Position numbers and translations under genes: made by a program | Assembly: GCA_026165385.1 (NCBI GenBank) | Contig: GCA_026165385.1_4524.2 | DNA: 49,697 nt | Source of the DNA: a phage | Direction: 5' to 3' (one strand) | Notes under the pieces: model-generated | What the model was told of the DNA's origin: nothing | The model's database searches: none | What the model saw: only the letters and a program-made list of their open reading frames with translations | Shown: piece after piece, positions 1 through 49,697 of the stretch | Numbering within the stretch: position 1 is the stretch's first letter | Layout of the letters: each line of letters starts with the position of its first letter

Positions 1-2
1 GA

Positions 3-161
<159 letters not shown>

Positions 162-177
162 TAATTTTCACAAAACA

Positions 178-213
178 GTTTACATAAGGATGATGGTGTG
201 TTACTATCATCCT
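178..213 (+). promoter_or_regulatory. Early promoter-like element (-35 GTTTAC) with inverted repeat flanking -10
   Basis: GTTTAC at 178-183; inverted repeat AGGATGAT (187-194) / ATCATCCT (206-213) around a TACTAT-like -10; upstream of the CDS at 242. Confidence 0.45.
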
Positions 214-241
214 ATCAAATAAACAGCCTCAAGGAAATAAA

Positions 242-529
242 ATGAAAACCTATAAAGAATTTATATCACCTGTTGCTAACGTTTCTACTCTGACCGAAGC
301 ATCCCTTACTTCTGAAGTTATTAAAACAAATAAAGGACGTGAGGGTAAACCAATGATTAGTCTGGTTGACGGTGAAGAAGTAAAAGGTACTGTTTACTTA
401 GGGGATGGATGGTCTGCTAAGAAAGATGGCGCTACTATTGTTATCTCTCCAGCTGAAGAGACTGCACTGTTTAAAGCTAAGCATATTTCTGTAGCTCAGC
501 TTAAAATTATTGCAAAAACTCTTCTGTAA
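242..529 (+). CDS. Internal protein-like (capsid-targeted, injected) protein, 95 aa
   Basis: N-terminus MKTYKEFI resembles the T4 internal-protein capsid targeting sequence MKTYQEFIAE; L-T-E protease-type site at residues 17-19; SD AAGGAAA upstream. Confidence 0.7.
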   Translation: MKTYKEFISPVANVSTLTEASLTSEVIKTNKGREGKPMISLVDGEEVKGTVYLGDGWSAKKDGATIVISPAEETALFKAKHISVAQLKIIAKTLL

Positions 530-532
530 GTA

Positions 533-569
533 GTTTACAACACGATAGGACTATGTTATAGTAGTCCTA
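533..569 (+). promoter_or_regulatory. Early promoter with stem-loop (PeSL-type cassette)
   Basis: GTTTAC 533-538; inverted repeat TAGGACTA (546-553) / TAGTCCTA (562-569) flanking a TGTTATAGT -10; near-identical copies at 8209, 9504 and 19744. Confidence 0.5.
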
Positions 570-599
570 TCAAAACAAATGAGTAAATGGAGAAATAAA

Positions 600-785
600 A
601 TGAAACGCGCTGAACTGATTCGTAATGTTGCTGTAGTAATTGCTTCAATGGCTTTTAGTTTTTCGATGTTTGTAGGATTCATTTGTGGACTACTGACAAC
701 AACTGAAAACTCTATCTCATTGGTAGTAGCATTTCTAATCGGTTTAATCGCTATTGTTATGGATAAAATTGCAAAAGGTGAGTAA
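600..785 (+). CDS. Small membrane protein, 61 aa (alternative start 579)
   Basis: ATG at 600 preceded by GGAG; two hydrophobic helices (VAVVIASMAFSFSMFVGFICGLL, LVVAFLIGLIAIV). Confidence 0.5.
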   Translation: MKRAELIRNVAVVIASMAFSFSMFVGFICGLLTTTENSISLVVAFLIGLIAIVMDKIAKGE

Positions 786-1148
786 ATGAAATATCATGTA
801 TATGCAGATTTTGAAGCAAATCCTTCTAAAGACCCTGATTGTCGTTTGATACGCAGACCATTTGATTCAGCGGCTCAAGCATGGGCTTGGATTAAAACTT
901 GTACTCCTTCTTACACTTTCTTTGAAGTGGTAGACGATAACGGAGTTCTGCATCCAGAACCTACAGAAACTATTAATTTCCTTCTGTTTGCTGGTTATGA
1001 CTGTTATCCTCTTGGTGGTATTGATGATCTTGTTGCTACAGGAAAAACTGTTGAAGCTCTTCGCGAAATTTATAAAAACGCGGAAGAAAATTTTGACTGG
1101 TATCATATTGTTGATGCTCATACCTTTGAAGTGGTGGAACACTCATGA
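786..1148 (+). CDS. Hypothetical protein, 120 aa
   Basis: Intact ORF immediately following the previous stop; stop overlaps the next start (ATGA). Confidence 0.6.
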   Translation: MKYHVYADFEANPSKDPDCRLIRRPFDSAAQAWAWIKTCTPSYTFFEVVDDNGVLHPEPTETINFLLFAGYDCYPLGGIDDLVATGKTVEALREIYKNAEENFDWYHIVDAHTFEVVEHS

Positions 1149-1435
1149 TTCTTTATGCTAAAGTAAAATCTGTCGAGAATGGATATGAAAGCGATCAACG
1201 TGCAGCTAAAGCACTAGTTAATGACTACGGTATTCTAACTAATTTTGAAGTTGAAAAGGTTTACATCGACCGTTCATCTTCGCAAGTTAAATTACTCTGT
1301 GAAGACGATAAATTTAACACAGTTAACTTTGATTTCTTTATTGAAACAGAAAAAGGCCCTCTTGAATATGATATTTTCAAGAATCCTTTGAAATTACGTT
1401 GCATTGAATATAATTACATTAATATGGTACGGTGA
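1145..1435 (+). CDS. Hypothetical protein, 96 aa
   Basis: ORF with ATGA overlap to the upstream gene; compact operon context. Confidence 0.6.
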   Translation: MILYAKVKSVENGYESDQRAAKALVNDYGILTNFEVEKVYIDRSSSQVKLLCEDDKFNTVNFDFFIETEKGPLEYDIFKNPLKLRCIEYNYINMVR

Positions 1436-1439
1436 GTAA

Positions 1440-1955
1440 ATGAATATTTGTTTAGGCAGTACAATTCCTAAGGGCTACGTAATTGATGTCACTACCTATG
1501 AAAATGATGGTGACAACTATAAAACCAAAACATTGTTTGAAGTGGAAGAGCATGAGCTCCAACAGTTTAAATATCTCTTGAAGAAATTTAAGAGCCGTCA
1601 TTCTAGCACTAAAGCTGAACGTTACTGTGGTAATACACCATTCAGTGATTGCTCGCTTTTAATTTATGAATACTTGGTTGAAGGACTGTTCTCAGACCAG
1701 CTTTATCCAGAATTCATTAAAAAGGTCTTTGATATTGAAGTCGACCTTGGTAATAAATCTGAAGAAGACGAATCGCGTGTATTCGACCTGTTCCGTGAGA
1801 ATGGATATTTAGTATCAGAAGGTCTCGTTGGTATTCTTGGCCATGCTTCTGAATATTATGATTATGATTTCTTGCGTGTAGTTGAATGTGTTGAATTTGC
1901 TTATATTGAAGAAGAAATCGTTTTGCCAACTGTTAAAATGATTGATTTGCTTTAA
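1440..1955 (+). CDS. Hypothetical protein, 171 aa
   Basis: ORF with GGTGAG SD-like sequence upstream; no recognisable domain. Confidence 0.6.
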   Translation: MNICLGSTIPKGYVIDVTTYENDGDNYKTKTLFEVEEHELQQFKYLLKKFKSRHSSTKAERYCGNTPFSDCSLLIYEYLVEGLFSDQLYPEFIKKVFDIEVDLGNKSEEDESRVFDLFRENGYLVSEGLVGILGHASEYYDYDFLRVVECVEFAYIEEEIVLPTVKMIDLL

Positions 1956-2034
1956 GAATTATGTGTTATTATTAATTCATACCCTCTATTACCAAAGGTA
2001 CTCTAAAGTGCCTTTCATAATAGAAAGTTATTTA

Positions 2035-2106
2035 GGCCCTGTAGCTCAATGGGAGAGCTGTCAGCTCATAACTGATAGGTAGCTGGATCGAAACCAGCCA
2101 GGGTCA
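2035..2106 (+). tRNA. tRNA, anticodon CAT (Met, or Ile if C34 is lysidine-modified)
   Basis: Cloverleaf by eye: acceptor GGCCCTG/CAGGGTC, D-stem GCTC/GAGC, anticodon loop CTCATAA, T-stem GCTGG/CCAGC; CCA encoded at 2107-2109. Confidence 0.75.
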
Positions 2107-2112
2107 CCAATC

Positions 2113-2186
<74 letters not shown>

Positions 2187-2207
2187 CCAACTTCAAGTGA
2201 GGAAAAT

Positions 2208-2552
2208 ATGAAAGGTAATGTTTACTTAGTAGTTCATGATTTAACGTTTTATTTTAACGAACATGATACAGTTATTTCAGACCGATTGATTAATTTGTTA
2301 TACCAACATGCAGATTACATCTATGTTCAAAATGAATTCGGCCATTGGAAGTTCATTAAAAACCGTTCCGGGTTAACTAGTTTTGAATACTTTGATCGTA
2401 AAGACCTTTTAAACGAAATCCCATTGCAACATCGGTTCCAGAAACGCGAATCATTATATTATTGCCGTCATATACCAAACGCCGAATGTGTTAATGAAGC
2501 GATTAATCTATGGGGACGGCGTCGAGAGCAAATTGATGATATGCCAAAATAA
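2208..2552 (+). CDS. Hypothetical protein, 114 aa
   Basis: ATG at 2208 after SD GAGGAAAA; the track ORF start at 2160 would overlap tRNA-Arg, so the downstream ATG is preferred. Confidence 0.55.
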   Translation: MKGNVYLVVHDLTFYFNEHDTVISDRLINLLYQHADYIYVQNEFGHWKFIKNRSGLTSFEYFDRKDLLNEIPLQHRFQKRESLYYCRHIPNAECVNEAINLWGRRREQIDDMPK

Positions 2553-2863
2553 GAAGCCGGGTCGCTACCGGCAAGTCGTCGGACTGATGTTCCCTGAGTA
2601 AGGACTGGTCTTAATAAATCTTTATGATTTGTTAATATCCCCTTACATCACAGCAGAAACGGCGCACAGAATTATCGATTCGAGGAAATATCTTTGCCGT
2701 AAGCCGAGTAGCGTTTTTGACGGAACGTTCGGATATGGACGAGATATGGCCTTTTAAAAATATTGAGTAGCGTCAACTGCTTGATAACCGGGTTCAAATC
2801 CCGGCGTTTCGTACAAACACTTGCCTTAGCAGGTGGAACCCCGACAAGGTTGCCGCAAGGCTT
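2553..2863 (+). ncRNA. Structured non-coding region, possible stable RNA(s) or degenerate tRNA
   Basis: About 310 nt with no credible + strand ORF in a dense genome; hairpin GCCGG/CCGGC at 2558-2574; canonical tRNA T-arm CCGGG-TTCAAAT-CCCGG at 2788-2804; no full cloverleaf found. Confidence 0.3.
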
Positions 2864-2891
2864 AGCCCCTTCCTTACGGTTGGGGCTTTTT
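2864..2891 (+). terminator. Rho-independent terminator
   Basis: Stem AGCCCC (2864-2869) / GGGGCT (2882-2887) followed by a T-run. Confidence 0.6.
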
Positions 2892-2936
2892 GGCATAATA
2901 ATAAATAGATAAGTTAATTAACTTAGGAAAAGCAAC

Positions 2937-3401
2937 ATGAAATCATACGCTGAATTTTTGACTGAACAATCTAGTTCAGATGTAAAAGCCGCTGCGATTG
3001 CAGCAATTCAAGCAGGTAAATATTCTTACAAAGACGCCTCCGATGAAGAACGTTTCCGTTTTATTAGAGATTTTAAAGCCGAAGGTTTTACTAATGCTAA
3101 TACTGTTAGCCGAGTTTTTAAAAGCCTAGCTGCATCAGGTGAATTGTTCCAGAAAGCTACAGGTAAAGCACCTGTGCCAAAAGCGGACCATAAAACAGCT
3201 CAAGAAAAAAATATCGCCAAAGGAATTATTTCTAAGTATGAAGCAATTCTTAAAGAGCTTTTAGTAATCAAAACAGAAGGCCAGAAACTGGCACGAGCAC
3301 ATAGTTTCAAAGATAATCCTCACGCTCATAGCCTTGAGTATGTTGAAGATATCCAAAAACTTATTAAAGACCGCATTTGGTCTGCTAAACAAATCAAATA
3401 A
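2937..3401 (+). CDS. Internal protein-like (capsid-targeted) protein, 154 aa
   Basis: N-terminus MKSYAEFLTE matches the capsid targeting sequence pattern with an L-x-E cleavage-type site; SD AGGAAAAG upstream. Confidence 0.7.
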   Translation: MKSYAEFLTEQSSSDVKAAAIAAIQAGKYSYKDASDEERFRFIRDFKAEGFTNANTVSRVFKSLAASGELFQKATGKAPVPKADHKTAQEKNIAKGIISKYEAILKELLVIKTEGQKLARAHSFKDNPHAHSLEYVEDIQKLIKDRIWSAKQIK

Positions 3402-3408
3402 CATTCTT

Positions 3409-3436
3409 AGCCCCAACCTTTCTGTTGGGGCTTTTT
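3409..3436 (+). terminator. Rho-independent terminator
   Basis: Stem AGCCCCAAC / GTTGGGGCT followed by TTTTT. Confidence 0.6.
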
Positions 3437-3523
3437 AGTTTGAATCGCTCGGAGAATGCTGTTACATATAACAATGTGATAAATAATTAATAACCAACCG
3501 ATAAATTATTTCAAGGATTTTAA

Positions 3524-4087
3524 ATGAAAACCTACGCCGAATTTTTAACCGAAGCAGCAAAATTACCATCTGAAGCAGATCTTACTAAAGTATTCTTCCA
3601 CTTAGACCCAAAAGATCGTGGCGATTTTCTTAAATGGAAAGCTAAAGCTATTGAAATGTATAACATCGATACTAGTTCTTTTACGATGAGTCAAGAAAAT
3701 AGTTTCAATAAAGCGTTTTTCAAAATTTCTAAGAAACTGGCATCTAGCACGCAGGTTCCTAAATCCGCCTTAGCTACTCCTGAACGTGCACCTGTTAAAA
3801 TTTCTAAGAATATGTTTGACACTAAAAAATATGTCAATGCTTTGAATAAAGCTCTTGACGCATTGGATGATGCAAAGAAGGCAGCCCGTGATCTTCAAGA
3901 CGTGTACACTGATTTTGATCGTAAAACTAAAGGTTCTATTTCAAATAGCGAACGCAATAGTGTAAGTGTTTATTCTGATAGCCTTGATGTTCTTGGCGAT
4001 GCGTATACTGAAATTAAAAATCGTATTAACACTGCATCTAAGCTAAAAGCTGCTGCCGAAGCTATAATAACTAAACTAGGTAAATAA
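3524..4087 (+). CDS. Internal protein-like (capsid-targeted) protein, 187 aa
   Basis: N-terminus MKTYAEFLTE matches the capsid targeting sequence pattern; SD AAGGA upstream. Confidence 0.7.
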   Translation: MKTYAEFLTEAAKLPSEADLTKVFFHLDPKDRGDFLKWKAKAIEMYNIDTSSFTMSQENSFNKAFFKISKKLASSTQVPKSALATPERAPVKISKNMFDTKKYVNALNKALDALDDAKKAARDLQDVYTDFDRKTKGSISNSERNSVSVYSDSLDVLGDAYTEIKNRINTASKLKAAAEAIITKLGK

Positions 4088-4093
4088 TTTTAA

Positions 4094-4120
4094 AGCCCTA
4101 TCTAAATGATAGGGCTTTTT
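4094..4120 (+). terminator. Rho-independent terminator
   Basis: Stem AGCCCTAT / ATAGGGCT followed by TTTTT. Confidence 0.6.
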
Positions 4121-4189
4121 GGTATCTAGGCCTTTCCTCTCCCTGCCCTAGAATTCCCCAGAACTTTTTAAAAATTTTTTCACAAAACT

Positions 4190-4220
4190 GTTTACATCCC
4201 TGTTCTTCCGTGGTACTATA
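4190..4220 (+). promoter_or_regulatory. Early (sigma70-type) promoter
   Basis: GTTTAC at 4190-4195 and extended -10 TGGTACTAT at 4211-4219. Confidence 0.45.
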
Positions 4221-4261
4221 CAACTATCAACTACTGATACAGAAAAAACTTGGAGAATGAA

Positions 4262-4525
4262 ATGGATAATTACGGTGAACTGTTCAACTTCTTTATGAAA
4301 TGTGTTCCAGAAGATTTCGGACGTACGGTGAATGATATTAAAGTTATTGGACCTGAACACCCAGTGTATGAAACCTATGCAGTAATGGGTAATGAAGACG
4401 GACAGTGGTATACAATTAAAGTTGTGATTAATATGTTCTCAGCTGAAGGTTACGCTAAATCGTCTACCAAAGTTTACCATGATAATGATTTTGATGCAGA
4501 AAATTATTTCAATAATATGAAATAA
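4262..4525 (+). CDS. Hypothetical protein, 87 aa
   Basis: ATG at 4262 after SD GGAG; the track ORF begins at a TTG at 4250. Confidence 0.55.
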   Translation: MDNYGELFNFFMKCVPEDFGRTVNDIKVIGPEHPVYETYAVMGNEDGQWYTIKVVINMFSAEGYAKSSTKVYHDNDFDAENYFNNMK

Positions 4526-4556
4526 AACGTTTACATGGGCTTATGATTGAGATATT

Positions 4557-4889
4557 ATGAGCCCTATTAATGAGAAGAATGTTATGAGTCTTTATACTGA
4601 ACTGAATAAAAAATCTGAAGAATCTGCTGAAACTATTTTTAAAAACGTGCAAAAGCGTATTTTAGAAAAGATGTATAACACTGCAGCTAAAGGTGAAAAA
4701 TCTTGCCGGTTTCCGATGAGGTGTTCTTCAGATTTATGCGCAAATACTATTGAATGGCTGGAAAGTGAAGGTCTTACGGTAGAGAAAAACCCGGCGACTT
4801 CTATTGACAGTGAATCATATATTAGTATTTCTTGGGATAAACCACGTATGAATGAAGGACACTACAAGTTGTTAAGTTGGAAAAATTAA
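4557..4889 (+). CDS. Hypothetical protein, 110 aa
   Basis: Intact ORF, weak SD; contains several Cys (CRFPMRCSSDLC). Confidence 0.5.
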   Translation: MSPINEKNVMSLYTELNKKSEESAETIFKNVQKRILEKMYNTAAKGEKSCRFPMRCSSDLCANTIEWLESEGLTVEKNPATSIDSESYISISWDKPRMNEGHYKLLSWKN

Positions 4890-4897
4890 AAATAATG

Positions 4898-4928
4898 ATG
4901 TACAAGCACCAAGGATGGTGATACTATA
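4898..4928 (+). promoter_or_regulatory. Early promoter-like element with spacer hairpin
   Basis: TGTACA -35 variant, hairpin CACCAAGGATGGTG in the spacer, TACTAT -10; same CAACCAAGGATGGTTGG spacer hairpin recurs at 25537 and 26557. Confidence 0.4.
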
Positions 4929-4956
4929 GACTTATCAACTACAGAGGAGTAAACAA

Positions 4957-5121
4957 ATGACTACTTTAATTATTTGGTTCGATGAAAATGAAGAAACATA
5001 CTGTGTGAATATCGGTGAAAGTCCAATGCCTGAATTTGAATCCTCAGATAAAAACTCTGTTGTATCTTGGGCTGAAGGTTATAAAGCCGCTAAAGGTGAC
5101 GTTGAAATAATTTACATCTAA
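4957..5121 (+). CDS. Small hypothetical protein, 54 aa (not in ORF track)
   Basis: ATG at 4957 after strong SD AGGAG and a promoter-like element; in-frame stop TAA at 5119-5121. Confidence 0.45.
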   Translation: MTTLIIWFDENEETYCVNIGESPMPEFESSDKNSVVSWAEGYKAAKGDVEIIYI

Positions 5122-5167
5122 GTAAGTTTATGTTATAGTAATCACATCAAATCAAGAGGAAAACAAA

Positions 5168-5395
5168 ATGGCTAAAGTTAGTATTGATGTCGTTGATTAT
5201 GAATATACCGAAGAAGTTATTCGCAACCGTCACCCTGAAGTTCGTATCGATTCAGCCCAAGATTCCAAGTTCTGGACAACTGAGCTTAATCTGAGTGGTC
5301 CTTATGAAGCTGTTAAGAAGTTCATGGTTGAAGAATACTGTGAAGGCATGCACCCGGAAGACGCCAAGTTTTATGTCAATTTGATTAAAAAATAA
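5168..5395 (+). CDS. Hypothetical protein, 75 aa
   Basis: ATG after SD AGAGGAAAA; no recognisable domain. Confidence 0.55.
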   Translation: MAKVSIDVVDYEYTEEVIRNRHPEVRIDSAQDSKFWTTELNLSGPYEAVKKFMVEEYCEGMHPEDAKFYVNLIKK

Positions 5396-5430
5396 TTTAC
5401 AAACTCTTGAGAGCAGAGTATAATGCTCTC
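5395..5430 (+). promoter_or_regulatory. Early promoter with stem-loop around -10
   Basis: ATTTAC -35 variant; inverted repeat GAGAGCA (5409-5415) / TGCTCTC (5424-5430) enclosing GTATAAT; followed by a TTGGATAATAAA motif. Confidence 0.45.
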
Positions 5431-5465
5431 ATTGGATAATAAACCACCAATTGAAAGGTAATAAT

Positions 5466-6059
5466 ATGAACACACTGAAGAAACTTGTTGAATTCATCCG
5501 CACTAAACTGGGTACTGCTATGGCTAAAAATCTGACTGTCGAAGAACAGTATAACGCAGCTGCAGATAAGTTGATTACCCAAATCAAAGAACTAAAAACG
5601 GCTTCTGTTAAATCTATTAATGAAGAAAAACGTATTCGCGAACTTGTTATTGAAAAGAATAAGCAAGCCGCTTCTAAGGAACGTGAAATTCGTAAGCTCT
5701 TGGCTGAAGGACAAGATGTTACCGTGCATGCTAAGCTTGGTCTTCTGTATCGTCGAACTGCAGAACAACTTAATACAAAAGCTGACGGGTATGCCGCTAT
5801 GCGAATTGAAATTGCTCGTAAGGTGGTTGAACTTGATGATGCTCGTCAGAATCTGGCAATCAAACTCGAATACATTCGTGAAACTCGAGCAGCCAATGCC
5901 CTTGGTATCTCTACGGCTGATGATGTAATTGAAATCGCTGCACTGACTAAGGTTGATATCGAAGACACTCTGACTCGTGTTGAAACGTTCAATGGCACTC
6001 CAGCCGGTGTCGAAACCACTTCTGCTGATGTACAAGAATATATTAACTCTTTGAAATAA
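5466..6059 (+). CDS. Coiled-coil protein, 197 aa
   Basis: ATG at 5466 after SD GAAAGG; long predicted alpha-helical/coiled-coil sequence; any resemblance to PspA/IM30 is too weak to assert. Confidence 0.6.
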
Positions 6060-6067
6060 AATAATAC

Positions 6068-6089
6068 GGAGGACTCCGGTCCTCCTTTT
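6068..6089 (+). terminator. Rho-independent terminator
   Basis: Stem GGAGGAC / GTCCTCC with TCCG loop, followed by TTTT. Confidence 0.6.
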
Positions 6090-6108
6090 GGATAATAAAG
6101 GAGTTAAC

Positions 6109-6711
6109 ATGCGAAACCAAAATAATGATATTGACTCAATGTTCGAAGAGTTCCGAGATAAGGTAAATCCACCTACGTCTTTAGTTGATTCATTACGATA
6201 TGTTGCAACTGGGCGTAAATGGTGCTGGTCAGCTTCTTATGAGACCACTGAGAAAACGGCTAGCCATAGCAGAAAATCTTTATTAGCCCCAGGTATTATG
6301 ATTCATGATATCGGAGCTATTGCTAAACTAGTTGCAGACCATGATATTAGATTCACTGATTTCGTTGCTCCTACGTGGTCTGTTTGTTGTTTAAACACTG
6401 AATGGGAATATATCAGCGAACGTTCAGAAGATTATTATGGTTTTAGAGATAAGCTTCTGAGGTCTAATATGTTTTATATCGACACAGAAGTTCTAGTCGA
6501 TAATAAAAAATATTACTTTACGTTAATCGTCGATTCTGAAACTATGTATGAAGGCAAGCCTTTGCTTAAAAGAGTTGATGCTTTAAGTGCTATTGATGCG
6601 CTTTATGAAACTATGGTTGTTAGTCCTAATTTCACTAACAATTTAATCCTTGAGCAATTTATTATGGAATGTAGAGAATATGTCAAAGCCAACCCTGTAC
6701 ATGCCAATTAA
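6109..6711 (+). CDS. Hypothetical protein, 200 aa; C-terminal region contains an FIMECR motif
   Basis: ATG at 6109 after SD AAAGGAG (track ORF starts at a TTG at 6088); FIMECREY near the C-terminus resembles the tail motif of the downstream membrane proteins. Confidence 0.6.
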   Translation: MRNQNNDIDSMFEEFRDKVNPPTSLVDSLRYVATGRKWCWSASYETTEKTASHSRKSLLAPGIMIHDIGAIAKLVADHDIRFTDFVAPTWSVCCLNTEWEYISERSEDYYGFRDKLLRSNMFYIDTEVLVDNKKYYFTLIVDSETMYEGKPLLKRVDALSAIDALYETMVVSPNFTNNLILEQFIMECREYVKANPVHAN

Positions 6712-7075
6712 GCCCTGGGCATACGAATACAAACGTAAATTAATCCCAAACGAAGTACTATTTGGCCCTATTTTAGCTTTAGCATTTTTAATCTTTATGA
6801 TTATAGGAGCTATTTTAGATTCCAATAAAGTTATATCGTCTGATGCAGCGTTTTCATTAATGTTCGTCGCACCACTTATTGTACCGTTTTTATTAATGCC
6901 TATTAATTGGGTAGGATATTGGCACCAAGGCCGTCATCACAGAGCCCGATTAAGAGAATGGAAAGTTCAGTGCGCAAAAGCCCAAGCTCAGTATGATGAA
7001 GCTGTTAAAAAGTATGAATATGAAGAAGCTATGGAATTCGTTAAGGAAATAAGATGCAAAAGCCTCAACTCTTAA
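6680..7075 (+). CDS. Small membrane protein, 131 aa (start uncertain, alternative 6701)
   Basis: ATG at 6680 lies directly after the conserved GAATGTAGAGAAT junction motif; two hydrophobic helices; overlaps the upstream gene. Confidence 0.5.
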   Translation: MSKPTLYMPIKPWAYEYKRKLIPNEVLFGPILALAFLIFMIIGAILDSNKVISSDAAFSLMFVAPLIVPFLLMPINWVGYWHQGRHHRARLREWKVQCAKAQAQYDEAVKKYEYEEAMEFVKEIRCKSLNS

Positions 7076-7413
7076 CCGTATGGCCGTCTCTTGGTGAGAA
7101 TATTCTAATTTTTATTATGAGTATTGGCATGGGATTTGCCTTTGGATTAGTTGGATTTCTTATTGACGGAGTTGTGTTAGGATTTATAGGGAATACCGGT
7201 GGATTCACAGACCAATGGCAGGACTTACGGTATACCCAAGCCTTTGCATCCATCGCATCATTTTGTACTGTAGTCTATTTTTACTACGATTTTATAAACC
7301 ATAACAAGAAAAATAAAAAGGTTTACGCTTCTCAAATGATTAGTTATAATGAACTCCTAGCTAAACGTGAAAATGAAACAATCGAAAACTTTATTAAGGA
7401 ATGTAGAAAATGA
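7054..7413 (+). CDS. Small membrane protein, 119 aa, C-terminal NFIKECRK tail
   Basis: SD AAGGAAATAAG before ATG 7054; hydrophobic helices; the C-terminal motif is shared with the ORFs at 9562 and 10637. Confidence 0.6.
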   Translation: MQKPQLLTVWPSLGENILIFIMSIGMGFAFGLVGFLIDGVVLGFIGNTGGFTDQWQDLRYTQAFASIASFCTVVYFYYDFINHNKKNKKVYASQMISYNELLAKRENETIENFIKECRK

Positions 7414-7715
7414 GTAAGATTATTGAAATTAAAGTACCAGAGTTTAATGATGCCAAATCTGCTTCAGATGCAATTTATAAACTTCTGAATCAAGCTGAAC
7501 GTATCGAAGAAGAAGCAACAAAGATCGCAGACCAATATGCAGTATCGTTTTCTGTAGGTGATTATGGTAGCGGTCGTACTTATTATCCTAAGGGTGAAAT
7601 CGTATCCCAGTGGATGAAAGATGAAATTGAAAATAATGGTGGCGATGTTAAGCGTGAAGGTAATGGTTACGTTATTACTGAAGGTGCTTGGGTTTCGTCT
7701 TCTGCGTTGTGCTAA
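7410..7715 (+). CDS. Small protein, 101 aa, C-terminus GAWVSSSALC (tandem paralog 1 of 3)
   Basis: ATGA overlap with the upstream gene; the C-terminal WVSSS..C motif is shared with the next two ORFs. Confidence 0.6.
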   Translation: MSKIIEIKVPEFNDAKSASDAIYKLLNQAERIEEEATKIADQYAVSFSVGDYGSGRTYYPKGEIVSQWMKDEIENNGGDVKREGNGYVITEGAWVSSSALC

Positions 7716-7724
7716 GGAATCATT

Positions 7725-7997
7725 ATGTCTAAAGAACAAACCGAACTGGCTGAAGCTGTAGCAAAAATCTATGCAGCTATTGAGGCTGCCAAAGAAATTG
7801 CTGATAAACAAAACACAACATTCGACTTGTATCCAGCTTATGGTATGGGTGGAACCTATCATTCACCCGGACATCTTAAAGCCGATCTTGAACGTTGTAC
7901 AAAAAACGGCTATGCTGAATGGGCTGACGTTTACCAATACGACTACAACTTGAGCCTTGAAGACGGCGGTTGGGTTGCATCTTCTCACACTTGTTAA
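7725..7997 (+). CDS. Small protein, 90 aa, C-terminus GGWVASSHTC (tandem paralog 2 of 3)
   Basis: SD TAAGGAATCATT before the ATG; alanine-rich N-terminal helix and shared C-terminal motif. Confidence 0.6.
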   Translation: MSKEQTELAEAVAKIYAAIEAAKEIADKQNTTFDLYPAYGMGGTYHSPGHLKADLERCTKNGYAEWADVYQYDYNLSLEDGGWVASSHTC

Positions 7998-8006
7998 GGA
8001 AATCAT

Positions 8007-8204
8007 ATGTCTCGTGAATTAGACTGCGCTGTACGTACGGCAGTAGCTGCTCTGGAAAACCTGTTCCAGATTGCAACAGAAGAACGCGAAGAAGTTACAT
8101 TATGGATTGAAGATAACGCAGGTCTGAATCTCCAGGACGCGATCTCATTATCCCACAATAGTATCACTGTTCAAGGCTGGGTATCATCTAGTTATTCTTG
8201 CTAA
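8007..8204 (+). CDS. Small protein, 65 aa, C-terminus QGWVSSSYSC (tandem paralog 3 of 3)
   Basis: SD TAAGGAAATCAT before the ATG, near-identical to the previous intergenic junction; shared C-terminal motif. Confidence 0.6.
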   Translation: MSRELDCAVRTAVAALENLFQIATEEREEVTLWIEDNAGLNLQDAISLSHNSITVQGWVSSSYSC

Positions 8205-8208
8205 AACA

Positions 8209-8246
8209 GTTTACAACAAGATAGGGCTATGTTATAGTAGTCCTAT
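8209..8246 (+). promoter_or_regulatory. Early promoter with stem-loop (PeSL-type cassette)
   Basis: GTTTAC 8209-8214; inverted repeat TAGGGCTA / TAGTCCTA around TGTTATAGT; near copy of the element at 533. Confidence 0.5.
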
Positions 8247-8266
8247 CAAAACAAATGGAGTCCACA

Positions 8267-8506
8267 ATGATTTATTACGAAAGTATCGGAACCAAAGTGG
8301 TTGGTAAAACCATTACTCGTGAAAAGTTTGCAAAGATATTCGATATGCGTTATAAAAAATCTGAACACAAAGGCATCCGATTCGAAGATGCGCACTGTAC
8401 AATTTGTCCTTATAATGAAGACATAAACGGTACAATCGTTCCATTGGTAGAGGCTTCACATGATGACCTCTGGGATGAATATAATATCGCATGTCGTGAA
8501 ATTTAA
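8267..8506 (+). CDS. Hypothetical protein, 79 aa (alternative start 8255)
   Basis: ATG at 8267 follows GGAG; the upstream ATG at 8255 lies inside the ATGGAG SD-like sequence and has no SD of its own. Confidence 0.5.
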   Translation: MIYYESIGTKVVGKTITREKFAKIFDMRYKKSEHKGIRFEDAHCTICPYNEDINGTIVPLVEASHDDLWDEYNIACREI

Positions 8507-8534
8507 GTTAATGAATTAATCCGAGGAAAATATT

Positions 8535-9491
8535 ATGATGTTAGTTATTGGTTCTCGTGCACTTCACTATCATGGTCTTATTGATTCTAACGCTATCAAA
8601 AATAGTGATTGGGACTTTATTGCGGACCAATGTTCTTGGAATGCATTCAAAAATCAAATGATGGGTGTATATGTCCACCAAGATAACCCTGATGTCCAAG
8701 TTTTCAAATGCTTCCATAATGGACGCGAAACTCATTTTGAAGCATATATTGTTCCGGCAATCACTAATGTCCGTGAATTAGTTGGTGAACTCACTCCTGA
8801 AGATTTCACGTCTTCTTATGACCTTTTAAAATACGCCAAGAAAAATTTGACTAAAGATCGTTTGAACGGGTTTTACTGGGCAACTCCTGAGATATGTCTT
8901 GCAATTAAGATGTCTCATCGTTTCAAGAAAAATAATCCATTCTTTTTAAAGACTATGAACCATATTCAGTATCTTCGTGGTAAAGGTGTTACACTGAACG
9001 ATGAACTTACTGAAATTATGCTGAAACGTCAGAAAGAAACCTTGAATTATGCTCACCCGGTTCTTGACACTTCTAAAAGTGCGTTCTTTAAAGATGACAT
9101 CTATACATATGACCATGATACCATTCATGAAGCCATTGCACTAACAGACCGTCCAGCGTATACATTTTATATGAAAGATGGTTCTGAAGTCATGACCTCA
9201 CGCGAGAAGTTCGAATCATTACCAGAAATGGTCAAATTGGCCGGCGTATACGAAGAATCATGTGTACTAGCGTTAGAACGTTCTCAGATTCCTAATAACT
9301 TTGAAATCCATCCACGTGATAGTTTTATGATGGCCCTTGAAAAGGTCTGTACATCAATCACATCAGGATGGTTCCGTGAGTTCGCTTGGGAAAACTACAG
9401 CAAAGTAGTAAGTATGTACCAAAGCTTGGGACATGACGATTACGTCAAACGTTTCAAACAAAATTTCCATATGGTAAAACCTTTCAAATAA
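8535..9491 (+). CDS. Hypothetical protein, 318 aa, possible nucleotidyltransferase fold
   Basis: SD GAGGAAAA; N-terminus MMLVIGSRALHYHGL...SDWDF loosely fits the Pol-beta-type nucleotidyltransferase G[GS]...D.D signature; N-terminus resembles the ORF at 21099. Confidence 0.6.
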   Translation: MMLVIGSRALHYHGLIDSNAIKNSDWDFIADQCSWNAFKNQMMGVYVHQDNPDVQVFKCFHNGRETHFEAYIVPAITNVRELVGELTPEDFTSSYDLLKYAKKNLTKDRLNGFYWATPEICLAIKMSHRFKKNNPFFLKTMNHIQYLRGKGVTLNDELTEIMLKRQKETLNYAHPVLDTSKSAFFKDDIYTYDHDTIHEAIALTDRPAYTFYMKDGSEVMTSREKFESLPEMVKLAGVYEESCVLALERSQIPNNFEIHPRDSFMMALEKVCTSITSGWFREFAWENYSKVVSMYQSLGHDDYVKRFKQNFHMVKPFK

Positions 9492-9503
9492 CTTCACAAA
9501 ACT

Positions 9504-9541
9504 GTTTACACAATTATAGGACTATGTTATAGTAGTCCTAT
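9504..9541 (+). promoter_or_regulatory. Early promoter with stem-loop (PeSL-type cassette)
   Basis: GTTTAC 9504-9509; inverted repeat TAGGACTA / TAGTCCTA around -10; copy of the element at 533. Confidence 0.5.
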
Positions 9542-9561
9542 TAAAACATGAGGAGAATATT

Positions 9562-9867
9562 ATGAAATTAACAGAAACCAATCGAATTGGTCTTTTAACA
9601 ATACTTGCATCACCTTTTTACGCAACTCTTTCTGTTGCAGTATTACAAAAGGCTTACAGTATGGATGGTGTTCCTGGTTGTATATTTTTATCACCATTTT
9701 TGCTATTCGTTGGAGCTTTGTTATTATATGCCACGTCTGGTTTCGACCATAATGTCTGGGTCAATTATAAACGTAAATTGTCCGAAGAAGAACACGCAGA
9801 AGCTCGTAAAAAAGCTATTGAATCTACCAATCTAGAAAATTTCATTAAAGAATGTCGAGGAAAATAA
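9562..9867 (+). CDS. Small membrane protein, 101 aa, C-terminal NFIKECRGK tail
   Basis: SD GAGGAG; two hydrophobic helices; shared C-terminal motif. Confidence 0.6.
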   Translation: MKLTETNRIGLLTILASPFYATLSVAVLQKAYSMDGVPGCIFLSPFLLFVGALLLYATSGFDHNVWVNYKRKLSEEEHAEARKKAIESTNLENFIKECRGK

Positions 9868-9868
9868 T

Positions 9869-10555
9869 ATGAATAGTTCTAAAGTGTTTAATAGTCAAGC
9901 TCGTGCAGTAGGTGGTTTTGCTCATGCTATTAAAAACGACCAGATTAAAAACGAGCCTATGTTCTTCAACTGTAGTTTAGAATTTGCTTATAATAACGGC
10001 GGTCCTATTACTCGCAGCTTCATCATGAACTTGCCGGATGATTGGAACACCGACCAGGTTGTATTTGATTCACGAGTCCACATGCTGATGCCTGGCTGGT
10101 ACCCTGCTATTCCTGGATATCACCATGACGATGTTCCACGCCCTGATATTCCAGTTGGTCAACACTTTATTACTGCAGGACAACCTGACTATGACAACCC
10201 TCGTTACCATTCTGAACATATTCTTGGTCTTGTTAACGCTGATGTGTGTCCTACTCATTTTGCAACAGGAACTGCAGAGTTCAGTCAGATTCCTGATGGC
10301 GAACTTATCTATCGCCAGTGGCACAAAGAAGTCCTCGAAAAAATCGAAAAAGGTGAACTAGAGAAATGGGAAGCTCCAGACCGTACTCTTCTTCAGTTTG
10401 ATTGGCAAACATGGCACACTGGTTCTCGTGCAATTAGTAACGGATGGCGTTGGTTCGGACGTGTATCTCGTAATACAGACCGAGTTAAAAAGATTACCAA
10501 TGAAATTCGTGTCAATGCCCAAGTTTATCTGGAATTCCCTATGGAAGGCTGGTAA
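9869..10555 (+). CDS. Hypothetical protein, 228 aa
   Basis: ATG directly after the conserved junction motif GAATGTCGAGGAAAATAAT; Trp/His-rich, no recognised domain. Confidence 0.65.
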   Translation: MNSSKVFNSQARAVGGFAHAIKNDQIKNEPMFFNCSLEFAYNNGGPITRSFIMNLPDDWNTDQVVFDSRVHMLMPGWYPAIPGYHHDDVPRPDIPVGQHFITAGQPDYDNPRYHSEHILGLVNADVCPTHFATGTAEFSQIPDGELIYRQWHKEVLEKIEKGELEKWEAPDRTLLQFDWQTWHTGSRAISNGWRWFGRVSRNTDRVKKITNEIRVNAQVYLEFPMEGW

Positions 10556-10636
10556 TGATTAACAAAACATATTGGTCTAATCAACGAAGGTATTTCATAC
10601 TATTCAGTAGATTGGACAGGATGTCCATCCTACTTA

Positions 10637-11035
10637 GTGAAACATATTTGCCAAGAATTTAAAATCAACCAGCCAGCAGGTATTATCGTGAACAGATACA
10701 TTAATGGATATCAACCTATCGATGAAGTAATACGAACAACTCAAGCTGAGCTTGAAAAGTTTTTCAATAAGTGCCAATGGATAACAGGATGGATTATATT
10801 TGTACCGTCAGTGTGGTTTTTTAGTACTAAAGTAAGTGCCTTTGCCATACTAGATATTATCGCTATCTTATTAGCATCTACTATCGTAAGTATAATTGGC
10901 GGTATAATTGGTGGAGGTACTGTAGGCATCATTATTAATCTTGTTAAAAGTAGTTTACAAGAACATAAAGACAAGATAAAAGCCAAGAATAATGAAGTTG
11001 AACGTTTTATTACCGAATGCAGGAATTTGAGATGA
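10637..11035 (+). CDS. Small membrane protein, 132 aa, C-terminal RFITECRNLR tail; apparent GTG start
   Basis: The ORF has no in-frame ATG; GTG at 10637 without a clear SD; hydrophobic helices and Gly-rich GGIIGGGTVG segment. Confidence 0.4.
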   Translation: MKHICQEFKINQPAGIIVNRYINGYQPIDEVIRTTQAELEKFFNKCQWITGWIIFVPSVWFFSTKVSAFAILDIIAILLASTIVSIIGGIIGGGTVGIIINLVKSSLQEHKDKIKAKNNEVERFITECRNLR

Positions 11036-11256
11036 GTATAGCAATTTACATTAAATCAGAATCATGTGATAGTTATCTGTACACATACGATAAAGATGTG
11101 TCAGAAGAAAAAATCAAAGACGATCTTAATATGGACCTTGATATGTTCTGTCCTATTGCAGATTACAAACTTGCGGTCTCTAATAGTGAAAGTCCATCTA
11201 AAGAAACGCGCATTGAAGAATTTATGTCCGAATTAATGGCCAAATCATGGGACTGA
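11032..11256 (+). CDS. Hypothetical acidic protein, 74 aa
   Basis: ATG overlapping the upstream stop (ATGA) right after the junction motif GAATGCAGGAATTTGAG. Confidence 0.5.
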   Translation: MSIAIYIKSESCDSYLYTYDKDVSEEKIKDDLNMDLDMFCPIADYKLAVSNSESPSKETRIEEFMSELMAKSWD

Positions 11257-11257
11257 G

Positions 11258-11716
11258 ATGATGAGTAAGAAAAATAAAGTGAAAGAACTATCAGCCGGTA
11301 TTATTTTCCTTACCGAAGATAAAGAATTATTCATGGGGCGTGTAACTGGTTCTCGTCCTAAAGGTTCTTTAGCTCATCGGTGGGATATTCCTAAAGGACG
11401 TGTCGAGCCCGGTGAATCTCCTATCGAAGCCGCTATTCGTGAATGCGAAGAAGAAACTGGGTTTACACAATATGACCCTGCCTTCCTGAAAGACCTAGGT
11501 GAACATCATTACTCAGATAATAAGAATATTCATCTGTTCCTATATACCATCCCTGTAGAGCACGAGCAATTCAGAAACAGTGTTTGTAATTCCTATCATA
11601 CATTCCCAGACGGACGACAGATTCCTGAATTTGATGCATTCGCTTTAATTAAACCTTCTCAATGGGAATATGTAATGGGTAAATCATTATATAAGGTGCT
11701 CACTACCCTCCTATAA
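11258..11716 (+). CDS. nudE: Nudix hydrolase (T4 NudE / e.1-like)
   Basis: Nudix box GRVEPGESPIEAAIRECEEETGF; lies immediately upstream of lysozyme as in T4. Confidence 0.85.
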   Translation: MMSKKNKVKELSAGIIFLTEDKELFMGRVTGSRPKGSLAHRWDIPKGRVEPGESPIEAAIRECEEETGFTQYDPAFLKDLGEHHYSDNKNIHLFLYTIPVEHEQFRNSVCNSYHTFPDGRQIPEFDAFALIKPSQWEYVMGKSLYKVLTTLL

Positions 11717-11750
11717 GTAATAAATACCTCCTATAAACGTGGGAGGTATT

Positions 11751-12239
11751 ATGAATATATTTGAAATGCTTCGTAATGACGAAGGTCTTAGACTGACTTT
11801 ATACAAAGACACCGAAGGCTTTTGGACGATTGGCATAGGCCATTTAGTAACAAAGAACCCGTCTTTAGCCGTAGCTAAAGCTGAACTTGACAGAATGATC
11901 GGACGTAAATGCAACGGTACAATTACCCTTGATGAGGCTGAAAAGCTATTTAATGAAGACGTTGATAAAGCCGTTCGCGGAATCTTGGGTAATGCTAAAC
12001 TTAAACCGGTATATGATTCTTTAGATGCAGTTCGTCGATGTGCATTGGTCAATATGGTCTTCCAAATGGGTGTAGCAGGCGTCGCCGGTTTTACTAATTC
12101 TCTTCGTATGCTTCAACAGAAACGTTGGGATGAAGCGGCAGTAAATCTAGCCCAATCTAAATGGTATCGTCAGACACCTAATCGCGCGAAACGCGTAATC
12201 TCAACATTTAAAACAGGAACTTGGAAAGCGTATATATGA
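11751..12239 (+). CDS. e: Endolysin (T4 lysozyme e, muramidase)
   Basis: 162 aa starting [32 protein letters not shown], near-identical to T4 lysozyme including catalytic Glu11/Asp20 context; SD GGGAGG. Confidence 0.95.
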
Positions 12240-12517
12240 AAACATATAGTGAATTTTTATCAGAATCTATTCTTAACGAAGCTACTGACACATTTGCAAC
12301 TAAGCTAGGTGCAGCTTTGGTTGAAGCCGAAAGTCTATTAGCACGTATTTCTGAACTTGCTAGTAAGATAGATACTCGCAAATTTGAACGTACCAGCGAT
12401 ATCGCTAAGCTTGAAGCCTTGTTGCGTATGTGCGATAAACCGGAAGAAATCGCTAAGAACGGCTCGCTAATGAAACAACGTCTTGAAAAATATATTTCAG
12501 GCGCTTCAGAAAAATAG
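12236..12517 (+). CDS. Internal protein-like (capsid-targeted) protein, 93 aa
   Basis: N-terminus [10 protein letters not shown]; ATGA overlap with the lysozyme stop; position matches T4 ipII/ipIII between e and denV. Confidence 0.7.
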
Positions 12518-12518
12518 T

Positions 12519-12574
12519 GTTTACTTCCTCCAAGGTCTTTGATACTATATACATTCATCAACTACTTGGAGGAA
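12519..12574 (+). promoter_or_regulatory. Early promoter with 10-bp inverted repeat whose 3' arm contains the SD
   Basis: GTTTAC 12519-12524; TTCCTCCAAG (12525-12534) / CTTGGAGGAA (12565-12574); -10-like GATACTATAT between the arms. Confidence 0.5.
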
Positions 12575-12577
12575 ATT

Positions 12578-12991
12578 ATGACCCGTATCAATTTAACACT
12601 TGTTTCTGAACTGACCGACCAACATCTTATGGCTGAGTATCGTGAATTACCACGCGTATTTGGTGCAGTCCGTAAACATGTTCAAAACGGTAAACGTGTA
12701 AAGGATTTTAAAATCTCTCCAACATTTATCTTAGGCACAGGTCACGTAACATTCTTTTACGACAAACTCGAATTTTTACGTTTACGTCAAATCGAGCTAA
12801 TCGCTGAATGTTTGAAACGTGGTTTCAAAATCAAGGACACGACAGTCCAGGATATTTCCGACATCCCTGCCGAATTTCGTAATAATTATGTCCCGTCCGA
12901 AGCGTCCATTGCGATAAGTCAAGCACGCTTAGATGAAAAAATTGCTCAACGTCCGACTTGGTACAAATACTATGGTAAATCAATTTACTAA
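12578..12991 (+). CDS. denV: Endonuclease V (pyrimidine-dimer DNA glycosylase)
   Basis: 137 aa starting [29 protein letters not shown], near-identical to T4 DenV. Confidence 0.95.
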
Positions 12992-12997
12992 GGAAAA

Positions 12998-13258
12998 ATG
13001 AAAATGTATCAAGAATTTATCGCTGAAGCAGTTGCCAAAGGTCCTAAATTTAAAGTTAAAGCTTTCGTTGGTGATGCCGAAGACTTTGGCTCATTAAAAC
13101 GTAACGGGTATTCTTTCTTAGGTGGCGATGGTAAAGAAATCAACACCTATGCAAAACGTAGTGAAATTGCTTATGTTGTAGCAAGTCCTAAAGTAGATGT
13201 TGACGATATTGGATACGATTTTAACAACGTCGGAATTATTTCTGGCGGTAAAGCTTAA
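12998..13258 (+). CDS. Internal protein-like (capsid-targeted) protein, 86 aa
   Basis: N-terminus MKMYQEFIAEA, almost the canonical capsid targeting sequence; SD AAGGAAAAA. Confidence 0.7.
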   Translation: MKMYQEFIAEAVAKGPKFKVKAFVGDAEDFGSLKRNGYSFLGGDGKEINTYAKRSEIAYVVASPKVDVDDIGYDFNNVGIISGGKA

Positions 13259-13261
13259 ATT

Positions 13262-13291
13262 GTTTACGCTTAAGTATTAATATGGTATAAT
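13262..13291 (+). promoter_or_regulatory. Early promoter (strong consensus)
   Basis: GTTTAC 13262-13267 and extended -10 TGGTATAAT 13283-13291. Confidence 0.55.
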
Positions 13292-13321
13292 TACTCTATC
13301 AAAACAAACAAGGAAACAAAA

Positions 13322-13636
13322 ATGAAAACGTATAAAGAATTTATTGCAGAATCCGCCAACCAACGCGTTGAAGGTGGTTATATTTGGATTGAACAAGTTG
13401 AGCCACCGAGCCGCACTTCTACAGGTAAATGGAAAATTACTGTTGATGGTCCTGGCGGTAAACGTAGGACTCTTAAAGAAATTAATGGGTACTACGAAGA
13501 AGCTCTTTCGGATGCAGGAACTTACATGATGCAAATCATGATTAAAAACCCTGAAAACCGTTTTGCAGCTAAAGTCTTCCGCCGTATTGGTAATAAACTT
13601 TATGATGCATACTCTAAAAACTTCCCTAAAGAATAA
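13322..13636 (+). CDS. Internal protein-like (capsid-targeted) protein, 104 aa
   Basis: N-terminus MKTYKEFIAES; SD AAGGAAA. Confidence 0.7.
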   Translation: MKTYKEFIAESANQRVEGGYIWIEQVEPPSRTSTGKWKITVDGPGGKRRTLKEINGYYEEALSDAGTYMMQIMIKNPENRFAAKVFRRIGNKLYDAYSKNFPKE

Positions 13637-13661
13637 CATAAATTAAAACAATAGGAACAAA

Positions 13662-13991
13662 ATGAAAACATATCAAGAGTTTATCACTGAAGTTACATTA
13701 TCTGCGGAACAGAAAGCTGCTATCGAAGAAGGTAAAAATCCCAAAGTAACATATAAAGTAAATAGTAAAGGCGTTTTTGATGGCTTGGTTCAAGACCCTG
13801 AATTGAAAAAAGCTCTTTCTAAAACTAATGCGTACTTTGCTCCTAAATTTAACACAGCCGGTGTACTTATTGGATTGGATGTATTCAACTCTAAAGGTGT
13901 TCTATCTAATGCCTTTGGTTATGCCGCTAACAAAATTACCAAAGCCGCATGGGAATCCAATACCAAACAAGCTCAAAAGCCTAGAGTATAA
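13662..13991 (+). CDS. Internal protein-like (capsid-targeted) protein, 109 aa
   Basis: N-terminus MKTYQEFITEV; SD-like TAGGAACAAA. Confidence 0.7.
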   Translation: MKTYQEFITEVTLSAEQKAAIEEGKNPKVTYKVNSKGVFDGLVQDPELKKALSKTNAYFAPKFNTAGVLIGLDVFNSKGVLSNAFGYAANKITKAAWESNTKQAQKPRV

Positions 13992-14163
13992 TTCTTGTCT
14001 AATAAAGGGAAACGCAACCTCTCCTTATGAACGTCGAGTCCTCTGAGTGATGTACCTTTTCCAACCTGTAATAAGGTCGAGCGCAATGCGGTAATGGGTT
14101 TACATAGCGAGTCTAAGGACCTAACATGTGCCATGGAATGGCCCAAACCTTAAGAGAAATAAT

Positions 14164-14703
14164 ATGAGAACATTTTTAACTGGTCCTTATCTATCCCTGA
14201 TGAATGCTTTTACACACCATTCTGATGCTAGAGTAGAAGAAATTTGTAAGAACGGTTATGTCCCACCATTTGAAGACGTACTCAAGCAGTACTGTACACT
14301 TCGTTTAGACGGTGGCAGACAATCAGGTAAATCAATTGCTGTGACTAACTTTGCTGCTAATTGGCTGTATGATGGTGGAACAGTTATTGTTCTTTCTAAT
14401 ACTTCAGCTTATTCTAAAATTTCTGCTGGCAACATTAAAAAAGAATTTTCTCGTTATTCTAGCGACGATATTCGATTCCGTTTATTTACTGATTCTGTTC
14501 GTAGTTTTATTGGCAATGAAGGTTCTAAATTCCGTGGATTAACGCTTTCTCGTATTCTGTATATAATTGACGAGCCTATTAAAGCTCCTGATATGGATAA
14601 GATTTACGACATCCATATTAAAACAGTCCAACACTGTTGCAAAAGCAAATATTGCATCGGCGGTAATGCTCGTCCTCAATTTTTTGTGATTGGAATGCAA
14701 TGA
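14164..14703 (+). CDS. P-loop NTPase-like protein, 179 aa
   Basis: ATG at 14164 after SD AAGAGAAA; Walker A-like DGGRQSGKS and Walker B-like ILYIIDEP. Confidence 0.55.
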   Translation: MRTFLTGPYLSLMNAFTHHSDARVEEICKNGYVPPFEDVLKQYCTLRLDGGRQSGKSIAVTNFAANWLYDGGTVIVLSNTSAYSKISAGNIKKEFSRYSSDDIRFRLFTDSVRSFIGNEGSKFRGLTLSRILYIIDEPIKAPDMDKIYDIHIKTVQHCCKSKYCIGGNARPQFFVIGMQ

Positions 14704-15008
14704 TGACCATTATTGAAGTTTTTGAATATTGTTATAACAGCCCAGTATGCAATAAAAGGGCCCTTGTAGAAAATTACGAGATTTACCATTTTAAACCTAA
14801 ACGATACCGTTTGACTAAAGGTCCTTTCGCAGGGCAGCAGGTTCTTTGTACTGCTCCTAATGCACGGTTGATGACTAGTATTCCGCATTTCAAAATGGAA
14901 TTTATTGATGGGCCATTTAAGGGATTAATCACTCAAAGTTTAATGGCGTTTAATTCCGACCCATTTTTGATTAAAGAAAAAACTTGGATAAATTTATTTT
15001 CTAATTGA
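14700..15008 (+). CDS. Hypothetical protein, 102 aa
   Basis: ATGA overlap with the upstream gene. Confidence 0.55.
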   Translation: MMTIIEVFEYCYNSPVCNKRALVENYEIYHFKPKRYRLTKGPFAGQQVLCTAPNARLMTSIPHFKMEFIDGPFKGLITQSLMAFNSDPFLIKEKTWINLFSN

Positions 15009-15014
15009 GGTTAT

Positions 15015-15377
15015 ATGAAAGCATATCAAATTCTTGAAGGTGCACATAAAGGCACTATTTATTTTGAAGACGGTACTCAAGCCCGGATTATTGTCTCTAA
15101 GACTTTTAAAGAAGACGCTATTGTAGACCCGGAAATTTTCTACGGTTTGAATGCCCGTGAAATTGAAATTGAACATCAACCTAAAGTTAAAATTGAAGGT
15201 GGTCAACATCTGAACGTTAACGTTCTGCGTCGTGAAACTCTAGAAGATGCAGTTAAGCATCCGGAAAAATATCCGCAGCTGACCATCCGTGTATCCGGTT
15301 ATGCAGTTCGCTTTAACTCTCTGACTCCGGAACAGCAGCGCGACGTTATCGCTCGTACCTTTACTGAGAGTCTATAA
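15015..15377 (+). CDS. Autonomous glycyl radical cofactor (GrcA/YfiD-like)
   Basis: C-terminus [60 protein letters not shown] matches the glycyl-radical domain of E. coli GrcA as I recall it; 3' part uses GC-rich host-like codons. Confidence 0.8.
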
Positions 15378-15601
15378 TGGCTAAATTAATTATAGAAGGG
15401 TCTGAAGATGTTTTAAAATGTTTTGCCGCCTGGTTTAGTTGCTCTGGAGAGCAATCATTCACTGAAGCATTTAGAATGGGTGATATTACTGGAAACTATC
15501 CGACAACTGATATCACTGTACGTGGATATGGTATTAATGAGCCTATCCAATTGGTCGAATATGACCTTGCCACCGATGAGGAAATTCCTTATGTCGATTG
15601 A
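15377..15601 (+). CDS. Hypothetical acidic protein, 74 aa
   Basis: ATG overlaps the upstream stop (TAATG). Confidence 0.5.
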   Translation: MAKLIIEGSEDVLKCFAAWFSCSGEQSFTEAFRMGDITGNYPTTDITVRGYGINEPIQLVEYDLATDEEIPYVD

Positions 15602-15836
15602 AGACATCAAAGGCTACAAGCCGCATACCGATGATAAAATCGGTAAAGTGAACGCTATTAAAGATGCAGAAGTTCGTTTAGGACTTATTCTGGACGCCCT
15701 GGCAGAAGAAGCGTTATCAGCAAATACTCCTGAAGCTCTGACGGCTTTGTCCCAACTTAACTGTGCTAAAGAGCGTCTAAAGGAAGCTAGTATGTGGGCT
15801 TGTCGCGCTGTATTTCAGCCTGAGGAAAAATACTAA
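15591..15836 (+). CDS. Hypothetical protein, 81 aa
   Basis: ATG at 15591 after SD GAGGAAA; the track ORF 15423-15836 is an upstream extension overlapping the previous gene. Confidence 0.5.
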   Translation: MSIEDIKGYKPHTDDKIGKVNAIKDAEVRLGLILDALAEEALSANTPEALTALSQLNCAKERLKEASMWACRAVFQPEEKY

Positions 15837-16051
15837 TGGCTTCTACTATTACTGGGTTATTGGACTTCCAAGAAAAGGTCAACAAAATTTGTAGTGAATA
15901 CTTAAAGTATCTTGAAGAAGACCTTGAAGATTGTAAGGAAGAAGGCGAAGAAGACTATGCTGACCAGCGCCGTCGCCAAATCGAAGAGATGAGGCATTTC
16001 GCCAATATGGTATCTAAAGAATCTTGGGCTTTAACTCCATTTTATCAATAA
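15836..16051 (+). CDS. Hypothetical acidic protein, 71 aa
   Basis: TAATG overlap with the upstream gene. Confidence 0.5.
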   Translation: MASTITGLLDFQEKVNKICSEYLKYLEEDLEDCKEEGEEDYADQRRRQIEEMRHFANMVSKESWALTPFYQ

Positions 16052-16055
16052 AGTA

Positions 16056-16104
16056 GTTTACTTCTCCTCTAGTTGTGTTACTATAGACCTGTCAACTAGA
16101 GGAG
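16056..16104 (+). promoter_or_regulatory. Early promoter with inverted repeat whose 3' arm contains the SD
   Basis: GTTTAC 16056-16061; CTCCTCTAGTTG / CAACTAGAGGAG arms flanking TGTTACTATAGA. Confidence 0.5.
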
Positions 16105-16112
16105 AAATCAAA

Positions 16113-16571
16113 ATGACTATCAATTCGGAAGTTTTTATCCGCCGTAATAAACTCCGTCGAATCTTTGAAACGGAGTTCCGCAAAATAAATGCCGGTATAA
16201 AAGATGCTGCAAAGTCTCTTGGACTACCAGGCTTTCATATCAAGTATTCTCAACATCTCTTAGATCGTGCCATCCAGAGAGAAATAGATGAGAATTACGT
16301 TTTTGAATTATTTCGTAAAGTAAAAAATCATGTTAAAGAAGTTACAGAATTTTTATCAATGCCGGCACGTCCAGATGTTGATGAAGATTTTGTCGAAGGT
16401 GTCGAATACCGTCCAGGCCGTTTAGAAATAACTGATGGAAATCTTTGGTTAGGACTTACAGTTTGTCGCGAAAATCCAGCATTCAAAATGAAGACTCTTC
16501 AATGCAGAATGGCTATTATTAACAGTAAACGACTACCAGGAAAAGCTTCTAAAGCAGTGATTAAAATCTAG
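16113..16571 (+). CDS. regB: RegB-like sequence-specific endoribonuclease
   Basis: 152 aa starting MTINSEVFIRRNKLRR, matching my recollection of T4 RegB; location between denV and tk as in T4. Confidence 0.65.
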   Translation: MTINSEVFIRRNKLRRIFETEFRKINAGIKDAAKSLGLPGFHIKYSQHLLDRAIQREIDENYVFELFRKVKNHVKEVTEFLSMPARPDVDEDFVEGVEYRPGRLEITDGNLWLGLTVCRENPAFKMKTLQCRMAIINSKRLPGKASKAVIKI

Positions 16572-16579
16572 AGGTAAAC

Positions 16580-17122
16580 ATGAGAAAAGCACTACTCGCT
16601 GGTCTATTTGCTCTTTCATTATCAGCACATAGCTCCGAGCATACTTTTAGTAATGTCCAACTCGATAACTTGAATTATGCTTATCAGTTTGGGGAACAGT
16701 TTTCTAAGGATGGAAAATTTAAAACGCATGAAAATATGCATAAGAAAGGACTTGGATACATAATGGCTGCAATACTATGGCAAGAATCATCTGCCGGTAT
16801 TAATCTTAAAGATAAGAAAGGTCACCATGCGTATGGAATGTTCCAAAACTATCTACCGACAATGAGGGCAAGAATTAACCAGCTTGGTTATAATATGACT
16901 GATGCCCAAATTAAGAAAATGCTATCTAAGCGGTCTAATTCAGCCAGATGGGCTTATATCGAATTTTCTTATTGGTTAAATATACATAACGGGGATATAA
17001 GAAAAGCTATATCCTCATATAATGCGGGATGGAAGACAAGTGCTGGAAGTAAATATGCTTCTGAAGTCCTAGAAAAGGCTAATTACCTTAAATCAAATAA
17101 ACTACTGGAAATAAAAGAATGA
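16580..17122 (+). CDS. Secreted lytic transglycosylase (SLT domain) with signal peptide
   Basis: N-terminal signal peptide MRKALLAGLFALSLSAHS; SLT-like motifs WQESSAG, YGMFQ and SYNAGW. Confidence 0.7.
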   Translation: MRKALLAGLFALSLSAHSSEHTFSNVQLDNLNYAYQFGEQFSKDGKFKTHENMHKKGLGYIMAAILWQESSAGINLKDKKGHHAYGMFQNYLPTMRARINQLGYNMTDAQIKKMLSKRSNSARWAYIEFSYWLNIHNGDIRKAISSYNAGWKTSAGSKYASEVLEKANYLKSNKLLEIKE

Positions 17123-17466
17123 CCAAAATGTTGGCTTTAATAGTTGGCTTGGTTTCATTTAACACTCTTGCTAATACTACATATACTGATGTAACGGAGT
17201 ATACAAACAGAACGGCGTCTGATTATTGTGGTAAAAGTCAAGAGTGTAAAGTAGATTTTTCACAAAAATTGTTATATGCGTATAAAGACGGAGAAAAAGA
17301 TGGGGCGTCTAGTAGGTTCAAGGCGTCTACCTTAATTAAAAGATACTATAAAAAATGGCAAATATTAGAATGCTCGGTGGCGGAACCTAAAGATAAGGCA
17401 GCATGCAATTCTATGGTGGACCGTCTAGTTGACTCTTATACTAGAGGACTTGCAGCAAGTGATTAA
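17119..17466 (+). CDS. Secreted/periplasmic Cys-containing protein, 115 aa
   Basis: N-terminal signal peptide MTKMLALIVGLVSFNTLA; four Cys; ATGA overlap with the SLT gene. Confidence 0.55.
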   Translation: MTKMLALIVGLVSFNTLANTTYTDVTEYTNRTASDYCGKSQECKVDFSQKLLYAYKDGEKDGASSRFKASTLIKRYYKKWQILECSVAEPKDKAACNSMVDRLVDSYTRGLAASD

Positions 17467-17923
17467 AAACTATATCAAGGGCGATATTGTCGCCCTGTTT
17501 TCTAAAGGTAATAATATTGCTCATGGGTGTAATTGTTTTCATACAATGGGCGCTGGTGTGGCGGGTCAATTAGCAAAGGCGTATCCAAAAATTCTGGAAG
17601 CCGATAAACTTCAAACCGAATTCGGAGACGAGTCTAAACTCGGGACTTATTCGGTTTATGAAAAATATTTTAAGGCCCATAAAGCTTATTGCTTTAATCT
17701 TTATACACAGTTTAAGCCGGGACCTAATTTTGAGTACTCTGCTTTAATGAATTGTATAATAGAATTAAATGAATTCGGAAAGAATAAGATAACAAAGCCT
17801 GTAATTTATATGCCAAGAATTGGTGCAGGTATTGGTGGTGGAAACTGGGATGTCATCGAAGAGATTTTAGATACGTATTCCACTAAACTAGAAATTGTGA
17901 TTGTTGATTGGGAACCTAAATGA
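17459..17923 (+). CDS. Macro domain protein (putative ADP-ribose binding/hydrolase), GTG start
   Basis: Motifs GDIV..., NIAHGCNCFHTMGAGVAGQLAK (compare NAAN...GGGV.GAI) and PRIGAGIGGG (compare P.ISTG.YG); no in-frame ATG near the 5' end, GTG at 17459 after SD GAGGA. Confidence 0.55.
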   Translation: MIKNYIKGDIVALFSKGNNIAHGCNCFHTMGAGVAGQLAKAYPKILEADKLQTEFGDESKLGTYSVYEKYFKAHKAYCFNLYTQFKPGPNFEYSALMNCIIELNEFGKNKITKPVIYMPRIGAGIGGGNWDVIEEILDTYSTKLEIVIVDWEPK

Positions 17924-18102
17924 AATTGACTAAAGAAGAGAAAACTAAACTGTTCGAACTTATCCATGACCTATTGGATGAGCAAGCAGCCACCAATGCG
18001 TACGATGAATATGCTCCTTTAACAGATGAAGAATATCAAGCATTGATGGAATCATTTGACAGGAAAGAACAAGAACTCATTGACTACGTGAATTCACTAT
18101 AA
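17920..18102 (+). CDS. Hypothetical acidic protein, 60 aa
   Basis: ATGA overlap with the upstream gene. Confidence 0.5.
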   Translation: MKLTKEEKTKLFELIHDLLDEQAATNAYDEYAPLTDEEYQALMESFDRKEQELIDYVNSL

Positions 18103-18111
18103 GGGACTCTT

Positions 18112-18693
18112 ATGGCTAGTTTAATTTTTACATATGCCGCTATGAACGCTGGTAAGTCTGCTTCATTACTTACTGCCGCACATAACTATAAAGAACGTGG
18201 CATGGGTGTATTAGTTCTTAAACCGGCTATTGATACTCGTGATTCAAAAGGTGAAATAGTCTCTCGTATTGGTATTCGTCAGGATGCCAATATAATTACA
18301 AAAGACATGGATATCTTTGAATTCTATAAATGGGCTGCAGCACAAAAGGATATTCACTGTGTATTTGTTGACGAAGCTCAGTTCTTAACTACTGAAAAGG
18401 TGTATCAACTTAGTCGTATTGTTGACGTATACAATGTGCCGGTAATGGCATACGGACTACGAACAGATTTTAAAGGTAATCTATTTGAAGGTTCTCAAGC
18501 ATTAATGGCTATTGCCGATAAGCTTGTTGAACTTAAAGGTGTCTGTCATTGTGGTAAAAAGGCCACAATGGTAGCTAGAGTCACGGAAGACGGACTTCCA
18601 ATTACAGATGGCAGTCAAATTGAAATTGGTGATACCGATAGATATGTGTCATTATGCCGGAAGCATTGGAACGATTTGACAGGGTTGTTATAA
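18112..18693 (+). CDS. tk: Thymidine kinase
   Basis: 193 aa; P-loop AMNAGKSASLL, VFVDEAQFL, C-terminal zinc-type Cys pairs; close match to T4 Tk as I recall it. Confidence 0.95.
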   Translation: MASLIFTYAAMNAGKSASLLTAAHNYKERGMGVLVLKPAIDTRDSKGEIVSRIGIRQDANIITKDMDIFEFYKWAAAQKDIHCVFVDEAQFLTTEKVYQLSRIVDVYNVPVMAYGLRTDFKGNLFEGSQALMAIADKLVELKGVCHCGKKATMVARVTEDGLPITDGSQIEIGDTDRYVSLCRKHWNDLTGLL

Positions 18694-18696
18694 ATA
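18689..18696 (+). promoter_or_regulatory. Late promoter-like TATAAATA box
   Basis: Exact TATAAATA at 18689-18696 overlapping the tk stop, about 25 nt upstream of the next start. Confidence 0.4.
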
Positions 18697-18720
18697 CTAA
18701 TATCTAACCAAGAGGTATAT

Positions 18721-18933
18721 ATGCAGCAATTAAACGAAAGACAACTTCGTAATCTTACTGTAACCCAATTGGATGAAATCCGAAGAGAATTAGGACATTC
18801 TATTTCTCATTTAAACGAGGATATCCGTCAAACTGGTTCTAAAGCTGATTATACACGCAAGCGCAAGCTGGAAAAATACCTCGCAGATGTTAAGGCCGTC
18901 CAAAGGCGAAAAATAAATACTGGCCAAAATTAA
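18721..18933 (+). CDS. Hypothetical basic protein, 70 aa
   Basis: SD AAGAGG before the ATG. Confidence 0.55.
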
Positions 18934-18945
18934 CAGGAGGCCTAT

Positions 18946-19248
18946 ATGGCCTTAAGAGCGATAGCCATTGTGGCGATGCTGGGGTTTTTTGCAGCAACGA
19001 CTCCTATTGTTGGCACTGCATATGTTGACCCATACTTTGATAACTTTATGGAATCAGGGATTAAAAACGTATATACTTTGTTTGAAATTCAAAATGTCGA
19101 GAATTCTGAAAAATTCTATAAGTATATGGCAAAGCATTACAAAAATAGCCCCTGTGATGATGCATTTGAATGTCATGAACAAGGCATAAAAACTGCCAGA
19201 CAATTTGCCGAGTTCATGAAAATAAAATTAGAGCCTACATCTATCTAA
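18946..19248 (+). CDS. Hypothetical protein with N-terminal signal/anchor, 100 aa
   Basis: SD AGGAGG; hydrophobic N-terminus ALRAIAIVAMLGFFAATT. Confidence 0.55.
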   Translation: MALRAIAIVAMLGFFAATTPIVGTAYVDPYFDNFMESGIKNVYTLFEIQNVENSEKFYKYMAKHYKNSPCDDAFECHEQGIKTARQFAEFMKIKLEPTSI

Positions 19249-19254
19249 TTTACT

Positions 19255-19282
19255 AGCCCCTTCCGAAAGGTTGGGGCTTTTT
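19255..19282 (+). terminator. Rho-independent terminator
   Basis: Stem AGCCCC / GGGGCT then TTTTT; flanks nearly identical to the terminator at 2864. Confidence 0.6.
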
Positions 19283-19293
19283 GGCATCTATCA

Positions 19294-19345
19294 GTTTACT
19301 TCTCCTCAGGTTGTGTTATAGTAAACCTTACTTACTAGAGGAGAA
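19294..19345 (+). promoter_or_regulatory. Early promoter with inverted repeat including the SD
   Basis: GTTTAC 19294-19299; TCTCCTC / GAGGAGA arms; -10-like TGTTATAGT. Confidence 0.45.
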
Positions 19346-19349
19346 CGTT

Positions 19350-19529
19350 ATGTCACGTAAAGAAAAAATTTCTAAGTTAATGTTTTTGATTGAAGAGTAC
19401 GCTAATGCGGTATCTGATTGGGAAAATGCTCATGGTTGCGAAGATGGAGACATCGACATTAACAGAGCTATGAAAAAGATGGCTGACGCCCACACCGAAT
19501 TGCAAATGTATGTTAACGAGATTATGTGA
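19350..19529 (+). CDS. Hypothetical protein, 59 aa
   Basis: ATG at 19350 after SD GAGGAGAA. Confidence 0.5.
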   Translation: MSRKEKISKLMFLIEEYANAVSDWENAHGCEDGDIDINRAMKKMADAHTELQMYVNEIM

Positions 19530-19536
19530 GGATATT

Positions 19537-19743
19537 ATGCTTTACGATTATACTGGAAAATCTGAAGACGGCGTACTTGAACTTTTACCTGAAAGCGCTG
19601 AAGATGATGATATGGTGGTGATGTTTTGTAAAAATGGTCCTGGGGATAAGGGATGGATTTATCTTCGCCAAGAAAATGACCTAATTGTTTTGGACCCTAA
19701 ACAAGTTGAAGAACTTTATCAACATTTAAAACACAATCGGTAG
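19537..19743 (+). CDS. Hypothetical acidic protein, 68 aa
   Basis: ATG at 19537 after SD GAGGA, just downstream of the previous stop. Confidence 0.5.
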   Translation: MLYDYTGKSEDGVLELLPESAEDDDMVVMFCKNGPGDKGWIYLRQENDLIVLDPKQVEELYQHLKHNR

Positions 19744-19780
19744 TTTACATCTTGGTAGGACTATGTTATAGTAGTCCTAC
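19744..19780 (+). promoter_or_regulatory. Early promoter with stem-loop (PeSL-type cassette)
   Basis: GTTTAC 19744-19749; inverted repeat GTAGGACTA / TAGTCCTAC around TGTTATAGT; copy of the element at 533. Confidence 0.5.
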
Positions 19781-19800
19781 CAAAACAAATGGAGAACAAA

Positions 19801-19911
19801 ATGAAACTTTTGCTTATCGTATACGTTGTGATACAATACAATTATCCGATGTTTACCTATAACATGGTAAACGGCATAGTGAATCTTATTGAAACGAGTA
19901 TGGTAAAATGA
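19801..19911 (+). CDS. Small hydrophobic peptide, 36 aa (not in ORF track)
   Basis: ATG after GGAG following a promoter cassette; ATGA overlap with the next small ORF. Confidence 0.3.
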   Translation: MKLLLIVYVVIQYNYPMFTYNMVNGIVNLIETSMVK

Positions 19912-20087
19912 CCCGTGAACAAGCTAATAAATTGATGGACCTTATCCGTGACCTACGTGAAGCCGATTCAGATTTGAATGATGTAGCTTATCACGCGGTA
20001 AATGATAACGGAGACTTTTATGAAAATCAGGTTGATGCTTGCCAGGATGCTTTGGTGAATTTTGTTGAAACTTTAATTGGTGAATAA
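19908..20087 (+). CDS. Small acidic protein, 59 aa (not in ORF track)
   Basis: ATG at 19908 overlapping the upstream stop; stop TAA at 20085-20087, 1 nt before the next start. Confidence 0.4.
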   Translation: MTREQANKLMDLIRDLREADSDLNDVAYHAVNDNGDFYENQVDACQDALVNFVETLIGE

Positions 20088-20088
20088 T

Positions 20089-20619
20089 ATGAAAACTGTA
20101 ATTGAAACAACCGAGTTGTTTGGCGATTTATGTATCGAAAAACGTGGTTATGCTTACGTTCTGACACAAGAAGATGATGCTGTTACTATTCTTCCTATGG
20201 AACTGGACAAGATTTTGAAACTCAATCCGCCCGGCCATGCATCTGTAATTAACATTGATGAAGACCTTCAAGTTCGTTTTTATCACGGTCTTTATAGTGG
20301 GGTTAATATCGAAACAGAAGATGAATGCCTTTCTATCAATAATTGGAAAACATTCGTCACTAAGGTGAAAGAATTCATAGAATCTGAAACTGCCAAAAAG
20401 GCCAAACTTCAATGGGCTAAATGCCGTAATGCTTTTATTACAAATCAGGACCGCCCTGACTATACAACAGTCCTAGGCGTTAATCCTTCTTATGAAGACG
20501 GTGATGTCGTAGTTATTCGCCAAATTGATGACCTTCGTCAGCATATCGTTACATTAGACAAAGATGAAGCAGTTGCTCTTAAAGCTTATCTCGATTCTAT
20601 TATCCCAACTTTGAAATAA
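20089..20619 (+). CDS. Hypothetical protein, 176 aa
   Basis: ATG at 20089 (track ORF extends 12 nt upstream); no recognised domain. Confidence 0.6.
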   Translation: MKTVIETTELFGDLCIEKRGYAYVLTQEDDAVTILPMELDKILKLNPPGHASVINIDEDLQVRFYHGLYSGVNIETEDECLSINNWKTFVTKVKEFIESETAKKAKLQWAKCRNAFITNQDRPDYTTVLGVNPSYEDGDVVVIRQIDDLRQHIVTLDKDEAVALKAYLDSIIPTLK

Positions 20620-20628
20620 GGAATTATT

Positions 20629-21102
20629 ATGATTATCAATGAAAACTCTTGGCACTTTAAAATTTATGCCGCGTTTAATAGTACATGGAATCGTCCGAAA
20701 ACGTTGTGTGCTTATTTTTGGAAAACGTTTCTCCCGGTATTGTTTGTTTCGATTATTGGATTTGCGATTTTAGCAGCGGCCACAATCGTTGGCCAGGAAA
20801 TTTTAACTAAATTCTTTGTCTTTAGTAGTTTATGGACATTAGTTCCGGCCTCAATTGGTGTAGGTGTTTTATTCATTGCATTATGTGTTGGTATTTCTAT
20901 AGTTTTAGTATTAGGCATACCGTGGCTAATCGACTTATACAGAGAGCGGAAGTATTATAAAGAAGTTGAGCTCATTGCACAAAACCAAGAACGAATTAAA
21001 AATGGACTTGAGCCTATTGAACGTAAGAAATCATTAATAGGTGAATACCTTAAAGCTCGTAAAGAAAAAGTCTGTCCTACTCTTGAATATAAGGCTAAAT
21101 GA
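20629..21102 (+). CDS. Membrane protein, 157 aa
   Basis: SD AAGGAA; several hydrophobic helices then a charged C-terminal tail. Confidence 0.6.
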   Translation: MIINENSWHFKIYAAFNSTWNRPKTLCAYFWKTFLPVLFVSIIGFAILAAATIVGQEILTKFFVFSSLWTLVPASIGVGVLFIALCVGISIVLVLGIPWLIDLYRERKYYKEVELIAQNQERIKNGLEPIERKKSLIGEYLKARKEKVCPTLEYKAK

Positions 21103-22088
21103 TGAAAACAATTGTGAAAACTTACTTTGGTAGCCACCTTTATGGAACGTCTACTCCTGAATCTGACGTCGATTTTAAAGAAATTTATGTCCCTCATGCT
21201 CGTGATATCTTGACCGGTAACGTTAAAGAACACATGAGCAAGAACACGAATAACACATCTTCTAAGAACACAAAAGACGACGTAGACCATGAGTTGTATA
21301 GTCTCAAATATTTCTTTAAACTAGCTGCGGATGGTGAAACCGTCGCATTAGATATGCTTCACACTCCACAAAGTCTAGTAGTTAAATCTGATTTGCCTGA
21401 CGTGTGGAAGTATATTCAAGATAACAGGTCTCGTTTCTATACCACTAACATGAAATCTTATTTAGGGTATGTCCGTAAGCAAGCTTCTAAATACGGTGTC
21501 AAGGGTTCTCGACTGGCTGTTCTTCGTCAAGCCCTTAAACGTTCTAATGAATGGGGACAATACTTTGATAATGGCGCAGTAATTCGTTTATCACATATGA
21601 AGAATGTTCTGCCTGTAGGTGAATTTGCTTCGTGGGTTGAAACCGAAAACGAGAAAACAGGTAAGCAAACATTCTATAATCTGTTAGATCGTAAATTCCA
21701 AGATACGTTAACCAATAAAGAGTTCAATGCCATCCTGGTTAAACTTGAAGAGAACTATGGTGAACGTGCTCGTAAGGCAGAAGCTAACGAAGGTATTGAC
21801 TGGAAAGCATTGAGTCATGCATGTCGTGGTGGACTTCAATTATTGGAAATTTACAAAACCGGTGACTTGGTTTACCCGCTTCAGGATGCTCCATTTATTC
21901 TCGATGTTAAGCTTGGTAAACATACGTTTAAAACCGTACAGGAATTCCTAGAAGATATCGTTGACCAAGTTGAACATGCAGCAGAACAAGCTGCTAAGAA
22001 CGGTATGCAACAAAAAGTAGATATGAGTTTCTGGGATGACTTCCTTGAACAAGTCTACTTAGAAAACCACAATTCGTACTATAAATGA
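21099..22088 (+). CDS. Nucleotidyltransferase-fold protein, 329 aa
   Basis: N-terminus MMKTIVKTYFGSHLYGTSTPESDVDFKEIYVP fits the Pol-beta-type NTase signature (GS...D.D); ATGA overlap with the upstream gene. Confidence 0.65.
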   Translation: MMKTIVKTYFGSHLYGTSTPESDVDFKEIYVPHARDILTGNVKEHMSKNTNNTSSKNTKDDVDHELYSLKYFFKLAADGETVALDMLHTPQSLVVKSDLPDVWKYIQDNRSRFYTTNMKSYLGYVRKQASKYGVKGSRLAVLRQALKRSNEWGQYFDNGAVIRLSHMKNVLPVGEFASWVETENEKTGKQTFYNLLDRKFQDTLTNKEFNAILVKLEENYGERARKAEANEGIDWKALSHACRGGLQLLEIYKTGDLVYPLQDAPFILDVKLGKHTFKTVQEFLEDIVDQVEHAAEQAAKNGMQQKVDMSFWDDFLEQVYLENHNSYYK

Positions 22089-22090
22089 TA

Positions 22091-22108
22091 AGGGCCTTCG
22101 GGCCCTTT
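22091..22108 (+). terminator. Terminator-like hairpin
   Basis: AGGGCC-TTCG-GGCCCT hairpin followed by a short T-run. Confidence 0.35.
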
Positions 22109-22135
22109 AGGGGGTCAAAATATTTTTAAAAAGTA

Positions 22136-22164
22136 GTGTACATGCTTTTAGGATATGTTATTAT
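22136..22164 (+). promoter_or_regulatory. Early promoter-like element
   Basis: GTGTAC -35 variant, 17-nt spacer, TATTAT -10 at 22159-22164. Confidence 0.35.
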
Positions 22165-22192
22165 AGACCTATCAAAACAAGAGGAGAACAAA

Positions 22193-22411
22193 ATGAAAAC
22201 CAAAATGTTAGAAATGATTCGTGAAGCTGGTGATAAAGGTCTTATGGTTAACACTCGTGATGCAGACCAACGTCAAGCATTCGGTGAACTGAAATCTAAA
22301 GGTCTTGTTAAAGCATCCTTGGGAATCGGTAATGCATTACGAGTCACTTTGACTCCTGCTGGTAAAGCAGTGTTCTTTCAACCTCTTACCAAAAAATCTC
22401 GTCGCAAATAA
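22193..22411 (+). CDS. Small basic protein, 72 aa
   Basis: ATG at 22193 after SD GAGGAGAA. Confidence 0.55.
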   Translation: MKTKMLEMIREAGDKGLMVNTRDADQRQAFGELKSKGLVKASLGIGNALRVTLTPAGKAVFFQPLTKKSRRK

Positions 22412-22413
22412 TT

Positions 22414-22442
22414 GTTTACTTTTGCTTTAAACATGTTATTAT
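22414..22442 (+). promoter_or_regulatory. Early promoter-like element
   Basis: GTTTAC 22414-22419 and TATTAT -10 at 22437-22442. Confidence 0.4.
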
Positions 22443-22481
22443 AGACCTATCGAAACGAAATGAGTAAATTTGGAGAATAAA

Positions 22482-23462
22482 ATGTTCAACGTTCAAATCA
22501 AAAAAGGTATCTATCGTAATAACGAAATCTCTGGTTCTTATGTTGCCACAAAGACATGGTTCCCGGCAAAGCTTAATCCTGAATGTTCCCACTTAGGTGA
22601 CGGTAAAATTTTCGTTATGATTGATGGTTCTGAACGTGGAGTATGGGTCTTCAAATCAGACATCGTAATGGAAGGAGTTGAGACACCACCAGTTGCAGTT
22701 GTTGAAAGCACTGAAGATATGAAAACTCGTATCAACAAACGCTTTAAAGTAATGAACATGATGACGAATGGCATTATCGACGGCAAAATTCGTTCACTCA
22801 TTATTTCAGGTGCAGCCGGTATTGGTAAGACGTATTCTCTGGATAAAGCACTTAATAATGCTAATGATAATGGTTTCATCAAATACAAAAGTATTAATGG
22901 TAAAATCTCTGGTATTGGCCTTTACGAACAACTTTGGCTCAACCGTGATGCAGACAGCGTTCTCTTAATCGACGACGTTGACGTATTCTCGGATATGGAC
23001 ATCTTGAACCTTCTTAAAGCAGCATTAGATACCGGTGATAAACGCAAAGTTTGTTGGAGCACTGCGTCATCTTATCTCGAGGATAAGGGTATTGATAAAG
23101 AATTTGAGTTTGAAGGTACTATCGTTTTCATTACAAACGTTGATATCGATAAAGAGTTAGAACGCGGTTCTAAACTTGCTCCACACCTTCAAGCTTTAGT
23201 ATCTCGTTCAGTGTATCTTGACCTTGGAGTACACTCTAATGAAGAGATTATGGTTCGAGTTGAAGATGTAATATTATCTACTGACATGATGCAGAAACGT
23301 GGTCTGACTGATGCAGAAACGTATAAAGCATTATCTTGGATGAAGGCTAACGTATCTCGTCTTCGCAATGTATCATTACGTACGGCTCTTTATGTAGCAG
23401 ATTTTATTTCAACTGATAAAGATGGTTGGGAGGAAATCTCTGAAGTAACTTTACTGAAATAA
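22482..23462 (+). CDS. AAA+ family ATPase, 326 aa
   Basis: Walker A ISGAAGIGKT, Walker B VLLIDDVD; ATG at 22482 after SD GGAGAA. Confidence 0.7.
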   Translation: MFNVQIKKGIYRNNEISGSYVATKTWFPAKLNPECSHLGDGKIFVMIDGSERGVWVFKSDIVMEGVETPPVAVVESTEDMKTRINKRFKVMNMMTNGIIDGKIRSLIISGAAGIGKTYSLDKALNNANDNGFIKYKSINGKISGIGLYEQLWLNRDADSVLLIDDVDVFSDMDILNLLKAALDTGDKRKVCWSTASSYLEDKGIDKEFEFEGTIVFITNVDIDKELERGSKLAPHLQALVSRSVYLDLGVHSNEEIMVRVEDVILSTDMMQKRGLTDAETYKALSWMKANVSRLRNVSLRTALYVADFISTDKDGWEEISEVTLLK

Positions 23463-23599
23463 GCTTATAGGAAGTTCTGAGGTAACAAAAGCCATAAAGA
23501 TGAATAATCATATGGCTTACCTCAAAGAAGGACACCAGGAACCTACTGAGGGCATAGAAAATTTAAAAATAATGATGTACAAATCAAAGAGGATATGTT

Positions 23600-23887
23600 A
23601 TGGATTTTATGCAAAAAATTAAAGCCGCAGTAGAACTGTATGCTCATCGTATGGTTAGTTCTACAATGCAATATAGCGAGGAGGTTCGCCAGGACTCTTC
23701 CTTGAAAGGAAAAACTAAAGCCTTAATTACCTTAGATCGTTTGCAAAAGAATGCCATAGAGATGCTCCAGTACGACAAGGGTGTATATAAGAAAGAACAG
23801 GAAGAGAAACTTAAATCTGAAAAATTACAAAAAATCCCGAAGTCGGTTTGGTTCAGTGGAAAAAATACCGAAAAAAGTTTCTTTTAG
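23600..23887 (+). CDS. Hypothetical protein, 95 aa
   Basis: SD AAGAGGA 6 nt before the ATG. Confidence 0.55.
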   Translation: MDFMQKIKAAVELYAHRMVSSTMQYSEEVRQDSSLKGKTKALITLDRLQKNAIEMLQYDKGVYKKEQEEKLKSEKLQKIPKSVWFSGKNTEKSFF

Positions 23888-23889
23888 TT

Positions 23890-23924
23890 GTTTACAAGGT
23901 CTATGGTTATGTTATTATAGACCT
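23890..23924 (+). promoter_or_regulatory. Early promoter with stem-loop
   Basis: GTTTAC 23890-23895; inverted repeat AGGTCTAT (23897-23904) / ATAGACCT (23917-23924) flanking -10. Confidence 0.5.
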
Positions 23925-23945
23925 ATCAACTACTGGAGGTAAAAC

Positions 23946-24473
23946 ATGAACGCTAAAGATATTTTCAACCTGGTAAATTATAACGACGGTAAATTTAAAT
24001 CTGAAGCACAAAGCAAGTTCTTTAATGATGTTGCTTATGGTAACGAGATTACCGTGGACGGAGGTCAGATTTTCAAATCTCGCTGGAATTGGATTGTTAT
24101 CATCGATTCAGTTGGAATTGTGGAAGTCTACAAAAACACCAACAAAAAACGTACATTATTCTGGTCTCGTGAAACTAACGAGCAATACAAAAAGGATAAA
24201 GCATCTCGTTTATCCAAAGTAACCCAGGAAGATATCGACTTCATCAAGAAAGATATCGAGATGTACGAAAATTTAATTGCTGAAGATCAGGCAGTACTCG
24301 ATAAGTTTGATGAAATTAAAGCTTCTCGTGAAATCCCTGACTTCATGAAAGAAACAGTAAACGAACGATACGCTCTCACTTCAGAACGTATTGCAAACTA
24401 TACAAAACAGAAAGCAGAACGTATTAGTACTCTTCGGAAATTTGAAGAACGTTTAAAGACGGTTCACGCATAA
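23946..24473 (+). CDS. Hypothetical protein, 175 aa
   Basis: SD GGAGG before the ATG. Confidence 0.6.
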   Translation: MNAKDIFNLVNYNDGKFKSEAQSKFFNDVAYGNEITVDGGQIFKSRWNWIVIIDSVGIVEVYKNTNKKRTLFWSRETNEQYKKDKASRLSKVTQEDIDFIKKDIEMYENLIAEDQAVLDKFDEIKASREIPDFMKETVNERYALTSERIANYTKQKAERISTLRKFEERLKTVHA

Positions 24474-24535
24474 ACGCTTTACCCAAGGACGGGTTATAAT
24501 GGTTTTGAGTTCCAATTCAATCTGAGGAAATAGTT

Positions 24536-25531
24536 ATGAGCATTACATCTGATGCGGTAAAACATGAAATTAACGGTTTATGTGCTTCACAGATTAAAGT
24601 GTGGTTTAAAGACCATAACGATCGCAGAGCACTTAATTATGAACAAATTGCTATCCAAGTTCATCAATTACTGGTTAGTAAATTTGATTTTCATATGCCG
24701 TCTGAAATCTATACTAATCTACCGCGAGCGCTTATTAAAGCGTGTAAAGGTTACGGAAAATCAATGGCTGATGGAATCTTCAGCGCGCTGAATAAACTTA
24801 ACGTTCTGTCGATGATTAACTCTAACAATATCCTTCGTAATCTTGGATATGTTGATTTGTTCTGTCGTGACCAATGTAAAATGCCTTTGAAATGGATTGT
24901 TGCTCATCTTAACGAGAACCAAACACGTTTTCTGGCCGTAACAGCGCGTTTACAAATGGGCCTAGATCGTCAGATGAACTTTAAAACTCATCCACGTTAT
25001 TCAGGTTCAACTGACTTTTATAAATGTGAGCTTCAAAAGGTCGGTGGCAAAACCGTCTTAGTAGTTCGTGTAATGTTTGAAGGACGACGTCAAGGATATT
25101 TTAACCTAATCGGCTCTGGTCTTAAACATTGTGGATTTATCGACGAAGTTGATATCAAGCGAGACGGCACTGGATATCGTATTGGATATGTTTGTACTCT
25201 TAAAGAAGAGATTTTAGGCCCGATCCCAGGACTAAAAGACGTTAGATATAAAGACGAGCTCATTGAAGAAATAAAAGAAGTTGAATATGATATCAACCAA
25301 GAAGATGCTCTTAAAGACCTTATTGATGAACTGAACCAAGACGTTATTCCGGTTCAGAAATTTGAATCAAAACATGCTGAGCAAATCAAATACTTTGAAG
25401 CTTTGATTAACGAACTTAATGTAACTATTCAACAGACTGACGATGAAATCTCACGATTAGCAGGCTTAAACGGTAAAAATAAAACAGAACGAGCTAATCT
25501 TATTCAAGTAGTAAAACTTCTTAAGGAATGA
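24536..25531 (+). CDS. Hypothetical protein with C-terminal coiled coil, 331 aa
   Basis: SD GAGGAAA; globular N-terminal region then a helical heptad-like C-terminal tail. Confidence 0.65.
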   Translation: MSITSDAVKHEINGLCASQIKVWFKDHNDRRALNYEQIAIQVHQLLVSKFDFHMPSEIYTNLPRALIKACKGYGKSMADGIFSALNKLNVLSMINSNNILRNLGYVDLFCRDQCKMPLKWIVAHLNENQTRFLAVTARLQMGLDRQMNFKTHPRYSGSTDFYKCELQKVGGKTVLVVRVMFEGRRQGYFNLIGSGLKHCGFIDEVDIKRDGTGYRIGYVCTLKEEILGPIPGLKDVRYKDELIEEIKEVEYDINQEDALKDLIDELNQDVIPVQKFESKHAEQIKYFEALINELNVTIQQTDDEISRLAGLNGKNKTERANLIQVVKLLKE

Positions 25532-25560
25532 TGTACAACCAAGGATGGTTGGAGTATAAT
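25532..25560 (+). promoter_or_regulatory. Early promoter-like element with spacer hairpin
   Basis: TGTACA -35 variant, hairpin CAACCAAGGATGGTTG in the spacer, TATAAT at 25555-25560. Confidence 0.45.
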
Positions 25561-25586
25561 AAATTTTTCAACATGAGGAATATAAA

Positions 25587-26546
25587 ATGGCTTTTATTAC
25601 ACGTAAAGAACTTATCAAAGAATTTACCTCGAACGCATATACTCCAGGACCTAATCCTATCCGTATGCCTGTAAAGACTCCTGAAGAGATTGAGGAAGTC
25701 TGTTCATATTATGGGATTACTTCTCGTAAGTTTACTCAATTTGAATGCGTTACTAACACACCCGTTAAAGAGTTCATTAAAAATGGTGAGTTCAGCCGTT
25801 TATTAGCCAAACAGAAACTTCGTAATTTTTGTATTGGTGGTGAAGGACAATATTTCGCTAAGCAGTTCCGGAATAACCTTAACAATCTGATGGCCATTGC
25901 TTCTCGTATTCGTCCTCAAGCAATTAACATGAAACATTTGAAATATACTTATGATAAGTTGGAAATCATGGTTATCAGTGAGAATGAGTTCACTCTTACG
26001 TATAAACCTAAGAATGATAACGTTGCTCGTGTATTCCACCAAGCGTTGGAAGTTTTAGGTGATAATATCCACCAGATTAAAGCAATTTATTCTCGTGAGC
26101 TTAATATTATCGACCCTATCAAGAATAAGGGCCATATCGCTATCCAAGCTCGTGTATCTATTGGTAAAAAGGTTCCTGCGCCATGGTGGCACAAAGACTC
26201 TGAATACTATCAAAATCTTAAAAAGGAAAATGCATTGTTTGAAGGCAATATTACAGCAACACCAGTCGGTAATGCAGAGGTTCTAGGCGCATATTCTCCA
26301 GCACAATCTGGTATGTTTAAAGGTTTGCCAAATGTGTGCAAACTGTCGGCAGTAAAACTAAATGTTTCTAATGACCTTCTTCCGGCCGAAGATTATCATT
26401 ACAACCAAATCAAGGCTACTGTAGACCAACTGTCCGTTGAACTTGACAAAGCACAAGCTAAGCTTCGTGATGCTCAACAGGTGGTGACCAATCTCCAGTT
26501 GCAGTACTCTAAACTTTTTAACGCAATGAATGCATTAAAATCATAA
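25587..26546 (+). CDS. Hypothetical protein with C-terminal coiled coil, 319 aa
   Basis: SD GAGGAA; C-terminal segment DQLSVELDKAQAKLRDAQQVVTNLQLQYSKL is coiled-coil-like. Confidence 0.65.
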   Translation: MAFITRKELIKEFTSNAYTPGPNPIRMPVKTPEEIEEVCSYYGITSRKFTQFECVTNTPVKEFIKNGEFSRLLAKQKLRNFCIGGEGQYFAKQFRNNLNNLMAIASRIRPQAINMKHLKYTYDKLEIMVISENEFTLTYKPKNDNVARVFHQALEVLGDNIHQIKAIYSRELNIIDPIKNKGHIAIQARVSIGKKVPAPWWHKDSEYYQNLKKENALFEGNITATPVGNAEVLGAYSPAQSGMFKGLPNVCKLSAVKLNVSNDLLPAEDYHYNQIKATVDQLSVELDKAQAKLRDAQQVVTNLQLQYSKLFNAMNALKS

Positions 26547-26550
26547 AATA

Positions 26551-26580
26551 GTTTACAACCAAGGATGGTTGGAGTATAAT
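26551..26580 (+). promoter_or_regulatory. Early promoter with spacer hairpin
   Basis: GTTTAC 26551-26556, hairpin CAACCAAGGATGGTTG, TATAAT 26575-26580; duplicate of the element at 25532. Confidence 0.5.
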
Positions 26581-26608
26581 GAATCTATCTTAACGAGAGG
26601 AAAATATT

Positions 26609-27556
26609 ATGACACGTTCACATTACATTGAATACTTTGCAGGTCTTATCGCTAACGCTCACGCTCAACGTGCTACTGGTGCTTGGACTGATGTTCCACA
26701 TAAAGGTGTGGTTTATAGTATTCTTCGTGATTTTCTTACATACACAGGCCAAGAAAATCATATCTGTAAAGATACCCAAAATGCATATTCTCATTCATTA
26801 GGGACGCTGCTTCAATGGTTCAAACGTTCTCGTTTATTATCTTCTACTGTAGCTCGCGATAACATTAAAAACTTTATGAAGCCGAGCTTTATTAAATCTG
26901 TGACATCTAAAACCGATTTGGTTGAATTCACTATTGTTAATGATGTTAAAAAGACTCATTTGGCTGATTGGTTATCTACCATTCCTGAAACTAAATTTGC
27001 TGATAAATTTGCTTGTGAATTCAATAACCAAGTGAATATGCTTTTTAAACATTCACGTAAATTATTCACAGGCGGCGATGATCGTACAAATAAAGTTCAT
27101 GTTAAAGATTGGGTTACTGCAGTATTCAAACCAACTGGTAATGGTAACGCATCATTATCAATTGATATCCAGGTTCCTTATTACTACTCACGTAATCTCG
27201 GCACCATGAAAGCCGAAGAAATTAAGAAGCACAATAAAACCGTTCGTTCGCTGTCTTATAAACTTCGCATGATGTTAAGAATCATGGATGTGGTAGAAAT
27301 GCACAGTGAAACCGAAGATAACGGTTCGATGTTATTCAGTTCTCGCATTCAAATTAAGTTGAAGAACCCTAATACATATAAACCTAAGTCTATTAAAGAG
27401 CCTAAAGCAGAAAAAGTTGATAACTTAAGAGAAGAACGCGAATATCTCAAATCTCGTCTGAAAGAAGTCGAAGCCCAGATTGCAGAACAAACTAAATCGT
27501 TAAAAGCTCTGAATGCGAAAGCGGATGGTTTACGAAATGCCATTGAGGTGTTATAA
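26609..27556 (+). CDS. Hypothetical protein with C-terminal coiled coil, 315 aa
   Basis: SD GAGAGGAAAA; C-terminal segment EEREYLKSRLKEVEAQIAEQTKSLKALNAK is coiled-coil-like. Confidence 0.65.
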   Translation: MTRSHYIEYFAGLIANAHAQRATGAWTDVPHKGVVYSILRDFLTYTGQENHICKDTQNAYSHSLGTLLQWFKRSRLLSSTVARDNIKNFMKPSFIKSVTSKTDLVEFTIVNDVKKTHLADWLSTIPETKFADKFACEFNNQVNMLFKHSRKLFTGGDDRTNKVHVKDWVTAVFKPTGNGNASLSIDIQVPYYYSRNLGTMKAEEIKKHNKTVRSLSYKLRMMLRIMDVVEMHSETEDNGSMLFSSRIQIKLKNPNTYKPKSIKEPKAEKVDNLREEREYLKSRLKEVEAQIAEQTKSLKALNAKADGLRNAIEVL

Positions 27557-27861
27557 TGAAACTACGTCTTTTAGAAGATATTGATATGAACACTAATCAC
27601 TGCTTGGTTAAGTTTATTGACGATAGTTCAAAGATTGAATTTGTTCAACGAGATAAAATTCATAGTGAAGAAGAGTTCGTTCCTCCGGCATGGAACGAAA
27701 TCATGAAAATGGTTGAACGACGTGAAAATGCTGCCAAATCGGCAGCAAAACATCCATGTCCGGAATGTGGAACTATCCAAGTCCAACTGGTTAACTGGAC
27801 CACTGATAACTTGAAATTGAAATGCCGTAAATGCTTCCACAAATTTGAGAGAACATTATAA
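27556..27861 (+). CDS. Zinc-ribbon protein, 101 aa
   Basis: Cys pairs CPECG...CRKC; start overlaps the upstream stop. Confidence 0.55.
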   Translation: MKLRLLEDIDMNTNHCLVKFIDDSSKIEFVQRDKIHSEEEFVPPAWNEIMKMVERRENAAKSAAKHPCPECGTIQVQLVNWTTDNLKLKCRKCFHKFERTL

Positions 27862-28274
27862 TGAGATATAGCCTTCGTTGTTTTATTGCAGCTTTAGTTT
27901 TTGCCATCATTCCATTCATTTGGAACAGTCAGAATACTTACATGGAAACTAAAGTAATTCCTGTGGAAGTAGTGGAATTAATCTCAGGCCAATCTACAGG
28001 AAAATATTCTAAATTAGAATTTATTGCAGTCTATAAAGATGAGCAAGGACGAGTTTTTGACAGGCGTGTATCACCGTCATTTTATACGCTTCTGAATAAA
28101 GGTGATACGATAGCTATAGAAATTCGTGAGATGGATATCAAACAAACTACTAAAGATAACTTGATTTGGTTCTTTGGTACAGTGTTGTTGGTTTCTATCT
28201 GTATCACAGGTTTTATTACATGTATTGTATTTGGCGTTGCATATTTAATCGACGAAAGGAAAAATAATGTTTAA
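27861..28274 (+). CDS. Membrane protein, 137 aa
   Basis: Hydrophobic helices at both termini; start overlaps the upstream stop. Confidence 0.55.
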   Translation: MRYSLRCFIAALVFAIIPFIWNSQNTYMETKVIPVEVVELISGQSTGKYSKLEFIAVYKDEQGRVFDRRVSPSFYTLLNKGDTIAIEIREMDIKQTTKDNLIWFFGTVLLVSICITGFITCIVFGVAYLIDERKNNV

Positions 28275-28530
28275 AGTGTACGGGTATGACTCTACTATTC
28301 ATAAATGCATTTATTGTGATAATGCGAAACGATTGCTGACTGTTAAGAAACAGCCATTCGAATTCATTAATGTTATGCCAGAAAAAGGTGTGTTCGACGA
28401 TGAGAAAATTACTGAGCTTCTTGTTAAGCTTGGACGTGAATCACAAGTTGGATTGACTATGCCTCAAGTGTTTGCTCCTGATGGAAGTCACATTGGTGGA
28501 TTTGATCAACTGCGAGAATATTTTAAATGA
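28267..28530 (+). CDS. nrdC: Glutaredoxin/thioredoxin NrdC
   Basis: 87 aa starting MFKVYGYDSTIHKCIYCDNAKRLL with CxxC active site; matches T4 NrdC as I recall it. Confidence 0.9.
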   Translation: MFKVYGYDSTIHKCIYCDNAKRLLTVKKQPFEFINVMPEKGVFDDEKITELLVKLGRESQVGLTMPQVFAPDGSHIGGFDQLREYFK

Positions 28531-28883
28531 CATATTCATTAAATCTTAAAGATTTCCAAGATGTATACGAAGTTTGTGCCAATGAACTTGGTCCTGATGC
28601 TCCAACTATTATTGAAGTTTTAAATGTGCTCCCTTCATCATTAGCTTACGAAGCCAAATCATGGGGTTGGAATGACACTGTCGTTCGTGATGACCTTTAC
28701 GTCCTGATGAATGATATGATGGTTAAAAAGGCAGAACCGGTTGCACCAATGGTTACCATTACCGTTGAAGAATATAATCGCCTGCAAGCCATTGAAGAGC
28801 TTCTGTGGAACATTGAATGTGACCTGCCGTCAGGGCTAGAATCCTGGATTGATTATGAAGAGCTCAATAAACTCCGGGGTTAA
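28527..28883 (+). CDS. Hypothetical protein, 118 aa
   Basis: ATGA overlap with nrdC. Confidence 0.6.
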   Translation: MTYSLNLKDFQDVYEVCANELGPDAPTIIEVLNVLPSSLAYEAKSWGWNDTVVRDDLYVLMNDMMVKKAEPVAPMVTITVEEYNRLQAIEELLWNIECDLPSGLESWIDYEELNKLRG

Positions 28884-29011
28884 ACCGTGGTATTCTGCTC
28901 GATGGGAGACTGTCGAGCCAGACGTCGAAACGGTTTACAACGACGAAGAACCATGTTATGATGAACCTTCAATAAATGAATTAATTGATATGGAAATGGG
29001 AAGAGATTATT

Positions 29012-29182
29012 ATGCAAGTTAAATTATTGTACCGTTTATTAAAAAATGGCAAACATGATTGGTATTTGCTTATTAAAACCGATCCGAATTTTTTCTCTGG
29101 ACAGCCATTTACAGTTCGTCCTACTAAACGTCAGCTTCGCAAAGCTAAACGTTCTCATCGTAACTTTTATAGAGAATATTGA
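29012..29182 (+). CDS. Small basic protein, 56 aa
   Basis: ATG at 29012 after GGGAAGAGA; the track ORF starts at a TTG at 28985. Confidence 0.4.
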   Translation: MQVKLLYRLLKNGKHDWYLLIKTDPNFFSGQPFTVRPTKRQLRKAKRSHRNFYREY

Positions 29183-29183
29183 T

Positions 29184-29609
29184 ATGAATATTTCTGAAAC
29201 TCGCGGTAAATGGTTCAAGATTGTTAAAGAAGATGAAGAACTACAAGTCAAGTTTCCTGAATTAAAGAAAGATACAATCATCAAGGTAATTGGTACTACG
29301 ACCGAAGATGGTTATGGCGACCATGGCATTATTGAAGTGATGTTGAACACTGGTGAGAAACTTTGCATCTATGACCGTGATACTTCTCTTTGGTGCTTCT
29401 GGGAATCACATTCAATAGATGAACTCGAAGAAATTGATTCGGCCGATATTGCGGATGTGCTAGGTAGTAAACTTGGCGAATTCGAAGGTGAACGAATTTC
29501 TTATGCATTAGCTAAATTAGCCGGACAAGAAAATAACGACGGCTATGAAGGTAACCTGATGCAAGCAGCCGCAGAATACATTGAATATTTAGAAAGACGT
29601 TTAAGTTAA
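29184..29609 (+). CDS. Hypothetical acidic protein, 141 aa
   Basis: ATG at 29184 right after the previous stop; the track ORF 29046-29609 is a 5' extension. Confidence 0.55.
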   Translation: MNISETRGKWFKIVKEDEELQVKFPELKKDTIIKVIGTTTEDGYGDHGIIEVMLNTGEKLCIYDRDTSLWCFWESHSIDELEEIDSADIADVLGSKLGEFEGERISYALAKLAGQENNDGYEGNLMQAAAEYIEYLERRLS

Positions 29610-29614
29610 TAAAT

Positions 29615-29642
29615 ACCCTTATCTATTTAAGGTAAGGGTTTA
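29615..29642 (+). terminator. Hairpin upstream of gene 49 (terminator or RBS-masking structure)
   Basis: ACCCTTA / TAAGGGT stem with 11-nt loop followed by TTTA, ending 3 nt before the gene 49 start. Confidence 0.35.
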
Positions 29643-29644
29643 TC

Positions 29645-30118
29645 ATGTTATTATCAGGCGCAAAATATAAAGAAGAAAAACAAAAATTTTATGATGCACA
29701 GAACGGTAAGTGTCCTATTTGCCACCGTGAATTAGACCCTGATGTTCAAGGTAACCATCTTGACCACGACCATGAATTAAACGGGCCAAAAGCTGGTAAG
29801 GTTCGTGGGTTACTCTGTTCTCTGTGCAACGCAGCAGAAGGTCAAATGAAGCATAAGTTCAACCGTTCTGGTCTTAAAGGTCGTGATGTCGACTACCTCG
29901 AATGGCTTGAAGCTCTTCTTGCTTATTTGAAACAAGATTATTCTGCTAATAATATCCATCCTAATTTTGTTCCAGACAAAACTAAAGAGTTCTCAAGACT
30001 AGGTAAAGAGGAAATGATGGTCGAGATGCTTCAAAGAGGATTTGAATATAATGAATCTGATACTAAAACACAATTAATAGCTTCATTCAAAAAGCAGCTT
30101 AGAAAGAGTTTAAAATGA
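29645..30118 (+). CDS. 49: Endonuclease VII (Holliday junction resolvase, gp49)
   Basis: 157 aa starting MLLSGAKYKEEKQKFYDAQNGKCPICHREL with HLDHDHELNGPKAGKVRGLLC motif; close match to T4 endo VII as I recall it. Confidence 0.95.
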   Translation: MLLSGAKYKEEKQKFYDAQNGKCPICHRELDPDVQGNHLDHDHELNGPKAGKVRGLLCSLCNAAEGQMKHKFNRSGLKGRDVDYLEWLEALLAYLKQDYSANNIHPNFVPDKTKEFSRLGKEEMMVEMLQRGFEYNESDTKTQLIASFKKQLRKSLK

Positions 30119-31932
30119 AAATTGAAAAAGAAATTGAAGGATTAATTCATAAAACTAATAAAGATCTTTTGAACGAGAATGCTAATAAAGATTCTCGTGT
30201 TTTTCCAACTCAACGGGACCTTATGGCTGGTATTGTGTCTAAGCACATTGCCAAAAATATGGTCCCGTCTTTTATTATGAATGCGCATGAAAGCGGAATC
30301 ATTCACATGCATGATATTGATTATTCTCCTGCTCTTCCATTTACTAATTGCTGTTTAGTAGATTTAAAAGGAATGCTTGAGAACGGATTTAAGCTTGGTA
30401 ATGCACAGATTGAAACTCCTAAATCAATTGGCGTTGCTACTGCAATTATGGCACAAATTACCGCGCAAGTTGCTTCACACCAGTATGGCGGAACTACATT
30501 TGCGAATGTCGATAAAGTTCTTTCTCCTTATGTTAAACGCACATACGCTAAACATGTTGAAGATGCAGAAAAATGGCAAATACCAGACATTCTGAATTAT
30601 GCTCAATCTAAAACAGAAAAAGATGTCTATGACGCATTCCAAGCTTATGAATATGAAGTAAATACTCTCTTTAGTTCAAACGGACAAACTCCTTTTGTAA
30701 CAATTACATTTGGTACGGGAACCGATTGGACTGAACGAATGATTCAGAAGGCAATTCTTAAAAACCGCATTAAAGGTCTTGGTCGTGATGGAATAACTCC
30801 TATTTTTCCTAAACTTGTTATGTTTGTTGAAGAAGGTGTTAATCTTTATAAAGATGATCCGAACTATGATATTAAGCAGCTTGCTCTAGAGTGCGCAAGC
30901 AAAAGAATGTATCCTGATATTATTTCGGTTAAGAATAATAAAGCTATTACCGGTTCTTCAGTTCCTGTTTCTCCGATGGGTTGCCGTAGTTTCTTGAGCG
31001 TATGGAAAGATTCGACTGGTAATGAAATTCTTGATGGACGTAATAATCTTGGTGTTGTAACACTGAATCTTCCTCGTATTGCGTTAGATTCTTATATTGG
31101 AACACAGTTCAATGAACAGAAATTTGTTGAGCTATTTAACGAACGAATGGACCTGTGTTTTGAAGCTTTGATGTGTAGAATTAGTTCCTTAAAAGGAGTT
31201 AAAGCTACTGTTGCTCCTATTCTTTACCAAGAAGGTGCATTCGGGGTTCGTCTTAAACCTGATGATGACATAATTGAGTTATTTAAAAATGGTAGAAGTT
31301 CAGTGTCCCTAGGATACATTGGTATTCACGAATTGAATATTCTTGTCGGTCGTGATATTGGACAAGAAATTTTAACTAAAATGAATGCTCATCTTAAACA
31401 GTGGACTGAAAGAACCGGATTTGCTTTTAGTTTATATTCTACTCCTGCTGAAAACCTTTGTTATCGCTTCTGTAAACTCGATACAGAAAAATACGGAAAT
31501 GTAAAGGATGTTACCGATAAAGGCTGGTACACTAACAGTTTCCATGTTTCAGTAGAAGAAAATATTACTCCGTTTGAAAAGATTTCTCGTGAAGCGCCAT
31601 ATCATTTCATTGCGACAGGTGGTCACATTTCTTATGTTGAACTTCCTGATATGAAAAATAACTTAAAGGGCCTTGAGGCTGTATGGGATTATGCTGCACA
31701 ACATTTAGATTATTTTGGTGTTAATATGCCAGTAGATAAATGTTTTACATGCGGAAGTACTCATGAAATGACTCCTACTGAAAATGGATTTGTTTGTTCA
31801 GTTTGCGGAGAAACTGATCCTAAAAAGATGAACACAATAAGAAGAACATGCGGTTATTTGGGAAATCCAAACGAACGCGGATTTAATCTAGGCAAAAATA
31901 AAGAAATCATGCATAGGGTTAAACACCAATGA
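30115..31932 (+). CDS. nrdD: Anaerobic ribonucleoside-triphosphate reductase NrdD
   Basis: 605 aa; C-terminal glycyl radical motif RRTCGYLG and zinc ribbon CFTCGS...CSVCGE; uninterrupted ORF (no intron). Confidence 0.95.
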   Translation: MKIEKEIEGLIHKTNKDLLNENANKDSRVFPTQRDLMAGIVSKHIAKNMVPSFIMNAHESGIIHMHDIDYSPALPFTNCCLVDLKGMLENGFKLGNAQIETPKSIGVATAIMAQITAQVASHQYGGTTFANVDKVLSPYVKRTYAKHVEDAEKWQIPDILNYAQSKTEKDVYDAFQAYEYEVNTLFSSNGQTPFVTITFGTGTDWTERMIQKAILKNRIKGLGRDGITPIFPKLVMFVEEGVNLYKDDPNYDIKQLALECASKRMYPDIISVKNNKAITGSSVPVSPMGCRSFLSVWKDSTGNEILDGRNNLGVVTLNLPRIALDSYIGTQFNEQKFVELFNERMDLCFEALMCRISSLKGVKATVAPILYQEGAFGVRLKPDDDIIELFKNGRSSVSLGYIGIHELNILVGRDIGQEILTKMNAHLKQWTERTGFAFSLYSTPAENLCYRFCKLDTEKYGNVKDVTDKGWYTNSFHVSVEENITPFEKISREAPYHFIATGGHISYVELPDMKNNLKGLEAVWDYAAQHLDYFGVNMPVDKCFTCGSTHEMTPTENGFVCSVCGETDPKKMNTIRRTCGYLGNPNERGFNLGKNKEIMHRVKHQ

Positions 31933-32399
31933 ATTATGATAGATTTTATCCTTGCGATTTTGTGAATGGCCCTGGTTGCAGGGTCGTTCTTTTCGTTACA
32001 GGTTGTTTGCATAAATGTGAAGGGTGTTATAATAAATCAACATGGAATGCTAGAAATGGTGTTCCATTCACCGGTGAAACACTAGAACAATTAATTGAAT
32101 GTTTGAATAATGATTATATAGAAGGATTAACTATAACCGGAGGTGACCCTCTCTATCCTGATAACCGAGATGTTATTCATCGCATTGCTCAAACAGTAAA
32201 AAATCTTTATCCCAATAAAAGCATTTGGTTGTGGACAGGATATAAGTTTGAAGATATTAAACAACTAGAAATGCTTAAATATGTTGATGTTATTATTGAT
32301 GGGAAGTATGAGAAAAATCTTCCGACTAAAAAGCTGTGGCGAGGATCAGATAATCAGCGACTTTGGTCAAATACCGATGGGGTGTGGAAACATGATTAA
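31929..32399 (+). CDS. nrdG: Anaerobic RNR activating protein NrdG (radical SAM)
   Basis: Radical SAM cysteine motif GCLHKCEGCYN; ATGA overlap with nrdD. Confidence 0.9.
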   Translation: MNYDRFYPCDFVNGPGCRVVLFVTGCLHKCEGCYNKSTWNARNGVPFTGETLEQLIECLNNDYIEGLTITGGDPLYPDNRDVIHRIAQTVKNLYPNKSIWLWTGYKFEDIKQLEMLKYVDVIIDGKYEKNLPTKKLWRGSDNQRLWSNTDGVWKHD

Positions 32400-32509
32400 A
32401 TTGAATTACATTATGGATACTATAAATGATATGATTTTTCGTTTTGGTCCAGAATTTTATTCGCAATATAGTTTAATGATTATCAATGCTTAGTTAATTA
32501 AGGGTAAAT

Positions 32510-32725
32510 ATGTACAAATTTCGTAAAGGTTTAGCTGATTTTCTTACAACTGTAACGTTCTTTTTGTTTATGGCAGTTGGAGCTATTTTTCTTATTCCTT
32601 TTACTGGTGTATTTTTCGTGATTAGTTTAATTTCTCCAGAAAAGGGTTTATCCTCCAGCGAATTCAATGAACGTTTGGACAAAATTACTAATAAACTGAA
32701 TTCTGTTCTTGATAAAAAGGCTTAA
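32510..32725 (+). CDS. Small membrane protein, 71 aa
   Basis: SD AGGG; hydrophobic helices FLTTVTFFLFMAVGAIFLIPFTGVFFVISLI. Confidence 0.5.
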   Translation: MYKFRKGLADFLTTVTFFLFMAVGAIFLIPFTGVFFVISLISPEKGLSSSEFNERLDKITNKLNSVLDKKA

Positions 32726-32727
32726 TT

Positions 32728-33039
32728 ATGATTAGTTTTGAGCGGTACGTGGTAGAGAGTTGGAAGGGTTTTGATATGTTCGGTAATGACTATTATTTTT
32801 ACGAATGTAGTTTAAATCCTAGTTTTTGGGCTGGACGTGAGCAAGACCTCGAAGAAATTAACGCTCGTTCCGAATTGCTTGGTGAACTGCCTACAGTGTA
32901 TTTTACCTTTGACGAATCCGGATTCGTTATTCAGGTTTATTTCCCTGAAGAAAATTCTGGTGATGATTCTGTTAACCCGCCGTACTGGGCTTATCAAGGA
33001 ATTATTTCTCGTGGAACAAAACTCGAACCCAAAGAATAA
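32728..33039 (+). CDS. Hypothetical protein, 103 aa
   Basis: ATG 2 nt after the previous stop. Confidence 0.55.
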   Translation: MISFERYVVESWKGFDMFGNDYYFYECSLNPSFWAGREQDLEEINARSELLGELPTVYFTFDESGFVIQVYFPEENSGDDSVNPPYWAYQGIISRGTKLEPKE

Positions 33040-33334
33040 AATTGAAGTTTATGGCATCCCTGAAGAAGTTGGACGTTGTCCAGGATGTTATACTGTTACA
33101 AAACTTTTAAAGGAGCTCAATGCTCCTTATACATTTTATAAAGTCCTCACTAATAATGGTAAGATTGAATATGACCGTCCTTTAATCGTATCTCTTGCTA
33201 AACGTGCAGGATTCACTTCACTTAATATTCGTTATCCTGTCATATTTTTAAATGATAAGAAACAAAAGAATATTGCAGAGTTTAAAAAGTCCTTGATTTC
33301 ATTAGGATATGACTCTGATATCATAGAAGATTGA
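33011..33334 (+). CDS. nrdH: NrdH-like glutaredoxin (start uncertain, GTG 33011 or ATT 33041)
   Basis: Conserved part KIEVYGIPEEVGRCPGCYTV with CxxC has no in-frame ATG; the track ORF from 32837 overlaps the upstream gene in another frame. Confidence 0.55.
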   Translation: MEQNSNPKNKIEVYGIPEEVGRCPGCYTVTKLLKELNAPYTFYKVLTNNGKIEYDRPLIVSLAKRAGFTSLNIRYPVIFLNDKKQKNIAEFKKSLISLGYDSDIIED

Positions 33335-33357
33335 CCAGGTGCCGCCTGGTCTTCTTT
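33333..33357 (+). terminator. Rho-independent terminator
   Basis: GACCAGG-TGCCG-CCTGGTC hairpin followed by TTCTTT. Confidence 0.5.
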
Positions 33358-33442
33358 ATCTCGTTTCTAATATAATCCATTGGAATCTTCACTTCACTAT
33401 TTCCTTGTGCCCCTCTCAAATTGAAAATATTTTCATAAAACA

Positions 33443-33490
33443 GTTTACATCCTCAATAGATGTGTTAAGATTAAACCATCTACTATAGAG
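33443..33490 (+). promoter_or_regulatory. Early promoter with inverted repeat
   Basis: GTTTAC 33443-33448; TAGATG / CATCTA arms; TACTATAGA -10-like; SD GAGGAAAA follows. Confidence 0.45.
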
Positions 33491-33499
33491 GAAAATAAA

Positions 33500-33682
33500 A
33501 TGACAATTGAAGATAAAGAAATTAAGGTTGACCAGTACTATTCTGTCAACGGTAATGCAGTACAGATAACCAGAGTTTCAAGCCTAGATGTTTGGTACCG
33601 TTCAATCAAATATCCAGAAATTGGTGAAATGCTTTGTGACCGTGGTATCTTCTGTTCAATTGCGAAGGAAATTAAGCTATGA
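33500..33682 (+). CDS. Hypothetical protein, 60 aa
   Basis: SD GAGGAAAA before the ATG. Confidence 0.5.
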   Translation: MTIEDKEIKVDQYYSVNGNAVQITRVSSLDVWYRSIKYPEIGEMLCDRGIFCSIAKEIKL

Positions 33683-33927
33683 TTAGTTTAGATTCAAAGA
33701 AGGTTGTTCTAACCCTTAAAGTTAATGACGAGCGACCGGTATTCGTTACCATTTCCGATTTGTATGTTGAAATTGCTAATGGCGTTCGTACTTATCAAGC
33801 AAATAAAACTCATTGGGATTATATCCCGATGTTGACGCTTACTCAGCGTTTAGAATCAATCGGTCTTAAAGACCTTTCAGTAAGTGAAGTGAATTTTATC
33901 AAACGCATTGTATCAATCAACCTCTGA
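33679..33927 (+). CDS. Hypothetical protein, 82 aa
   Basis: ATGA overlap with the upstream gene. Confidence 0.5.
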   Translation: MISLDSKKVVLTLKVNDERPVFVTISDLYVEIANGVRTYQANKTHWDYIPMLTLTQRLESIGLKDLSVSEVNFIKRIVSINL

Positions 33928-33934
33928 GGTACTT

Positions 33935-34228
33935 ATGGGTAAAACATATCGTCGTAAAGATTTGAAAGTTCGCGATTACGACTATTTTGGTAAGCGTAAA
34001 GCTCCTGACGGTGTTAGCCACAAAGACATGGTTGAAAACATTTTCCGCTCAGATAAATGGAAACGTATGAAAGGCGTTGATTCTGAAGTCAAGAATGAAA
34101 TGAATCGACAACTCCGCAAAGAAGTTCGTAAGTTGAAAAAAGATGTTTACAGTAAAGAAGATTATGATTATAATACTTCTCATACTGAAGCCAAACGTAA
34201 AGCTAACGAATGTTATCGTTACAGTTGA
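33935..34228 (+). CDS. Hypothetical basic protein, 97 aa
   Basis: ATG at 33935 after SD TGAGGTA; Lys/Arg-rich. Confidence 0.5.
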   Translation: MGKTYRRKDLKVRDYDYFGKRKAPDGVSHKDMVENIFRSDKWKRMKGVDSEVKNEMNRQLRKEVRKLKKDVYSKEDYDYNTSHTEAKRKANECYRYS

Positions 34229-34235
34229 GGAAATT

Positions 34236-34367
34236 ATGAATATCAAACGCTGGCTTTTTAAGCAAGGGTTCTACACTTTAAATGCTACTCCAAAAGGCGA
34301 TACAACTAAGTGGTCAGTAACTGACTGGATTAAATTTATTGATGAAAATGGCAATTGGGAAATTTAA
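34236..34367 (+). CDS. Small protein, 43 aa
   Basis: ATG at 34236 after SD GAGGAAA; the track ORF is an upstream extension overlapping the previous gene. Confidence 0.35.
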   Translation: MNIKRWLFKQGFYTLNATPKGDTTKWSVTDWIKFIDENGNWEI

Positions 34368-34568
34368 ATGAATCCTGAAACTATGTTATCGCAAAAGCTT
34401 CGTGAAGAACGTGCCGAATTCTTTGCCAATATGAAACTCAACGGTGTTGAGGATGAAGACTTCTTACGCTGGTTCTGGATTTACAAATACAAAGAATGCC
34501 AACATGCCGTGCTATTGACTTGTGCAGTTATGTACGAAGGCTGGAAAGGCGCTAAAAAGTTCGGTTAA
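34368..34568 (+). CDS. Hypothetical protein, 66 aa
   Basis: ATG immediately after the previous stop. Confidence 0.5.
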   Translation: MNPETMLSQKLREERAEFFANMKLNGVEDEDFLRWFWIYKYKECQHAVLLTCAVMYEGWKGAKKFG

Positions 34569-34571
34569 TAA

Positions 34572-34609
34572 TGTACAACGATAGGAAGACATGTTATTAT
34601 CTTCCTATC
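34572..34609 (+). promoter_or_regulatory. Early promoter-like element with perfect 10-bp inverted repeat
   Basis: TGTACA 34572-34577; GATAGGAAGA (34580-34589) / TCTTCCTATC (34600-34609) flanking TGTTATTAT. Confidence 0.5.
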
Positions 34610-34631
34610 GTCTTAAAATGAGGAAAATATC

Positions 34632-34871
34632 GTGGCCCAAGAATTAGATTTTATCAAATTCAAAAAACACCTCGACGTTAAAATTGGGGATTCAATTGTT
34701 AGGATTGAGTATGACATTTTAACAGATGCTATTACTGTTAGTTGTGATGGAAATAGTTTCAGCTTCGATACAACCGAAAACAAATACCCAATCTATAAAG
34801 GCATCTTTGATATGGGTGTTGATATTACTCCACGTGATACAAATTACTTACTTTTCATGCTTAAAAAATAG
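34632..34871 (+). CDS. Hypothetical protein, 79 aa, GTG start
   Basis: GTG at 34632 preceded by SD GAGGAAAATAT; no nearby in-frame ATG. Confidence 0.45.
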   Translation: MAQELDFIKFKKHLDVKIGDSIVRIEYDILTDAITVSCDGNSFSFDTTENKYPIYKGIFDMGVDITPRDTNYLLFMLKK

Positions 34872-34906
34872 TATACAAACTCTTGAGAGATGAATATAAT
34901 TCTCTC
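34871..34906 (+). promoter_or_regulatory. Early promoter-like element with inverted repeat around TATAAT
   Basis: GTATACAA -35-like; GAGAGA (34885-34890) / TCTCTC (34901-34906) flanking TATAAT (34895-34900); TTGGATAATAAA follows. Confidence 0.45.
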
Positions 34907-34937
34907 GTTGGATAATAAAATAACCGAGGAAAATAAT

Positions 34938-35270
34938 ATGTCTACTAAAATCAAAAACGTAGTTAATTCTTTCGCTTTCGATAAAGTTGTTGCTCTTCTG
35001 GAATCCGGCAATATTGTTACTCCTCAAGTTCTTGACGCGTGGGAATTCCGTCTTTATGAAATCATGCAAAAACACGACCAGAAAATTGGACGTAATTCTA
35101 TTCGCGAAATTCTAGTACAATATATTCTTTCTGAATTTGACGTTGCTGCATTTGGTGTTGAATCTAAAGCTTATCAGAAACATGAAATCTCTGAAAAGAC
35201 TATCCGTCGTATGAAAAATCAACGTAAGAAAAAATTCGTTGACCTGAAAATTGTTAAGGCGGTAAAATGA
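34938..35270 (+). CDS. Hypothetical protein, 110 aa
   Basis: ATG at 34938 after SD GAGGAAAATAAT. Confidence 0.55.
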   Translation: MSTKIKNVVNSFAFDKVVALLESGNIVTPQVLDAWEFRLYEIMQKHDQKIGRNSIREILVQYILSEFDVAAFGVESKAYQKHEISEKTIRRMKNQRKKKFVDLKIVKAVK

Positions 35271-35494
35271 GCGTATTAACAGAAACTTTGATTAATGACC
35301 TGCGTCTAGCTGGTTACGAAGTTGGTACAAATAGCCTAGGTCTTCCTCAGATTGAAGGGCCTGGATTTATCCTAGAATATGAATTCAAACAATGGTGGTT
35401 ATATGCTACGGTTGACGATGCGTTGAATATTGATTTCGTTGACCAATTTGATTCGCTGGATGCTGCTCTTGAAGCAGCAAAGGAACTAGAATGA
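35267..35494 (+). CDS. Hypothetical acidic protein, 75 aa
   Basis: ATGA overlap with the upstream gene. Confidence 0.5.
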   Translation: MSVLTETLINDLRLAGYEVGTNSLGLPQIEGPGFILEYEFKQWWLYATVDDALNIDFVDQFDSLDAALEAAKELE

Positions 35495-35760
35495 AATTAA
35501 CTAGAATCAGTATAACTGAAGAAAAGCTGGGCGAATTTTATGTTGACGAATACATGAAAGTCACGTATTTTCCATTCGTTAAAGGTGTTGGTTTTTGGGA
35601 AACTCATGTATCTCAATTAAACGAAGGCGACTATAACGAAACACATGAGAACTTTTTAGATTTTCTTTATAATGCCGGTCTTACTGAGCTTTATATCGAT
35701 ATCCATGAGTTCAAACGTTTAATGGAAAAAGTGTTTCAGGCTTATTGTTTGCTCCGATAG
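35491..35760 (+). CDS. Hypothetical protein, 89 aa
   Basis: ATGA overlap with the upstream gene. Confidence 0.5.
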   Translation: MKLTRISITEEKLGEFYVDEYMKVTYFPFVKGVGFWETHVSQLNEGDYNETHENFLDFLYNAGLTELYIDIHEFKRLMEKVFQAYCLLR

Positions 35761-35767
35761 TATCTCG

Positions 35768-35811
35768 TGCTTTAAGATAGGTCTCTAAATATTATGATAT
35801 AATAGACCTAT
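35768..35811 (+). promoter_or_regulatory. Promoter-like element with inverted repeat upstream of gene 55
   Basis: TGCTTTA (35768-35774); ATAGGTCT (35777-35784) / AGACCTAT (35804-35811) flanking TATAAT (35798-35803). Confidence 0.35.
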
Positions 35812-35832
35812 GAATTGAGCTAAGAGGTACTT

Positions 35833-36390
35833 ATGACTGAACAAAAACCTAAAAATAACTATGTGAATAATAAAGAGCTTCTCGCCGCTATAATCGAGTG
35901 GAAAAAGGAGCTCTTAAATAATAAAGACCCAAACAAAATTATTCGTCAGAATGATACCATCGGTTTAGCAATTATGCTTATCGCCGAAGGCCTGTCCAAA
36001 CGTTTCAACTTTTCAGGATATACCCAGTCTTGGAAGCAGGAGATGATTGCAGATGGGATTGAAGCCTCTATTAAGGGACTTCATAATTTCGACGAAACTA
36101 AGTACAATAACCCACATGCATACATAACTCGAGCTTGTTTTAATGCTTTTGTCCAACGTATCAAAAAAGAACGTAAGGAAGTTGCAAAGAAATATAGTTA
36201 CTTCGTTCATAATGTCTACGACAGTCATGACGATGATATGGTAGCGTTGGTAGATGAAACGTTTATTCAAGACATCTACGATAAAATGACGCATTATGAA
36301 GAATCCGCTTATAAAGCTCCTGGGGCTGAAAAGAAGGAAGTTGTTAGCGATTCGCCTAGTTTGGATTTTTTATATGAGGATGACAATTGA
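35833..36390 (+). CDS. 55: Late transcription sigma factor gp55
   Basis: 185 aa starting [28 protein letters not shown], matching T4 gp55 as I recall it. Confidence 0.9.
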
Positions 36391-36589
36391 CATCTCTAAC
36401 TACTTAGAAGAACCTTTTGACGAAGCAATCCCTTATTTGGTAAAACTGTTGGGTCGAGAATTTAAAATTAATTTTGACATCGACCCTTTGAACCCACATG
36501 ACGTGTCATTTTCGATAAATGGAACTCCAGTTGAGTACGAGTTCTGTATTGAAGAGGATGGACGTTTTTATTTTAATTTAATGAGATAA
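36380..36589 (+). CDS. Hypothetical protein, 69 aa (start uncertain)
   Basis: ATG at 36380 overlapping the gene 55 stop; the track ORF extends further upstream inside gene 55. Confidence 0.4.
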
Positions 36590-36590
36590 T

Positions 36591-36914
36591 ATGACTACCG
36601 AGATTATTGAAAATAAAGAAGCAGAAGATGCAGTAGCTAAAATGCTACAAGAAATCCAAAAGAAAAATGAAGCTGAAGCACGTAAAAAATCCGAAAAGAT
36701 TCTTAAAAAGAATCGTTTTGAACTAAACCGTCTTTATGCTCATGCTCAAGAAGCAGCAATTCAAAACAACTTCGAAGCTTACGAATATGCTATTAAGAAA
36801 TCTCGGGATATTCTACGACAACCATATAATGACAAGTTAATTAAAATCCAGTGGGTTACTACTCGTCAGGCTATTGAGGACATCATTAATGGCGCTAGTT
36901 CAAATAAAGTTTAA
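36591..36914 (+). CDS. Hypothetical protein, 107 aa
   Basis: ATG 2 nt after the previous stop; helical, Lys/Glu-rich. Confidence 0.55.
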   Translation: MTTEIIENKEAEDAVAKMLQEIQKKNEAEARKKSEKILKKNRFELNRLYAHAQEAAIQNNFEAYEYAIKKSRDILRQPYNDKLIKIQWVTTRQAIEDIINGASSNKV

Positions 36915-37095
36915 ACGTCTGAAGCTGAACGCAGGGTTCACCCTTAAATTGGGAGGTCCTCTTTGTGTTAAAATTTCTGAAAAGGAATATCACGACGGTT
37001 CTATTACAGAAATTTGTCCGCCTATTGTAAAGGCAGACCCAAAACAACTCGTGTGGGTCGATTCATTTCAAGTTAAGAAATGGTGGAAACGATGA
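36889..37095 (+). CDS. Hypothetical protein, 68 aa (start uncertain)
   Basis: ATG at 36889 after SD GAGGA; overlaps the upstream gene 3' end. Confidence 0.4.
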   Translation: MALVQIKFKRLKLNAGFTLKLGGPLCVKISEKEYHDGSITEICPPIVKADPKQLVWVDSFQVKKWWKR

Positions 37096-37134
37096 GAGAA
37101 ATTGATTTAGGCATTTTCTGAGAGGTGCTTATGC

Positions 37135-37308
37135 ATGACGAACATCCCGACTTCTGAAAATTTCGATAAAATCCGTAAAGGCAAAGCAGAAAGAATGAGA
37201 CGTTTTAAAGAGTCTTATGATAAAGCTAAAGCCGAAGGAACTATTACATACAAGCCCATTCGATTTAAAAGTTCAAATGAGCCTCTGTACGGTGTACTAT
37301 GTGGATAG
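37135..37308 (+). CDS. Small basic protein, 57 aa (not in ORF track)
   Basis: ATG at 37135 after SD AGAGG; stop TAG abuts the terminator at 37308. Confidence 0.4.
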   Translation: MTNIPTSENFDKIRKGKAERMRRFKESYDKAKAEGTITYKPIRFKSSNEPLYGVLCG

Positions 37309-37332
37309 GAACTCTTCGGAGTTCCTTTTTTT
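37308..37332 (+). terminator. Rho-independent terminator
   Basis: GGAACTC-TTCG-GAGTTCC hairpin followed by TTTTTTT. Confidence 0.65.
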
Positions 37333-37355
37333 GCTTTATAAACGGATGATAGAAT
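37332..37355 (+). promoter_or_regulatory. Middle (MotA-type) promoter candidate upstream of gene 47
   Basis: MotA-box-like TGCTTTA at 37332-37338 and TAGAAT -10 at 37350-37355, 11 nt apart. Confidence 0.4.
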
Positions 37356-37378
37356 GAATTAACTAATGAGGAAATAAT

Positions 37379-38398
37379 ATGAAAATTTTGCACTTAGGCG
37401 ACTTCCATATCGGAGTCAAACAAGACGACCCATGGGTTCAAGATATTCAACGTGATGGTATTCGTCAAGCAATTGAATACTCTAAGAAACACGGGATTAA
37501 AACTTGGATTCAGTACGGTGATTGGTTTGACGTCCGTAAAGCAATAACACATCGTACAATGGAATTCAATCGTGAAATCGTTGATATGATTTCTAAAGCA
37601 GGCATTCACGTTCATGTCACGATAGGAAATCATGACATGGCGTTTAAGAATACCATAACACCTAACACTGTTTCTGAATTGTTAACTCAATTTGAAAACT
37701 TTACTATTTACGAGCATCCAACTACTGTAGATTTTGACGGATGTCTGATTGATATCGTTCCATGGATGTGTGAAGAAAATACAGGTGAAATCTTAGAGCA
37801 CATCAAGACTTCTTCTGCAGCGTATTGTGTTGGGCACTGGGAACTGAATGGTTTTTATTTCTATAAAGGAATGAAGTCTCATGGGCTTGAACCTGATTTC
37901 TTAAAGACCTATAAACAAGTCTGGTCTGGCCACTTCCACACAATCTCTGAAGCTGCTAACGTCAAATATATTGGGACACCATGGACCCTTACTGCAGGCG
38001 ATGAGAATGATCCTCGTGGATTCTGGGTATTTGACACTGATGTTGAACGTATGGAATTTATTCCTAATGAAACAACATGGCATCGACGAATCACTTATCC
38101 GTTTAAAGGCAAAATCAATTATTCTGATTATACCAATCTAGCCGTACGTGTTATAGTATCAGAAATTGATTCAGAGTTGACTAAGTTTGAATCTGAACTT
38201 GAAAAAGTAGTTCACTCTCTTCGTATGGTTTCTAAAGTTGATAACAGTGTTGAATCTGATGACGACCAGGAAATCGAGATTAAATCACTTCAAGATATCA
38301 TTAAAGAATATATTGACGCGATTCCAGATATCTCAGACGAAGACAGAGAAGCGCTGGTCAAATATTCCAACGAACTTTATATTGAGGCAACACAATGA
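37379..38398 (+). CDS. 47: Recombination endonuclease subunit gp47 (Mre11-like)
   Basis: 339 aa starting MKILHLGDFHIGV with calcineurin-type phosphoesterase motifs (GDxH, GNHD); located next to gene 46. Confidence 0.9.
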   Translation: MKILHLGDFHIGVKQDDPWVQDIQRDGIRQAIEYSKKHGIKTWIQYGDWFDVRKAITHRTMEFNREIVDMISKAGIHVHVTIGNHDMAFKNTITPNTVSELLTQFENFTIYEHPTTVDFDGCLIDIVPWMCEENTGEILEHIKTSSAAYCVGHWELNGFYFYKGMKSHGLEPDFLKTYKQVWSGHFHTISEAANVKYIGTPWTLTAGDENDPRGFWVFDTDVERMEFIPNETTWHRRITYPFKGKINYSDYTNLAVRVIVSEIDSELTKFESELEKVVHSLRMVSKVDNSVESDDDQEIEIKSLQDIIKEYIDAIPDISDEDREALVKYSNELYIEATQ

Positions 38399-38652
38399 CT
38401 TTAGATGAATTTAACAATGCTGGGCTCGGGCTTGAAGTTGAAATAGACGTTAAAGATGACGATGGATTCGAGAACACTATCAAGTATTGGATTGAGCCAT
38501 TACGCGTTGAAGGCAATGAAGTTAAAGCAGTTCATGTCTGCACCGACTGGGCTATTGAATTTAGCTTTAATATAATGGACAATGATACTCCTGGCTCTAT
38601 TCTTAAAATGGCTGAAGCGTGTATTGAGGATGCGTATAATGACGAAGACTGA
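38395..38652 (+). CDS. Hypothetical acidic protein, 85 aa
   Basis: ATGA overlap with gene 47. Confidence 0.55.
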   Translation: MTLDEFNNAGLGLEVEIDVKDDDGFENTIKYWIEPLRVEGNEVKAVHVCTDWAIEFSFNIMDNDTPGSILKMAEACIEDAYNDED

Positions 38653-38878
38653 TTATGAAATCCATCGTCATGAATTTAGTATTGGTGACGGTTATATTGG
38701 TATCGTTGAATGGACTGAGAATTACGAGGAATCAACTCCTCGTTTCTTTGGAACAATGTATGTCACCTGTGAGTACGCACCAGGTGTTGTTATGTATGCA
38801 GAACTAGATGAATATTTTGCTGATAGAGATGACATGTTAAAATATGTAGAGGACTTCATTCGAAGAGAATACATATGA
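38639..38878 (+). CDS. Hypothetical protein, 79 aa
   Basis: ATG at 38639 overlapping the previous 3' end; the track ORF from 38582 is a 5' extension. Confidence 0.5.
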   Translation: MTKTDYEIHRHEFSIGDGYIGIVEWTENYEESTPRFFGTMYVTCEYAPGVVMYAELDEYFADRDDMLKYVEDFIRREYI

Positions 38879-40563
38879 AATCATTTAAATTAAATCGTGT
38901 TCGTTATCAAAACATCATGTCGGTAGGTGGGAATCCTATCGATATCCAATTAGATAAAGTCCAAAAGACCTTAATCACTGGTAAAAATGGCGGTGGTAAA
39001 TCTACGATGTTAGAAGCCATTACTTTCGGACTTTTCGGTAAACCATTTCGTGATGTTAAGAAAGGACAAATCATTAATAGCACGAACAAGAAAGAGCTCT
39101 TAGTTGAGCTTTGGATGGAATTCGATGATAAAAAATACTTCATTAGACGTGGCCAAAAGCCCAATATTTTCGAAATCTCCGTTGACGGTGTTCGTCTCGA
39201 TGAATCTGCCAGCAGTCGTGACTTCCAAGAAGAATTTGAACGTAGCATCGGAATGTCATACGCGTCTTTTAAACAAATCGTTGTGCTTGGGACGGCAGGG
39301 TATACCCCTTTCATGGCTCTTAGCACCCCTGCTCGTAGAAAACTTGTCGAAGACCTTTTAGAAGTTGGCACACTCGCTGAAATGGATAAAATCAATAAGT
39401 CTCAAGTTCGAGAACTTAATTCCCAAGGGCAAGTTCTCGATGCCAAGAAAGATGGTGTTATCCAACAAATTAAGATTTATAACGAGAATATCGAACGTCA
39501 AAAGAAATTATCTGGTGATAATGTAGCGCGTCTACAGAATATGTATGACGACCTAGCCAAAGAAGCTCGTTCATTAAAAGCAGAAATCGAAGAAGCTAAT
39601 GAGCGACTACTTAATATCGTTCTTGATGAAGACCCTACTGAGGCATTCAACAAGATAGGACAAGAAGCATTCTTGATTAAATCTAAAATTGACTCATATA
39701 ACAAAGTTATTAAGATGTATCATGACGGTGGCACATGTCCTACTTGTGCATCACAGTTGCACCAGGGTGATCCTATTGTCTCTAAGATTACCGATAAGCT
39801 TCATGAATGTAATCACTCATTCGAGCAACTTACATGTCACAGAGATAATCTGAGTGTCCTAGTGGACGAATATAGAGCTAATGTTAAGACTAAACAGGAC
39901 CTTGCATCTGATATTCATACCAAGAAACAAGCAATGATTGCCACTATTGATAAAGCTAAGAAAGTTAAAGCTGCAATAGAACAAGCCTCGGCGGAATTTA
40001 TCGACCATGCCGATGAGATAGCTTTGCTTCAAAAAGAACTTGATAAAATAATTAAAACAAAATCAGACATCGTTCTTGAAAAATATCATCGTGGTATTAT
40101 CACAGATATGTTAAAAGATTCTGGTATTAAAGGTGCTATCATTAAAAAATACGTGCCTCTGTTCAACAAGCAGATTAACCATTATCTTAAAATTATGGAA
40201 GCTGATTACGTGTTTTCTATTGATGAAGAATTCAATGAATCTATAAAATCACGTGGTCGTGAAGATTTTAGTTATGCTTCATTTAGTCAAGGTGAAAAGG
40301 CACGTATCGATATCGCATTGTTGTTTACATGGCGAGATATTGCTGAAAAGGTCTCTGGTGTTAAAATCAACACTCTAATTCTTGACGAGGTTTTTGATGG
40401 GGCTGTTGATTCTGAGGCCGTTAAGGCTATAGATACCATTCTTGGAAGTTTACAAAATACTAATGTGTTCATTATCTCTCATAGAGACCATGACCCTCAA
40501 CGTTATGGACAACATCTTCAGATGAGCAAAGTTGGACGATTTACTGTGATGACTGTTTCATAA
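38875..40563 (+). CDS. 46: Recombination endonuclease subunit gp46 (Rad50/SbcC-like ATPase)
   Basis: 562 aa; Walker A GKNGGGKST, central coiled coil with CxxC zinc hook (CPTC), C-terminal signature and D-loop (LILDEVFDG). Confidence 0.95.
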   Translation: MKSFKLNRVRYQNIMSVGGNPIDIQLDKVQKTLITGKNGGGKSTMLEAITFGLFGKPFRDVKKGQIINSTNKKELLVELWMEFDDKKYFIRRGQKPNIFEISVDGVRLDESASSRDFQEEFERSIGMSYASFKQIVVLGTAGYTPFMALSTPARRKLVEDLLEVGTLAEMDKINKSQVRELNSQGQVLDAKKDGVIQQIKIYNENIERQKKLSGDNVARLQNMYDDLAKEARSLKAEIEEANERLLNIVLDEDPTEAFNKIGQEAFLIKSKIDSYNKVIKMYHDGGTCPTCASQLHQGDPIVSKITDKLHECNHSFEQLTCHRDNLSVLVDEYRANVKTKQDLASDIHTKKQAMIATIDKAKKVKAAIEQASAEFIDHADEIALLQKELDKIIKTKSDIVLEKYHRGIITDMLKDSGIKGAIIKKYVPLFNKQINHYLKIMEADYVFSIDEEFNESIKSRGREDFSYASFSQGEKARIDIALLFTWRDIAEKVSGVKINTLILDEVFDGAVDSEAVKAIDTILGSLQNTNVFIISHRDHDPQRYGQHLQMSKVGRFTVMTVS

Positions 40564-40576
40564 ACGCTTTAACATG

Positions 40577-40597
40577 ATGTGGTTATAATGACCACAT
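40577..40597 (+). promoter_or_regulatory. Promoter-like element with TATAAT in hairpin loop
   Basis: ATGTGGT (40577-40583) / ACCACAT (40591-40597) flanking TATAATG. Confidence 0.35.
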
Positions 40598-40617
40598 CAA
40601 ATTAAATGGAGAACAAC

Positions 40618-40806
40618 ATGGAGTATTCAACCGGACAACATCTTCTCGTTGTCCCTGAAATTAAAAAATATGTTCTGACCAATACGTTTTCAGGTGAAGA
40701 ACATATTGTCACTGAACAAATGCTCAAATCTGCTTTTAAAGATGAGTATAATAAAATAATGTCTAATCGCAATTCCGCATGGACAGTTACCGACTTCTAC
40801 GAATAA
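40618..40806 (+). CDS. Hypothetical protein, 62 aa
   Basis: ATG at 40618 after SD TGGAGAA. Confidence 0.5.
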   Translation: MEYSTGQHLLVVPEIKKYVLTNTFSGEEHIVTEQMLKSAFKDEYNKIMSNRNSAWTVTDFYE

Positions 40807-40818
40807 GAGAGAAATAAT

Positions 40819-41235
40819 ATGTTTACTACTGCTAAAGGTTTCACTGCTGCTGATCTGAAAGTTACTTCTATCCGTACTGACGCTAACCCACATAACCATA
40901 ATCGTATTCGTAAAGCATGGGTCCTGCATTGTGATGACGCAAGTGCTAAAAAACTCCAATCTTTGCCACAAGAAACTCGTTTTATGATTTATGGTTTTAT
41001 TGATAACGATGTATCTGATATGTGGATTCATCTGATGCGTAAGCACTATAAAGATTCTATCGAAGCAGGTGCTAAAATCGTTCTTGATAAAGACGGTTCT
41101 GAACGCCTTGAAGATTTTTACTGTGTTGATGCCGACGAACAACTAATTGCAGCTGGCGAAATTGTTGCTTCTAAAATTCCAGAATATATTGAATCACTGC
41201 CTGAAGCTATTAAAAAGCAGATGGTTGCTGCATAA
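40819..41235 (+). CDS. Hypothetical protein, 138 aa (occupies the T4 rpbA position)
   Basis: SD AGAGAGAAA; assignment to RpbA is by position only (immediately upstream of gene 45). Confidence 0.55.
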   Translation: MFTTAKGFTAADLKVTSIRTDANPHNHNRIRKAWVLHCDDASAKKLQSLPQETRFMIYGFIDNDVSDMWIHLMRKHYKDSIEAGAKIVLDKDGSERLEDFYCVDADEQLIAAGEIVASKIPEYIESLPEAIKKQMVAA

Positions 41236-41277
41236 TAAATTTGTTATAAACTTTGAATTGTCTTGAAAGGAAATAAA

Positions 41278-41964
41278 ATGAAACTGTCTAAAGATACTAT
41301 CGCTATTCTGAAAAACTTTGCCTCTATTAACTCTGGCATTCTGCTGAGTCAAGGTAAATTTATTATGACTCGTGCAGTTAATGGCACCACTTATGCGGAA
41401 GCAAATATCTCTGATGAAATTGATTTTGACGTAGCACTTTATGATTTGAATAGCTTCTTAAGCATTTTGAGTCTAGTGTCTGATGATGCTGAAATTTCAA
41501 TGCACACTGATGGCAATATTAAAATTGCAGATACACGTTCCACAGTTTATTGGCCTGCCGCTGACAAGAGCACTATTGTTTTTCCTAATAAGCCAATTCA
41601 ATTCCCAGTGGCTTCTGTGATTACTGAAATTAAAGCCGAAGACCTTCAACAATTGCTTCGAGTTTCACGTGGTCTTCAGATTGATACAATTGCTATTACA
41701 AATAAAGATGGTAAAATTGTTATCAATGGCTATAATAAAGTTGAAGATTCTGGACTAACTCGTCCTAAGTATTCTTTGACTCTTACCGATTATGATGGTT
41801 CTAACAACTTTAACTTCGTAATCAATATGGCTAATATGAAAATCCAGCCAGGTAACTATAAAGTAATGTTGTGGGGAGCTGGTGATAAAGTTGCAGCCAA
41901 GTTTGAAAGCTCTCAAGTAAGTTATGTTATTGCGATGGAAGCCGATTCTACTCACGACTTCTAA
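41278..41964 (+). CDS. 45: Sliding clamp gp45
   Basis: 228 aa starting MKLSKDTIAILKNFASINSGILL, near-identical to T4 gp45 as I recall it; SD AAAGGAAA; the track ORF begins at a TTG at 41263. Confidence 0.95.
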   Translation: MKLSKDTIAILKNFASINSGILLSQGKFIMTRAVNGTTYAEANISDEIDFDVALYDLNSFLSILSLVSDDAEISMHTDGNIKIADTRSTVYWPAADKSTIVFPNKPIQFPVASVITEIKAEDLQQLLRVSRGLQIDTIAITNKDGKIVINGYNKVEDSGLTRPKYSLTLTDYDGSNNFNFVINMANMKIQPGNYKVMLWGAGDKVAAKFESSQVSYVIAMEADSTHDF

Positions 41965-41996
41965 GTCAAAGCTTTACGTTTAATGTAGTACGATTA

Positions 41997-42018
41997 TGGA
42001 GGAGAAATCCTCCAGTTT
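41997..42018 (+). terminator. Hairpin with GAAA tetraloop between genes 45 and 44
   Basis: TGGAGGA-GAAA-TCCTCCA followed by GTTT; may be an attenuator or RNA-stability element. Confidence 0.35.
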
Positions 42019-42039
42019 AATGATAATGAGGAAAATTAC

Positions 42040-43002
42040 ATGATTACTATCAATTCCAAAGAACACATTCTAGAACAGAAATATCGTCCTTCTTCCATTG
42101 ACGAATGTATTCTGCCTGCGTACGACCATGAAACATTCAAGTCTTTAGTATCTAAAGGAAAACTTCCTCATATTATTTTACACTCTCCATCTCCTGGTAC
42201 CGGTAAAACAACCGTAGCAAAAGCATTATGTAATGATATCAATGCCGAAATGATGTTTGTCAACGGTTCTGATTGTAAGATTGATTTTGTACGCGGCCCG
42301 TTAACTGCATTTGCTCGTTCAGTCTCAATGGAAGGCAAGCCGAAAGTTATCGTTATCGATGAATTTGACCGTAGTGGCCTCGCCGAATCACAACGACACC
42401 TTCGTACATTCATGGAAGAATTCTCTAGTAACTGTTCTATTATTATTACTGCTAACAACATCGATGGAATTATTGAACCATTGCGTAGTCGTTGTCGAGT
42501 TATCGAATTCGGACGTCCAACCGAAGAAGATAAAATCTCGATGATGAAGAAAATGATTCATCGTATGGTTGAAATCTGTAAGAACGAAAATATTGAAATC
42601 GCTGATATGAAAGTTGTTGCAGCTCTTGTTAAAAAGAACTTCCCAGACTTTCGTCGTACAATTGGTCAATTAGACCAGTACTCGTCTAAAGGTGTTCTTG
42701 ATGCAGGTATTTTATCGATTGTAACCAATGATCGTGGCACGGTAGATGATGTCATAGAAGCAATGAAAAATAAAGATATCAAACAGCTTCGTGCATTAGC
42801 TCCAAAATACGCCGCTGATTATTCATGGTTCATCGATAAATTAGTTTCTGAGTGTTATGACAAAGTTGCACCTGGTAAAAGTATTATTTCGCTTTACGAA
42901 ATTGCAGGCGAAAATAATAAGTTTCATGGACTAGCTAGTAATATTGAATTACATGTTATGTATATGCTTCTTCAATTGACTTGTGAATTGACTTGGAAAT
43001 AA
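42040..43002 (+). CDS. 44: Clamp loader large subunit gp44 (AAA+ ATPase)
   Basis: 320 aa; Walker [11 protein letters not shown], Walker [12 protein letters not shown] motif ([10 protein letters not shown]). Confidence 0.95.
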
Positions 43003-43003
43003 T

Positions 43004-43567
43004 ATGAACTTATTTGATGATGACGTCCAACTTAACGAGCACCAAATCGCATGGAAGTCTAACGACGCTGATGCGATTCAAAAATGTGCTGACATGTTTA
43101 AAGAAAAACCTGAGAACGAATTCTTTAAAATCATTAATGCAATTAATGAAAAGAAATCAATATCAATTGCTCAGGTTGACTACTCAAAATTTATGGTTGA
43201 GAACTCATTGTCCCAGTTTCCAGAATGTATGCCCGCAGTTTACATGATGAACTTGGTAGGTTCTGAATTAAGTGATGAAGCACACTTCAACTATATGATG
43301 GCGGCAATTCCACGTGGCCGACGATTCTCTAAATGGGCTAAACTAGTCGAAGACACTTCAGAGTTACTAGTTATCAAACTGTTGATGAAACATTACACAA
43401 TCAACATGAACGATGCTACCGAGTATAAGCGGCTCCTTGAAAAAAATAACAAGCTGCCAATAGTCCTTAAAGAACTGAAGGCCATGGTCACTGATGAGTT
43501 TCTCAAAGAAGTTACAAAAAATGTGAAAGAACAAAAACAATTTAAAAAATTAGCATTGGAATGGTAA
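43004..43567 (+). CDS. 62: Clamp loader small subunit gp62
   Basis: 187 aa; sequence [12 protein letters not shown]...[16 protein letters not shown] matches T4 gp62 as I recall it; start 1 nt after the gene 44 stop. Confidence 0.9.
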
Positions 43568-43569
43568 AA

Positions 43570-43938
43570 ATGATCGAAATTAAATTGAAGAACCCCGAAG
43601 ATTTTCTGAAAGTCAAAGAGACTCTAACCCGTATGGGTATCGCTAATAACAAGGATAAAGTCCTTTATCAGTCCTGTCATATCCTCCAAAAGCAAGGTAA
43701 ATATTACATCGTCCACTTTAAAGAAATGCTGCGTATGGACGGACGACAAGTTGATATCGATGGTGAAGACTACCAACGACGTGATTCGATTGCTCAGTTG
43801 CTTGAAGACTGGGGCTTGATTGTTATTGAAGACTCTGCTCGTGAAGATCTGTTTGGCCTGACTAATAACTTCCGTGTTATCTCTTTTAAACAGAAAAATG
43901 ACTGGACTTTGAAAGCAAAATATACAATTGGTAATTAA
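43570..43938 (+). CDS. regA: Translational repressor RegA
   Basis: 122 aa starting MIEIKLKNPEDFLKVKETLTRMGIANNKDKVLYQSCHILQK, near-identical to T4 RegA as I recall it. Confidence 0.9.
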   Translation: MIEIKLKNPEDFLKVKETLTRMGIANNKDKVLYQSCHILQKQGKYYIVHFKEMLRMDGRQVDIDGEDYQRRDSIAQLLEDWGLIVIEDSAREDLFGLTNNFRVISFKQKNDWTLKAKYTIGN

Positions 43939-43942
43939 AGCA

Positions 43943-43960
43943 ATGGGACTTCGGTCCCAT
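43943..43960 (+). terminator. Hairpin with UUCG-type loop after regA
   Basis: ATGGGAC-TTCG-GTCCCAT followed by TTGG and a TATAAT-containing sequence upstream of gene 43. Confidence 0.4.
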
Positions 43961-44019
43961 TTGGAGTATAATAAGTTCATCAACAAACAAAAGACAATAA
44001 CTCGTCTAAAGGAAATTAA

Positions 44020-46731
44020 ATGAAAGAATTTTACTTAACGGTTGAACAGATTGGTGATTCAATTTTTGAACGTTACATCGATTCTAATGGCCGTGAACGT
44101 ACTCGTGAAGTAGAATATAAACCATCACTGTTTGCTCATTGTCCAGAAAGTCAGGCTACGAAATATTTTGATATCTACGGTAAGCCGTGTACTCGTAAGC
44201 TGTTCGCTAATATGCGTGATGCCTCACAATGGATTAAACGCATGGAAGATATCGGACTTGAAGCACTTGGCATGGACGATTTCAAATTGGCGTATTTGTC
44301 TGACACTTATAACTATGAAATCAAATACGACCATACAAAAATTCGTGTGGCTAACTTCGACATCGAAGTAACATCCACGGATGGGTTCCCTGAGCCGTCA
44401 CAAGCAAAACATCCGATTGATGCTATCACCCATTATGACTCAATTGACGACAGGTTCTACGTATTTGATCTATTGAATTCTCCATATGGTAATGTAGAAG
44501 AATGGTCTATTGAAATCGCTGCTAAGCTTCAAGAACAAGGCGGTGATGAAGTTCCATCTGAAATTATCGATAAAATCATTTATATGCCGTTCGATAACGA
44601 AAAAGAATTGTTGATGGAATATCTCAACTTCTGGCAACAGAAAACTCCTGTCATTTTGACTGGATGGAACGTTGAGTCATTTGATATTCCATATGTGTAT
44701 AACAGAATCAAGAATATTTTTGGCGAATCTACTGCGAAACGTTTATCACCACATCGTAAAACTCGTGTTAAAGTTATCGAAAACATGTATGGTTCTCGTG
44801 AAATCATTACATTGTTCGGTATCTCTGTTCTTGATTACATTGACCTTTACAAAAAATTCTCTTTTACCAATCAACCGTCGTATTCTCTGGATTACATTTC
44901 AGAATTTGAATTGAACGTCGGTAAACTGAAATATGACGGCCCTATTTCTAAGCTTCGTGAAAGCAATCACCAACGATATATTTCTTATAACATTATCGAC
45001 GTGTATCGTGTATTGCAAATTGATGCTAAGCGTCAGTTCATCAACTTGAGTTTGGACATGGGTTATTATGCTAAGATACAGATTCAATCTGTGTTTAGCC
45101 CAATTAAAACATGGGATGCTATTATTTTTAATAGCCTTAAAGAGCAGAACAAGGTGATTCCACAAGGTCGTTCGCATCCAGTTCAACCTTATCCTGGCGC
45201 TTTTGTTAAGGAACCTATTCCAAATCGATACAAATATGTAATGAGTTTCGACCTTACATCTCTGTATCCAAGTATTATTCGCCAAGTGAATATTAGCCCA
45301 GAAACAATAGCAGGAACGTTTAAAGTAGCTCCACTGCATGATTATATTAACGCAATCGCTGAACGTCCTTCAGATGTGTACAGTTGCTCTCCTAACGGCA
45401 TGATGTATTATAAAGACCGTGACGGTGTAGTTCCAACTGAAATCACTAAGGTCTTTAATCAACGTAAAGAACATAAAGGTTACATGCTTGCAGCTCAACG
45501 TAACGGTGAAATAATTAAAGAGGCGTTGCATAATCCTAATCTTTCTGTTGACGAACCATTAGATGTTGATTATCGTTTCGACTTCAGTGATGAGATTAAA
45601 GAAAAGATTAAAAAGTTGTCTGCTAAATCTCTTAATGAAATGTTGTTCAGAGCTCAACGTGCTGAAGTTGCAGGTATGACTGCACAAATTAACCGTAAAT
45701 TGCTTATCAACTCACTTTATGGTGCACTTGGCAACGTTTGGTTCCGTTATTATGATTTGCGTAATGCTACTGCAATCACAACATTCGGGCAAATGGCTTT
45801 ACAGTGGATTGAACGTAAAGTTAATGAATATCTGAATGAAGTTTGTGGTACAGAAGGTGAAGCTTTCGTTCTTTATGGTGATACAGACTCCATTTACGTA
45901 TCTGCTGATAAAATTATCGATAAAGTTGGTGAATCTAAATTCCGTGATACCAACCATTGGGTAGACTTCTTAGATAAGTTTGCACGTGAACGTATGGAAC
46001 CAGCTATTGATAAAGGTTTCCGTGAAATGTGTGAATACATGAACAATAAACAACACTTAATGTTCATGGACCGAGAAGCTATCGCTGGTCCTCCGCTCGG
46101 TTCTAAAGGTATTGGTGGATTCTGGACTGGTAAGAAACGTTATGCATTAAACGTGTGGGATATGGAAGGTACTCGTTACGCTGAGCCTAAACTCAAAATC
46201 ATGGGTCTAGAGACTCAGAAATCTTCGACCCCTAAAGCAGTACAGAAAGCTCTTAAAGAATGTATTCGTCGTATGCTTCAAGAAGGTGAAGAATCATTAC
46301 AAGAATATTTTAAAGAGTTTGAAAAAGAATTCCGTCAATTGAATTATATTAGCATCGCGTCGGTATCTTCTGCGAATAACATTGCTAAATATGATGTAGG
46401 TGGATATCCAGGACCTAAATGCCCATTCCATATTCGTGGAATTCTGACATATAACCGAGCTATCAAAGGTAATATTGATGCTCCACAAGTTGTAGAAGGC
46501 GAAAAGGTATACGTTCTGCCTTTACGTGATGGAAACCCGTTCGGTGATAAATGTATCGCATGGCCTTCTGGTACTGAAATCACAGATTTAATTAAAGACG
46601 ACGTACTTCATTGGATGGACTACACGGTTCTCCTTGAGAAGACATTTATTAAACCACTTGAAGGATTCACATCAGCAGCTAAACTCGATTACGAGAAGAA
46701 AGCATCTCTGTTCGATATGTTTGATTTTTGA
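44020..46731 (+). CDS. 43: DNA polymerase gp43 (family B, with 3'-5' exonuclease)
   Basis: 903 aa; exo motif FDIEV, polymerase motifs SLYPSII, KLLINSLYG and YGDTDS; sequence and length match my recollection of RB69 gp43. Confidence 0.97.
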   Translation: MKEFYLTVEQIGDSIFERYIDSNGRERTREVEYKPSLFAHCPESQATKYFDIYGKPCTRKLFANMRDASQWIKRMEDIGLEALGMDDFKLAYLSDTYNYEIKYDHTKIRVANFDIEVTSTDGFPEPSQAKHPIDAITHYDSIDDRFYVFDLLNSPYGNVEEWSIEIAAKLQEQGGDEVPSEIIDKIIYMPFDNEKELLMEYLNFWQQKTPVILTGWNVESFDIPYVYNRIKNIFGESTAKRLSPHRKTRVKVIENMYGSREIITLFGISVLDYIDLYKKFSFTNQPSYSLDYISEFELNVGKLKYDGPISKLRESNHQRYISYNIIDVYRVLQIDAKRQFINLSLDMGYYAKIQIQSVFSPIKTWDAIIFNSLKEQNKVIPQGRSHPVQPYPGAFVKEPIPNRYKYVMSFDLTSLYPSIIRQVNISPETIAGTFKVAPLHDYINAIAERPSDVYSCSPNGMMYYKDRDGVVPTEITKVFNQRKEHKGYMLAAQRNGEIIKEALHNPNLSVDEPLDVDYRFDFSDEIKEKIKKLSAKSLNEMLFRAQRAEVAGMTAQINRKLLINSLYGALGNVWFRYYDLRNATAITTFGQMALQWIERKVNEYLNEVCGTEGEAFVLYGDTDSIYVSADKIIDKVGESKFRDTNHWVDFLDKFARERMEPAIDKGFREMCEYMNNKQHLMFMDREAIAGPPLGSKGIGGFWTGKKRYALNVWDMEGTRYAEPKLKIMGLETQKSSTPKAVQKALKECIRRMLQEGEESLQEYFKEFEKEFRQLNYISIASVSSANNIAKYDVGGYPGPKCPFHIRGILTYNRAIKGNIDAPQVVEGEKVYVLPLRDGNPFGDKCIAWPSGTEITDLIKDDVLHWMDYTVLLEKTFIKPLEGFTSAAKLDYEKKASLFDMFDF

Positions 46732-46771
46732 TATAATGCCAAGGACGGCCAACTAATTAAATGAGAGAAAT

Positions 46772-47407
46772 ATGAAAACTACTCCTATTACTATCGCTAT
46801 TGACGCAATCGTAAAACAAGCTTCATCTCTTGCCACTATGGCTAAAGTAATTAGTCAAAACCCTGCCCGATATAATGCTATTCTTGAAACTCTTCGACGG
46901 CCTGGACTGAGTAATTATGAAAGTCGTGTAATTATTACAGGTGTTGGTAAGAACGCTAATATCGCAACTAAAGCTTCTGAGACATTTGCTTCACTAGGTA
47001 TTCCTAGCATGTATTTGAACACTGGGCATTATTCTCATGGTGACGCAGGATTTATTGCACCTAATGATGTATTAGTTCACATCAGTCGTTCTGGTAAGAC
47101 TGAAGAAATGATAGGTGTTGCTAAACATCTTCGTATGATTCGTCCTCAGGTTAAACAGATTCTGTTACATTGTAACCCTGACATTCCACAAGAATACGAA
47201 ACTCTTTTTGATTATACGTTCTGTACCGGTATCGCGGTAGAAGTTGACGAGAACTCTTTAGCTCCGACAATGTCTACTACATTGTTGTTAGCGCTTATCG
47301 ATACGTTCGCTATCAACCTTTCGTCTGAACGTGGATTTACCTCTAATGATTTCCTTAAGTTCCATCCAGGCGGTGCACTAGGTGCCATGTTACGAGGCGA
47401 ACAATGA
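46772..47407 (+). CDS. SIS-domain sugar phosphate isomerase (KdsD/GutQ arabinose-5-phosphate isomerase-like)
   Basis: Motifs VIITGVGKNANIATK, VLVHISRSGKTEEM, LAPTMSTT and FHPGGALGAML parallel the KdsD SIS domain; no CBS domains. Confidence 0.8.
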   Translation: MKTTPITIAIDAIVKQASSLATMAKVISQNPARYNAILETLRRPGLSNYESRVIITGVGKNANIATKASETFASLGIPSMYLNTGHYSHGDAGFIAPNDVLVHISRSGKTEEMIGVAKHLRMIRPQVKQILLHCNPDIPQEYETLFDYTFCTGIAVEVDENSLAPTMSTTLLLALIDTFAINLSSERGFTSNDFLKFHPGGALGAMLRGEQ

Positions 47408-47547
47408 AAGCAATAACAATAGGACTTTTACTATTGATGCTTGTCATGACTATCTACTGGAGCTTAACGGCTCCAGTAATGATTCCAACACTTGTAATTG
47501 GATGGATTATGATTGGACTACAAGCAAAGTATGAATGCTTTAACTAG
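47404..47547 (+). CDS. Small membrane peptide, 47 aa (not in ORF track)
   Basis: ATGA overlap with the SIS gene stop; hydrophobic sequence MKAITIGLLLLMLVMTIYWSLTAPVMIPTLVIGWIMIGL. Confidence 0.35.
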   Translation: MKAITIGLLLLMLVMTIYWSLTAPVMIPTLVIGWIMIGLQAKYECFN

Positions 47548-47560
47548 AATAGTGTACAAT
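47534..47560 (+). promoter_or_regulatory. Middle (MotA-type) promoter candidate
   Basis: MotA-box-like AATGCTTTA at 47534-47542 and TACAAT -10 at 47555-47560, 12 nt apart; SD GAGGA follows. Confidence 0.4.
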
Positions 47561-47588
47561 ACTCCTACTTACCAATGAGGACTTCAAC

Positions 47589-49274
47589 ATGAAAAAAGCT
47601 GTTATTCTTGGTGCTGGACTGGCAACTCGTTTGTATCCAATAACGCATCATATTCCTAAGGTGCTTGTTAACTATAAACAAGACACTATTCTGAGCAATT
47701 TGTATACAATTTATTCTGACCTTGGCGCAGATGAAATTATTGTAGTAGTTCATTCAAAATTTGCTGAAACTGTTCGAGCTTATTGTGAGCAAGAAGGGTT
47801 CAATGTGACTATTCGTACAGTTGATGAAGCGTATGGTTCTGCTTATGCTCTTGCTAAATTACACAAAGATTTAGACGGCCATAACGTAATTGTTAACTGG
47901 TGTGATATTATTCCTGATTTTGGTTCATGGTCTTGGAATGTTAACGCAATCTATGTTAAGGGTGACGAATGTCGATATAATTTCGACGGTGAAAATATCA
48001 CTAATGTAGGTGCAACAGGCGGTAATGTTGTAGGAATTTATCAGTTCAAAGACTGGGAATTCTACATGGGTTCTACTGATGAGGAAATTCATGAATACTG
48101 CAAAGGACGTGATTTCGTAGAATTCCTTTACAGCGGCGCATTCAATAAATCAGAGCTTATGAATCTAATTGATTTAGGTGATATGCCTAAACTTGAAAAA
48201 GCTCATGAAGTTCGTGAACTTAATCGTAGTTTTAATGCAGTTGAAATTGGTGAAGAAACTGTAACTAAATTCGCATTAACCGAACAGGGTCGAGCTCTTC
48301 AGAAAGATGAGATTTCGTGGTACTTGAAAGTGAAATCAGATTCAGTTCCTCAGTTAGTTTCTGTTAATGAAAATAACTTTGAAATGGAACGCATTAAAGG
48401 TAAGCCGGCATTTGAATATATTAAATCCAAATCAAGTCTTGCTCGTCCACAAATTGTTGATGCAATTTTAGATGCACTGAAATTCAGCACAGACACTTAT
48501 TTTGTAAGTCCTGAAACTGTCCGTCGTGATTTCACTAAAGAATTCTATACGAAAGTTATTGATCGTTGTGAAAGCATTCAACCATTGATTGATTCATTTG
48601 GTAAAATCACACATGTGAACTACACTAAGATTGGACGTCTGAAGCCAATGTTGAAACAAGCTTTAGAACACCTTATTCGTTATCATAACCGTTCTCAGGG
48701 ACAGTACTCTGTTATTCATGGCGACCCGAACTTCAGTAATACTATGATTACTGATAACGGCGAAGTCAAGTTTATCGACCCTCGTGGATATTTTGGCGAA
48801 ACCAAGATTTATGGGCCAAAATTGTATGATGAAGCTAAAGTGCTTTATGCTGTTTCAGGTTATGATGAATTCAACGCTAATCCGACCTGGGGACAGTTTA
48901 CTATTGATGAAACAACTTGTAATGTGACTATTAACATCAATCCATTAATTTACAAATATGGAAAGATGAGTTCGTTTAACGAGTATCATCATTTGGCAGT
49001 GGCAATTATCTGGATTGCATTAGGTGGTTATTTCAAGAATAATCCACTTAAAGCGGTAGCCGCATATTATAAAGGTATGGAACTTCTGACTAAGCAATTA
49101 CGTAACATGGGCCGTGTACTTCAGGACGGCTCTATTAGTTATGACATAGCAGAACCTGTAACGGCTACTCTTATTACAAAAAATCCTGGTAAATGGGTAC
49201 TAACTGATAAAGAAACTGGTGTTTCCTATCGTCCAATCGGTGGCGATATCACTCATCAATGGGAACGAATCTAA
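47589..49274 (+). CDS. Bifunctional sugar-1-phosphate nucleotidyltransferase / anomeric sugar kinase (APH-like), 561 aa
   Basis: N-terminus MKKAVILGAGLATRLYPITHHIPKVLV (G-x-G-T-R-L NTP-transferase motif); C-terminal kinase motifs IHGDPNFSN and FIDPRGYFG (aminoglycoside/choline kinase-like fold). Confidence 0.8.
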   Translation: MKKAVILGAGLATRLYPITHHIPKVLVNYKQDTILSNLYTIYSDLGADEIIVVVHSKFAETVRAYCEQEGFNVTIRTVDEAYGSAYALAKLHKDLDGHNVIVNWCDIIPDFGSWSWNVNAIYVKGDECRYNFDGENITNVGATGGNVVGIYQFKDWEFYMGSTDEEIHEYCKGRDFVEFLYSGAFNKSELMNLIDLGDMPKLEKAHEVRELNRSFNAVEIGEETVTKFALTEQGRALQKDEISWYLKVKSDSVPQLVSVNENNFEMERIKGKPAFEYIKSKSSLARPQIVDAILDALKFSTDTYFVSPETVRRDFTKEFYTKVIDRCESIQPLIDSFGKITHVNYTKIGRLKPMLKQALEHLIRYHNRSQGQYSVIHGDPNFSNTMITDNGEVKFIDPRGYFGETKIYGPKLYDEAKVLYAVSGYDEFNANPTWGQFTIDETTCNVTININPLIYKYGKMSSFNEYHHLAVAIIWIALGGYFKNNPLKAVAAYYKGMELLTKQLRNMGRVLQDGSISYDIAEPVTATLITKNPGKWVLTDKETGVSYRPIGGDITHQWERI

Positions 49275-49660
49275 TGCACCGTGTAGAAAACATGCTTAAT
49301 CTTTGTTTTGATGTCGATGATTGCATCACGGAATGGAATAACAATCGTGATTACGTGAACTTCAAACCAGACGTCGAAATGGTGTCTGCCATTAATGCCC
49401 TGTATGATGCAGGGCATACCATAACGCTTTACACTGCTCGTGGTATGAAGTCAGTAGGTCCTGGTCGTATAGCAATCGACATTCTCCCAAGTCTGATTCA
49501 GAACTTAGCAAACATTGGATTGAAGTACCATAATTTGCTAACACATAAACCAGTATATGATTGGATTATCGACGACAAAGCTATGCGTCCTGACGAATTC
49601 AAAGCTCTTATGAATAAAGGCGAATTCGAAACATTTAAATCGTATAAACCGAATCTATAA
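49274..49660 (+). CDS. HAD-superfamily phosphatase, 128 aa (alternative start 49259)
   Basis: HAD motif I CFDVDDC, motif II TLYTARG, motif IV DWIIDD; TAATG overlap with the upstream gene. Confidence 0.7.
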   Translation: MHRVENMLNLCFDVDDCITEWNNNRDYVNFKPDVEMVSAINALYDAGHTITLYTARGMKSVGPGRIAIDILPSLIQNLANIGLKYHNLLTHKPVYDWIIDDKAMRPDEFKALMNKGEFETFKSYKPNL

Positions 49661-49697
49661 TAATTTAAGTAAGACCTGCAAAAAACCATCGCATCAA

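Follow-up and report, generated by a model that had tools for sequence, protein, structure and literature searches.

A virus-borne nucleotidyltransferase family remotely related to AbiEii/MenT and its upstream array of small acidic proteins

The nucleotidyltransferase gene and its early cassette

The DNA analysed here (the window) is a stretch of 49,697 nucleotides from a T4-like E. coli phage, and the gene under study occupies 8535..9491 on the plus strand, within the hypervariable region that separates the tRNA genes from nudE/e. Its open reading frame encodes 318 residues, begins with MMLVIGSRALHYHGLIDSNAIKNSDWDF, and has a GAGG Shine-Dalgarno sequence 8 nt upstream of the start; the same gene is an annotated CDS in Bas46 and in more than 100 Mosigvirus genomes. 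It is preceded by an 83-aa ORF at 8255..8506 (+; PHROG 3723), which is not conserved beside the nucleotidyltransferase (NTase) gene beyond the T4-like phages, and this in turn by a T4-type early promoter with a stem-loop at 8210..8246 (+; TTTACA-N17-TATAGT, with an extended -10 TG), which resembles the PeSLs described in PMC2839356 and PMC4122927. A second PeSL-like copy of the early promoter, at 9505..9541 (+), closes a cassette of approximately 1.3 kb; an exact 20-mer, CTATGTTATAGTAGTCCTAT, is found at 551, 8227, 9522 and 19761, where 0 occurrences are expected by chance. Judging from its sequence, the promoter at 8210..8246 is predicted to drive both the 83-aa ORF, as first gene of the transcription unit, and the NTase gene, which would make the latter an early gene.

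Two Pfam domains account for most of the protein: DUF7277 at residues 2-101 (8538..8837; E 1.5e-27, 96.6 bits), which is the N-terminal NTase core, and DUF7275 at residues 120-305 (8892..9449; E 3.2e-79, 265.6 bits), which is an all-helical C-terminal domain, the cutoff being 27 bits. PHROG 2141 matches across positions 1-318 (E 3.3e-150). In an alignment of 53 homologs of this long form, with 47-76% identity to the window protein, the catalytic residues G6-S7 (8550-8555), D25 and D27 of the D25-W-D27 (DxD) motif (8607-8615) and E69 (8739-8741) are invariant in 53/53 sequences. The helical domain is more conserved than the NTase core. It includes a candidate motif III, K125-x-S-H128-R129 (8907-8921), of which K125 is invariant among the 53 homologs; the invariant columns of D193-H-D-x-x-H198 (9111-9128); E240, E241, E248 and R249; and two cysteines, C243 (9261-9263) and C272 (9348-9350), that are invariant in the long form and found only there. 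A short form of the protein, described below, lacks both cysteines; K125, S127, H128, K139, H194 and H198 are invariant in it too.

An AlphaFold2 model of the 318-residue protein (pLDDT 92.7, pTM 0.87) places G6-S7 at the junction of strand 1 (2-5) and helix 1 (6-12), D25-x-D27 at the opening of strand 2 (26-31), and E69 in the middle of the strand at 64-73; as modelled, GS, DxD and a third carboxylate adopt the canonical Pol-beta NTase arrangement. The product of 8535-9491 is a Pol-beta-superfamily nucleotidyltransferase with its catalytic triad intact, and the phage enzyme is apparently active. The earlier note had read an NTase-like N-terminus from a GS followed by a DxD near the start, and this reading is upheld by the invariance of the triad and by short-form relatives that pass the AbiEii gathering score. 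The gap of 17 residues that it gave between S7 and D25 is also correct, as compared with x9-13 quoted for the AbiEii-type motif I; this part of the alignment contains insertions and deletions, so the longer spacing is consistent with a variable loop. A match to NTP_transf_2 or a related profile, to which the earlier note had looked for support, was not obtained: the window protein matches DUF7277 and DUF7275, and none of the NTase models of Pfam, NCBIfam and PADLOC (E up to 10 or 1), nor the aminoglycoside/lincosamide NTase and AbiE HMMs. Among the 53 long-form homologs the Polbeta model gave a single match, with E 0.098, and searching the PDB by sequence, with the protein itself and with a profile of each of the two forms, returned nothing relevant.

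The same note had proposed that the protein is a paralog of the ORF at 21099..22088, and the two lengths that it compared, 318 and 329 aa, are accurate. Paralogy itself does not survive comparison. The best BLASTP alignment of the two has E 5.8 over 9 residues, hhalign gives a probability of 0.09% (a comparison of profile with sequence, the homologs found for ORF 21099 being all at least 98% identical), and the proteins belong to separate families; ORF 21099 is assigned to RlaP (PF10127, E 6.9e-13) and PHROG 388, and the RlaP model matches it alone. The two proteins have at most the Pol-beta superfamily fold in common.

An array of small acidic proteins upstream

Three small acidic ORFs are situated upstream of the cassette on the same strand: the first, of 101 aa (7410..7715), ends in ...GAWVSSSALC and belongs to PHROG 899; the second, of 90 aa (7725..7997), ends in ...GGWVASSHTC and is assigned to PHROG 899 on the same basis; the third, of 65 aa (8007..8204), ends in ...QGWVSSSYSC and is recognised by PHROG 4882 and by the tail motif, W-x-S-S-x-x-C. 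Across 80 viral contigs, 26 of 27 NTase clusters have between one and six acidic tail-motif ORFs no more than 4.5 kb upstream. Of such ORFs, 217 share the strand of the NTase and 4 have the other orientation; all 217 lie upstream, at 0-4.3 kb. When neighbours were clustered by BLAST without prior bias, the small-protein family occurred at 23/27 loci and the next commonest family at 8/27, so that no other neighbour family among the 27 loci was conserved to a comparable degree. Among 42 members defined by homology, the sequences diverge except at the Trp, the Ser positions and the C-terminal Cys, which hardly vary; a structural model of the small proteins, built with AlphaFold2 from the three window paralogs, is weak (pLDDT 62).

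NTase and upstream small-protein array form a conserved module in phages of Proteobacteria, and it is this linkage, across many unrelated phages, that is new. The small proteins of PHROG 899 and 4882 are unrelated to the AbiEi/MenA antitoxins, and no Pfam or PADLOC match to AbiEi/COG5340 or another antitoxin was found among the NTase neighbours. No fusion of NTase and small protein occurs among 63 representative matches; a different combination, DUF1190 with DUF7275 in P0054, was rejected as a genuine fusion, being confined to one 3-kb contig that looks chimeric.

The array is absent beside the NTase in actinophages, in Vibrio phage K412, in the long-form cluster of L057, L058, L061 and L083, and from the short-form NTases; giant-virus NTases probably also occur without it. 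In actinophages the NTase gene is instead coupled in translation to a downstream gene, whose unrelated product has about 100-130 aa (K-T-G-Y-Y...W-D-G); homology of this product to the W-x-S-S-x-x-C proteins was rejected at an hhalign probability of 0.4%. This exchange of partners parallels the diversity of MenA antitoxins (PMC11375011).

Other features of the neighbourhood were considered as clues to function and set aside. Genes for tRNAs lie near the NTase in enterobacterial T4-likes and in 3/26 other clusters; the latter is roughly the level expected by chance, and tRNA proximity was dropped for this reason. Gordonia phage Norvs, and likewise Moby, has tRNA genes near the NTase. In several phages, genes related to NAD are located only a few kb from the NTase: NAMPT in K412 and in Moby, a Sir2-like gene in tuntematon and in a Klebsiella phage, and, in the window, NudE. 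RNA-repair and NAD neighbours (PNK, ligase, Metallophos, NAMPT, Sir2, Nudix) are sporadic, none being present at more than 8/27 loci.

Family range and kinship with AbiEii/MenT

At a threshold of 90% identity the DUF7277/DUF7275 family falls into 2,242 protein clusters; it is restricted to viruses and prophages. It is present in 734 phage records, with hosts among the Proteobacteria and Actinobacteria, in the replication modules of actinobacterial prophages, and in giant viruses; its carriers include therapy-relevant phages, namely Mosigvirus, Dhakavirus, Karamvirus, Phapecoctavirus and phages of Acinetobacter and Aeromonas. We found no mention of DUF7275, DUF7277, PF23940, PF23942 or phrog_2141 in the literature searched.

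The short form belongs to the same family as the window protein, with homology over its full length (hhalign 100%, E 3.8e-41), and it is the short form that connects the family with the bacterial AbiEii/MenT toxins, which modify tRNA. Three of its members, P0294, P0273 and P0310, exceed the gathering score of AbiEii (PF08843) with 24.5-32.7 bits, P0294 reaching 32.7 bits (E 9.6e-8), whereas neither the window protein nor any of the 53 long-form homologs matches PF08843, and PADLOC AbiE does not match the window protein. Short-form invariants are D24, D26, K66 and D85, and the spacing from Lys to the last Asp, +19, compares with +15 in MenT1 and +22 in MenT3 (PMC10435456). The similarity to solved nucleotidyltransferases is seen at the level of fold, where the nearest structures are MenT1, MenT3 (TglT) and MenT4. 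The family forms a distant branch of the bi-lobed NTases of AbiEii/MenT type (DUF1814).

At individual positions the correspondence is partial. The candidate motif III residue, K125, lies at a MenT-like distance from DxD and would be the counterpart of K137 in MenT1, a comparison of sequence spacing rather than of superposed structures. The motif IV Asp, D152 in MenT1, is invariant only in the short form, as D85; in the long form it corresponds to position 143, where the window protein has His and the 53 homologs have Asp in 28 cases, His in 20 and Thr, Ser or Gly in 5. The DUF1814 superfamily strictly conserves a Ser/Thr phospho-acceptor (T39 in MenT1, S78 in MenT3), on which control by the antitoxin rests (PMC11375011). 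The corresponding position here, residue 23, two before DxD, is occupied by N, C, P, V, D or K in the long form, never Ser or Thr, and by Pro in 28/30 short-form sequences.

Possible acceptors and comparison with known systems

Our tentative preference, to which we give a probability of about 0.4, is that the enzyme transfers a nucleoside monophosphate onto the 3' end of an RNA while the small proteins dock on the helical domain. D25, D27 and E69 would bind Mg2+-NTP; K125 and H128, from the helix that opens the C-terminal lobe, would grip the phosphates in the manner of MenT1 K137; and the helical domain, through H194, D195, H198, E240, E241, E248, R249 and ten conserved Lys/Arg, would hold a macromolecular acceptor, whose hydroxyl would attack the alpha-phosphate. 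The RNA 3' end in question would, as with MenT, be an acceptor end resembling that of tRNA, and the lineage-specific small proteins would be regulators or adaptors on the helical domain, in the way that MenT has its diverse MenA partners. In favour of this reading stand the fold and invariant active site, the short-form bridge to AbiEii, the early promoter, the linkage with the small proteins and the change of partners between lineages. The distribution of the family over 734 phage records, prophages and giant viruses was counted in favour of a universal substrate. Against it, the window protein is not basic (pI 6.5; 7.2 for its C-terminal domain), tRNA genes beyond the enterobacterial T4-likes lie near the NTase about as often as chance would have it, and the motif IV Asp is replaced by His in the window protein. 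We lean towards a pro-viral role, for example in RNA-end maintenance or counter-defence, over a host-killing toxin, because viruses that depend on translation retain the family, because some lineages have it without partners, and because the auto-phosphorylation switch of MenT is missing.

Strict gene order and an invariant, hydroxyl-bearing tail would fit the small proteins equally well as substrate, with a Ser or Tyr of the W-x-S-S-x-x-C tail, or of a YGxGxTYYP loop, receiving AMP, GMP, CMP or UMP; the small proteins would then be activated, tagged or further processed, and it would be they that in fact bring about host takeover or anti-defence. This is the foremost of the alternatives, though we hold it to be unlikely. 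The genetic linkage is very strong and directional, one to six divergent paralogs per enzyme is the pattern expected of one enzyme with many substrates, the tail is near-invariant in Trp, Ser and Cys while the rest of the 42 members diverges, and the invariant C243 and C272 of the long form are missing from the array-less short form. Yet the NTase occurs without small proteins in actinophages, K412, one long-form cluster and probably giant viruses, so another acceptor must exist; nor was a fusion found among the 63 representative matches, and the small-protein model is weak. Nucleotidyltransferases that act on small proteins are known: MntA AMPylates HepT, GlnD uridylylates PII, and CitX/MdcG load a Ser of a small carrier protein. 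These precedents would serve as an analogy.

Doubt is a little greater over a shut-off module resembling a toxin-antitoxin system, in which a MenT-like NTase would extend or block host tRNA ends early in infection and the small proteins, as cognate inhibitors, would time or restrict it in the manner of the upstream-encoded 68-aa MenA1 of MenT1. This would accord with the nearest solved structures being MenT1, MenT3 and MenT4, with the order of small protein then NTase as in menA1-menT1 (PMC10435456), with partner families that vary by lineage as antitoxins do (PMC11375011), and with the predicted early expression of the NTase. However, the Ser/Thr phospho-acceptor before DxD is missing, there is neither an AbiEi/COG5340-like protein nor a PADLOC AbiE match, up to six 'antitoxins' for one toxin would be unusual, the NTase is alone in some lineages, and a general poison of tRNA would harm the virus itself, be it a lytic phage or a giant virus. 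Quite improbable, in our estimation, is a small-molecule or nucleotide reaction, in which the enzyme would either modify a low-molecular-weight hydroxyl compound, as ANT(2'') and LnuA modify antibiotics, or make or consume a nucleotide-derived metabolite or signal, for example in NAD/ADP-ribose or defence-signal metabolism. The NAD-related genes a few kb away in several phages speak for this, but no such neighbour is conserved (the best non-partner family reaches 8/27 loci), no aminoglycoside/lincosamide NTase HMM matches, the small-protein array would be left unexplained, and the highly conserved helical domain, 200 aa long and rich in invariant basic residues, points to a large acceptor.

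Kinship with AbiEii/MenT gives the DUF7277/DUF7275 family a testable chemistry, and it also prompts one to ask why a relative of one of the commonest anti-phage toxins should be found in viruses. The widespread 'hypothetical' small acidic ORFs gain their first functional context from the pairing with the NTase. It is conceivable, although we would not expect it, that NTase and W-x-S-S-x-x-C array constitute a previously unrecognised two-component viral system. In one version, the enzyme may nucleotidylylate or process the Ser-Ser-x-x-Cys tail, yielding modified effector proteins. In the other, the system may provide counter-defence against tRNA-tailing immunity of the AbiE/MenT type, which is abundant; its helix-rich small proteins may mimic mini-antitoxins against host DUF1814 toxins, while the NTase may restore or protect tRNA 3' ends.

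Among known systems, the resemblance to MenT/AbiEii is the most extensive. Both are bi-lobed, with the sheet of a minimal Pol-beta NTase at the N-terminus and a helical C-terminal lobe, and both have a DxD on strand 2; K125, invariant, some 98 residues further on and within the helix that opens the C-terminal lobe, is a candidate counterpart of MenT1 K137; the short-form relatives pass the PF08843 threshold and retain a motif-IV-like Asp, and, as in MenA1-MenT1, a small protein is encoded upstream of the NTase (PMC10435456). Unlike the MenT/AbiEii type, the window NTase has a canonical third carboxylate, E69, and a His at the motif IV position, and it carries approximately 140 further helical residues that are extremely conserved; moreover, the family resides in lytic phages, prophage replication modules and giant viruses rather than in bacterial toxin-antitoxin loci. 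RlaP, which is predicted to act on RNA ends (PMC7824862), is likewise a phage-encoded member of the Pol-beta superfamily of similar length with an N-terminal GS and DxD, but it belongs to other Pfam and PHROG families and has no detectable sequence or profile similarity to the NTase, and ORF 21099 is no recent paralog of it. Minimal NTases of the ANT(2'')-Ia, LnuA and TM1012 types are 156-175 aa long with far smaller C-terminal parts, have small molecules as their established or presumed targets, and show no sequence or HMM relation to the NTase. MntA-HepT (a type VII toxin-antitoxin system), GlnD-PII and CitX/MdcG-ACP share with the phage module the genetic pairing of a Pol-beta-fold enzyme with a small protein that has a conserved hydroxyl residue. 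This would be a functional analogy for the reading with the small proteins as substrate; no evidence from sequence or fold connects these systems with the family.

The nucleotidyltransferase gene and its family

The nucleotidyltransferase (NTase) of the window is a member of a widespread, uncharacterised family of viral NTases related to AbiEii/MenT. Its ORF (8535-9491, +) starts MMLVIGSRALHYHGLIDSNAIKNSDWDF, has a GAGG ribosome-binding site 8 nt 5' of it and encodes a protein of 318 aa, in which G6-S7 and D25-W-D27, with 17 residues between them, are exactly as the earlier note described. A database search returned 2,242 related proteins; when 53 of these, sharing 47-76% identity with the window protein, were aligned, there was no variation at G6, S7, D25, D27 or E69, a third acidic residue, which shows the predicted active site to be intact. 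The same alignment contains insertions and deletions between G-S and DxD, fitting a variable loop that accounts for the long spacing.

Comparison with NTP_transf_2 and related families was negative; the protein matched none of the NTase models of Pfam, NCBIfam and PADLOC, and a sequence search of the PDB gave no match. In Pfam it matches only DUF7277 (aa 2-101, E 1.5e-27) and DUF7275 (aa 120-305, E 3.2e-79), two domains to which no function is assigned, and it belongs to PHROG 2141, likewise annotated as function unknown. The NTase-like reading proposed in the earlier note is therefore supported not through profiles but through fold and a bridge of sequence similarity. An AlphaFold2 model built on the 53-sequence alignment (pLDDT 92.7, pTM 0.87) shows a predicted MenT-like fold, with G-S where strand 1 meets helix 1, DxD opening strand 2 and E69 midway along a strand spanning residues 64-73. 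Fold comparison scored highest against the MenT1 toxin 8an4 (10.0, 143 residues aligned), followed by ANT(2'') (8.6), TglT/MenT3 (8.5), MenT4 (7.8), TM1012 and 5uvd (both 7.6), JHP933 (7.4) and LnuA (7.1); Foldseek was concordant, ranking 5uvd and MenT1 at the top. The bridge is provided by short-form relatives of about 250-270 aa, found in actinophages and actinobacterial prophages, which show homology to the window protein along their entire length (hhalign probability 100%, E 3.8e-41) and of which three pass the Pfam gathering score for AbiEii (PF08843; P0294 reaches 32.7 bits, E 9.6e-8). The nearest known kind is thus the AbiEii/MenT (DUF1814) family, and we regard this placement of fold and family as highly probable.

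The suggestion that the protein is a paralogue of that encoded at 21099-22088 (+) must be rejected: BLASTP gave an E of 5.8, and hhalign, using the profile of the window NTase family, a probability of 0.09%. The latter protein is an RlaP-family NTase (PF10127, E 6.9e-13; PHROG 388, 'nucleotidyltransferase'), a family predicted to act in RNA repair together with RNA ligases (PMC7824862), and the two have at most a superfamily fold in common. Many Mosigvirus records in GenBank and UniProt label this protein 'thioredoxin', which appears to be a propagated mis-annotation.

The distribution of the NTase family is virus-wide. More than 100 Mosigvirus (RB69-group, T4-like) phages of E. coli and Shigella match the window at 95-99% nucleotide identity. 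By tblastn the NTase was found in 734 phage records, including Mosigvirus, Dhakavirus, Karamvirus, Winklervirus, Phapecoctavirus, Otagovirus, Menderavirus and the T4-likes of Aeromonas and Acinetobacter; the numbers of records per genus (260 for Escherichia) suggest that it may be missing from T4 itself. The short form is carried by Streptomyces, Gordonia and Vibrio phages, and genomic copies in Rhodococcus and Streptosporangium lie among the DnaB, primase, SSB and RNR genes of prophage replication modules. For the giant viruses Sylvanvirus (A0A3G5AJ90, 508 aa) and Satyrvirus (A0A3G5AE53, 571 aa), BFVD holds DUF7275 proteins that share the fold (TM-score about 0.7) and carry additional residues.

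An array of small proteins upstream of the gene

Just upstream of the NTase gene, three small acidic ORFs stand in tandem on the same strand, at 7410-7715, 7725-7997 and 8007-8204 (all +), ending WVSSSALC, WVASSHTC and WVSSSYSC respectively, and similar ORFs directly precede the gene for the NTase in at least five unrelated phage groups. We surveyed 10-kb flanks in 80 viral contigs with NTase homologues of 40-97% identity for ORFs of 35-200 aa ending W-x(1,2)-S-S-x(0,3)-C, among some 6,200-6,400 ORFs per strand. The NTase strand carried 217 and the opposite strand four; every one of the 217 was upstream of the NTase gene, at a distance of 0-4.3 kb, and downstream there were none. Examples are found at 2802-4893 in L002, 3785-4318 in L003, 4935-5913 in L008, 3228-5413 in L009 and 7207-7745 in L010. 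When the 80 NTases were clustered at 70% identity, 26 of 27 clusters possessed the array and one long-form (window-type) cluster had none. An all-against-all BLAST of neighbouring ORFs from 27 representatives, which is independent of the motif, recovered a single family, always upstream and present at 23 of the 27 loci, the next commonest neighbour being present in eight. Phage Moby is an exception: two copies there lie on the downstream side of the NTase gene.

The array proteins (52-172 aa; median pI 4.4, net charge -9) begin with an N-terminal helix, often followed by a YGxGxTYYP loop and then the tail, and 42 defined by homology end almost universally in W-x-x-S-[S/A/T]-x(0-3)-Cys-COOH. 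A Pfam search assigned them to no family and their PHROGs (899/4882) are of unknown function. Their counts by genus track those of the long-form NTase (Escherichia 197 versus 260, Aeromonas 57 versus 59, Enterobacter 34 versus 36), and no fusion of the two was seen among 63 representative matches. It is likely that NTase and small proteins constitute a strong module in phages of Proteobacteria, and this previously unremarked partner family makes the NTase more interesting than the earlier note suggested.

No such array was found at short-form loci. In actinophages and actinobacterial prophages the short-form gene is instead followed by one for an unrelated protein of about 100-130 aa with the motif K-T-G-Y-Y-x-S-x-G-G-x-W-D-G (L005 3399-3734, L006 3100-3393, L011 5777-6121, L013 5768-6157). 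Translation of the pair is coupled in actinophages, and the genes overlap at three of these four loci. This partner has no Pfam match and, at an hhalign probability of 0.4%, no homology with the W-x-S-S-x-x-C family.

Comparison with phage Bas46 places the NTase locus in a hypervariable region that separates the tRNA genes from nudE/e. ARAGORN found tRNA genes in the window only at 2035-2189 (anticodons CAT and TCT); in a 97%-identical phage contig it also called a 94-nt 'tRNA-Stop' (anticodon TTA; L014 4381-4474), without counterpart in the window, which may be spurious. At 8210-8246 (+) a stem-loop overlaps a T4-type early promoter (TTTACA-N17-TGTTATAGT), an arrangement repeated identically at 9505-9541 (+). 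Its 20-nt core, CTATGTTATAGTAGTCCTAT, has four copies in the window (551-570, 8227-8246, 9522-9541 and 19761-19780, all +) against none expected by chance, each inside such a promoter, and these resemble PeSLs, mobile cassettes with a regulatory role that are described from the hyperplastic regions of T4-type genomes (PMC2839356, PMC4122927). Two of them bracket an early unit of about 1.3 kb in which an 83-aa ORF (8255-8506) comes first and the NTase gene second, a position that implies early expression. Neither proximity to tRNA genes nor RNA-repair and NAD-metabolism neighbours was upheld as a functional clue.

Small predicted membrane proteins encoded nearby (7054-7413, 9562-9867 and 10637-11035, and also 6650-7075; all +) end in F-I-[K/T]-E-C-R-x(1-3) (FIKECRK, FIKECRGK, FITECRNLR). 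A translation-initiation cassette, CGAGGAAAATAWTATG, is repeated at 8522-8537, 9856-9871, 26596-26611 and 34925-34940, and at least for 9562-9867 the tail overlaps the cassette, which serves the following gene; conservation of the tail may therefore reflect conservation of the cassette at the nucleotide level. A 228-aa ORF (9869-10555, +), two genes downstream from that for the NTase, is rich in His, Asp and Trp (GYHHDD...), with no Pfam match and membership of PHROG 1843 (function unknown).

The proposed acceptor and role of the partners

The helical domain of the NTase, in which conservation exceeds that of the catalytic core, has ten conserved Lys/Arg and a cluster of His/Asp residues; H194, D195 and H198 are conserved in both long and short forms, and H128 lies one helical turn from K125. 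Reading this cluster as an HD phosphohydrolase was considered and not upheld. We infer a mechanism in which an NMP would be moved from an NTP to a hydroxyl acceptor gripped by the large helical domain. The acceptor would be universal, because the NTase occurs without small proteins in actinophages, in one long-form cluster and probably in giant viruses, and because its partners vary by lineage, as do the MenA antitoxins of MenT. It would most likely be an RNA 3' end, for example that of a tRNA acceptor stem, and the small proteins would dock on the NTase as regulators or adaptors, a reading to which we assign a probability of roughly 0.4. We lean towards pro-viral maintenance or counter-defence rather than a toxin, as the family lacks the auto-phosphorylation switch of MenT and has been retained by viruses dependent on translation.

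Its main rival makes the W-x-S-S-x-x-C tail itself the acceptor, which would account both for multi-copy arrays and for an invariant, hydroxyl-bearing tail; we consider this unlikely, given those NTases that have no such tail beside them. Slightly less likely again is a toxin-antitoxin-like module for host shut-off. That the NTase modifies a small molecule seems improbable.

Comparison with AbiEii and MenT

NTases of the DUF1814 type are characterised by four motifs together with a Ser/Thr of regulatory function (T39, D41xD43, K137 and D152 in MenT1), this phospho-acceptor being strictly conserved throughout the superfamily (PMC10435456, PMC11375011). The window protein shares motifs I and II, though with a spacing of x17. 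An invariant Lys, K125, about 98 residues past DxD in the first helix of the C-terminal lobe, is a candidate for motif III. The protein differs in having His at the position of motif IV, where the 53 homologues have Asp (28), His (20) or Thr/Ser/Gly (5), and the phospho-acceptor position is occupied by Asn, Cys, Pro or Val in the long form and by Pro in the short form. No AbiEi-like antitoxin was found near the NTase gene. The short form has lost the strand bearing E69 and has an invariant Asp, D85, 19 residues after the Lys; from these residues, the long form would appear to use a canonical D-D-E triad and the short form a DUF1814-style Asp. Given these matches and departures, we place the family as a sister of AbiEii/MenT rather than within it, probably working like MenT.

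Follow-up and report, generated by a model that had tools for sequence, protein, structure and literature searches.

Predicted internal-protein genes around denV in an RB69-like phage as candidate injected inhibitors of host type IV nucleases

The closest described counterparts of the genes considered here are the internal proteins (Ips) of phage T4 and its relatives. Ip1, Ip2 and Ip3 of T4 block three distinct GmrSD type IV nucleases, one each, and do not cross-protect (PMC12373910), and Bas37_0260, another protein bearing the T4 capsid targeting sequence (CTS), is an inhibitor of McrBC (bioRxiv 10.1101/2025.11.20.689424). IPI, IPII and IPIII are present at about 360-370 copies each per head; the first 10 residues of IPIII are enough for packaging, and in experiments with T4 IPIII, Y4 and F7 proved important to targeting, and I/L8 and E10 to cutting by the gp21 protease (PMC9026906). 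The DNA of phage RB69 carries arabinosyl-hmC and is cleaved by GmrSD enzymes (PMC6024577). Genes of this class have been on record since 1994, the year in which Ip10 of phage Pol was named (Repoila et al. 1994).

The window analysed here, a phage DNA stretch of 49,697 nucleotides, shares about 98% identity with phages of the RB69 type (Mosigvirus). Seven open reading frames on its + strand open with the T4 CTS, as compared with a mean of 0.16 and a maximum of 2 in the 200 shuffles from which the chance expectation was taken. The 30 nucleotides coding for the CTS are identical at only 17-26 of 30 positions between copies, which indicates conservation of the CTS at the protein level. A sequence-only reading of the same DNA had described seven such genes, four of them flanking denV, and both counts were borne out, with the coordinates and N-termini of the four found exactly as claimed. 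On sequence similarity, these four are assigned to the internal-protein (Ip) genes of Mosigvirus, a genus of RB69-like T-even phages, and are referred to below by their start positions.

The genes of the interval, all on the + strand, are arranged in the order e, one Ip gene, denV, three Ip genes and vs.8. The endolysin gene e (11751-12239; Pfam Phage_lysozyme and RB69 annotation) forms the upstream border, and its stop codon is overlapped by the ATG (ATGA) of the first Ip gene (12236-12517). The latter encodes a 93-aa protein of the RB69ORF127c family (phrog_3499 'internal head protein', E = 2e-46), with a mature part 99% identical to RB69 127c and a homolog of 47% identity at the 57B/ipI locus of Tequatrovirus G9062. 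The pyrimidine-dimer glycosylase gene denV (12578-12991; Pfam Pyr_excise, E = 3.4e-14), the product of which is 91% identical to T4 DenV, is followed 6 nt past its stop codon by the second Ip gene (12998-13258), encoding an 86-aa protein of the RB69ORF125c family with the CTS MKMYQEFIAE (phrog_2667 'internal head protein', E = 1.7e-19). Matches to this product occur in 218 phage records, and its exact allele was not found in a collection of 15 billion proteins. RefSeq shares with PHROGs the label 'internal head protein' for the 12236 and 12998 products.

The third gene (13322-13636; RB69ORF124c) encodes a 104-aa protein with the CTS MKTYKEFIAE. Over 97 residues it shares 95% identity with Ip10 of phage Pol (CAA84455; E = 7e-69), with which it also falls into one 90% identity cluster; its identity to the Ip10 annotated in Shigella phage SP18 is 71%, and there the Ip10 gene stands directly after denV, on the same side as in the window. 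These similarities identify 13322 as an Ip10 ortholog, with no material difference from it. No reported function for Ip10 was found in the literature. The fourth gene (13662-13991; RB69ORF123c family), encoding 109 aa with the CTS MKTYQEFITE, is an orphan: its cluster names are all 'hypothetical', none of the sources checked offers a functional name, matches occur in only 91 phage records, and its credible relatives among 1.84 billion representative proteins are confined to its own cluster and one 119-aa protein. A 119-aa gene of Dhakavirus ESCO10 has about 32% identity to this product. An exhaustive HMMER search with its mature part also hit long proteins built of repeats, an MBG_2 adhesin among them; these hits were rejected, being sums over repeats that Pfam did not confirm. 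The gene vs.8 (14164-14703, start approximate; 89% identity to T4 Vs.8) forms the downstream border. A GGA-type ribosome-binding site is present in front of all the four genes.

The N-termini carry the residues that were mapped in IPIII, which supports the earlier reading of these products as packaged internal proteins. M1, K2, Y4, E6 and F7 are present in all the four, and the gp21 cleavage motif (L/I)-x-E occupies positions 8-10 as L-S-E (12236), I-A-E (12998 and 13322) or I-T-E (13662); the 12236 product has a second possible gp21 site at L13-N14-E15. In a survey of 23 CTS proteins, M1, K2 and F7 were invariant, Y4 was present in 22, and I/L8 and E10 in 21 each. Genes 67, 68 and 21, for the prohead core proteins gp67 and gp68 and the gp21 protease, lie outside the window; their presence was read from RB69, which has all three and is about 98% identical over the stretch.

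Beyond the CTS, the proteins were claimed to be unrelated, and neither BLASTP nor profile-profile comparison detected similarity among them after trimming (in a BLASTP database of the seven window sequences, the best E was 0.039 and no pair was significantly similar). PHROGs groups 13322 and 13662 together (phrog_3966); neither BLAST nor hhalign supports this grouping after CTS removal and, as the profile-profile comparison of the trimmed families gave a probability of 0.13%, the common placement is probably an artefact of the CTS in both. None of the four proteins matched Pfam, even at E <= 10, or NCBIfam. Word-indexed homolog searches returned 2-10 close relatives per protein, and the alignments are therefore shallow. 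An AlphaFold2 model of the mature part of Ip10 has a beta-beta-alpha-beta-alpha layout (pLDDT 69) for which no fold match was found, and modelling of the 12998 product failed (pLDDT 43). Neither structure prediction nor sequence gave a clue to the function or targets of the four proteins.

By synteny, the slot of the four genes between e, denV and vs.8 is that of T4 ipII and ipIII, and of Ip genes in SP18, CC31, ESCO10, STML-198, PhAPEC2 and FelixPlatter. T4 does have two such genes between e and denV, as the sequence-only reading stated (order e, ipIII, ipII, denV); both lie upstream of denV, whereas the window has one upstream and three downstream. The four genes resemble T4 ipII and ipIII in their genomic slot, in the 10-residue CTS with its (I/L)-x-E site, in small size, in being non-essential and in the presumed route of packaging and injection. 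They differ in mature domains without detectable similarity to the T4 proteins, and the GmrSD targets of T4 Ip2 and Ip3 are known (PMC12373910), while type IV targets of the four are a prediction.

A comparison of IP loci in related phages, proposed earlier as a check, showed differing CTS cassettes at ten loci. The e-denV-vs.8 interval is a conserved hotspot which, over these ten loci, holds 23 CTS proteins of 14 unrelated families, and the cassettes differ among T4, SP18, CC31, ESCO10, STML-198, PhAPEC2 and FelixPlatter. IpIII of PhAPEC2, a Mosigvirus, is 92% identical to T4 IpIII, with a dS of 0.35 as against 1.2 for the flanking e, and Ip10 of FelixPlatter, a Tequatrovirus, is 98% identical to the Ip10 of the window. 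By these identities, Ip cassettes cross genus borders. All four genes of the window are also found together in close relatives such as GADS24, APCEc01 and mar005P1. Within the Ip families dN/dS ranges from 0.03 to 0.5; selection is thus purifying in all of them, which marks them as real genes. The description of these proteins as rapidly diversifying accordingly holds for the locus, through gain, loss, exchange and decay of cassettes, and fails within the families; diversity at the locus arises from cassette gain, loss and exchange, without fast sequence change in the families themselves. The presence of cassettes was also seen to vary within one genus.

Considering the above features together with the described systems, we regard it as probable that the four proteins are CTS-packaged, injected inhibitors of host type IV nucleases, varied by cassette swapping. 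The 10-residue CTS would tie each protein to the scaffolding core so that it is built into the prohead, where gp21 would cut after (I/L)-x-E10 and leave a mature protein of 76-99 residues free in the head. Many copies per head would then leave with the DNA into the cell where, before phage gene expression, each protein would most probably block one specific host nuclease by binding it, the predicted target being a type IV enzyme of the GmrSD or McrBC kind that attacks DNA with sugar-modified hydroxymethylcytosine. Exchange of whole cassettes behind a constant CTS, and not fast sequence change, would have produced the varied set. Packaging, injection and anti-defence activity are here attributed by analogy. 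With the published activities of Ip1, Ip2 and Ip3 against GmrSD and of Bas37_0260 against McrBC, the earlier proposal that these are injected anti-defence candidates is well supported, and the idea itself is not new. The literature yielded no virion proteomics or genetics for the four proteins, no Mosigvirus virion proteome naming them and no mention of RB69ORF123c-127c, in searches of which one was crowded by hits to the chemokine IP-10.

Several observations count against the packaged-inhibitor reading. The canonical late promoter TATAAATA adjoins none of the four genes, and late expression would have to come from near-consensus boxes upstream of e. Two such motifs, TATAAGTA and AATAAATA, occur on the + strand at 11712-11726 (one mismatch each; putative promoters), at a place in front of e that in T4 is occupied by two canonical TATAAATA boxes. 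They are the likely source of late transcripts through the Ip genes, and no + strand terminator was seen in the interval. A sigma-70 (T4 early-type) promoter-like site, GTTTACG-17-TATAAT (13263-13291, + strand; 10 of 12 positions matching, with a TG extension), lies upstream of the Ip10 gene and is identical in sequence in RB69; with such a promoter, part of the Ip10 protein may act from inside the infected cell and not after injection. Further, with a pI of 6.3 the 12236 product is not basic in its mature form, and the alteration of three of the four genes in the RB69 reference, if due to real lesions and not to sequencing errors of 2003, implies that they are dispensable on laboratory hosts.

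The mature domains have no BLAST or Pfam similarity to Ip1, Ip2, Ip3 or the Bas37_0260-type protein, and targets are thus not transferable by homology. This dissimilarity to the known GmrSD and McrBC inhibitors also favours an alternative which we consider unlikely, namely that the proteins are injected anti-defence factors of which at least one has a target outside type IV, for instance another system that senses DNA or acts early, or an enzyme that specifically recognises arabinosyl-hmC DNA. Mosigvirus DNA bears arabinose and not glucose (PMC6024577), which would suit such targets, and the HIDEN-SEQ study provides a further hint. Bas37_0260, encoded at the ipI locus (HIDEN-SEQ preprint 2025), likewise joins a CTS to a small mature domain of unrelated sequence, but none of the seven window proteins resembles its counterpart in G9062, which was picked out by size and position. 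An identification of the 12236 family with Bas37_0260 was rejected, since gene sizes in the Bas37 annotation table point to the neighbour bas37_0261, which by size and position corresponds to the G9062 homolog of 12236 (47% identical). The HIDEN-SEQ supplement lists a depletion of about 4-fold for bas37_0261 in one comparison which, judging from table order, is apparently that with CFT073; the CFE299 comparison shows no such depletion, and the gene is assigned no target. Against this alternative, all CTS proteins with a known target (Ip1, Ip2, Ip3 and Bas37_0260) inhibit type IV enzymes. As a separate and tentative expectation, one that would sooner fail than hold, at least one of the four may have a target that is not among the GmrSD and McrBC variants known to date. 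The 12236 family and the orphan family of 13662 (RB69ORF123c) would be the likeliest to have one, and a nuclease specific for arabinosyl-hmC DNA, or another early-acting defence of uropathogenic E. coli, would be possible targets, the latter being hinted at by the depletion of bas37_0261 mutants in the apparent CFT073 comparison, which the study leaves undiscussed.

It is quite improbable that the proteins, although packaged through the CTS, act mainly within the head, in balancing DNA charge, in condensation or ejection, or in assembly of the core and head, and not against host defences. Such a role would be suited by the basic character of three of the four mature products (pI 8.2-9.7), by the T4 Ips being abundant, basic and close against DNA phosphates, with which they are in contact, and by the slower head assembly of IPIII mutants (PMC3012670; PMC9026906). 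However, fourteen unrelated folds with presence and absence at the strain level are hard to square with a generic structural job, all three T4 Ips have specific nuclease targets (PMC12373910), and IPIII expressed in the host is functional without its CTS (PMC9391042). It is very improbable that any of the four is a remnant, decaying or without function, in which the CTS no longer gives packaging. Related genomes do show decay: in the RB69 reference, the CTS of 127c is crossed by a -1/+1 frameshift pair, the C-terminus of 124c is frameshifted and 123c has E10A, and 125c is reduced to a 38-aa in-frame remnant in PhAPEC2 and others. In the window, however, all the four genes are full length with CTS and cleavage motif intact, identical copies of the 12236, 13322 and 13662 proteins are found on 220, 218 and 108 contigs, respectively, and dN/dS is well below 1.

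If the four are injected inhibitors of type IV nucleases, they would act ahead of phage gene expression and help set which wild strains T-even phages infect. Phages of the genus Mosigvirus are often found in collections for therapy and biocontrol. Owing to the arabinose on Mosigvirus DNA, the enzymes that restrict it and the inhibitors that protect it may differ from the T4 examples. The principle being established, the value of the locus lies in its candidate proteins and not in a new concept: it offers four or more ready candidates for screens like those which assigned targets to T4 Ip2 and Ip3, and a target of either kind proposed above for the 13662 or 12236 family, if true, would add both an inhibitor fold and an inhibitor-target pair to those known. 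The natural variants of the CTS leader may also be usable in protein-packaging applications.

Besides the genes at denV, the window has three CTS genes on the + strand. The first (242-529), at a second Ip locus, encodes a true homolog of T4 IPI* (PDB 2jub), the injected inhibitor of a GmrSD type IV enzyme, with which the denV-flanking proteins would share the packaging principle; it has P at CTS position 10, its mature protein begins past L17-T18-E19, and residues 20-95 match Pfam IPI_T4 (E = 2.6e-49) and PDB 2jub (E = 7e-41). The others encode proteins of 154 aa (2937-3401, downstream of tRNA genes; names all 'hypothetical') and 187 aa (3524-4087), which are placed in one PHROG (phrog_2280) but are not significantly similar to each other by BLAST (E = 0.07) once the CTS is removed.

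The region between 11700 and 14200 is 98.0-98.7% identical to phage RB69 and related phages of the genus Mosigvirus, with phage GADS24 as the top match, and carries the gene order nudE, e, Ip, denV, Ip, Ip, Ip, vs.8, where Ip denotes an internal protein gene. The four Ip genes, each with a GGA-type ribosome-binding site, lie on the + strand at 12236-12517 (93 aa), 12998-13258 (86 aa), 13322-13636 (104 aa) and 13662-13991 (109 aa, starting MKTYQEFITE), and correspond to RB69ORF127c, 125c, 124c and 123c, respectively. All four are annotated as 'hypothetical' in GenBank; RefSeq uses the name 'internal head protein' for 127c and 125c. These coordinates and N-termini confirm the observation made in the sequence-only reading, as does a six-frame scan that recovered the seven reported ORFs with the ten-residue T4-type capsid targeting sequence (CTS), the additional + strand ones being at 242, 2937 and 3524; over 200 shuffles, such ORFs averaged 0.16 per shuffle and never exceeded 2. 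The 30 nt coding for the CTS are identical at just 17-26 of 30 positions between copies and therefore the peptide is the conserved level of the leader. PHROGs places the 13322 and 13662 products in one family; the kinship thus suggested was not supported by profile-profile comparison of the trimmed families (probability 0.13%). As no pair among the seven leader-trimmed proteins showed significant similarity either, the description of these proteins as unrelated past residue ten holds at the depth tested by pairwise and profile-profile comparison.

Mutational work on T4 IPIII has demonstrated that the first ten residues alone achieve packaging, residues 4 and 7 acting in targeting and residues 8 and 10 in cleavage by the gp21 protease (PMC9026906). 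Y4, F7, I/L8 and E10 are kept in all four proteins studied here. The 23 CTS proteins collected at ten loci all share M1, K2 and F7; 22 have Y4, and E6, I/L8 and E10 are each found in 21. The gp21 protease is encoded by RB69, as are the core proteins gp67 and gp68.

No match to Pfam or NCBIfam was found for any of the four proteins. The 12236 product matches phrog_3499 'internal head protein' and occurs in ~240 Mosigvirus-type records at >90% identity; a ~47% identical homologue is found in ~260 records, the sampled ones being Tequatrovirus-type phages, and in phage G9062 it adjoins 57B, at the second Ip locus (57B-ipI-tRNA). The 12998 product matches phrog_2667 'internal head protein' and has relatives in Gaprivervirus and Gelderlandvirus, its exact allele not being found in a collection of 15 billion proteins. 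The 13322 product is Ip10, with 95% identity to Ip10 of phage Pol (CAA84455), reportedly named by Repoila and colleagues in 1994, and 71% to the Ip10 annotated in phage SP18. The 13322 product and the two RefSeq internal head proteins had thus been named before. The 13662 family is the rarest (91 phage records) and carries a functional name in no source; when 1.84 billion representative proteins were searched exhaustively with HMMER, the credible relatives were limited to its own cluster and a single protein of 119 aa, and a 119-aa gene of the Dhakavirus ESCO10 is ~32% identical to it. Mosigvirus records with each gene number roughly 240 (12236), 175 (12998), 130 (13322) and 77 (13662), and coverage of the four-gene stretch is 80% or more in just 71 records.

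Comparison with the Ip loci of related phages revealed that the set of CTS genes between e and vs.8 differs in each phage examined. T4 (Tequatrovirus) has the order e, ipIII, ipII, denV, vs.8, with two Ip genes before denV, as stated in the sequence-only reading, and none after it; the window and RB69 have one before and three after. SP18 (Gaprivervirus) has none before denV and three after (Ip10, a 125c-like gene and a 99-aa gene), CC31 (Karamvirus) one on either side, ESCO10 two after denV and none before, and PhAPEC2 (Mosigvirus) one 127c-like gene before denV and, after it, a 125c remnant followed by an IpIII 92% identical to that of T4. denV is absent from STML-198 (Gelderlandvirus), with two Ips in the interval, and from FelixPlatter (Tequatrovirus), with an Ip10 98% identical to that of the window and a 157-aa Ip. 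Between them, the 23 CTS proteins make up 14 families without cross-similarity. The ESCO10 CTS genes (OM386655; 3447-4114 of the locus compared), the first of which has a variant leader with Q6 (MKTYKQFITE), are labelled 'RNA polymerase ADP-ribosylase' and 'RNA polymerase-ADP-ribosyltransferase', and early genes nearby are labelled baseplate proteins; the annotation of this region looks unreliable.

Pairwise dN/dS is below 1 in all Ip comparisons (0.03-0.5). For the neighbouring genes e, denV and vs.8, the pairs with enough substitutions to measure gave 0.07-0.12; each Ip family is conserved, a little less strictly than its housekeeping neighbours. Ip10 of the window and FelixPlatter differ at 1.5% of non-synonymous and 39% of synonymous sites (dN/dS 0.028). 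This comparison and that of PhAPEC2 with T4, where dS is 0.35 for IpIII and 1.2 for the adjoining e genes, show that Ip cassettes move between genera. Given this movement and the low dN/dS values, the locus diversifies as entire cassettes are gained, lost, exchanged or left to decay while the leader in front of them stays constant, so that 'rapidly diversifying', as the proteins had been described, fits the locus but not the individual families. Decay is illustrated by several Mosigvirus genomes in which the 125c gene is reduced to a remnant by in-frame internal deletion (38 aa in PhAPEC2, at 2456-2572 of the locus compared, with the CTS and C-terminus kept), these remnants forming their own PHROGs family, phrog_35655. 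In the RB69 reference (NC_004928; positions are those of the locus compared), three of the four Ip genes differ from the intact versions in the window: a -1/+1 frameshift pair in RB69ORF127c (2037-2318) garbles CTS residues 5-12 (MKTYMNFYQNLSLNE), leaving Y4, F7 and the L-N-E15 site in place; an extra G in RB69ORF124c (3121-3393) replaces the final 21 residues with 7 (90 aa vs 104); and RB69ORF123c (3462-3791) carries E10A in the cleavage motif. These lesions arose by decay in the laboratory strain or are errors of 2003-era sequencing.

No canonical late promoter (TATAAATA) adjoins any of the four genes; T4 likewise has none directly before ipIII or ipII and two upstream of e, where the window carries the one-mismatch late boxes TATAAGTA and AATAAATA. 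The start codon of 12236 overlaps the stop codon of e (ATGA, 12236-12239), as in RB69, which suggests translational coupling to e, a late-translated gene in T4; 12998 starts 6 nt past denV. A strong early-type promoter, GTTTACG-17-TATAAT with TG in the spacer, lies directly upstream of the Ip10 gene (13263-13291) and is conserved in RB69. Given the one-mismatch late boxes and the lack of + strand terminator-like sites in the interval, expression of the four genes during head assembly is plausible, and given the early-type promoter, Ip10 and the next gene would likely be made early too, beyond the supply for packaging.

The proposal that such proteins are injected anti-defence factors is already in the literature and restates an established picture. 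IPIII is required on strain ECOR17, even when it lacks the CTS (Srikant et al., 2022; PMC9391042); T4 Ip1, Ip2 and Ip3 inhibit distinct GmrSD type IV nucleases without cross-protection (Silas et al., 2025; PMC12373910); and Bas37_0260, a further CTS protein, inhibits McrBC (2025 preprint, bioRxiv 10.1101/2025.11.20.689424). RB69 DNA contains arabinosyl-hmC, and GmrSD enzymes cleave it (PMC6024577). The proposal is thus supported by analogy for the four proteins, whose putative mechanism is drawn from these precedents because no homology to inhibitors with known targets was found. One lead on the 12236 family may come from bas37_0261, which matches the Tequatrovirus homologue of 12236 (2471-2728 of the locus compared) in size and position. 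In the first of the host comparisons, read as K-12 vs CFT073 from the table order, its mutants were depleted ~4-fold (log2FC -2.09, adjusted p ~0), but they were not depleted against CFE299 (-0.01); the upstream bas37_0262 was also depleted (-1.56), neither depletion being discussed by the authors (HIDEN-SEQ preprint, supplement file 8). The candidates with most promise are the 12236 family and the orphan family of 13662.

The CTS ORFs at 2937-3401 (154 aa) and 3524-4087 (187 aa) lie downstream of tRNA-Met/tRNA-Arg (2035-2189); both products match phrog_2280 'unknown function', are named internal proteins in no source and show weak similarity in their mature parts (E = 0.07). The 3524 family is also found in Tequatrovirus (e.g. 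RB14ORF136), and the exact 187-aa product is on record in an NCBI 'Escherichia coli' assembly (EKD0951373.1, locus tag OQ351_002372). The IPI homologue at 242-529 has P instead of E at CTS position 10 (MKTYKEFISP), and its mature domain (PDB 2jub, Pfam IPI_T4) begins at residue 20, after a second site, L17-T18-E19; functional cleavage is therefore predicted at this downstream site, in agreement with the 76 residues of T4 IPI*.

Follow-up and report, generated by a model that had tools for sequence, protein, structure and literature searches.

The DNA analyzed here, referred to as the window, is a stretch of 49,697 nucleotides from a phage and is collinear with RB69 at 95–98% identity. On its plus strand, an ORF at 15015–15377 runs from ATG to TAA, encodes 120 amino acids plus the stop, and is the orthologue of T4 Vs.6/Y06I. 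It lies in the denV–regB early region between vs.7 (14700–15008) and vs.5 (15377–15601), both on the same strand, which is the position of this orthologous group. The gene order vs.8–vs.7–vs.6–vs.5 is that of the RB69 and T4 annotations. The upstream neighbour vs.7 is phage-specific and has no host match, and the downstream neighbour vs.5 is the right-hand limit of host homology. The sequence TAATG contains both the stop codon of vs.6 and the overlapping start codon of vs.5 (15377–15379). Upstream, the plus-strand sequence GAGG at 15007–15010, 4 nt 5' of the vs.6 ATG, overlaps the vs.7 stop codon (15006–15008); it resembles a Shine-Dalgarno sequence and may function as one. A scan of 13600–16200 for promoters and terminators gave the same counts as shuffled sequence, and none was specific to vs.6.

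The gene is 98.6–99.7% identical in nucleotide sequence to RB69 vs.6 and related Mosigvirus genes (98.6% to RB69 vs.6 itself), and the Mosigvirus relatives are annotated as "autonomous glycyl radical cofactor". The protein is a free-standing glycyl-radical domain protein of 13.6 kDa, in keeping with the small size (about 14 kDa) of GrcA/YfiD family members. It matches Pfam PF01228 (Gly_radical; 67.3 bits, cut-off 22.2) and PDB 6owr (YfiD) with an E-value of 2e-42. Residues 18–120 align to positions 23–126 of TIGR04365 ("spare_glycyl"). The score for this NCBIfam model, 159.1 bits, is below the equivalog cut-off of 170 (E. coli GrcA reaches 233.9), because the N-terminal half is diverged. The glycyl-radical motif RVSGYAV is at 15288–15308 on the plus strand (residues 92–98), based on the translation and the alignment to YfiD and PflB. 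The radical glycine is G95 (codon 15297–15299), corresponding to G102 of YfiD and G734 of PflB; its placement follows the literature quoted in PMC8683613. Taken as a whole, these data are best explained by vs.6 of an RB69-like Mosigvirus, the product of which is very probably a 120-residue GrcA/YfiD homologue, the autonomous glycyl-radical cofactor of the phage. The T4 homologue mentioned in the first-pass annotation does exist: it is Y06I, the product of T4 vs.6, identical at 112 of 120 residues and reported to have the proposed function on pyruvate formate-lyase (PFL). Both the gene and what its product does biochemically are already known from T4, and the annotation itself adds nothing new.

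At the nucleotide level vs.6 is composed of three parts, all on the plus strand. Codons 1–60 (15015–15194) are an AT-rich 5' half of phage composition and phage lineage, encoding a diverged GrcA N-terminal region. Codons 61–117 (15195–15365) are a host-derived patch, in which 169 of 171 bases are those of E. coli grcA and which encodes the structured glycyl-radical domain. The remainder, 15366–15377, is a phage-type tail of three codons (118–120, GAG AGT CTA) plus TAA. Residues 61–120 of Vs.6, ending in TESL, are identical to residues 68–127 of E. coli GrcA. The match had been noticed from the sequence alone but was taken to be about 65 residues long, and it comprises 60. Codon-aligned with E. 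coli grcA, the final 180 coding bases show five differences, all of them synonymous. Two are in the patch, T for C at 15209 and A for G at 15242, both GC-to-AT. The other three are in the tail, in a state common to RB16 and Matisse.

The left boundary of the patch is sharp. The maximum chi-square method places the breakpoint after 15192, with 90 mismatches in 178 positions to the left and 5 in 182 to the right (permutation p ≤ 2e-4). The breakpoint is the same in T4 and in the Klebsiella phage pKp20, after nucleotides 178–180 of the gene. A host-like segment had been proposed to begin at about 15180; the segment is real, but this start is 13–15 bases too early. By blastn, every one of 5,426 complete E. 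coli genomes has a grcA that is 90.9% identical to 15147–15377. When the whole window was compared with these genomes by megablast, the sole match was 15193–15388, with grcA as the stronger and pflB as the weaker counterpart; 24800–49697 of the window gave no megablast match in E. coli genomes. The patch is 99% identical to grcA and 78.7% identical to pflB at the DNA level, and therefore the donor was grcA, not pflB. Similarity between E. coli and the phage is lost just 3' of the stop codon. Host homology past the stop to 15388 was considered, but it consists of a short gapped match, TAA-GGCT versus TAATGGCT, judged to be due to chance. In related phage records the ribosome-binding site for the downstream gene is annotated inside codons 118–120, and the tail may have a translational-coupling role for vs.5.

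The composition of the gene agrees with this division. GC content is 0.485 in the patch, 0.350 in the 5' half and 0.371 in the whole window, and only 0.24% of 171-nt windows reach the value of the patch (z = 3.1). CTG accounts for four of the five Leu codons in the patch versus 143 of 1182 elsewhere, and CCG for three of three Pro codons versus 67 of 442. The earlier description of the 3' half as GC-rich with host-preferred codons holds. GC at third codon positions in the patch is unexceptional (0.386, z = 1.2), and the 3' half is also GC-richer in phage lineages without host-like identity, so that composition is only suggestive. The decisive evidence for the host origin of the patch is nucleotide identity, not composition.

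Synonymous divergence gives an estimate of recency. Measured against E. coli, the patch has a dS of 0.048 in the window and of 0 in T4, whereas E. coli grcA differs from that of Citrobacter by 0.38, of Klebsiella by 0.60 and of Salmonella by 1.13. RB16 encodes the identical 57-residue patch (dN 0), yet its dS to E. coli is 1.58, and the synonymous sites of the patch are likewise saturated in KMB19 and T5-like phages. Therefore constraint on the protein cannot explain the identity of the patch. T4 and the window differ far less at synonymous sites of the patch (dS 0.048) than in the 5' half (0.39) or in the genes around vs.6 (0.64 to more than 1.9). Judged from these substitutions, the patch is recent and its direction is from host to phage, since dS is low, the codons are of host type, and the two differences in the window are GC-to-AT. 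A recent transfer of this kind had been suggested for the 3' half, and it is borne out by these values and by the 98% bootstrap value of the patch tree described below.

The 5' half shows a different history. About 51% of the aligned bases in codons 1–60 mismatch E. coli grcA. When searched alone, the N-terminal 60 residues match the GrcA profile only marginally (E = 0.054) and contain no Pfam domain. In a profile–profile comparison by hhalign, with the N-termini of 12 phage proteins against those of 10 bacterial proteins, they are homologous to and collinear with the GrcA N-terminus (probability 97%, E = 7.7e-11, 60 aligned columns), and phmmer aligns Vs.6 residues 21–120 to YfiD 27–127. The 5' half is conserved across T4-like phage lineages. 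Between T4 and the window its dN is 0.055 and its dS 0.39; by this ratio (dN/dS ~0.14) it is under purifying selection. The same two-part architecture is seen in phage lineages without the host-like patch, and therefore a full-length phage grcA homologue is older than the patch.

The donor of the patch differs among phages. At the 21 sites that separate E. coli from K. pneumoniae grcA, the E. coli base is found at every one in the window and in T4, and the K. pneumoniae base at 18 in pKp20. The 3' segment of pKp20 is 96.0% identical to K. pneumoniae grcA, 92% to that of K. aerogenes and 86% to that of E. coli. Among phage records, 639 are at least 95% identical to nucleotides 200–384 of E. coli grcA, none of them covering more than 48% of the gene, and 106 Klebsiella-phage records are 95–99% identical to K. 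pneumoniae grcA from nucleotide 202 on. The megablast patterns of the two grcA genes against phage records are reciprocal. The Escherichia-type patch is found in Escherichia phages (Tequatrovirus and Mosigvirus), and the Klebsiella-type patch, with the same left boundary, in Klebsiella phages (Jiaodavirus). The E. coli type also occurs in Yersinia, Salmonella and Proteus isolates of Tequatrovirus. A third host genus was sought with Salmonella grcA and rejected: it matches at only 80–90%, to phages with the E. coli-type patch, and no phage among 50,697 records exceeds 90% identity to it. In the tree of the patch (171 nt), Escherichia and T4/Mosigvirus are grouped with 98% bootstrap support, a phage-only clade receives 0%, and the Klebsiella clade receives 50%. 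Two IMG/VR phage contigs have different 5' halves, one window-like and the other T4-like, and patches identical to E. coli at 171 of 171 bases. In Jiaodavirus the 5' halves are 98–100% identical and the patches only 93–98%, with the same patch amino-acid sequence in all; several of the variant bases match K. aerogenes states.

Host tracking is not universal. The 3' halves of Slopekvirus, Karamvirus, Pseudotevenvirus, Krischvirus, T5-like, Aeromonas and Vibrio phages are 58–84% identical to any bacterial grcA in a sample of about 85 genes. That of Aeromonas phage phiAS5 is only 58–63% identical to the sampled genes; in this phage the vs.6 homologue directly adjoins nrdG, nrdC and nrdH. The 3' half of vs.6 in Morganella phage MP1 is pflB-like, and its best matches, ~82%, are to E. 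coli pflB among genomes that included none of Morganella. No description of the nucleotide-level mosaic or of host tracking of vs.6 was found in the searchable literature, and a prior description may exist.

The best explanation of these observations as a whole, and a highly probable one, is that vs.6 is an old phage grcA homologue in which codons 61–117 were recently overwritten by host grcA, that is, replacement of a patch and not fusion. The 5' half has evolved within the phage lineage, and chromosomal grcA of the host would have overwritten the patch by homologous recombination (gene conversion). Recombination of a T4-type phage with the host chromosome can be expected from what is generally known of T4 recombination. 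The tract coincides exactly with the region in which the protein is so strongly conserved that the two DNAs, phage and host, are alike enough for recombination. On the left it ends where N-terminal similarity collapses, and on the right it leaves out the final three codons, in which the ribosome-binding region of vs.5 and its overlapping start are contained. The boundaries thus appear to be set by the extent of homology and by the downstream translation signal. The first-pass annotation had instead proposed a 3' fragment of host grcA fused to a phage N-terminus, which would be a chimera with an unrelated phage-specific sequence. The abrupt change of composition and identity at 15192–15195, the marginal profile score and the missing Pfam domain would fit a fusion. 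The full-length collinear match of phage and bacterial N-termini, the phmmer alignment and the shared architecture of patch-less lineages make it improbable, and the N-terminal 60 residues, with their low dN/dS, are a diverged GrcA N-terminus. Still less probable is a history with no recombination, in which the phage took up the complete gene in a single ancient event and purifying or codon-level selection kept its 3' half host-like. In its favour are the near-invariance of the C-terminal 60 residues in all phage and bacterial homologues and the somewhat higher GC content of the 3' half, seen in every lineage; but the same peptide has saturated synonymous sites in RB16 and other lineages, the patches of the window and T4 are nearer to E. 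coli than Citrobacter is, and Klebsiella phages carry Klebsiella-specific synonymous states. An assembly or contamination artefact, with host reads incorporated into the phage contig, might be suspected from the near-identity to the DNA of the propagation host. This can practically be dismissed: the mosaic recurs with the same boundaries in the 639 phage records, which were sequenced independently and include T4 and RB69 from the Sanger era, as well as in IMG/VR contigs, and the tract is in frame between phage-specific sequences and has phage-side substitutions.

How often the overwriting occurred is less certain. We lean slightly towards the reading that the 3' half of vs.6 in Tevenvirinae is a standing gene-conversion hotspot, repeatedly overwritten by grcA of the current enterobacterial host. 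It is also possible, though rather doubtful, that the patch arose once, in an ancestor or in one individual phage, and was then passed on between T4-like phages recombining during co-infection, with no repeated conversion from host chromosomes. T4-like phages exchange segments during co-infection, and a single Escherichia-derived event followed by such exchange also accounts for the T4/Mosigvirus data, including the near-identity of the patch in T4 and the window (dS 0.048) despite their different genera. The E. coli-type patch still present in Yersinia, Salmonella and Proteus isolates of Tequatrovirus points the same way. Against a single origin, at least two donor genera, Escherichia and Klebsiella, are required; phages with differing 5' halves have patches that remain 98–100% identical to the E. 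coli alleles of today; and the Jiaodavirus patch varies more than the 5' half, with several variants matching K. aerogenes. If the hotspot reading is true, strictly lytic phages that degrade host DNA keep a 171-nt segment 97–100% identical to their current host, and the patch would be a built-in record of the recent host genus. The patch might then persist because an exact match to the interface with host PFL and its activase is advantageous.

The function of Vs.6 in this phage can be considered by analogy with its T4 orthologue Y06I. In the passages of PMC8683613 on this subject, Wagner et al. 2001 are cited for the installation of the radical on YfiD/Y06I by the PFL activase (PFL-AE) and for the restoration of O2-cleaved PFL by the activated protein. 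Accepting this for Vs.6, the host activase PflA would install the radical on Gly95, and Vs.6 would dock on host pyruvate formate-lyase from which oxygen has cut off the C-terminal radical domain. The docked protein would restore the conversion of pyruvate to acetyl-CoA and formate, and so the fermentative energy supply, in infected microaerobic cells. It has also been proposed that the protein acts in nucleotide metabolism, which Nolan et al. 2006 suggested from the Gly_radical match; Vs.6 would then be a spare glycyl-radical domain for the phage NrdD and not for host PFL. Both nrdD (30115–31932) and nrdG (31929–32399) are present in the window, as the first-pass annotation had noticed in linking them to vs.6, and the location beside nrd genes in phiAS5 is in line with the proposal. 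The link itself is weak, and this role seems unlikely: Vs.6 has no detectable similarity to NrdD of the window (E = 6.2), while its C-terminal 64 residues (57–120) align to PflB 696–759 with an E-value of 3e-26, and T4 Y06I, in those passages of PMC8683613, acts on PFL with PFL-AE.

The vs.6 gene offers a clean and quantifiable case of intragenic DNA exchange between a lytic T4-type phage and the host chromosome, with a donor that changes with the host genus (Escherichia versus Klebsiella). It could serve as a natural and easily assayed locus for measuring phage–host homologous recombination in T4-like phages, and in uncultured Tevenvirinae contigs the patch may point to the recent host. There is also a practical consequence. 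The gene grcA has been proposed as a Straboviridae core marker for qPCR typing (PMC12845203), and primers placed in the conserved half, 97–100% identical to E. coli, could amplify host DNA. The N-terminal region of YfiD is disordered and is required for radical installation by PFL-AE. Phages keep their own version of this region and borrow the catalytic domain of the host.

Among known systems, T4 Vs.6/Y06I is the orthologue: it too has 120 residues, is encoded between vs.7 and vs.5, and shows this mosaic with an identical breakpoint. Seven of the eight amino-acid differences between the T4 and window proteins are in the N-terminal half. One non-synonymous change (R73H) separates the T4 patch from E. 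coli, and two synonymous ones separate the window patch from it. E. coli GrcA (YfiD, PDB 6owr) corresponds to Vs.6 over its residues 68–127, with the same RVSGYAV motif and a homologous, collinear N-terminus. Vs.6 is shorter by seven residues, its N-terminal 60 residues are ~30% identical to GrcA, and they lack the invariant NSFWLLD and ARC-CAK motifs. While E. coli grcA is in the ung–grcA neighbourhood, vs.6 is in an early-gene cluster of the phage. Vs.6 duplicates the C-terminal glycyl-radical domain of PflB, the part that is removed or disabled by oxygen cleavage, but is free-standing, unlike that domain. The genes psbA and psbD of T4-like cyanophages, which recombine intragenically with their Synechococcus and Prochlorococcus hosts (Zeidner 2005; Sullivan 2006, PMC1484495), provide a parallel. 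Like vs.6, they are host-derived metabolic genes in T4-like myoviruses with patchy GC content and exchange of segments between host and phage, and their sequences cluster by host range as the vs.6 patch does. Unlike in psbA and psbD, the exchanged tract of vs.6 has one fixed pair of boundaries, involves only the conserved domain and is 97–100% identical to the current host; it belongs to lytic phages of enterobacteria, and only the direction from host to phage is supported.

The window aligns collinearly, at 95–98% identity, with Escherichia phage RB69 (Mosigvirus, Straboviridae). The breaks between the collinear blast blocks, at about 2891–3424, 15683–15756, 23463–23639 and 29602–29609, are small insertions, deletions or replacements, one of them just 3' of vs.5/vs.4. 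The ORF at 15015–15377 (+) is vs.6, the orthologue of T4 vs.6/Y06I. It is 98.6% identical to vs.6 of RB69 and 99.7% identical to that of several newer Mosigvirus isolates, and many of the matched records are annotated as "autonomous glycyl radical cofactor". Its neighbours are vs.7 (14700–15008) upstream and vs.5 (15377–15601) downstream, in the denV-regB-tk early region, and the arrangement is the same in RB69 and T4. GAGG is found 4 nt upstream of the ATG, and the stop codon overlaps the start of vs.5 in TAATG.

The final 60 residues of vs.6 are all identical to residues 68–127 of E. coli GrcA. In the codon alignment, the last 180 coding bases differ from E. coli grcA at five positions, all synonymous, three of which belong to the three codons before the stop. 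Codons 1–60 are mismatched at about half of the aligned bases. Codons 61–117 (15195–15365; here called the patch) are identical at 169 of 171 bases, with GC-to-AT changes at the other two, 15209 and 15242. The GrcA-like, host-type 3' half noticed in the first-pass annotation is thus confirmed. Its start, placed there at about 15180, lies about 13–15 bases further right: the maximum chi-square test puts the breakpoint after 15192 (mismatches 90/178 left and 5/182 right; permutation p ≤ 2e-4). The same breakpoint, at gene nt 178–180, is obtained for the window, T4 and the Klebsiella phage pKp20. By blastn, grcA is matched in all of 5,426 complete E. coli genomes, with 90.9% identity over 15147–15377. 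By megablast of the whole window against E. coli genomes, 15193–15388 is the sole match, and 24800–49697 has none. The GC content of the patch is 0.485 and that of the window averages 0.371, which puts the patch in the top 0.24% of 171-nt windows. Its codons show a strong excess of CTG and CCG, as had been noticed, but its GC3 by itself is ordinary (z = 1.2). A GC-richer 3' half is also seen in phage lineages without host-like identity. Composition supports the host origin of the patch but is not decisive.

Conservation without recombination is contradicted by synonymous sites and by host-diagnostic sites. Over codons 61–117, phage RB16 and E. coli GrcA do not differ in amino acids (dN 0), and yet the dS of RB16 to E. 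coli is saturated at 1.58; therefore, protein constraint does not hold the synonymous sites. Synonymous divergence from E. coli over the patch is likewise saturated in phage KMB19 and T5-like phages. Patch dS to E. coli is 0.048 for the window (2 synonymous differences in 43 sites) and 0 for T4, compared with 0.38 for Citrobacter, 0.60 for K. pneumoniae and 1.13 for Salmonella. The last 180 nt of the phage genes are 97–98% identical to E. coli but only about 90% to the genus that comes next; Citrobacter itself is 92.8% identical to E. coli. In the bootstrapped neighbour-joining tree of 171 nt, Escherichia and the T4/Mosigvirus patches are grouped in 98% of bootstraps and a phage-only clade of patches is never formed. 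The phage patch nests within Escherichia. The host-type codons and the GC-to-AT changes on the phage side indicate a host-to-phage direction, and together with the low dS they agree with the recent transfer proposed earlier. The patch is no assembly artefact, since hundreds of independent genomes, T4 and RB69 among them, carry it.

The other part of the earlier interpretation, a fusion of a host fragment with an unrelated phage N-terminus, is contradicted. One alignment was made from the N-terminal halves of 10 bacterial GrcA proteins and another from those of 12 homologues in T4-like, T5-like, Aeromonas and Vibrio phages. The two profiles match each other collinearly over their whole length (probability 97%, E 7.7e-11), and the two-part architecture is also present in phage lineages without recent host similarity. 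The 5' half has a dN of 0.055 and a dS of 0.39 between T4 and the window, indicating purifying selection. Accordingly, the observation behind the first-pass annotation stands and its interpretation is supported in part. By sequence, vs.6 is an old, full-length phage grcA homologue, part of which was replaced by the host-like segment. The patch dS of T4 against the window is only 0.048, far below the 5' half and the neighbouring genes vs.8, vs.7, regB, tk and rI.1 (0.64 to more than 1.9), which indicates that the patch is much younger than the split of T4 and Mosigvirus. The dS of the 5' half is also lower than that of these neighbours, and vs.5 and vs are saturated. The 5' flank of the patch may have been exchanged between phages together with the patch.

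The vs.6 protein contains a Gly_radical domain (Pfam) and shows the structural features that mark the GrcA family. Its residues 18–120 align to positions 23–126 of the NCBIfam GrcA model TIGR04365 with 159.1 bits, under the curated cut-off of 170 because the N-terminal half is divergent. The top match among solved structures is E. coli YfiD (6owr; E 2e-42, residues 21–120 to 27–127), followed by the C-terminus of pyruvate formate-lyase (PFL; residues 696–759, E 3e-26). The radical motif RVSGYAV, including Gly95, is complete at residues 92–98. The T4 homologue mentioned in the earlier annotation is Y06I/Vs.6, identical to the window protein at 112 of 120 residues. As cited in Andorfer et al. 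2021 (PMC8683613), Wagner et al. 2001 reported that YfiD and Y06I each receive a glycyl radical from PFL-activating enzyme and, once activated, bring back the activity of oxygen-cleaved PFL. Since this close orthologue is biochemically characterised, vs.6 is predicted to work like E. coli GrcA/YfiD in the window phage. A different role, as a spare part for the phage NrdD (nrdD, 30115–31932; nrdG, 31929–32399), is unlikely. A nucleotide-metabolism role was proposed by Nolan et al. 2006, and the homologue in Aeromonas phage phiAS5 adjoins nrdG, nrdC and nrdH; however, the vs.6 protein has no similarity to the NrdD of the window and strongly matches PflB. In phiAS5 (L095:401–778) the homologue is directly between nrdG and nrdC/nrdH, and in the window the distance to nrdD/nrdG is about 15 kb. 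The glycyl-radical half of the phiAS5 homologue is the most divergent of the set, 58–63% identical to bacterial grcA.

The patch of pKp20 (Jiaodavirus) resembles a different host. Its 5' half is phage-type, 74% identical to that of the window, and its 3' half has a GC content of 0.57. The 3' segment is 96.0% identical to grcA of K. pneumoniae; identity falls to 92% for K. aerogenes and 86% for E. coli. Within the last 180 nt, 21 positions distinguish E. coli grcA from that of K. pneumoniae. The window and T4 each have the E. coli base at 21/21; in pKp20, 18/21 are K. pneumoniae bases, among them those in the codons of two Klebsiella-specific amino acids. The Klebsiella grouping has a modest bootstrap of 50% on the 171-nt segment. 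Across phage records, the two host genes give mirror-image results. E. coli grcA has 639 matches at ≥95% and 106 at 80–90%, the latter being Klebsiella phages among the matches listed; no match spans more than 48% of the gene, and full-length matches begin at grcA nt 199–202 among those listed. K. pneumoniae grcA has 106 matches at 95–99%, Klebsiella phages among the matches listed, and 527 at 80–90%, among which those listed are E. coli-type phages isolated from Escherichia, Shigella, Yersinia and Salmonella. Its matches listed begin at nt 200–202 in nearly all cases. Two IMG/VR phage contigs, with window-like or T4-like 5' halves, have patches identical to E. coli grcA at 171/171. In four Jiaodavirus vs.6 genes (L084, L100, L101, L102), the 5' halves are 98–100% identical and the patches 93–98%, encoding the same amino-acid sequence in all four. 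This is the opposite of the pattern expected under purifying selection on a vertically inherited gene, and speaks for more than one conversion. Several of the variant bases are states found in K. aerogenes, which suggests separate conversions with different Klebsiella species as donors.

Host tracking does not hold throughout. Salmonella grcA has no phage record above 90% identity, and Tequatrovirus isolates from Yersinia, Salmonella and Proteus have the E. coli-type patch. Homologues from Slopekvirus, Pseudotevenvirus, Karamvirus, Krischvirus, T5-like, Aeromonas and Vibrio phages reach only about 58–84% identity with the bacterial grcA genes sampled. The data call for two or more donor genera, and either many host-to-phage conversions or a few conversions followed by phage-to-phage spread would fit.

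Both edges of the tract can be placed. The left edge is the first codon of a near-invariant block, upstream of which similarity collapses. At the right edge, the last three codons are GAG AGT CTA in the window and GAA AGC CTG in E. coli. The window codons are the same as in RB16 and phage Matisse, and are therefore ancestral phage sequence. In related phage records, the RBS for the downstream gene is annotated within these codons, and immediately 3' of the stop there is no relationship between phage and host sequence. The conversion tract would be the stretch where phage and host copies were already alike enough to recombine, sparing the end of vs.6 that carries the phage translation signal. 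Homologous recombination is very active in T4-type phages, which readily recombine with homologous DNA in the infected cell; gp46/47 are encoded within the window. Chromosomal grcA probably converted vs.6 by this route.

The GrcA-like family is found in 1,589 phage records by protein search. GrcA-like proteins of T5-like phages (Tequintavirus, 104–121 kb contigs; L091, L092 and many IMG/VR loci, e.g., L104, L114, L119) and of some 345–357 kb jumbo-phage contigs (L133, L157, L173) have different N-termini and are without host-like nucleotide identity (about 76–81%). In the IMG/VR copy of Morganella phage vB_MmoM_MP1 (L118:2658–2840, −), the C-terminal half of vs.6 is PflB-like (MNREMLLEAMEDPTKYPQ...KEQQ), not GrcA-like, and the top DNA matches of the 3' half are pflB genes (about 82%). 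This patch may come from a paralogous host donor. The vs.6 homologue of L177, a 173-kb IMG/VR contig, stops three codons early (after …RTFT); the gene may be truly truncated, or the sequence may contain an error.

Some database records need care. Several PLSDB "plasmid" records, including L096 (CP125156.1), L098 and L099, are whole chromosomes or chromosome fragments, such as a 5.37-Mb K. pneumoniae "plasmid unnamed2", a 4.1-Mb Proteus mirabilis and a 4.9-Mb Aeromonas caviae record; the Klebsiella host grcA used for comparison came from such mislabelled records. The grcA of K. aerogenes NCTC10006 (L097:300–684) is annotated as a truncated 324-nt CDS with an extra A in a homopolymer run (GAAAAAATACC). 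Its removal gives a full-length GrcA, and the extra A is probably a long-read assembly error. Bacterial genes are present on the IMG/VR "viral" contigs L115, L111, L122, L124, L140, L145 and L178: L115 has a full bacterial grcA (N-terminus MITGIQITK; 91% to Yersinia over the patch), and several others have pflB C-termini. These contigs are probably host flanks or misclassified.

grcA has been picked as a Straboviridae core marker for PCR/qPCR typing of E. coli phages (2026, PMC12845203). The conserved half of this marker (15195–15365 in the window) is 97–100% identical to E. coli chromosomal grcA; therefore, primers sited there could amplify host DNA. Neither vs.6 nor its function is new. The literature searched, which did not cover key older sources, holds no description of the vs.6 mosaic or of host tracking, and an earlier mention is possible. 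The host-tracking, boundary-locked conversion patch is apparently an undescribed evolutionary detail of moderate interest. The nearest described analogue is the intragenic recombination of psbA and psbD between T4-like cyanophages and their hosts, seen via patchy GC and recombination tests (Sullivan et al. 2006, PMC1484495).

Follow-up and report, generated by a model that had tools for sequence, protein, structure and literature searches.

Judged from its nucleotide sequence, the window (the whole stretch of 49,697 nucleotides that was analysed, from assembly GCA_026165385.1) is a Mosigvirus-type relative of T4, with 98-99% DNA identity to Mosigvirus phages and the gene order of T4. By the same comparison, the two ORFs considered here are the known T4 genes vs.1 and vs, located between regB and tk.4, and not new genes.

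16056..16084, + strand: early-promoter-like site upstream of regB (GTTTAC, 17 nt, TACTAT), picked out by eye from the sequence
16113..16571, + strand: regB endoribonuclease gene, the upstream neighbour (Pfam REGB_T4, E=5.5e-69; phrog_1323, E=2.2e-75)
16580..17122, + strand: vs.1 orthologue, encoding the 180-residue precursor of a predicted exported peptidoglycan glycosidase of GH23/SLT fold (83% amino acid identity to T4 vs.1; phrog_600, E=3.7e-67; AF2 model and Foldseek matches)
17119..17122, + strand: ATGA, overlap of the vs.1 stop and the vs start (from the ORF list and the sequence)
17119..17466, + strand: vs orthologue, encoding the 115-residue precursor of a protein predicted to be exported and to form a four-helix bundle (phrog_1256, E=1.6e-34; precomputed PF26829 match, ValRS_modifier; ~68% amino acid identity to T4 vs; AF2 model)
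17459..17923, + strand: tk.4, a macro domain gene with a GTG start at 17459, the downstream neighbour (Pfam Macro, E=1.6e-6)

The end of regB and the start of vs.1 are separated by 8 nt, and a GAGG Shine-Dalgarno sequence (16571-16574) stands ahead of vs.1. The preliminary description of this DNA had taken the ORFs at 16580 and 17119 to be ATGA-coupled, which the overlap at 17119-17122 bears out. The start of tk.4, placed by reference to the annotations of T4 and SCS57 and to the sequence itself, is a GTG that overlaps the end of vs by 8 nt. Gene overlap is usual throughout this T4 region and, since the vs/tk.4 overlap is equally tight, the ATGA overlap alone is weak evidence for a functional link between vs.1 and vs. 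The site at 16056..16084, which we take to resemble the T4 early-promoter consensus, would likely mark the start of a regB-vs.1-vs-tk.4 transcript; a generic scan for sigma-70 promoters and terminators reports no excess over shuffled sequences in this region. The T4 tk.4 protein is AdfM, to which an anti-DarTG2 role has been assigned (bioRxiv 10.1101/2025.11.20.689424). The preliminary description had recognized neither the pair as T4 vs.1 and vs, nor its "secreted Cys protein" as the annotated valyl-tRNA synthetase modifier.

Both proteins have a signal-like N-terminus, in agreement with the signal peptides proposed earlier. That of Vs.1 reads MRKALLAGLFALSLSAHS followed by SEH and that of Vs MTKMLALIVGLVSFNTLA followed by NTT; in both, a basic n-region precedes a hydrophobic core free of charges, and positions -3 and -1 are occupied by small residues.

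16580..16633, + strand: predicted Sec signal peptide of Vs.1, residues 1-18, cleavage between AHS and SEH (n/h/c rule)
17119..17172, + strand: predicted Sec signal peptide of Vs, residues 1-18, cleavage between TLA and NTT (n/h/c rule)

The rule applied is a crude one (basic n-region, h-region of at least 8 residues, small residues at -3/-1, all within the first 15-30 residues), and it is passed by 7 of the 166 window ORFs of at least 60 residues, including vs.1, vs, and rI. An alternative cleavage of Vs.1 after residue 15 also satisfies its -3/-1 term. Among the relatives, 108 out of 119 Vs.1 proteins pass, most of the failures looking like start-codon or rule artefacts, and so do 64 out of 72 Vs proteins. 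Every full-length member of the Vs family that was inspected displays a signal-like N-terminus, and one of them (P0185) has a lipobox, LSGC; the character of the Vs export signal is kept across homologues while its sequence is not. Full-length T4 Vs carrying an N-terminal His tag was found to be insoluble in the cytoplasm (PMC8076793).

The predicted mature Vs.1 protein is basic, has a mass of ~18.7 kDa, and is devoid of cysteines. Comparison of the window Vs.1 with Pfam SLT (PF01464) reports a match at E=0.0013 (18.8-19.0 bits, under the 21.3-bit gathering score). At E<=0.01, SLT and no other Pfam family is matched by 70 of the 78 Vs.1 relatives (best 1.3e-7), and a precomputed PF01464 match is present on many of them. 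The AF2 model of Vs.1 (pLDDT 92.6, pTM 0.88) returns Foldseek top matches that are all GH23 or lysozyme-like (probability 0.84-1.0, TM 0.44-0.58, E-values only ~1e-2); the Ralstonia chitinase of GH23, MltD, Slt, the lysin P5 of phi6, and T7 gp16 stand at probability 0.9-1.0 and TM 0.5-0.6. Searching a profile of the Vs.1 family against the PDB leads to goose-type lysozymes, with the Vs.1 Glu aligned on their catalytic Glu ("SRES"); single-sequence searches of Vs.1 and of Vs against PDB sequences returned nothing useful. Three motifs make up the putative active site.

16778..16798, + strand: motif I, WQESSAG, residues 67-73, with Glu69 (codon 16784-16786; E51 in mature numbering) as the predicted catalytic acid, invariant in 78/78 sequences
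16832..16846, + strand: motif II, YGMFQ, residues 85-89, counterpart of GLMQ in the family-1 lytic transglycosylases, modelled as part of the beta hairpin; G68, Q71, and N72 (mature numbering) invariant
17015..17032, + strand: motif III, SYNAGW, residues 146-151, equivalent to AYNAG; Y129, N130, and G132 (mature numbering) invariant

In the AF2 model, Glu69 is found at the C-terminal end of helix 41-52. Across the 78 Vs.1 sequences, which share 31-84% identity, W49, E51, G68, Q71, N72, Y129, N130, and G132 (mature numbering) are invariant. The preliminary description had placed the three motifs correctly. The SLT likeness that it drew from them goes beyond chance, given the SLT-only matches of the relatives and a Foldseek probability of 1.0 with GH23 structures; it had allowed for the catalytic Glu being absent on alignment, and this residue is present throughout the family. 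On the strength of the model and the alignments, we confidently predict that Vs.1 adopts a GH23 (SLT/goose-lysozyme) fold with an invariant Glu at the catalytic position. The earlier proposal of an exported peptidoglycan-cleaving enzyme distinct from e and gp5 thus stands in silico, on the Glu, the fold, and the signal peptide, but not as a novelty: a marginal but consistent Pfam SLT match of T4 vs.1, in six T4-like phages, was in print in 2006 (PMC1524935), where Miller 2003 is cited for the SLT similarity, and some GenBank records already annotate vs.1 as SLT-like.

A GH23 fold may also be borne by a protein that only binds glycans or is otherwise non-catalytic, or that acts on a substrate other than peptidoglycan. 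The best structural match of Vs.1 is indeed a GH23 chitinase and not a transglycosylase, the SLT sequence score of the window protein is marginal, and the searchable literature yielded no report of vs.1 function or of peptidoglycan cleavage. Nonetheless, we regard such a protein as very improbable, because a Glu and three motifs that stay invariant over sequences so divergent are the pattern of a working active site, and because the E. coli periplasm offers no such polymer other than peptidoglycan. Returning to a catalytic Vs.1, the family lacks a conserved second acidic residue like that of goose-type lysozymes; its reaction would therefore most likely be that of a lytic transglycosylase, producing 1,6-anhydro-MurNAc ends, plain hydrolysis being possible.

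The second protein, Vs, has a predicted mature mass of ~11 kDa; for T4 Vs, the predicted processed form is 11.0 kDa and the precursor 13.1 kDa. Its AF2 model (pLDDT 93.3) is a four-helix bundle. The four cysteines pointed out in the preliminary description (residues 37, 43, 85, and 96) are the following.

17227..17406, + strand: invariant Cys codons of Vs, C37 at 17227, C43 at 17245, C85 at 17371, and C96 at 17404, present in 54/54 sequences

The model places them at the H1/H2 and H3/H4 turns, at the same end of the bundle, where they may pair as disulfides. Foldseek analysis of the Vs model did not return any informative structural relative. A single-sequence word-index search for homologues gave only 4 matches, so alignments were needed; the Vs homologues fall into 23 clusters among 1.84 billion representative proteins and are found only in the neighbourhood of vs.1. 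A precomputed PF26829 match is reported on all of them, and ~800 phage records of the searched collection contain a vs homologue, usually annotated as valyl-tRNA synthetase or its modifier. Small exported proteins that bind the active sites of glycosidases, often with conserved cysteines, include Ivy, MliC/PliC, PliG, and LprI/DUF1311. No likeness of Vs in sequence or fold to a known lysozyme or transglycosylase inhibitor (Spackle, Ivy, MliC/PliC, PliG, LprI) was found, and no Pfam family recurred in the search of the 54 Vs members. A DUF1311/LprI lead (3gi7, Foldseek rank 42) was dismissed as noise (TM 0.23, probability 0.04, devoid of Pfam support in the 54 members), and a Spackle-like fold was considered and not found.

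The association of the two genes extends well beyond the window. In 48 out of 48 Straboviridae loci (Vs.1 at least 44% identical), vs is the very next ORF after vs.1, with a junction of -8 to +7 nt in all of them; conversely, vs.1 is directly upstream in 25 out of 25 loci found through Vs (junction -8 to +3 nt), including those of the most divergent Vs (P0194) and of the lipobox variant. One further lineage has vs within ~1.2 kb of vs.1. The flanks vary: the pair is preceded by regB or a homing endonuclease, and followed by tk.4, by a third exported protein, or by other small ORFs. Several lineages have rI, the gene of the periplasmic antiholin, only a few genes away. Vs.1-like genes devoid of Vs occur in Ackermannviridae, in Felixounavirus, and in some Aeromonas-type T4 relatives, which indicates that the enzyme does not need Vs. 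In Ackermannviridae and Felixounavirus, the products of the genes that follow the Vs.1-like gene (a DUF7270 protein and a polynucleotide-kinase-like protein, respectively) were examined as Vs analogues and set aside, as they are unrelated to Vs and look cytoplasmic.

These features sit uneasily with the name of the family. In PHROGs, Pfam, and GenBank, Vs is called ValRS_modifier, which implies a cytoplasmic protein. Work by Neidhardt, Marchin, McClain, and Mueller (1966-1980) reportedly assigned to the vs locus a ~10 kDa peptide that binds the cytoplasmic ValRS, and described phenotypes in vivo when the host is valS(ts); the vs mutants were reportedly recovered through ValRS phenotypes, and vs mutations reportedly alter plating on valS(ts) relA hosts. 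The family, in contrast, looks exported, and its signal peptide, its lipobox variant, and its four invariant cysteines point to the periplasm and are hard to reconcile with ValRS binding in the cytoplasm; no paper discussing the export features of vs against its ValRS name was found. If the annotation is right, Vs corresponds to tau, a cytoplasmic peptide binding the host ValRS, Vs.1 alone operates in the periplasm, and the adjacency of the genes results only from the tight packing and the conserved order of T4 early genes, tk.4 being an unrelated cytoplasmic macro-domain gene that overlaps vs as tightly as vs.1 does. Besides the database name and the classical genetics, this account has a physiological argument that is considered below with the transposon data; even so, we hold it to be unlikely, though far from negligible. 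There is no reason why a signal peptide should be retained by a cytoplasmic ligand across ~70 homologues, with a lipobox in one, the four cysteines are invariant at hairpin turns, and the linkage with vs.1 persists where both flanking genes have changed. Furthermore, no in-frame Met is available between codons 5 and 98 for a signal-less form, and text searches found no paper tying this ORF, and not another ~10 kDa ORF of the rI-e region, to the vs mutations. Finally, the predicted processed T4 Vs of 11.0 kDa is nearer to the reported ~10 kDa of tau than the precursor of 13.1 kDa, a size that would imply passage through the export pathway.

Published transposon data give access to the contribution of both genes to T4 fitness. 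The HIDEN-SEQ supplement gives, after competition in liquid LB, mean insertion counts of 26.6 (vs) and 22.6 (vs.1), with the polarity of vs.1 on vs being uncontrolled, against 178.6 (regB), 289.6 (tk.4), and 652 (vs.3). From LB to M9Glc, vs changes by a log2FC of -2.19 (adjusted p displayed as 0) and vs.1 by -0.87 (p=0.0055), again with uncontrolled vs.1 to vs polarity, and no other gene is as strongly depleted in minimal medium as vs (10.1101/2025.11.20.689424). Insertions in vs.1 and vs are ~tenfold under-represented and go further down in minimal medium. Both genes are dispensable yet add to fitness, with a larger contribution in minimal medium, and these data single out none of the roles that had been suggested for the enzyme, namely superinfection exclusion, wall remodelling, and lysis timing. 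A cytoplasmic ValRS modifier with a role in aminoacylation would explain why vs shows the strongest depletion in minimal medium, and the larger depletion of vs than of vs.1 in M9Glc also speaks for it; the latter difference fits a Vs.1-independent function of Vs equally with a restraint of Vs.1 by Vs.

Restraint of a wall enzyme brings in another possible use of the pair, as an auxiliary lysis device. Vs would keep a Sec-exported, endolysin-like Vs.1 inactive in the periplasm up to holin triggering or the collapse of lysis inhibition, after which Vs.1 would supplement T4 lysozyme e, above all where slow growth has left the wall more cross-linked. The predicted combination of an exported GH23 enzyme with a small exported partner would suit this scheme, as would the proximity of rI in several lineages, the greater importance of both genes in minimal medium, and the higher cost in M9Glc of losing vs than of losing vs.1, which is expected if an unrestrained enzyme is harmful. 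The regB-led transcription unit of T4 is an early one, though, and the pair is encoded there, apart from the late lysis genes. Moreover, e is nearly indispensable in the same HIDEN-SEQ data (mean counts 2.5-3.9), which shows that Vs.1 cannot replace it, a mechanism of inhibition or release is without support, and the Vs.1 homologues of other phage families have no Vs at all. We therefore consider a lysis device improbable.

The reading that we judge on balance probable, for which the fold assignment, the export signals, the gene linkage, the shared depletion of insertions, and the Spackle precedent speak, is that vs.1 and vs constitute an early periplasmic two-protein module. Vs.1 would be exported to the periplasm early in infection and would there cut the MurNAc-GlcNAc bond of peptidoglycan. 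Vs, translated from the start that overlaps the vs.1 stop, would also be exported, be stabilized by disulfides, and act in the periplasm in the pathway of Vs.1. Most likely, by analogy, Vs may bind Vs.1 and tune or restrain it as Spackle does the gp5 lysozyme domain. The module might remodel the wall locally, prepare the cell for lysis, or have some other purpose. Spackle of T4, which is made early and resides in the periplasm, loses a signal peptide of 22 residues, contains one disulfide, and inhibits the lysozyme domain by forming a 1:1 complex (PMC7650644, PMC7677548).

A bolder version of the periplasmic module, which we offer tentatively and rate at somewhat less than an even chance, concerns the annotation itself. 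The "ValRS modifier" would be a periplasmic, disulfide-stabilized four-helix partner of Vs.1, either a restraint or an activator, and its link to ValRS would be either a mis-assignment of the classical vs locus to this ORF or an association that arises only once periplasm and cytoplasm are mixed in extracts. T4-like phages would then possess an early periplasmic module for peptidoglycan remodelling that is most needed when nutrients are scarce, and what vs mutants show in minimal medium would be a phenotype of the envelope and not of translation.

The gene pair is in itself ordinary, being known and conserved in T4 phages, with vs.1 predicted to be SLT-like since 2003. The point of interest is the mismatch between a family that looks exported and whose genes accompany that of an exported wall enzyme, and its name of ValRS modifier, through which a 2025 genome-wide screen reads the strongest minimal-medium phenotype of T4. 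If Vs acts in the periplasm, the sixty-year-old puzzle of why T4 modifies ValRS would have to be re-examined, T4 would gain a third peptidoglycan enzyme system beside e and gp5, and wall remodelling would be what the phenotype in minimal medium indicates.

Compared with its T4 counterpart, the window vs.1 is alike in length and in its position between regB and vs (83% amino acid identity) and exhibits no difference of substance; it is a Mosigvirus allele, 99-100% identical to those of sequenced phages. The window vs (115 residues, ~68% identity) likewise occupies the same position as T4 vs. The bacterial periplasmic inhibitors Ivy, MliC/PliC, PliG, and LprI/DUF1311 share no detected similarity with Vs, and the working analogy for the Vs/Vs.1 pair is T4 Spackle (gp61.3) with the gp5 lysozyme domain, Spackle being small, helical, disulfide-containing, periplasmic, and early. 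On the enzyme side, a small single-domain protein with a signal peptide, such as Vs.1, resembles the "specialised" transglycosylases of secretion systems. The family-1 lytic transglycosylases and other GH23 proteins (Slt70/Slt, MltD, phi6 P5, the T7 gp16 N-terminal domain, goose-type lysozyme, and the Ralstonia GH23 chitinase) share with Vs.1 the lysozyme-like helical fold, the helix-end Glu in an E-S motif, the G-x-x-Q hairpin, and the Y-N-A-G motif, although Vs.1 is only 13-20% identical to any solved structure, with TM 0.5-0.6. Unlike these relatives, Vs.1 possesses an extra N-terminal helix and hairpin, and it is encoded by an early, non-virion, non-endolysin gene of a lytic phage.

Four tightly packed ORFs, all on the + strand and in one direction, occupy positions 16113-17923:

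16113-16571, + strand: regB (Pfam REGB_T4, E=5.5e-69)
16580-17122, + strand: vs.1 orthologue, 180 aa, 83% at the amino-acid level to T4 vs.1 (phrog_600)
17119-17466, + strand: vs orthologue, 115 aa, ~68% at the amino-acid level to T4 vs (phrog_1256, E=1.6e-34; Pfam PF26829 "ValRS_modifier")
17459-17923, + strand: tk.4, macro-domain gene, real start GTG, overlapping vs by 8 nt

The DNA is 98-99% identical to that of Mosigvirus phages, e.g. APCEc01 and SCS57. Being orthologous to T4 vs.1 and vs, the latter annotated "valyl-tRNA synthetase modifier", the two central ORFs are therefore known and already named genes; the vs.1 stop and the vs start share ATGA. The mechanical ORF call begins tk.4 at TTG 17429 (17429-17923), and comparison with T4 and SCS57 places its start at GTG 17459, which follows a GAGGA at 17444-17448 and leaves the 8-nt overlap with the vs stop (GTGATTAA). 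This gene has lately been named AdfM; its product is an anti-DarTG2 factor (bioRxiv 10.1101/2025.11.20.689424). Upstream of regB, GTTTAC-17 nt-TACTAT resembles a T4 early promoter and is a putative one. Directly after vs, inside the tk.4 5' end, lies a GC-rich hairpin that resembles a terminator and has a T-run behind it (17478-17496, AGGGCGATATTGTCGCCCT GTTTTCT); it might act as an attenuator of transcription or make the vs.1-vs message more stable. The tk.4-tk interval (17923-18112, compared with 4924-5518 of the homologous locus L001) holds a single 60-aa ORF (17920-18102), and three small ORFs in APCEc01, SCS57 and like close relatives; because the window has fewer small ORFs there, a ~415-bp gap splits the megablast matches in two.

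The preliminary description had read the first ORF as an exported peptidoglycan-cleaving enzyme, and the features it listed are all present: hydrophobic N-termini in both ORFs, WQESSAG (aa 67-73), YGMFQ (aa 85-89) and SYNAGW (aa 146-151) in the first, and four Cys in the second (aa 37, 43, 85 and 96). Against Pfam SLT, the window Vs.1 scores 19 bits, just below the 21.3 threshold, and SLT is the sole family matched by 70 of 78 Vs.1 relatives. Searched against PDB sequences, the family profile finds goose-type lysozymes and aligns Glu69 on their catalytic Glu; this residue and the remaining motif residues are invariant in the 78 sequences, at identities down to 31%. A missing catalytic Glu had been named as grounds for rejection; Glu69 being present and invariant, that test does not refute the enzyme reading. 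The AF2 model of mature Vs.1 (predicted 18.7 kDa, pI 9.6, devoid of Cys) is confident (pLDDT 92.6), and its best structural matches all belong to GH23: a Ralstonia GH23 chitinase, MltD, Slt, phi6 P5 and T7 gp16 (probability 0.9-1.0, TM 0.5-0.6). The gene identities and the GH23 fold are near certain. Fold, Glu69 and a predicted export signal support the proposed enzyme in part, but not its novelty: Nolan et al. 2006 (PMC1524935), with reference to Miller et al. 2003, had described the SLT similarity, and a number of GenBank records carry the name "transglycosylase SLT domain-containing protein", so both the enzyme prediction and the gene pair belong to the existing record. Our literature search for experimental work on vs.1 found none, and the Spackle paper still gives two T4 lysozyme genes, e and 5 (PMC7650644).

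Of the window ORFs of at least 60 aa, only 7 of 166 satisfy a simple n/h/c rule for signal peptides; vs.1 and vs are among them, as is rI (18946-19248), the periplasmic antiholin. Another ORF, 9562-9867 (+), likewise has an N-terminal hydrophobic segment passing this crude signal-peptide/membrane-anchor rule. Among relatives, 108/119 Vs.1 and 64/72 Vs pass; the failures seem mostly to be artefacts of start-codon assignment or of the rule itself. What the N-termini share is their character rather than their sequence, and in one Vs homologue (P0185) a lipoprotein lipobox (LSGC) replaces the signal-peptidase I site. Export of both proteins, as predicted from their N-termini, is likely.

Vs (predicted 11.0 kDa when mature) belongs to a tiny, phage-restricted family: 1.84 billion representative proteins contain 23 clusters of it. 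All four Cys are present without exception in the sequences compared (54/54), and the AF2 model is a four-helix bundle (pLDDT 93.3) in which one Cys pair lies at the H1/H2 turn and the other at the H3/H4 turn, both at the same bundle end, a placement that fits two stabilising disulfides with the presumed pairing. A natural 85-aa variant in Escherichia phage vB_EcoM_005 (L008 1393-1650) lacks helices 1-2 through an internal deletion that also takes out the first Cys pair; its signal peptide, second Cys pair and conserved C-terminus MVDRLVDSYNRGL are retained.

The two genes are closely linked. In 48/48 Straboviridae loci (Vs.1 at least 44% identical) vs is the very next ORF after vs.1, with junctions of -8 to +7 nt; one further lineage has vs 0.4-1.2 kb downstream. 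Conversely, vs.1 lies directly upstream in 25/25 loci retrieved via Vs, and the same holds for the most divergent Vs and for the lipobox variant. The flanks vary: the upstream neighbour is regB or a homing endonuclease, and downstream come tk.4, a third protein with an export signal, or other small ORFs. Many T4-like lineages (Acinetobacter phages, metagenomic relatives) carry an additional gene between vs and tk.4 (L003 3282-3707; L114 3324-3743; L115 3405-3833; also L021, L028, L032, L036-37, L042-48). Its product of ~140 aa (phrog_4957) has a signal peptide and a mature end often beginning AWE..., giving a run of three predicted exported proteins, vs.1-vs-X, that is absent from T4 and the window. 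Vs was absent beside the Vs.1-like genes of Ackermannviridae, Felixounavirus and some Aeromonas-type T4 relatives at the loci examined, and is therefore an accessory of one clade. Vs.1-like proteins of the first two groups carry 2-4 Cys in their mature part (Salmonella phage S118, L004 2408-3025; phage DE7, L005 2408-2956); Vs-linked Vs.1 has none in the window and other aligned examples (T4, VR26, Potts1, ecom005).

In T4, the HIDEN-SEQ supplement classes vs and vs.1 as non-essential (TA sites hit 30/32 and 46/52), and mean insertion counts in liquid LB competition are 26.6 for vs and 22.6 for vs.1, about tenfold under their neighbours (regB 178.6, tk.4 289.6, vs.3 652), a pattern recurring in two other control sets (bioRxiv 10.1101/2025.11.20.689424). 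From LB to M9Glc, vs falls further (log2FC -2.19, adjusted p shown as 0), as does vs.1 (log2FC -0.87, p=0.0055, adjusted 0.155), and no fall is seen for the neighbours; the authors of the screen, who verified in plaque assays the phenotype of a vs deletion, interpreted it via the ValRS annotation (bioRxiv 10.1101/2025.11.20.689424). The same comparison (Extended Data Table 6, sheet S8) shows enrichment of insertions in regB (log2FC +1.17, p=0.049) and depletion in the two genes just downstream; nrdA, nrdB, td and dda are also enriched, and a-gt and b-gt depleted. In our reading, vs and vs.1 effects agree in direction, transposon polarity being uncontrolled. That vs is affected more strongly in M9Glc is equally compatible with a Vs that restrains Vs.1 and with an independent Vs function.

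The vs locus was reportedly defined, in work of 1966-1980, by a phage peptide of ~10 kDa binding host ValRS, with valS(ts) hosts affected in vivo. Such a peptide implies a cytoplasmic protein, in tension with the export features. For T4 Vs, the predicted processed form (11.0 kDa) is closer to the ~10 kDa of that peptide than the 13.1 kDa precursor. Full-length T4 Vs with an N-terminal tag was insoluble (PMC8076793). Three readings present themselves: the vs ORF may be mis-assigned to the classical locus, the association with ValRS may arise at lysis, as compartments mix, or Vs may act in the cytoplasm despite appearances. This tension has gone unrecognised and is the part deserving follow-up.

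We lean towards an early, Sec-exported periplasmic module of two proteins, in which Vs.1 would be the GH23 glycosidase and Vs a disulfide-stabilised helical partner; the module is moderately probable, and the partnership within it stands evenly balanced. The pair would then be likened to T4 Spackle, the periplasmic protein that binds the lysozyme domain of gp5, and its target (PMC7650644, PMC7677548).

Follow-up and report, generated by a model that had tools for sequence, protein, structure and literature searches.

The closest described relative of the gene considered here is tk.4 of phage T4. In a November 2025 preprint, not yet peer reviewed (bioRxiv 10.1101/2025.11.20.689424), a T4 transposon screen on a DarTG2 host returned tk.4 as the single specifically depleted gene, and a clean tk.4 knockout proved to be DarTG2-sensitive. 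The preprint authors renamed the gene adfM (anti-DarT factor macrodomain) and described enzymatic removal of ADP-ribose from DNA only as something that 'seems likely' (bioRxiv 10.1101/2025.11.20.689424). T4 without adfA and adfN had been found to be still DarTG2-resistant (PMC11825919), which the protection by tk.4/adfM explains (bioRxiv 10.1101/2025.11.20.689424). The gene itself has carried an annotation ever since the genome papers on RB69 and T4, and the match of an A1pp (macro) domain to tk.4 orthologues was already made in 2006 (PMC1524935). A second phage protein that goes by the name AdfM, gp104 of PhiKZ, removes T-ADPr from oligonucleotides in vitro (PMC13309987). Among bacterial proteins, SCO6735 of Streptomyces coelicolor cleaves thymidine-linked ADP-ribose from DNA efficiently and protects against DarT; the paper equates its Q85 with K80 of DarG and K84 of TARG1, the Q85A/E variants are inactive, and the mechanism proposed for the enzyme is water-mediated (PMC9411070).

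We describe here the tk.4 gene of the window, by which we mean the whole 49,697-nucleotide stretch of phage DNA that was analysed. The gene is already known, being annotated and having an orthologue with a published role. The only increment here is the swap of the canonical catalytic Lys for Gln84 in the product, together with the separation of this protein from the Lys-type phage AdfM. The Gln-for-Lys point finds no mention in the available text of either the T4 AdfM preprint or the 2006 tk.4 A1pp paper.

The tk.4 gene and its surroundings

Over the 3 kb around tk.4, identity to RB69-like phages (genus Mosigvirus) is 98.5-98.9%; RB69 itself matches at 98.6%, in reverse orientation. Genes at the locus run in the order regB, vs.1, vs, tk.4, tk.2, tk, rI.1, and the regB-vs.1-vs-tk.4-tk.2-tk order is common to the window, RB69 and T4. 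The coding sequence and the features next to or inside it are:

17119..17466, + strand: vs (valyl-tRNA synthetase modifier), upstream of tk.4; phrog_1256 match with E=1.6e-34, and RB69 annotation
17444..17448, + strand: Shine-Dalgarno-like GAGGA, 10 nt upstream of GTG 17459, read from the sequence
17459..17923, + strand: coding sequence of tk.4 (adfM), from a GTG start to a TGA stop; the 154 aa form a stand-alone macro domain
17478..17496, + strand: 8-bp GC-rich hairpin within tk.4 codons 7-14
17920..18102, + strand: tk.2 (DUF7438), downstream of tk.4; Pfam DUF7438 match with E=1.5e-16, and RB69 annotation

Translation of 17459-17923 gives 154 codons and then TGA, 465 nt in total, and the gene touches its neighbors on both sides. 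At its 5' end, tk.4 shares 8 nt with vs, whose TAA stop is at 17464-17466 (GTGATTAA); at its 3' end, the TGA stop and the ATG of tk.2 overlap (ATGA). The annotated RB69 coding sequence is the same gene, with the same 465 nt and the same GTG (NP_861803.1, 'phosphatase; contains A1pp phosphatase motif'). Three amino acids, at positions 32, 73 and 86, differ between the two proteins, so the window phage is a close relative of RB69 and not RB69 itself.

GTG 17459 is the correct start of tk.4. Upstream, the reading frame stays open as far as an in-frame TAG at 17426 and offers just two starts 5' of 17459, TTG 17429 and TTG 17450; the earliest in-frame ATG is codon 30 (17546). In all seven relatives examined (T4, UFV-AREG1, phiR1-RT, PG7, Boboto, Cronus and Entb_45), the codon equivalent to GTG 17459 is ATG, and T4 and UFV-AREG1 have an identical GAGGA 11 nt ahead of it. 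Likewise, the tblastn similarity to distant homologues sets in at GTG 17459, residue 11 of the longer ORF that starts with TTG. The two TTG starts (longest form 164 aa) were rejected because both the homology and the relatives' ATG sit at the 17459 position; TTG 17450 would also lie just 1 nt past GAGGA. A start at ATG 17546 was set aside as well, as it would lose the first beta-strand and the near-invariant H22 and N25. The earlier note had settled on GTG 17459 after GAGGA, with no in-frame ATG nearby, and the RB69 coding sequence and the ATG of the relatives bear that choice out.

The hairpin inside tk.4 (AGGGCGAT-ATT-GTCGCCCT, then GTTTTCT) was marked as resembling a terminator and has a stem of about -13 kcal/mol. 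RB69, T4 and UFV-AREG1 have the surrounding 26 nt without a single difference, though the UFV-AREG1 Tk.4 protein is only 57% identical. The hairpin is absent from phiR1-RT, PG7, Boboto, Cronus and Entb_45, which represent five more distant T4-like genera, even where the protein keeps GDIV. It may act as an attenuator or an RNA stability element, may mark a recombination junction, or may have arisen by chance.

Variation among relatives was also noted at this locus. T4-like phages carry two allele classes of tk.4, a T4 type with 84% identity to the window protein and 225 records in the 80-90% identity band, and a UFV-AREG1 type at about 57%, in which nucleotide similarity is confined to the first ~14 codons. 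Both alleles are found in Tequatrovirus records (L002, 1501-1980, versus L003, 4426-4890), which suggests mosaic exchange within tk.4 among T4-like phages. Close relatives such as Shigella phage JK45, AV110 and APCEc01 have about 414 bp extra between tk.4 and tk.2 that holds two small tk.3-like ORFs (L010, 1924-2339, versus the junction at window position 17920); at this junction, the window and RB69 have no such ORFs.

A few observations concern other genes of the window. The N-terminus of the vs.1 product (16580-17122, + strand) resembles a signal peptide, and the protein matches the SLT lytic transglycosylase domain below threshold (E=1.3e-3, 18.8 bits, cut-off 21.3), in agreement with a 2006 note on vs.1 (PMC1524935). 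Further upstream, vs.6 (15015-15377, + strand) is a 120-aa ORF with a glycyl-radical-type motif, RVSGYAVRF, at its end; in RB69, vs.6 carries the annotation 'autonomous glycyl radical cofactor GrcA'. At 2035-2189 (+ strand), two phage tRNA genes lie side by side, tRNA-Met(CAT) and tRNA-Arg(TCT).

The macro fold and its active site

Tk.4 is a macro domain. The Pfam Macro profile (PF01661) matches it with E=1.6e-6 and 28.5 bits, above the gathering cut-off of 22, and the match spans profile positions 2-117 of 118. A match to phrog_335 ('phosphatase') has E=7e-67, and tblastn finds Tk.4 homologues in 2,798 phage records; chance is far from accounting for such matches. The AlphaFold2 model, for which a 52-sequence alignment was the input, has a mean pLDDT of 95.1 and a pTM of 0.90 and predicts the three-layer alpha/beta/alpha macro fold. 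When this model was compared with the PDB by Foldseek, the top matches were TARG1, Poa1p, BT1257 and the DarG macrodomains. These matches place Tk.4 in the TARG1/ALC1-like class, which holds its nearest structural and profile neighbors and from which the MacroD, viral and PARG classes are clearly apart. The earlier note had called the product a macro domain on the strength of three motifs and had proposed a PF01661 search and structure prediction as checks; the profile score, the predicted fold and the structural search all confirm the call. The motifs themselves are found in the translation where that note had placed them, with GDIV at residues 8-11, NIAHGCNCFHTMGAGVAGQLAK at residues 19-40 and PRIGAGIGGG at residues 119-128.

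Conservation was assessed in a family alignment of 123 sequences, consisting of Tk.4 from the window, T4 and UFV-AREG1 plus 120 database homologues. The invariant or near-invariant residues are H22, G23, N25, C26, G33, A35, D49, N80, Y82, Q84, P119, I121, G122, G124 and W130, and most of them fall within four segments of the gene:

17522..17536, + strand: H22-G-C-N25-C26 motif, with H22 in 120/123 and N25 in 121/123
17546..17566, + strand: M30-GAGVAG36, glycine-rich loop 1, with G33 and A35 in 123/123
17696..17710, + strand: N80-L-Y-T-Q84 motif, with Q84 in 123/123 members
17813..17848, + strand: P119-RIGAGIGGGN-W130, glycine-rich loop 2, conserved in the family alignments

In the first of these segments, H22 aligns with H32 of TARG1 and H23 of Poa1p, and N25 falls in the column of the active-site Asn of DarG (N22 in TaqDarG, N23 in PhiKZ AdfM; both residue numbers from PMC13309987). 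G33 and A35 are also present in TARG1, DarG and PhiKZ AdfM, and by homology loop 1 is the putative diphosphate-binding loop of the macro domain. In loop 2, the 52-sequence alignments show no variation at P119, I121, G122, G124 or W130, and in the larger alignment these residues are present in 120-121 of the 123 sequences.

The Q84 column is where Tk.4 departs from the better-known members of its class. This column holds Lys in TARG1, in the T. aquaticus and M. tuberculosis DarG proteins and in PhiKZ AdfM, and Gln in BT1257. Alignment of Q84 with K84 of TARG1 (LITK) was obtained by hhalign, hmmsearch and MAFFT, and the same column takes in K80 of TaqDarG and its M. tuberculosis equivalent (NFPTK) as well as K78 of PhiKZ AdfM (MFPTK). 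An hhalign comparison of the family profile with PhiKZ gp104 shifted the Lys by one column, within a stretch of low confidence, and was not adopted; MAFFT with DarG, TARG1 and BT1257 gave NxxT[K/Q]. A second difference is found at G126 of Tk.4, which occupies the position of D125, the second catalytic residue of TARG1. With Q84 in place of the Lys and G126 in place of D125, Tk.4 has neither of the canonical catalytic residues. This absence is not evidence of inactivity, because SCO6735 is also without both.

The active site of SCO6735 offers the nearest precedent. The spacing of H24, N27, Q85 and G128 in SCO6735 matches that of H22, N25, Q84 and G127 in Tk.4. The equivalence of Q84 and Q85 is transitive, drawn through K84 of TARG1 and the published statement on Q85 (PMC9411070) instead of a residue-by-residue alignment; in the sequence and profile searches of the PDB, the direct alignment between Tk.4 and SCO6735 (5E3B) covers the C-terminal 33 residues only. 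Tk.4 has the marks of the SCO6735 type, namely Gln at the K80/K84 position and the His and Asn of the first motif. By its active site, Tk.4 would thus belong to the SCO6735 type and not to the DarG type, since Gln84 stands for Lys and N25 and H22 are kept. The invariance of Gln84 and the (near-)invariance of N25 and H22 would also imply a lysine-independent, water-mediated mechanism.

Proposed function in defence against DarT2

Our main reading, to which we assign a probability of roughly 0.78, is that Tk.4 removes ADP-ribose from DarT2-modified thymidines of phage DNA as a counter-defence. The protein would be made from the tightly packed vs.1-vs-tk.4-tk.2-tk gene run, starting at its GTG. 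Host DarT2 would ADP-ribosylate thymidines in single-stranded phage DNA and block replication. Tk.4 would then bind the ADP-ribose in its cleft through the two glycine-rich loops and hydrolyse the thymidine-ribose bond, with Q84 and N25 positioning substrate and water. Replicable DNA would be restored, and Tk.4 would in effect be an orphan antitoxin. Reversal of DarT action, an idea put forward in the earlier note, fits the T4 orthologue, for which a role against DarTG2 was shown genetically; nothing examined spoke for the alternative offered there, in which the protein would modulate ADP-ribosyltransferases of the phage itself. The DarTG2 phenotype is that of T4 Tk.4 and not of an RB69-type Tk.4, and we infer both the activity on T-ADPr DNA and the protection of this phage. 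Hydrolysis by Tk.4 is argued from the analogy with SCO6735, because the catalytic Lys of DarG, TARG1 and PhiKZ AdfM is absent.

The same missing Lys could instead point to a Tk.4 whose main effect on DarT2 comes from binding the toxin, or from shielding modified DNA, as a stoichiometric inhibitor like AdfA/AdfB. In vitro, DarT is inhibited even by inactive variants of three macro domains (SCO6735 Q85A, DarG K80A and TARG1 K84A), most strongly by that of SCO6735, which acts by interaction (PMC9411070), so Tk.4 may contribute in part non-enzymatically. As the main mode, we regard this as very improbable. The residues of the ADP-ribose cleft (H22, N25, G33, Q84, G122 and G124) are strictly conserved in 123 diverse phage homologues, which argues for conserved chemistry over recognition of a single toxin, and Tk.4 is without the C-terminal DarT-binding domain of DarG.

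It is very improbable, in our judgment, that the main substrates are ADP-ribosylated proteins or RNA, whether carrying the marks of phage Alt, ModA and ModB or those of other host ADP-ribosylating defences or toxins, with DarTG2 protection as one facet of a wider role. Macro domains are found in about 41% of myoviruses, which is more than any single defence explains, and uracil ADP-ribosylation of RNA has reportedly turned out to be reversible, which would favor such substrates. Against protein substrates, the T4 ADP-ribosyltransferases modify arginine, and macro domains generally do not cleave this linkage. TARG1-class enzymes are promiscuous, and SCO6735 also acts on Glu-linked protein ADP-ribose (PMC9411070); its activity on RNA phosphate ends would count in the same direction and is described inconsistently within one paper. 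However, the available text of the T4 preprint does not report tk.4 as a hit for other defence systems or for the medium comparison (bioRxiv 10.1101/2025.11.20.689424). The CmdTAC paper names macrodomains in its reference list only. Scant probability also attaches to a Poa1p-type ADP-ribose-1''-phosphate phosphatase, as in the legacy 'phosphatase / A1pp motif' annotation, that clears a soluble product left when RNA loses its 2'-phosphate, or another soluble ADP-ribose derivative: the name stems from domain matching and no assay, Poa1p has Ser where the Tk.4 family has its invariant Gln, DarTG2 sensitivity is the sole known phenotype for a Tk.4 protein (bioRxiv 10.1101/2025.11.20.689424), and no Tpt1/KptA-type source of substrate was identified in the tk.4 neighborhood.

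The preferred reading has some practical use. RB69-type phages serve as a standard test phage for DarTG1, since neither their AdfA nor their AdfN is active. With Tk.4 intact and fully conserved, protection of these phages from DarTG2 is nonetheless predicted.

Comparison with known macro domains

T4 Tk.4 (AdfM) and the window protein share 84% identity along their full length (153 aa), without gaps. The two genes share the slot between vs and tk, the start position and the invariant residues, including Q84; none of the approximately 25 substitutions falls at a family-invariant position. They differ in that the window gene starts with GTG and not ATG and encodes 154 instead of 155 aa, and in that T4 has two small tk.3-type ORFs downstream that the window is without. 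Both identity and gene position place the window protein in the T-even Tk.4/AdfM orthologous group, and by these measures the ORF is the RB69-type orthologue of T4 tk.4 (adfM).

Among defence libraries, Tk.4 matches DarG models only (PADLOC DarG, E=5e-9; NCBIfam DarG, E=7.5e-8). The match to the NCBIfam model (NF048014) reaches 32 bits, where the equivalog cut-off is 250, and covers model positions 4-148 of 338, which means that the 154-aa Tk.4 matches the N-terminal macro part of DarG and not its C-terminal DarT-binding domain. DarG proteins (T. aquaticus, 5M31/5M3E; M. tuberculosis, 5M3I) have the Lys motif NFPTK where Tk.4 has NLYTQ, so that the catalytic Lys (K80 in TaqDarG) is missing from Tk.4 and Gln84 stands in 123 of 123 family members. 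DarG also comes with its C-terminal DarT-binding domain and an adjoining darT, whereas Tk.4 has neither: the genes that adjoin tk.4 are vs and tk.2, and no darT lies next to it. PhiKZ gp104, the other 'AdfM' (L004, 12518-13006), is a DarG-like, Lys-type macrodomain of a chimallivirus with its catalytic Lys in MFPTK, and it is remote from Tk.4. Its match to DarG has E=9e-25, and its hhalign match to the Tk.4 profile has E=1.6e-8. Because gp104 is far nearer to DarG than to Tk.4, the two proteins named AdfM are different lineages, and the T-even and PhiKZ 'AdfM' look like separate recruitments.

The best structural and profile matches of Tk.4 are human TARG1/OARD1, yeast Poa1p and Bacteroides BT1257, and each differs from it in an instructive way. 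TARG1 has a K84/D125 dyad where Tk.4 has Q84/G126. BT1257 has the Asn and Gln of the motif in common with Tk.4 (NMIGQ versus NLYTQ) and has no functional annotation, its PDB name being 'conserved hypothetical protein'. Poa1p is a phosphatase with Ser at the position of the Tk.4 Gln (CLFTS); of its mutated positions H23, S30 and F152 (PDB 6LFS, 6LFT and 6LFU), H23 aligns with H22 of Tk.4, and S30 with T29 by our reading of the alignment.

SCO6735 (PDB 5E3B) is a TARG1-class protein that is recovered both by Foldseek and by the Tk.4-family profile (E=2.4e-13). Like Tk.4, it has Gln at the catalytic-Lys position and equivalents of the His and Asn, and it is free-standing with no partner toxin; unlike Tk.4, to which it has about 22% identity, it is bacterial and DNA-damage-induced. 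This likeness leads us to a tentative proposal, which we consider possible and on balance doubtful, that T-even Tk.4 belongs to a separate Gln-type lineage (SCO6735/BT1257-like), is not a captured DarG and removes base-linked ADP-ribose by a lysine-independent, water-mediated route. If this were true, DarT2-reversing macro domains would have entered phages on two or more occasions, as the Lys type in chimalliviruses and as the Gln type in many myoviruses, the T-even phages among them. The Gln type might then also have broader substrates, such as protein Glu-ADPr and RNA-linked ADPr, and counter more than DarTG2. The Gln-for-Lys site thus offers a concrete hypothesis, and it sets apart two unrelated proteins that share the name AdfM.
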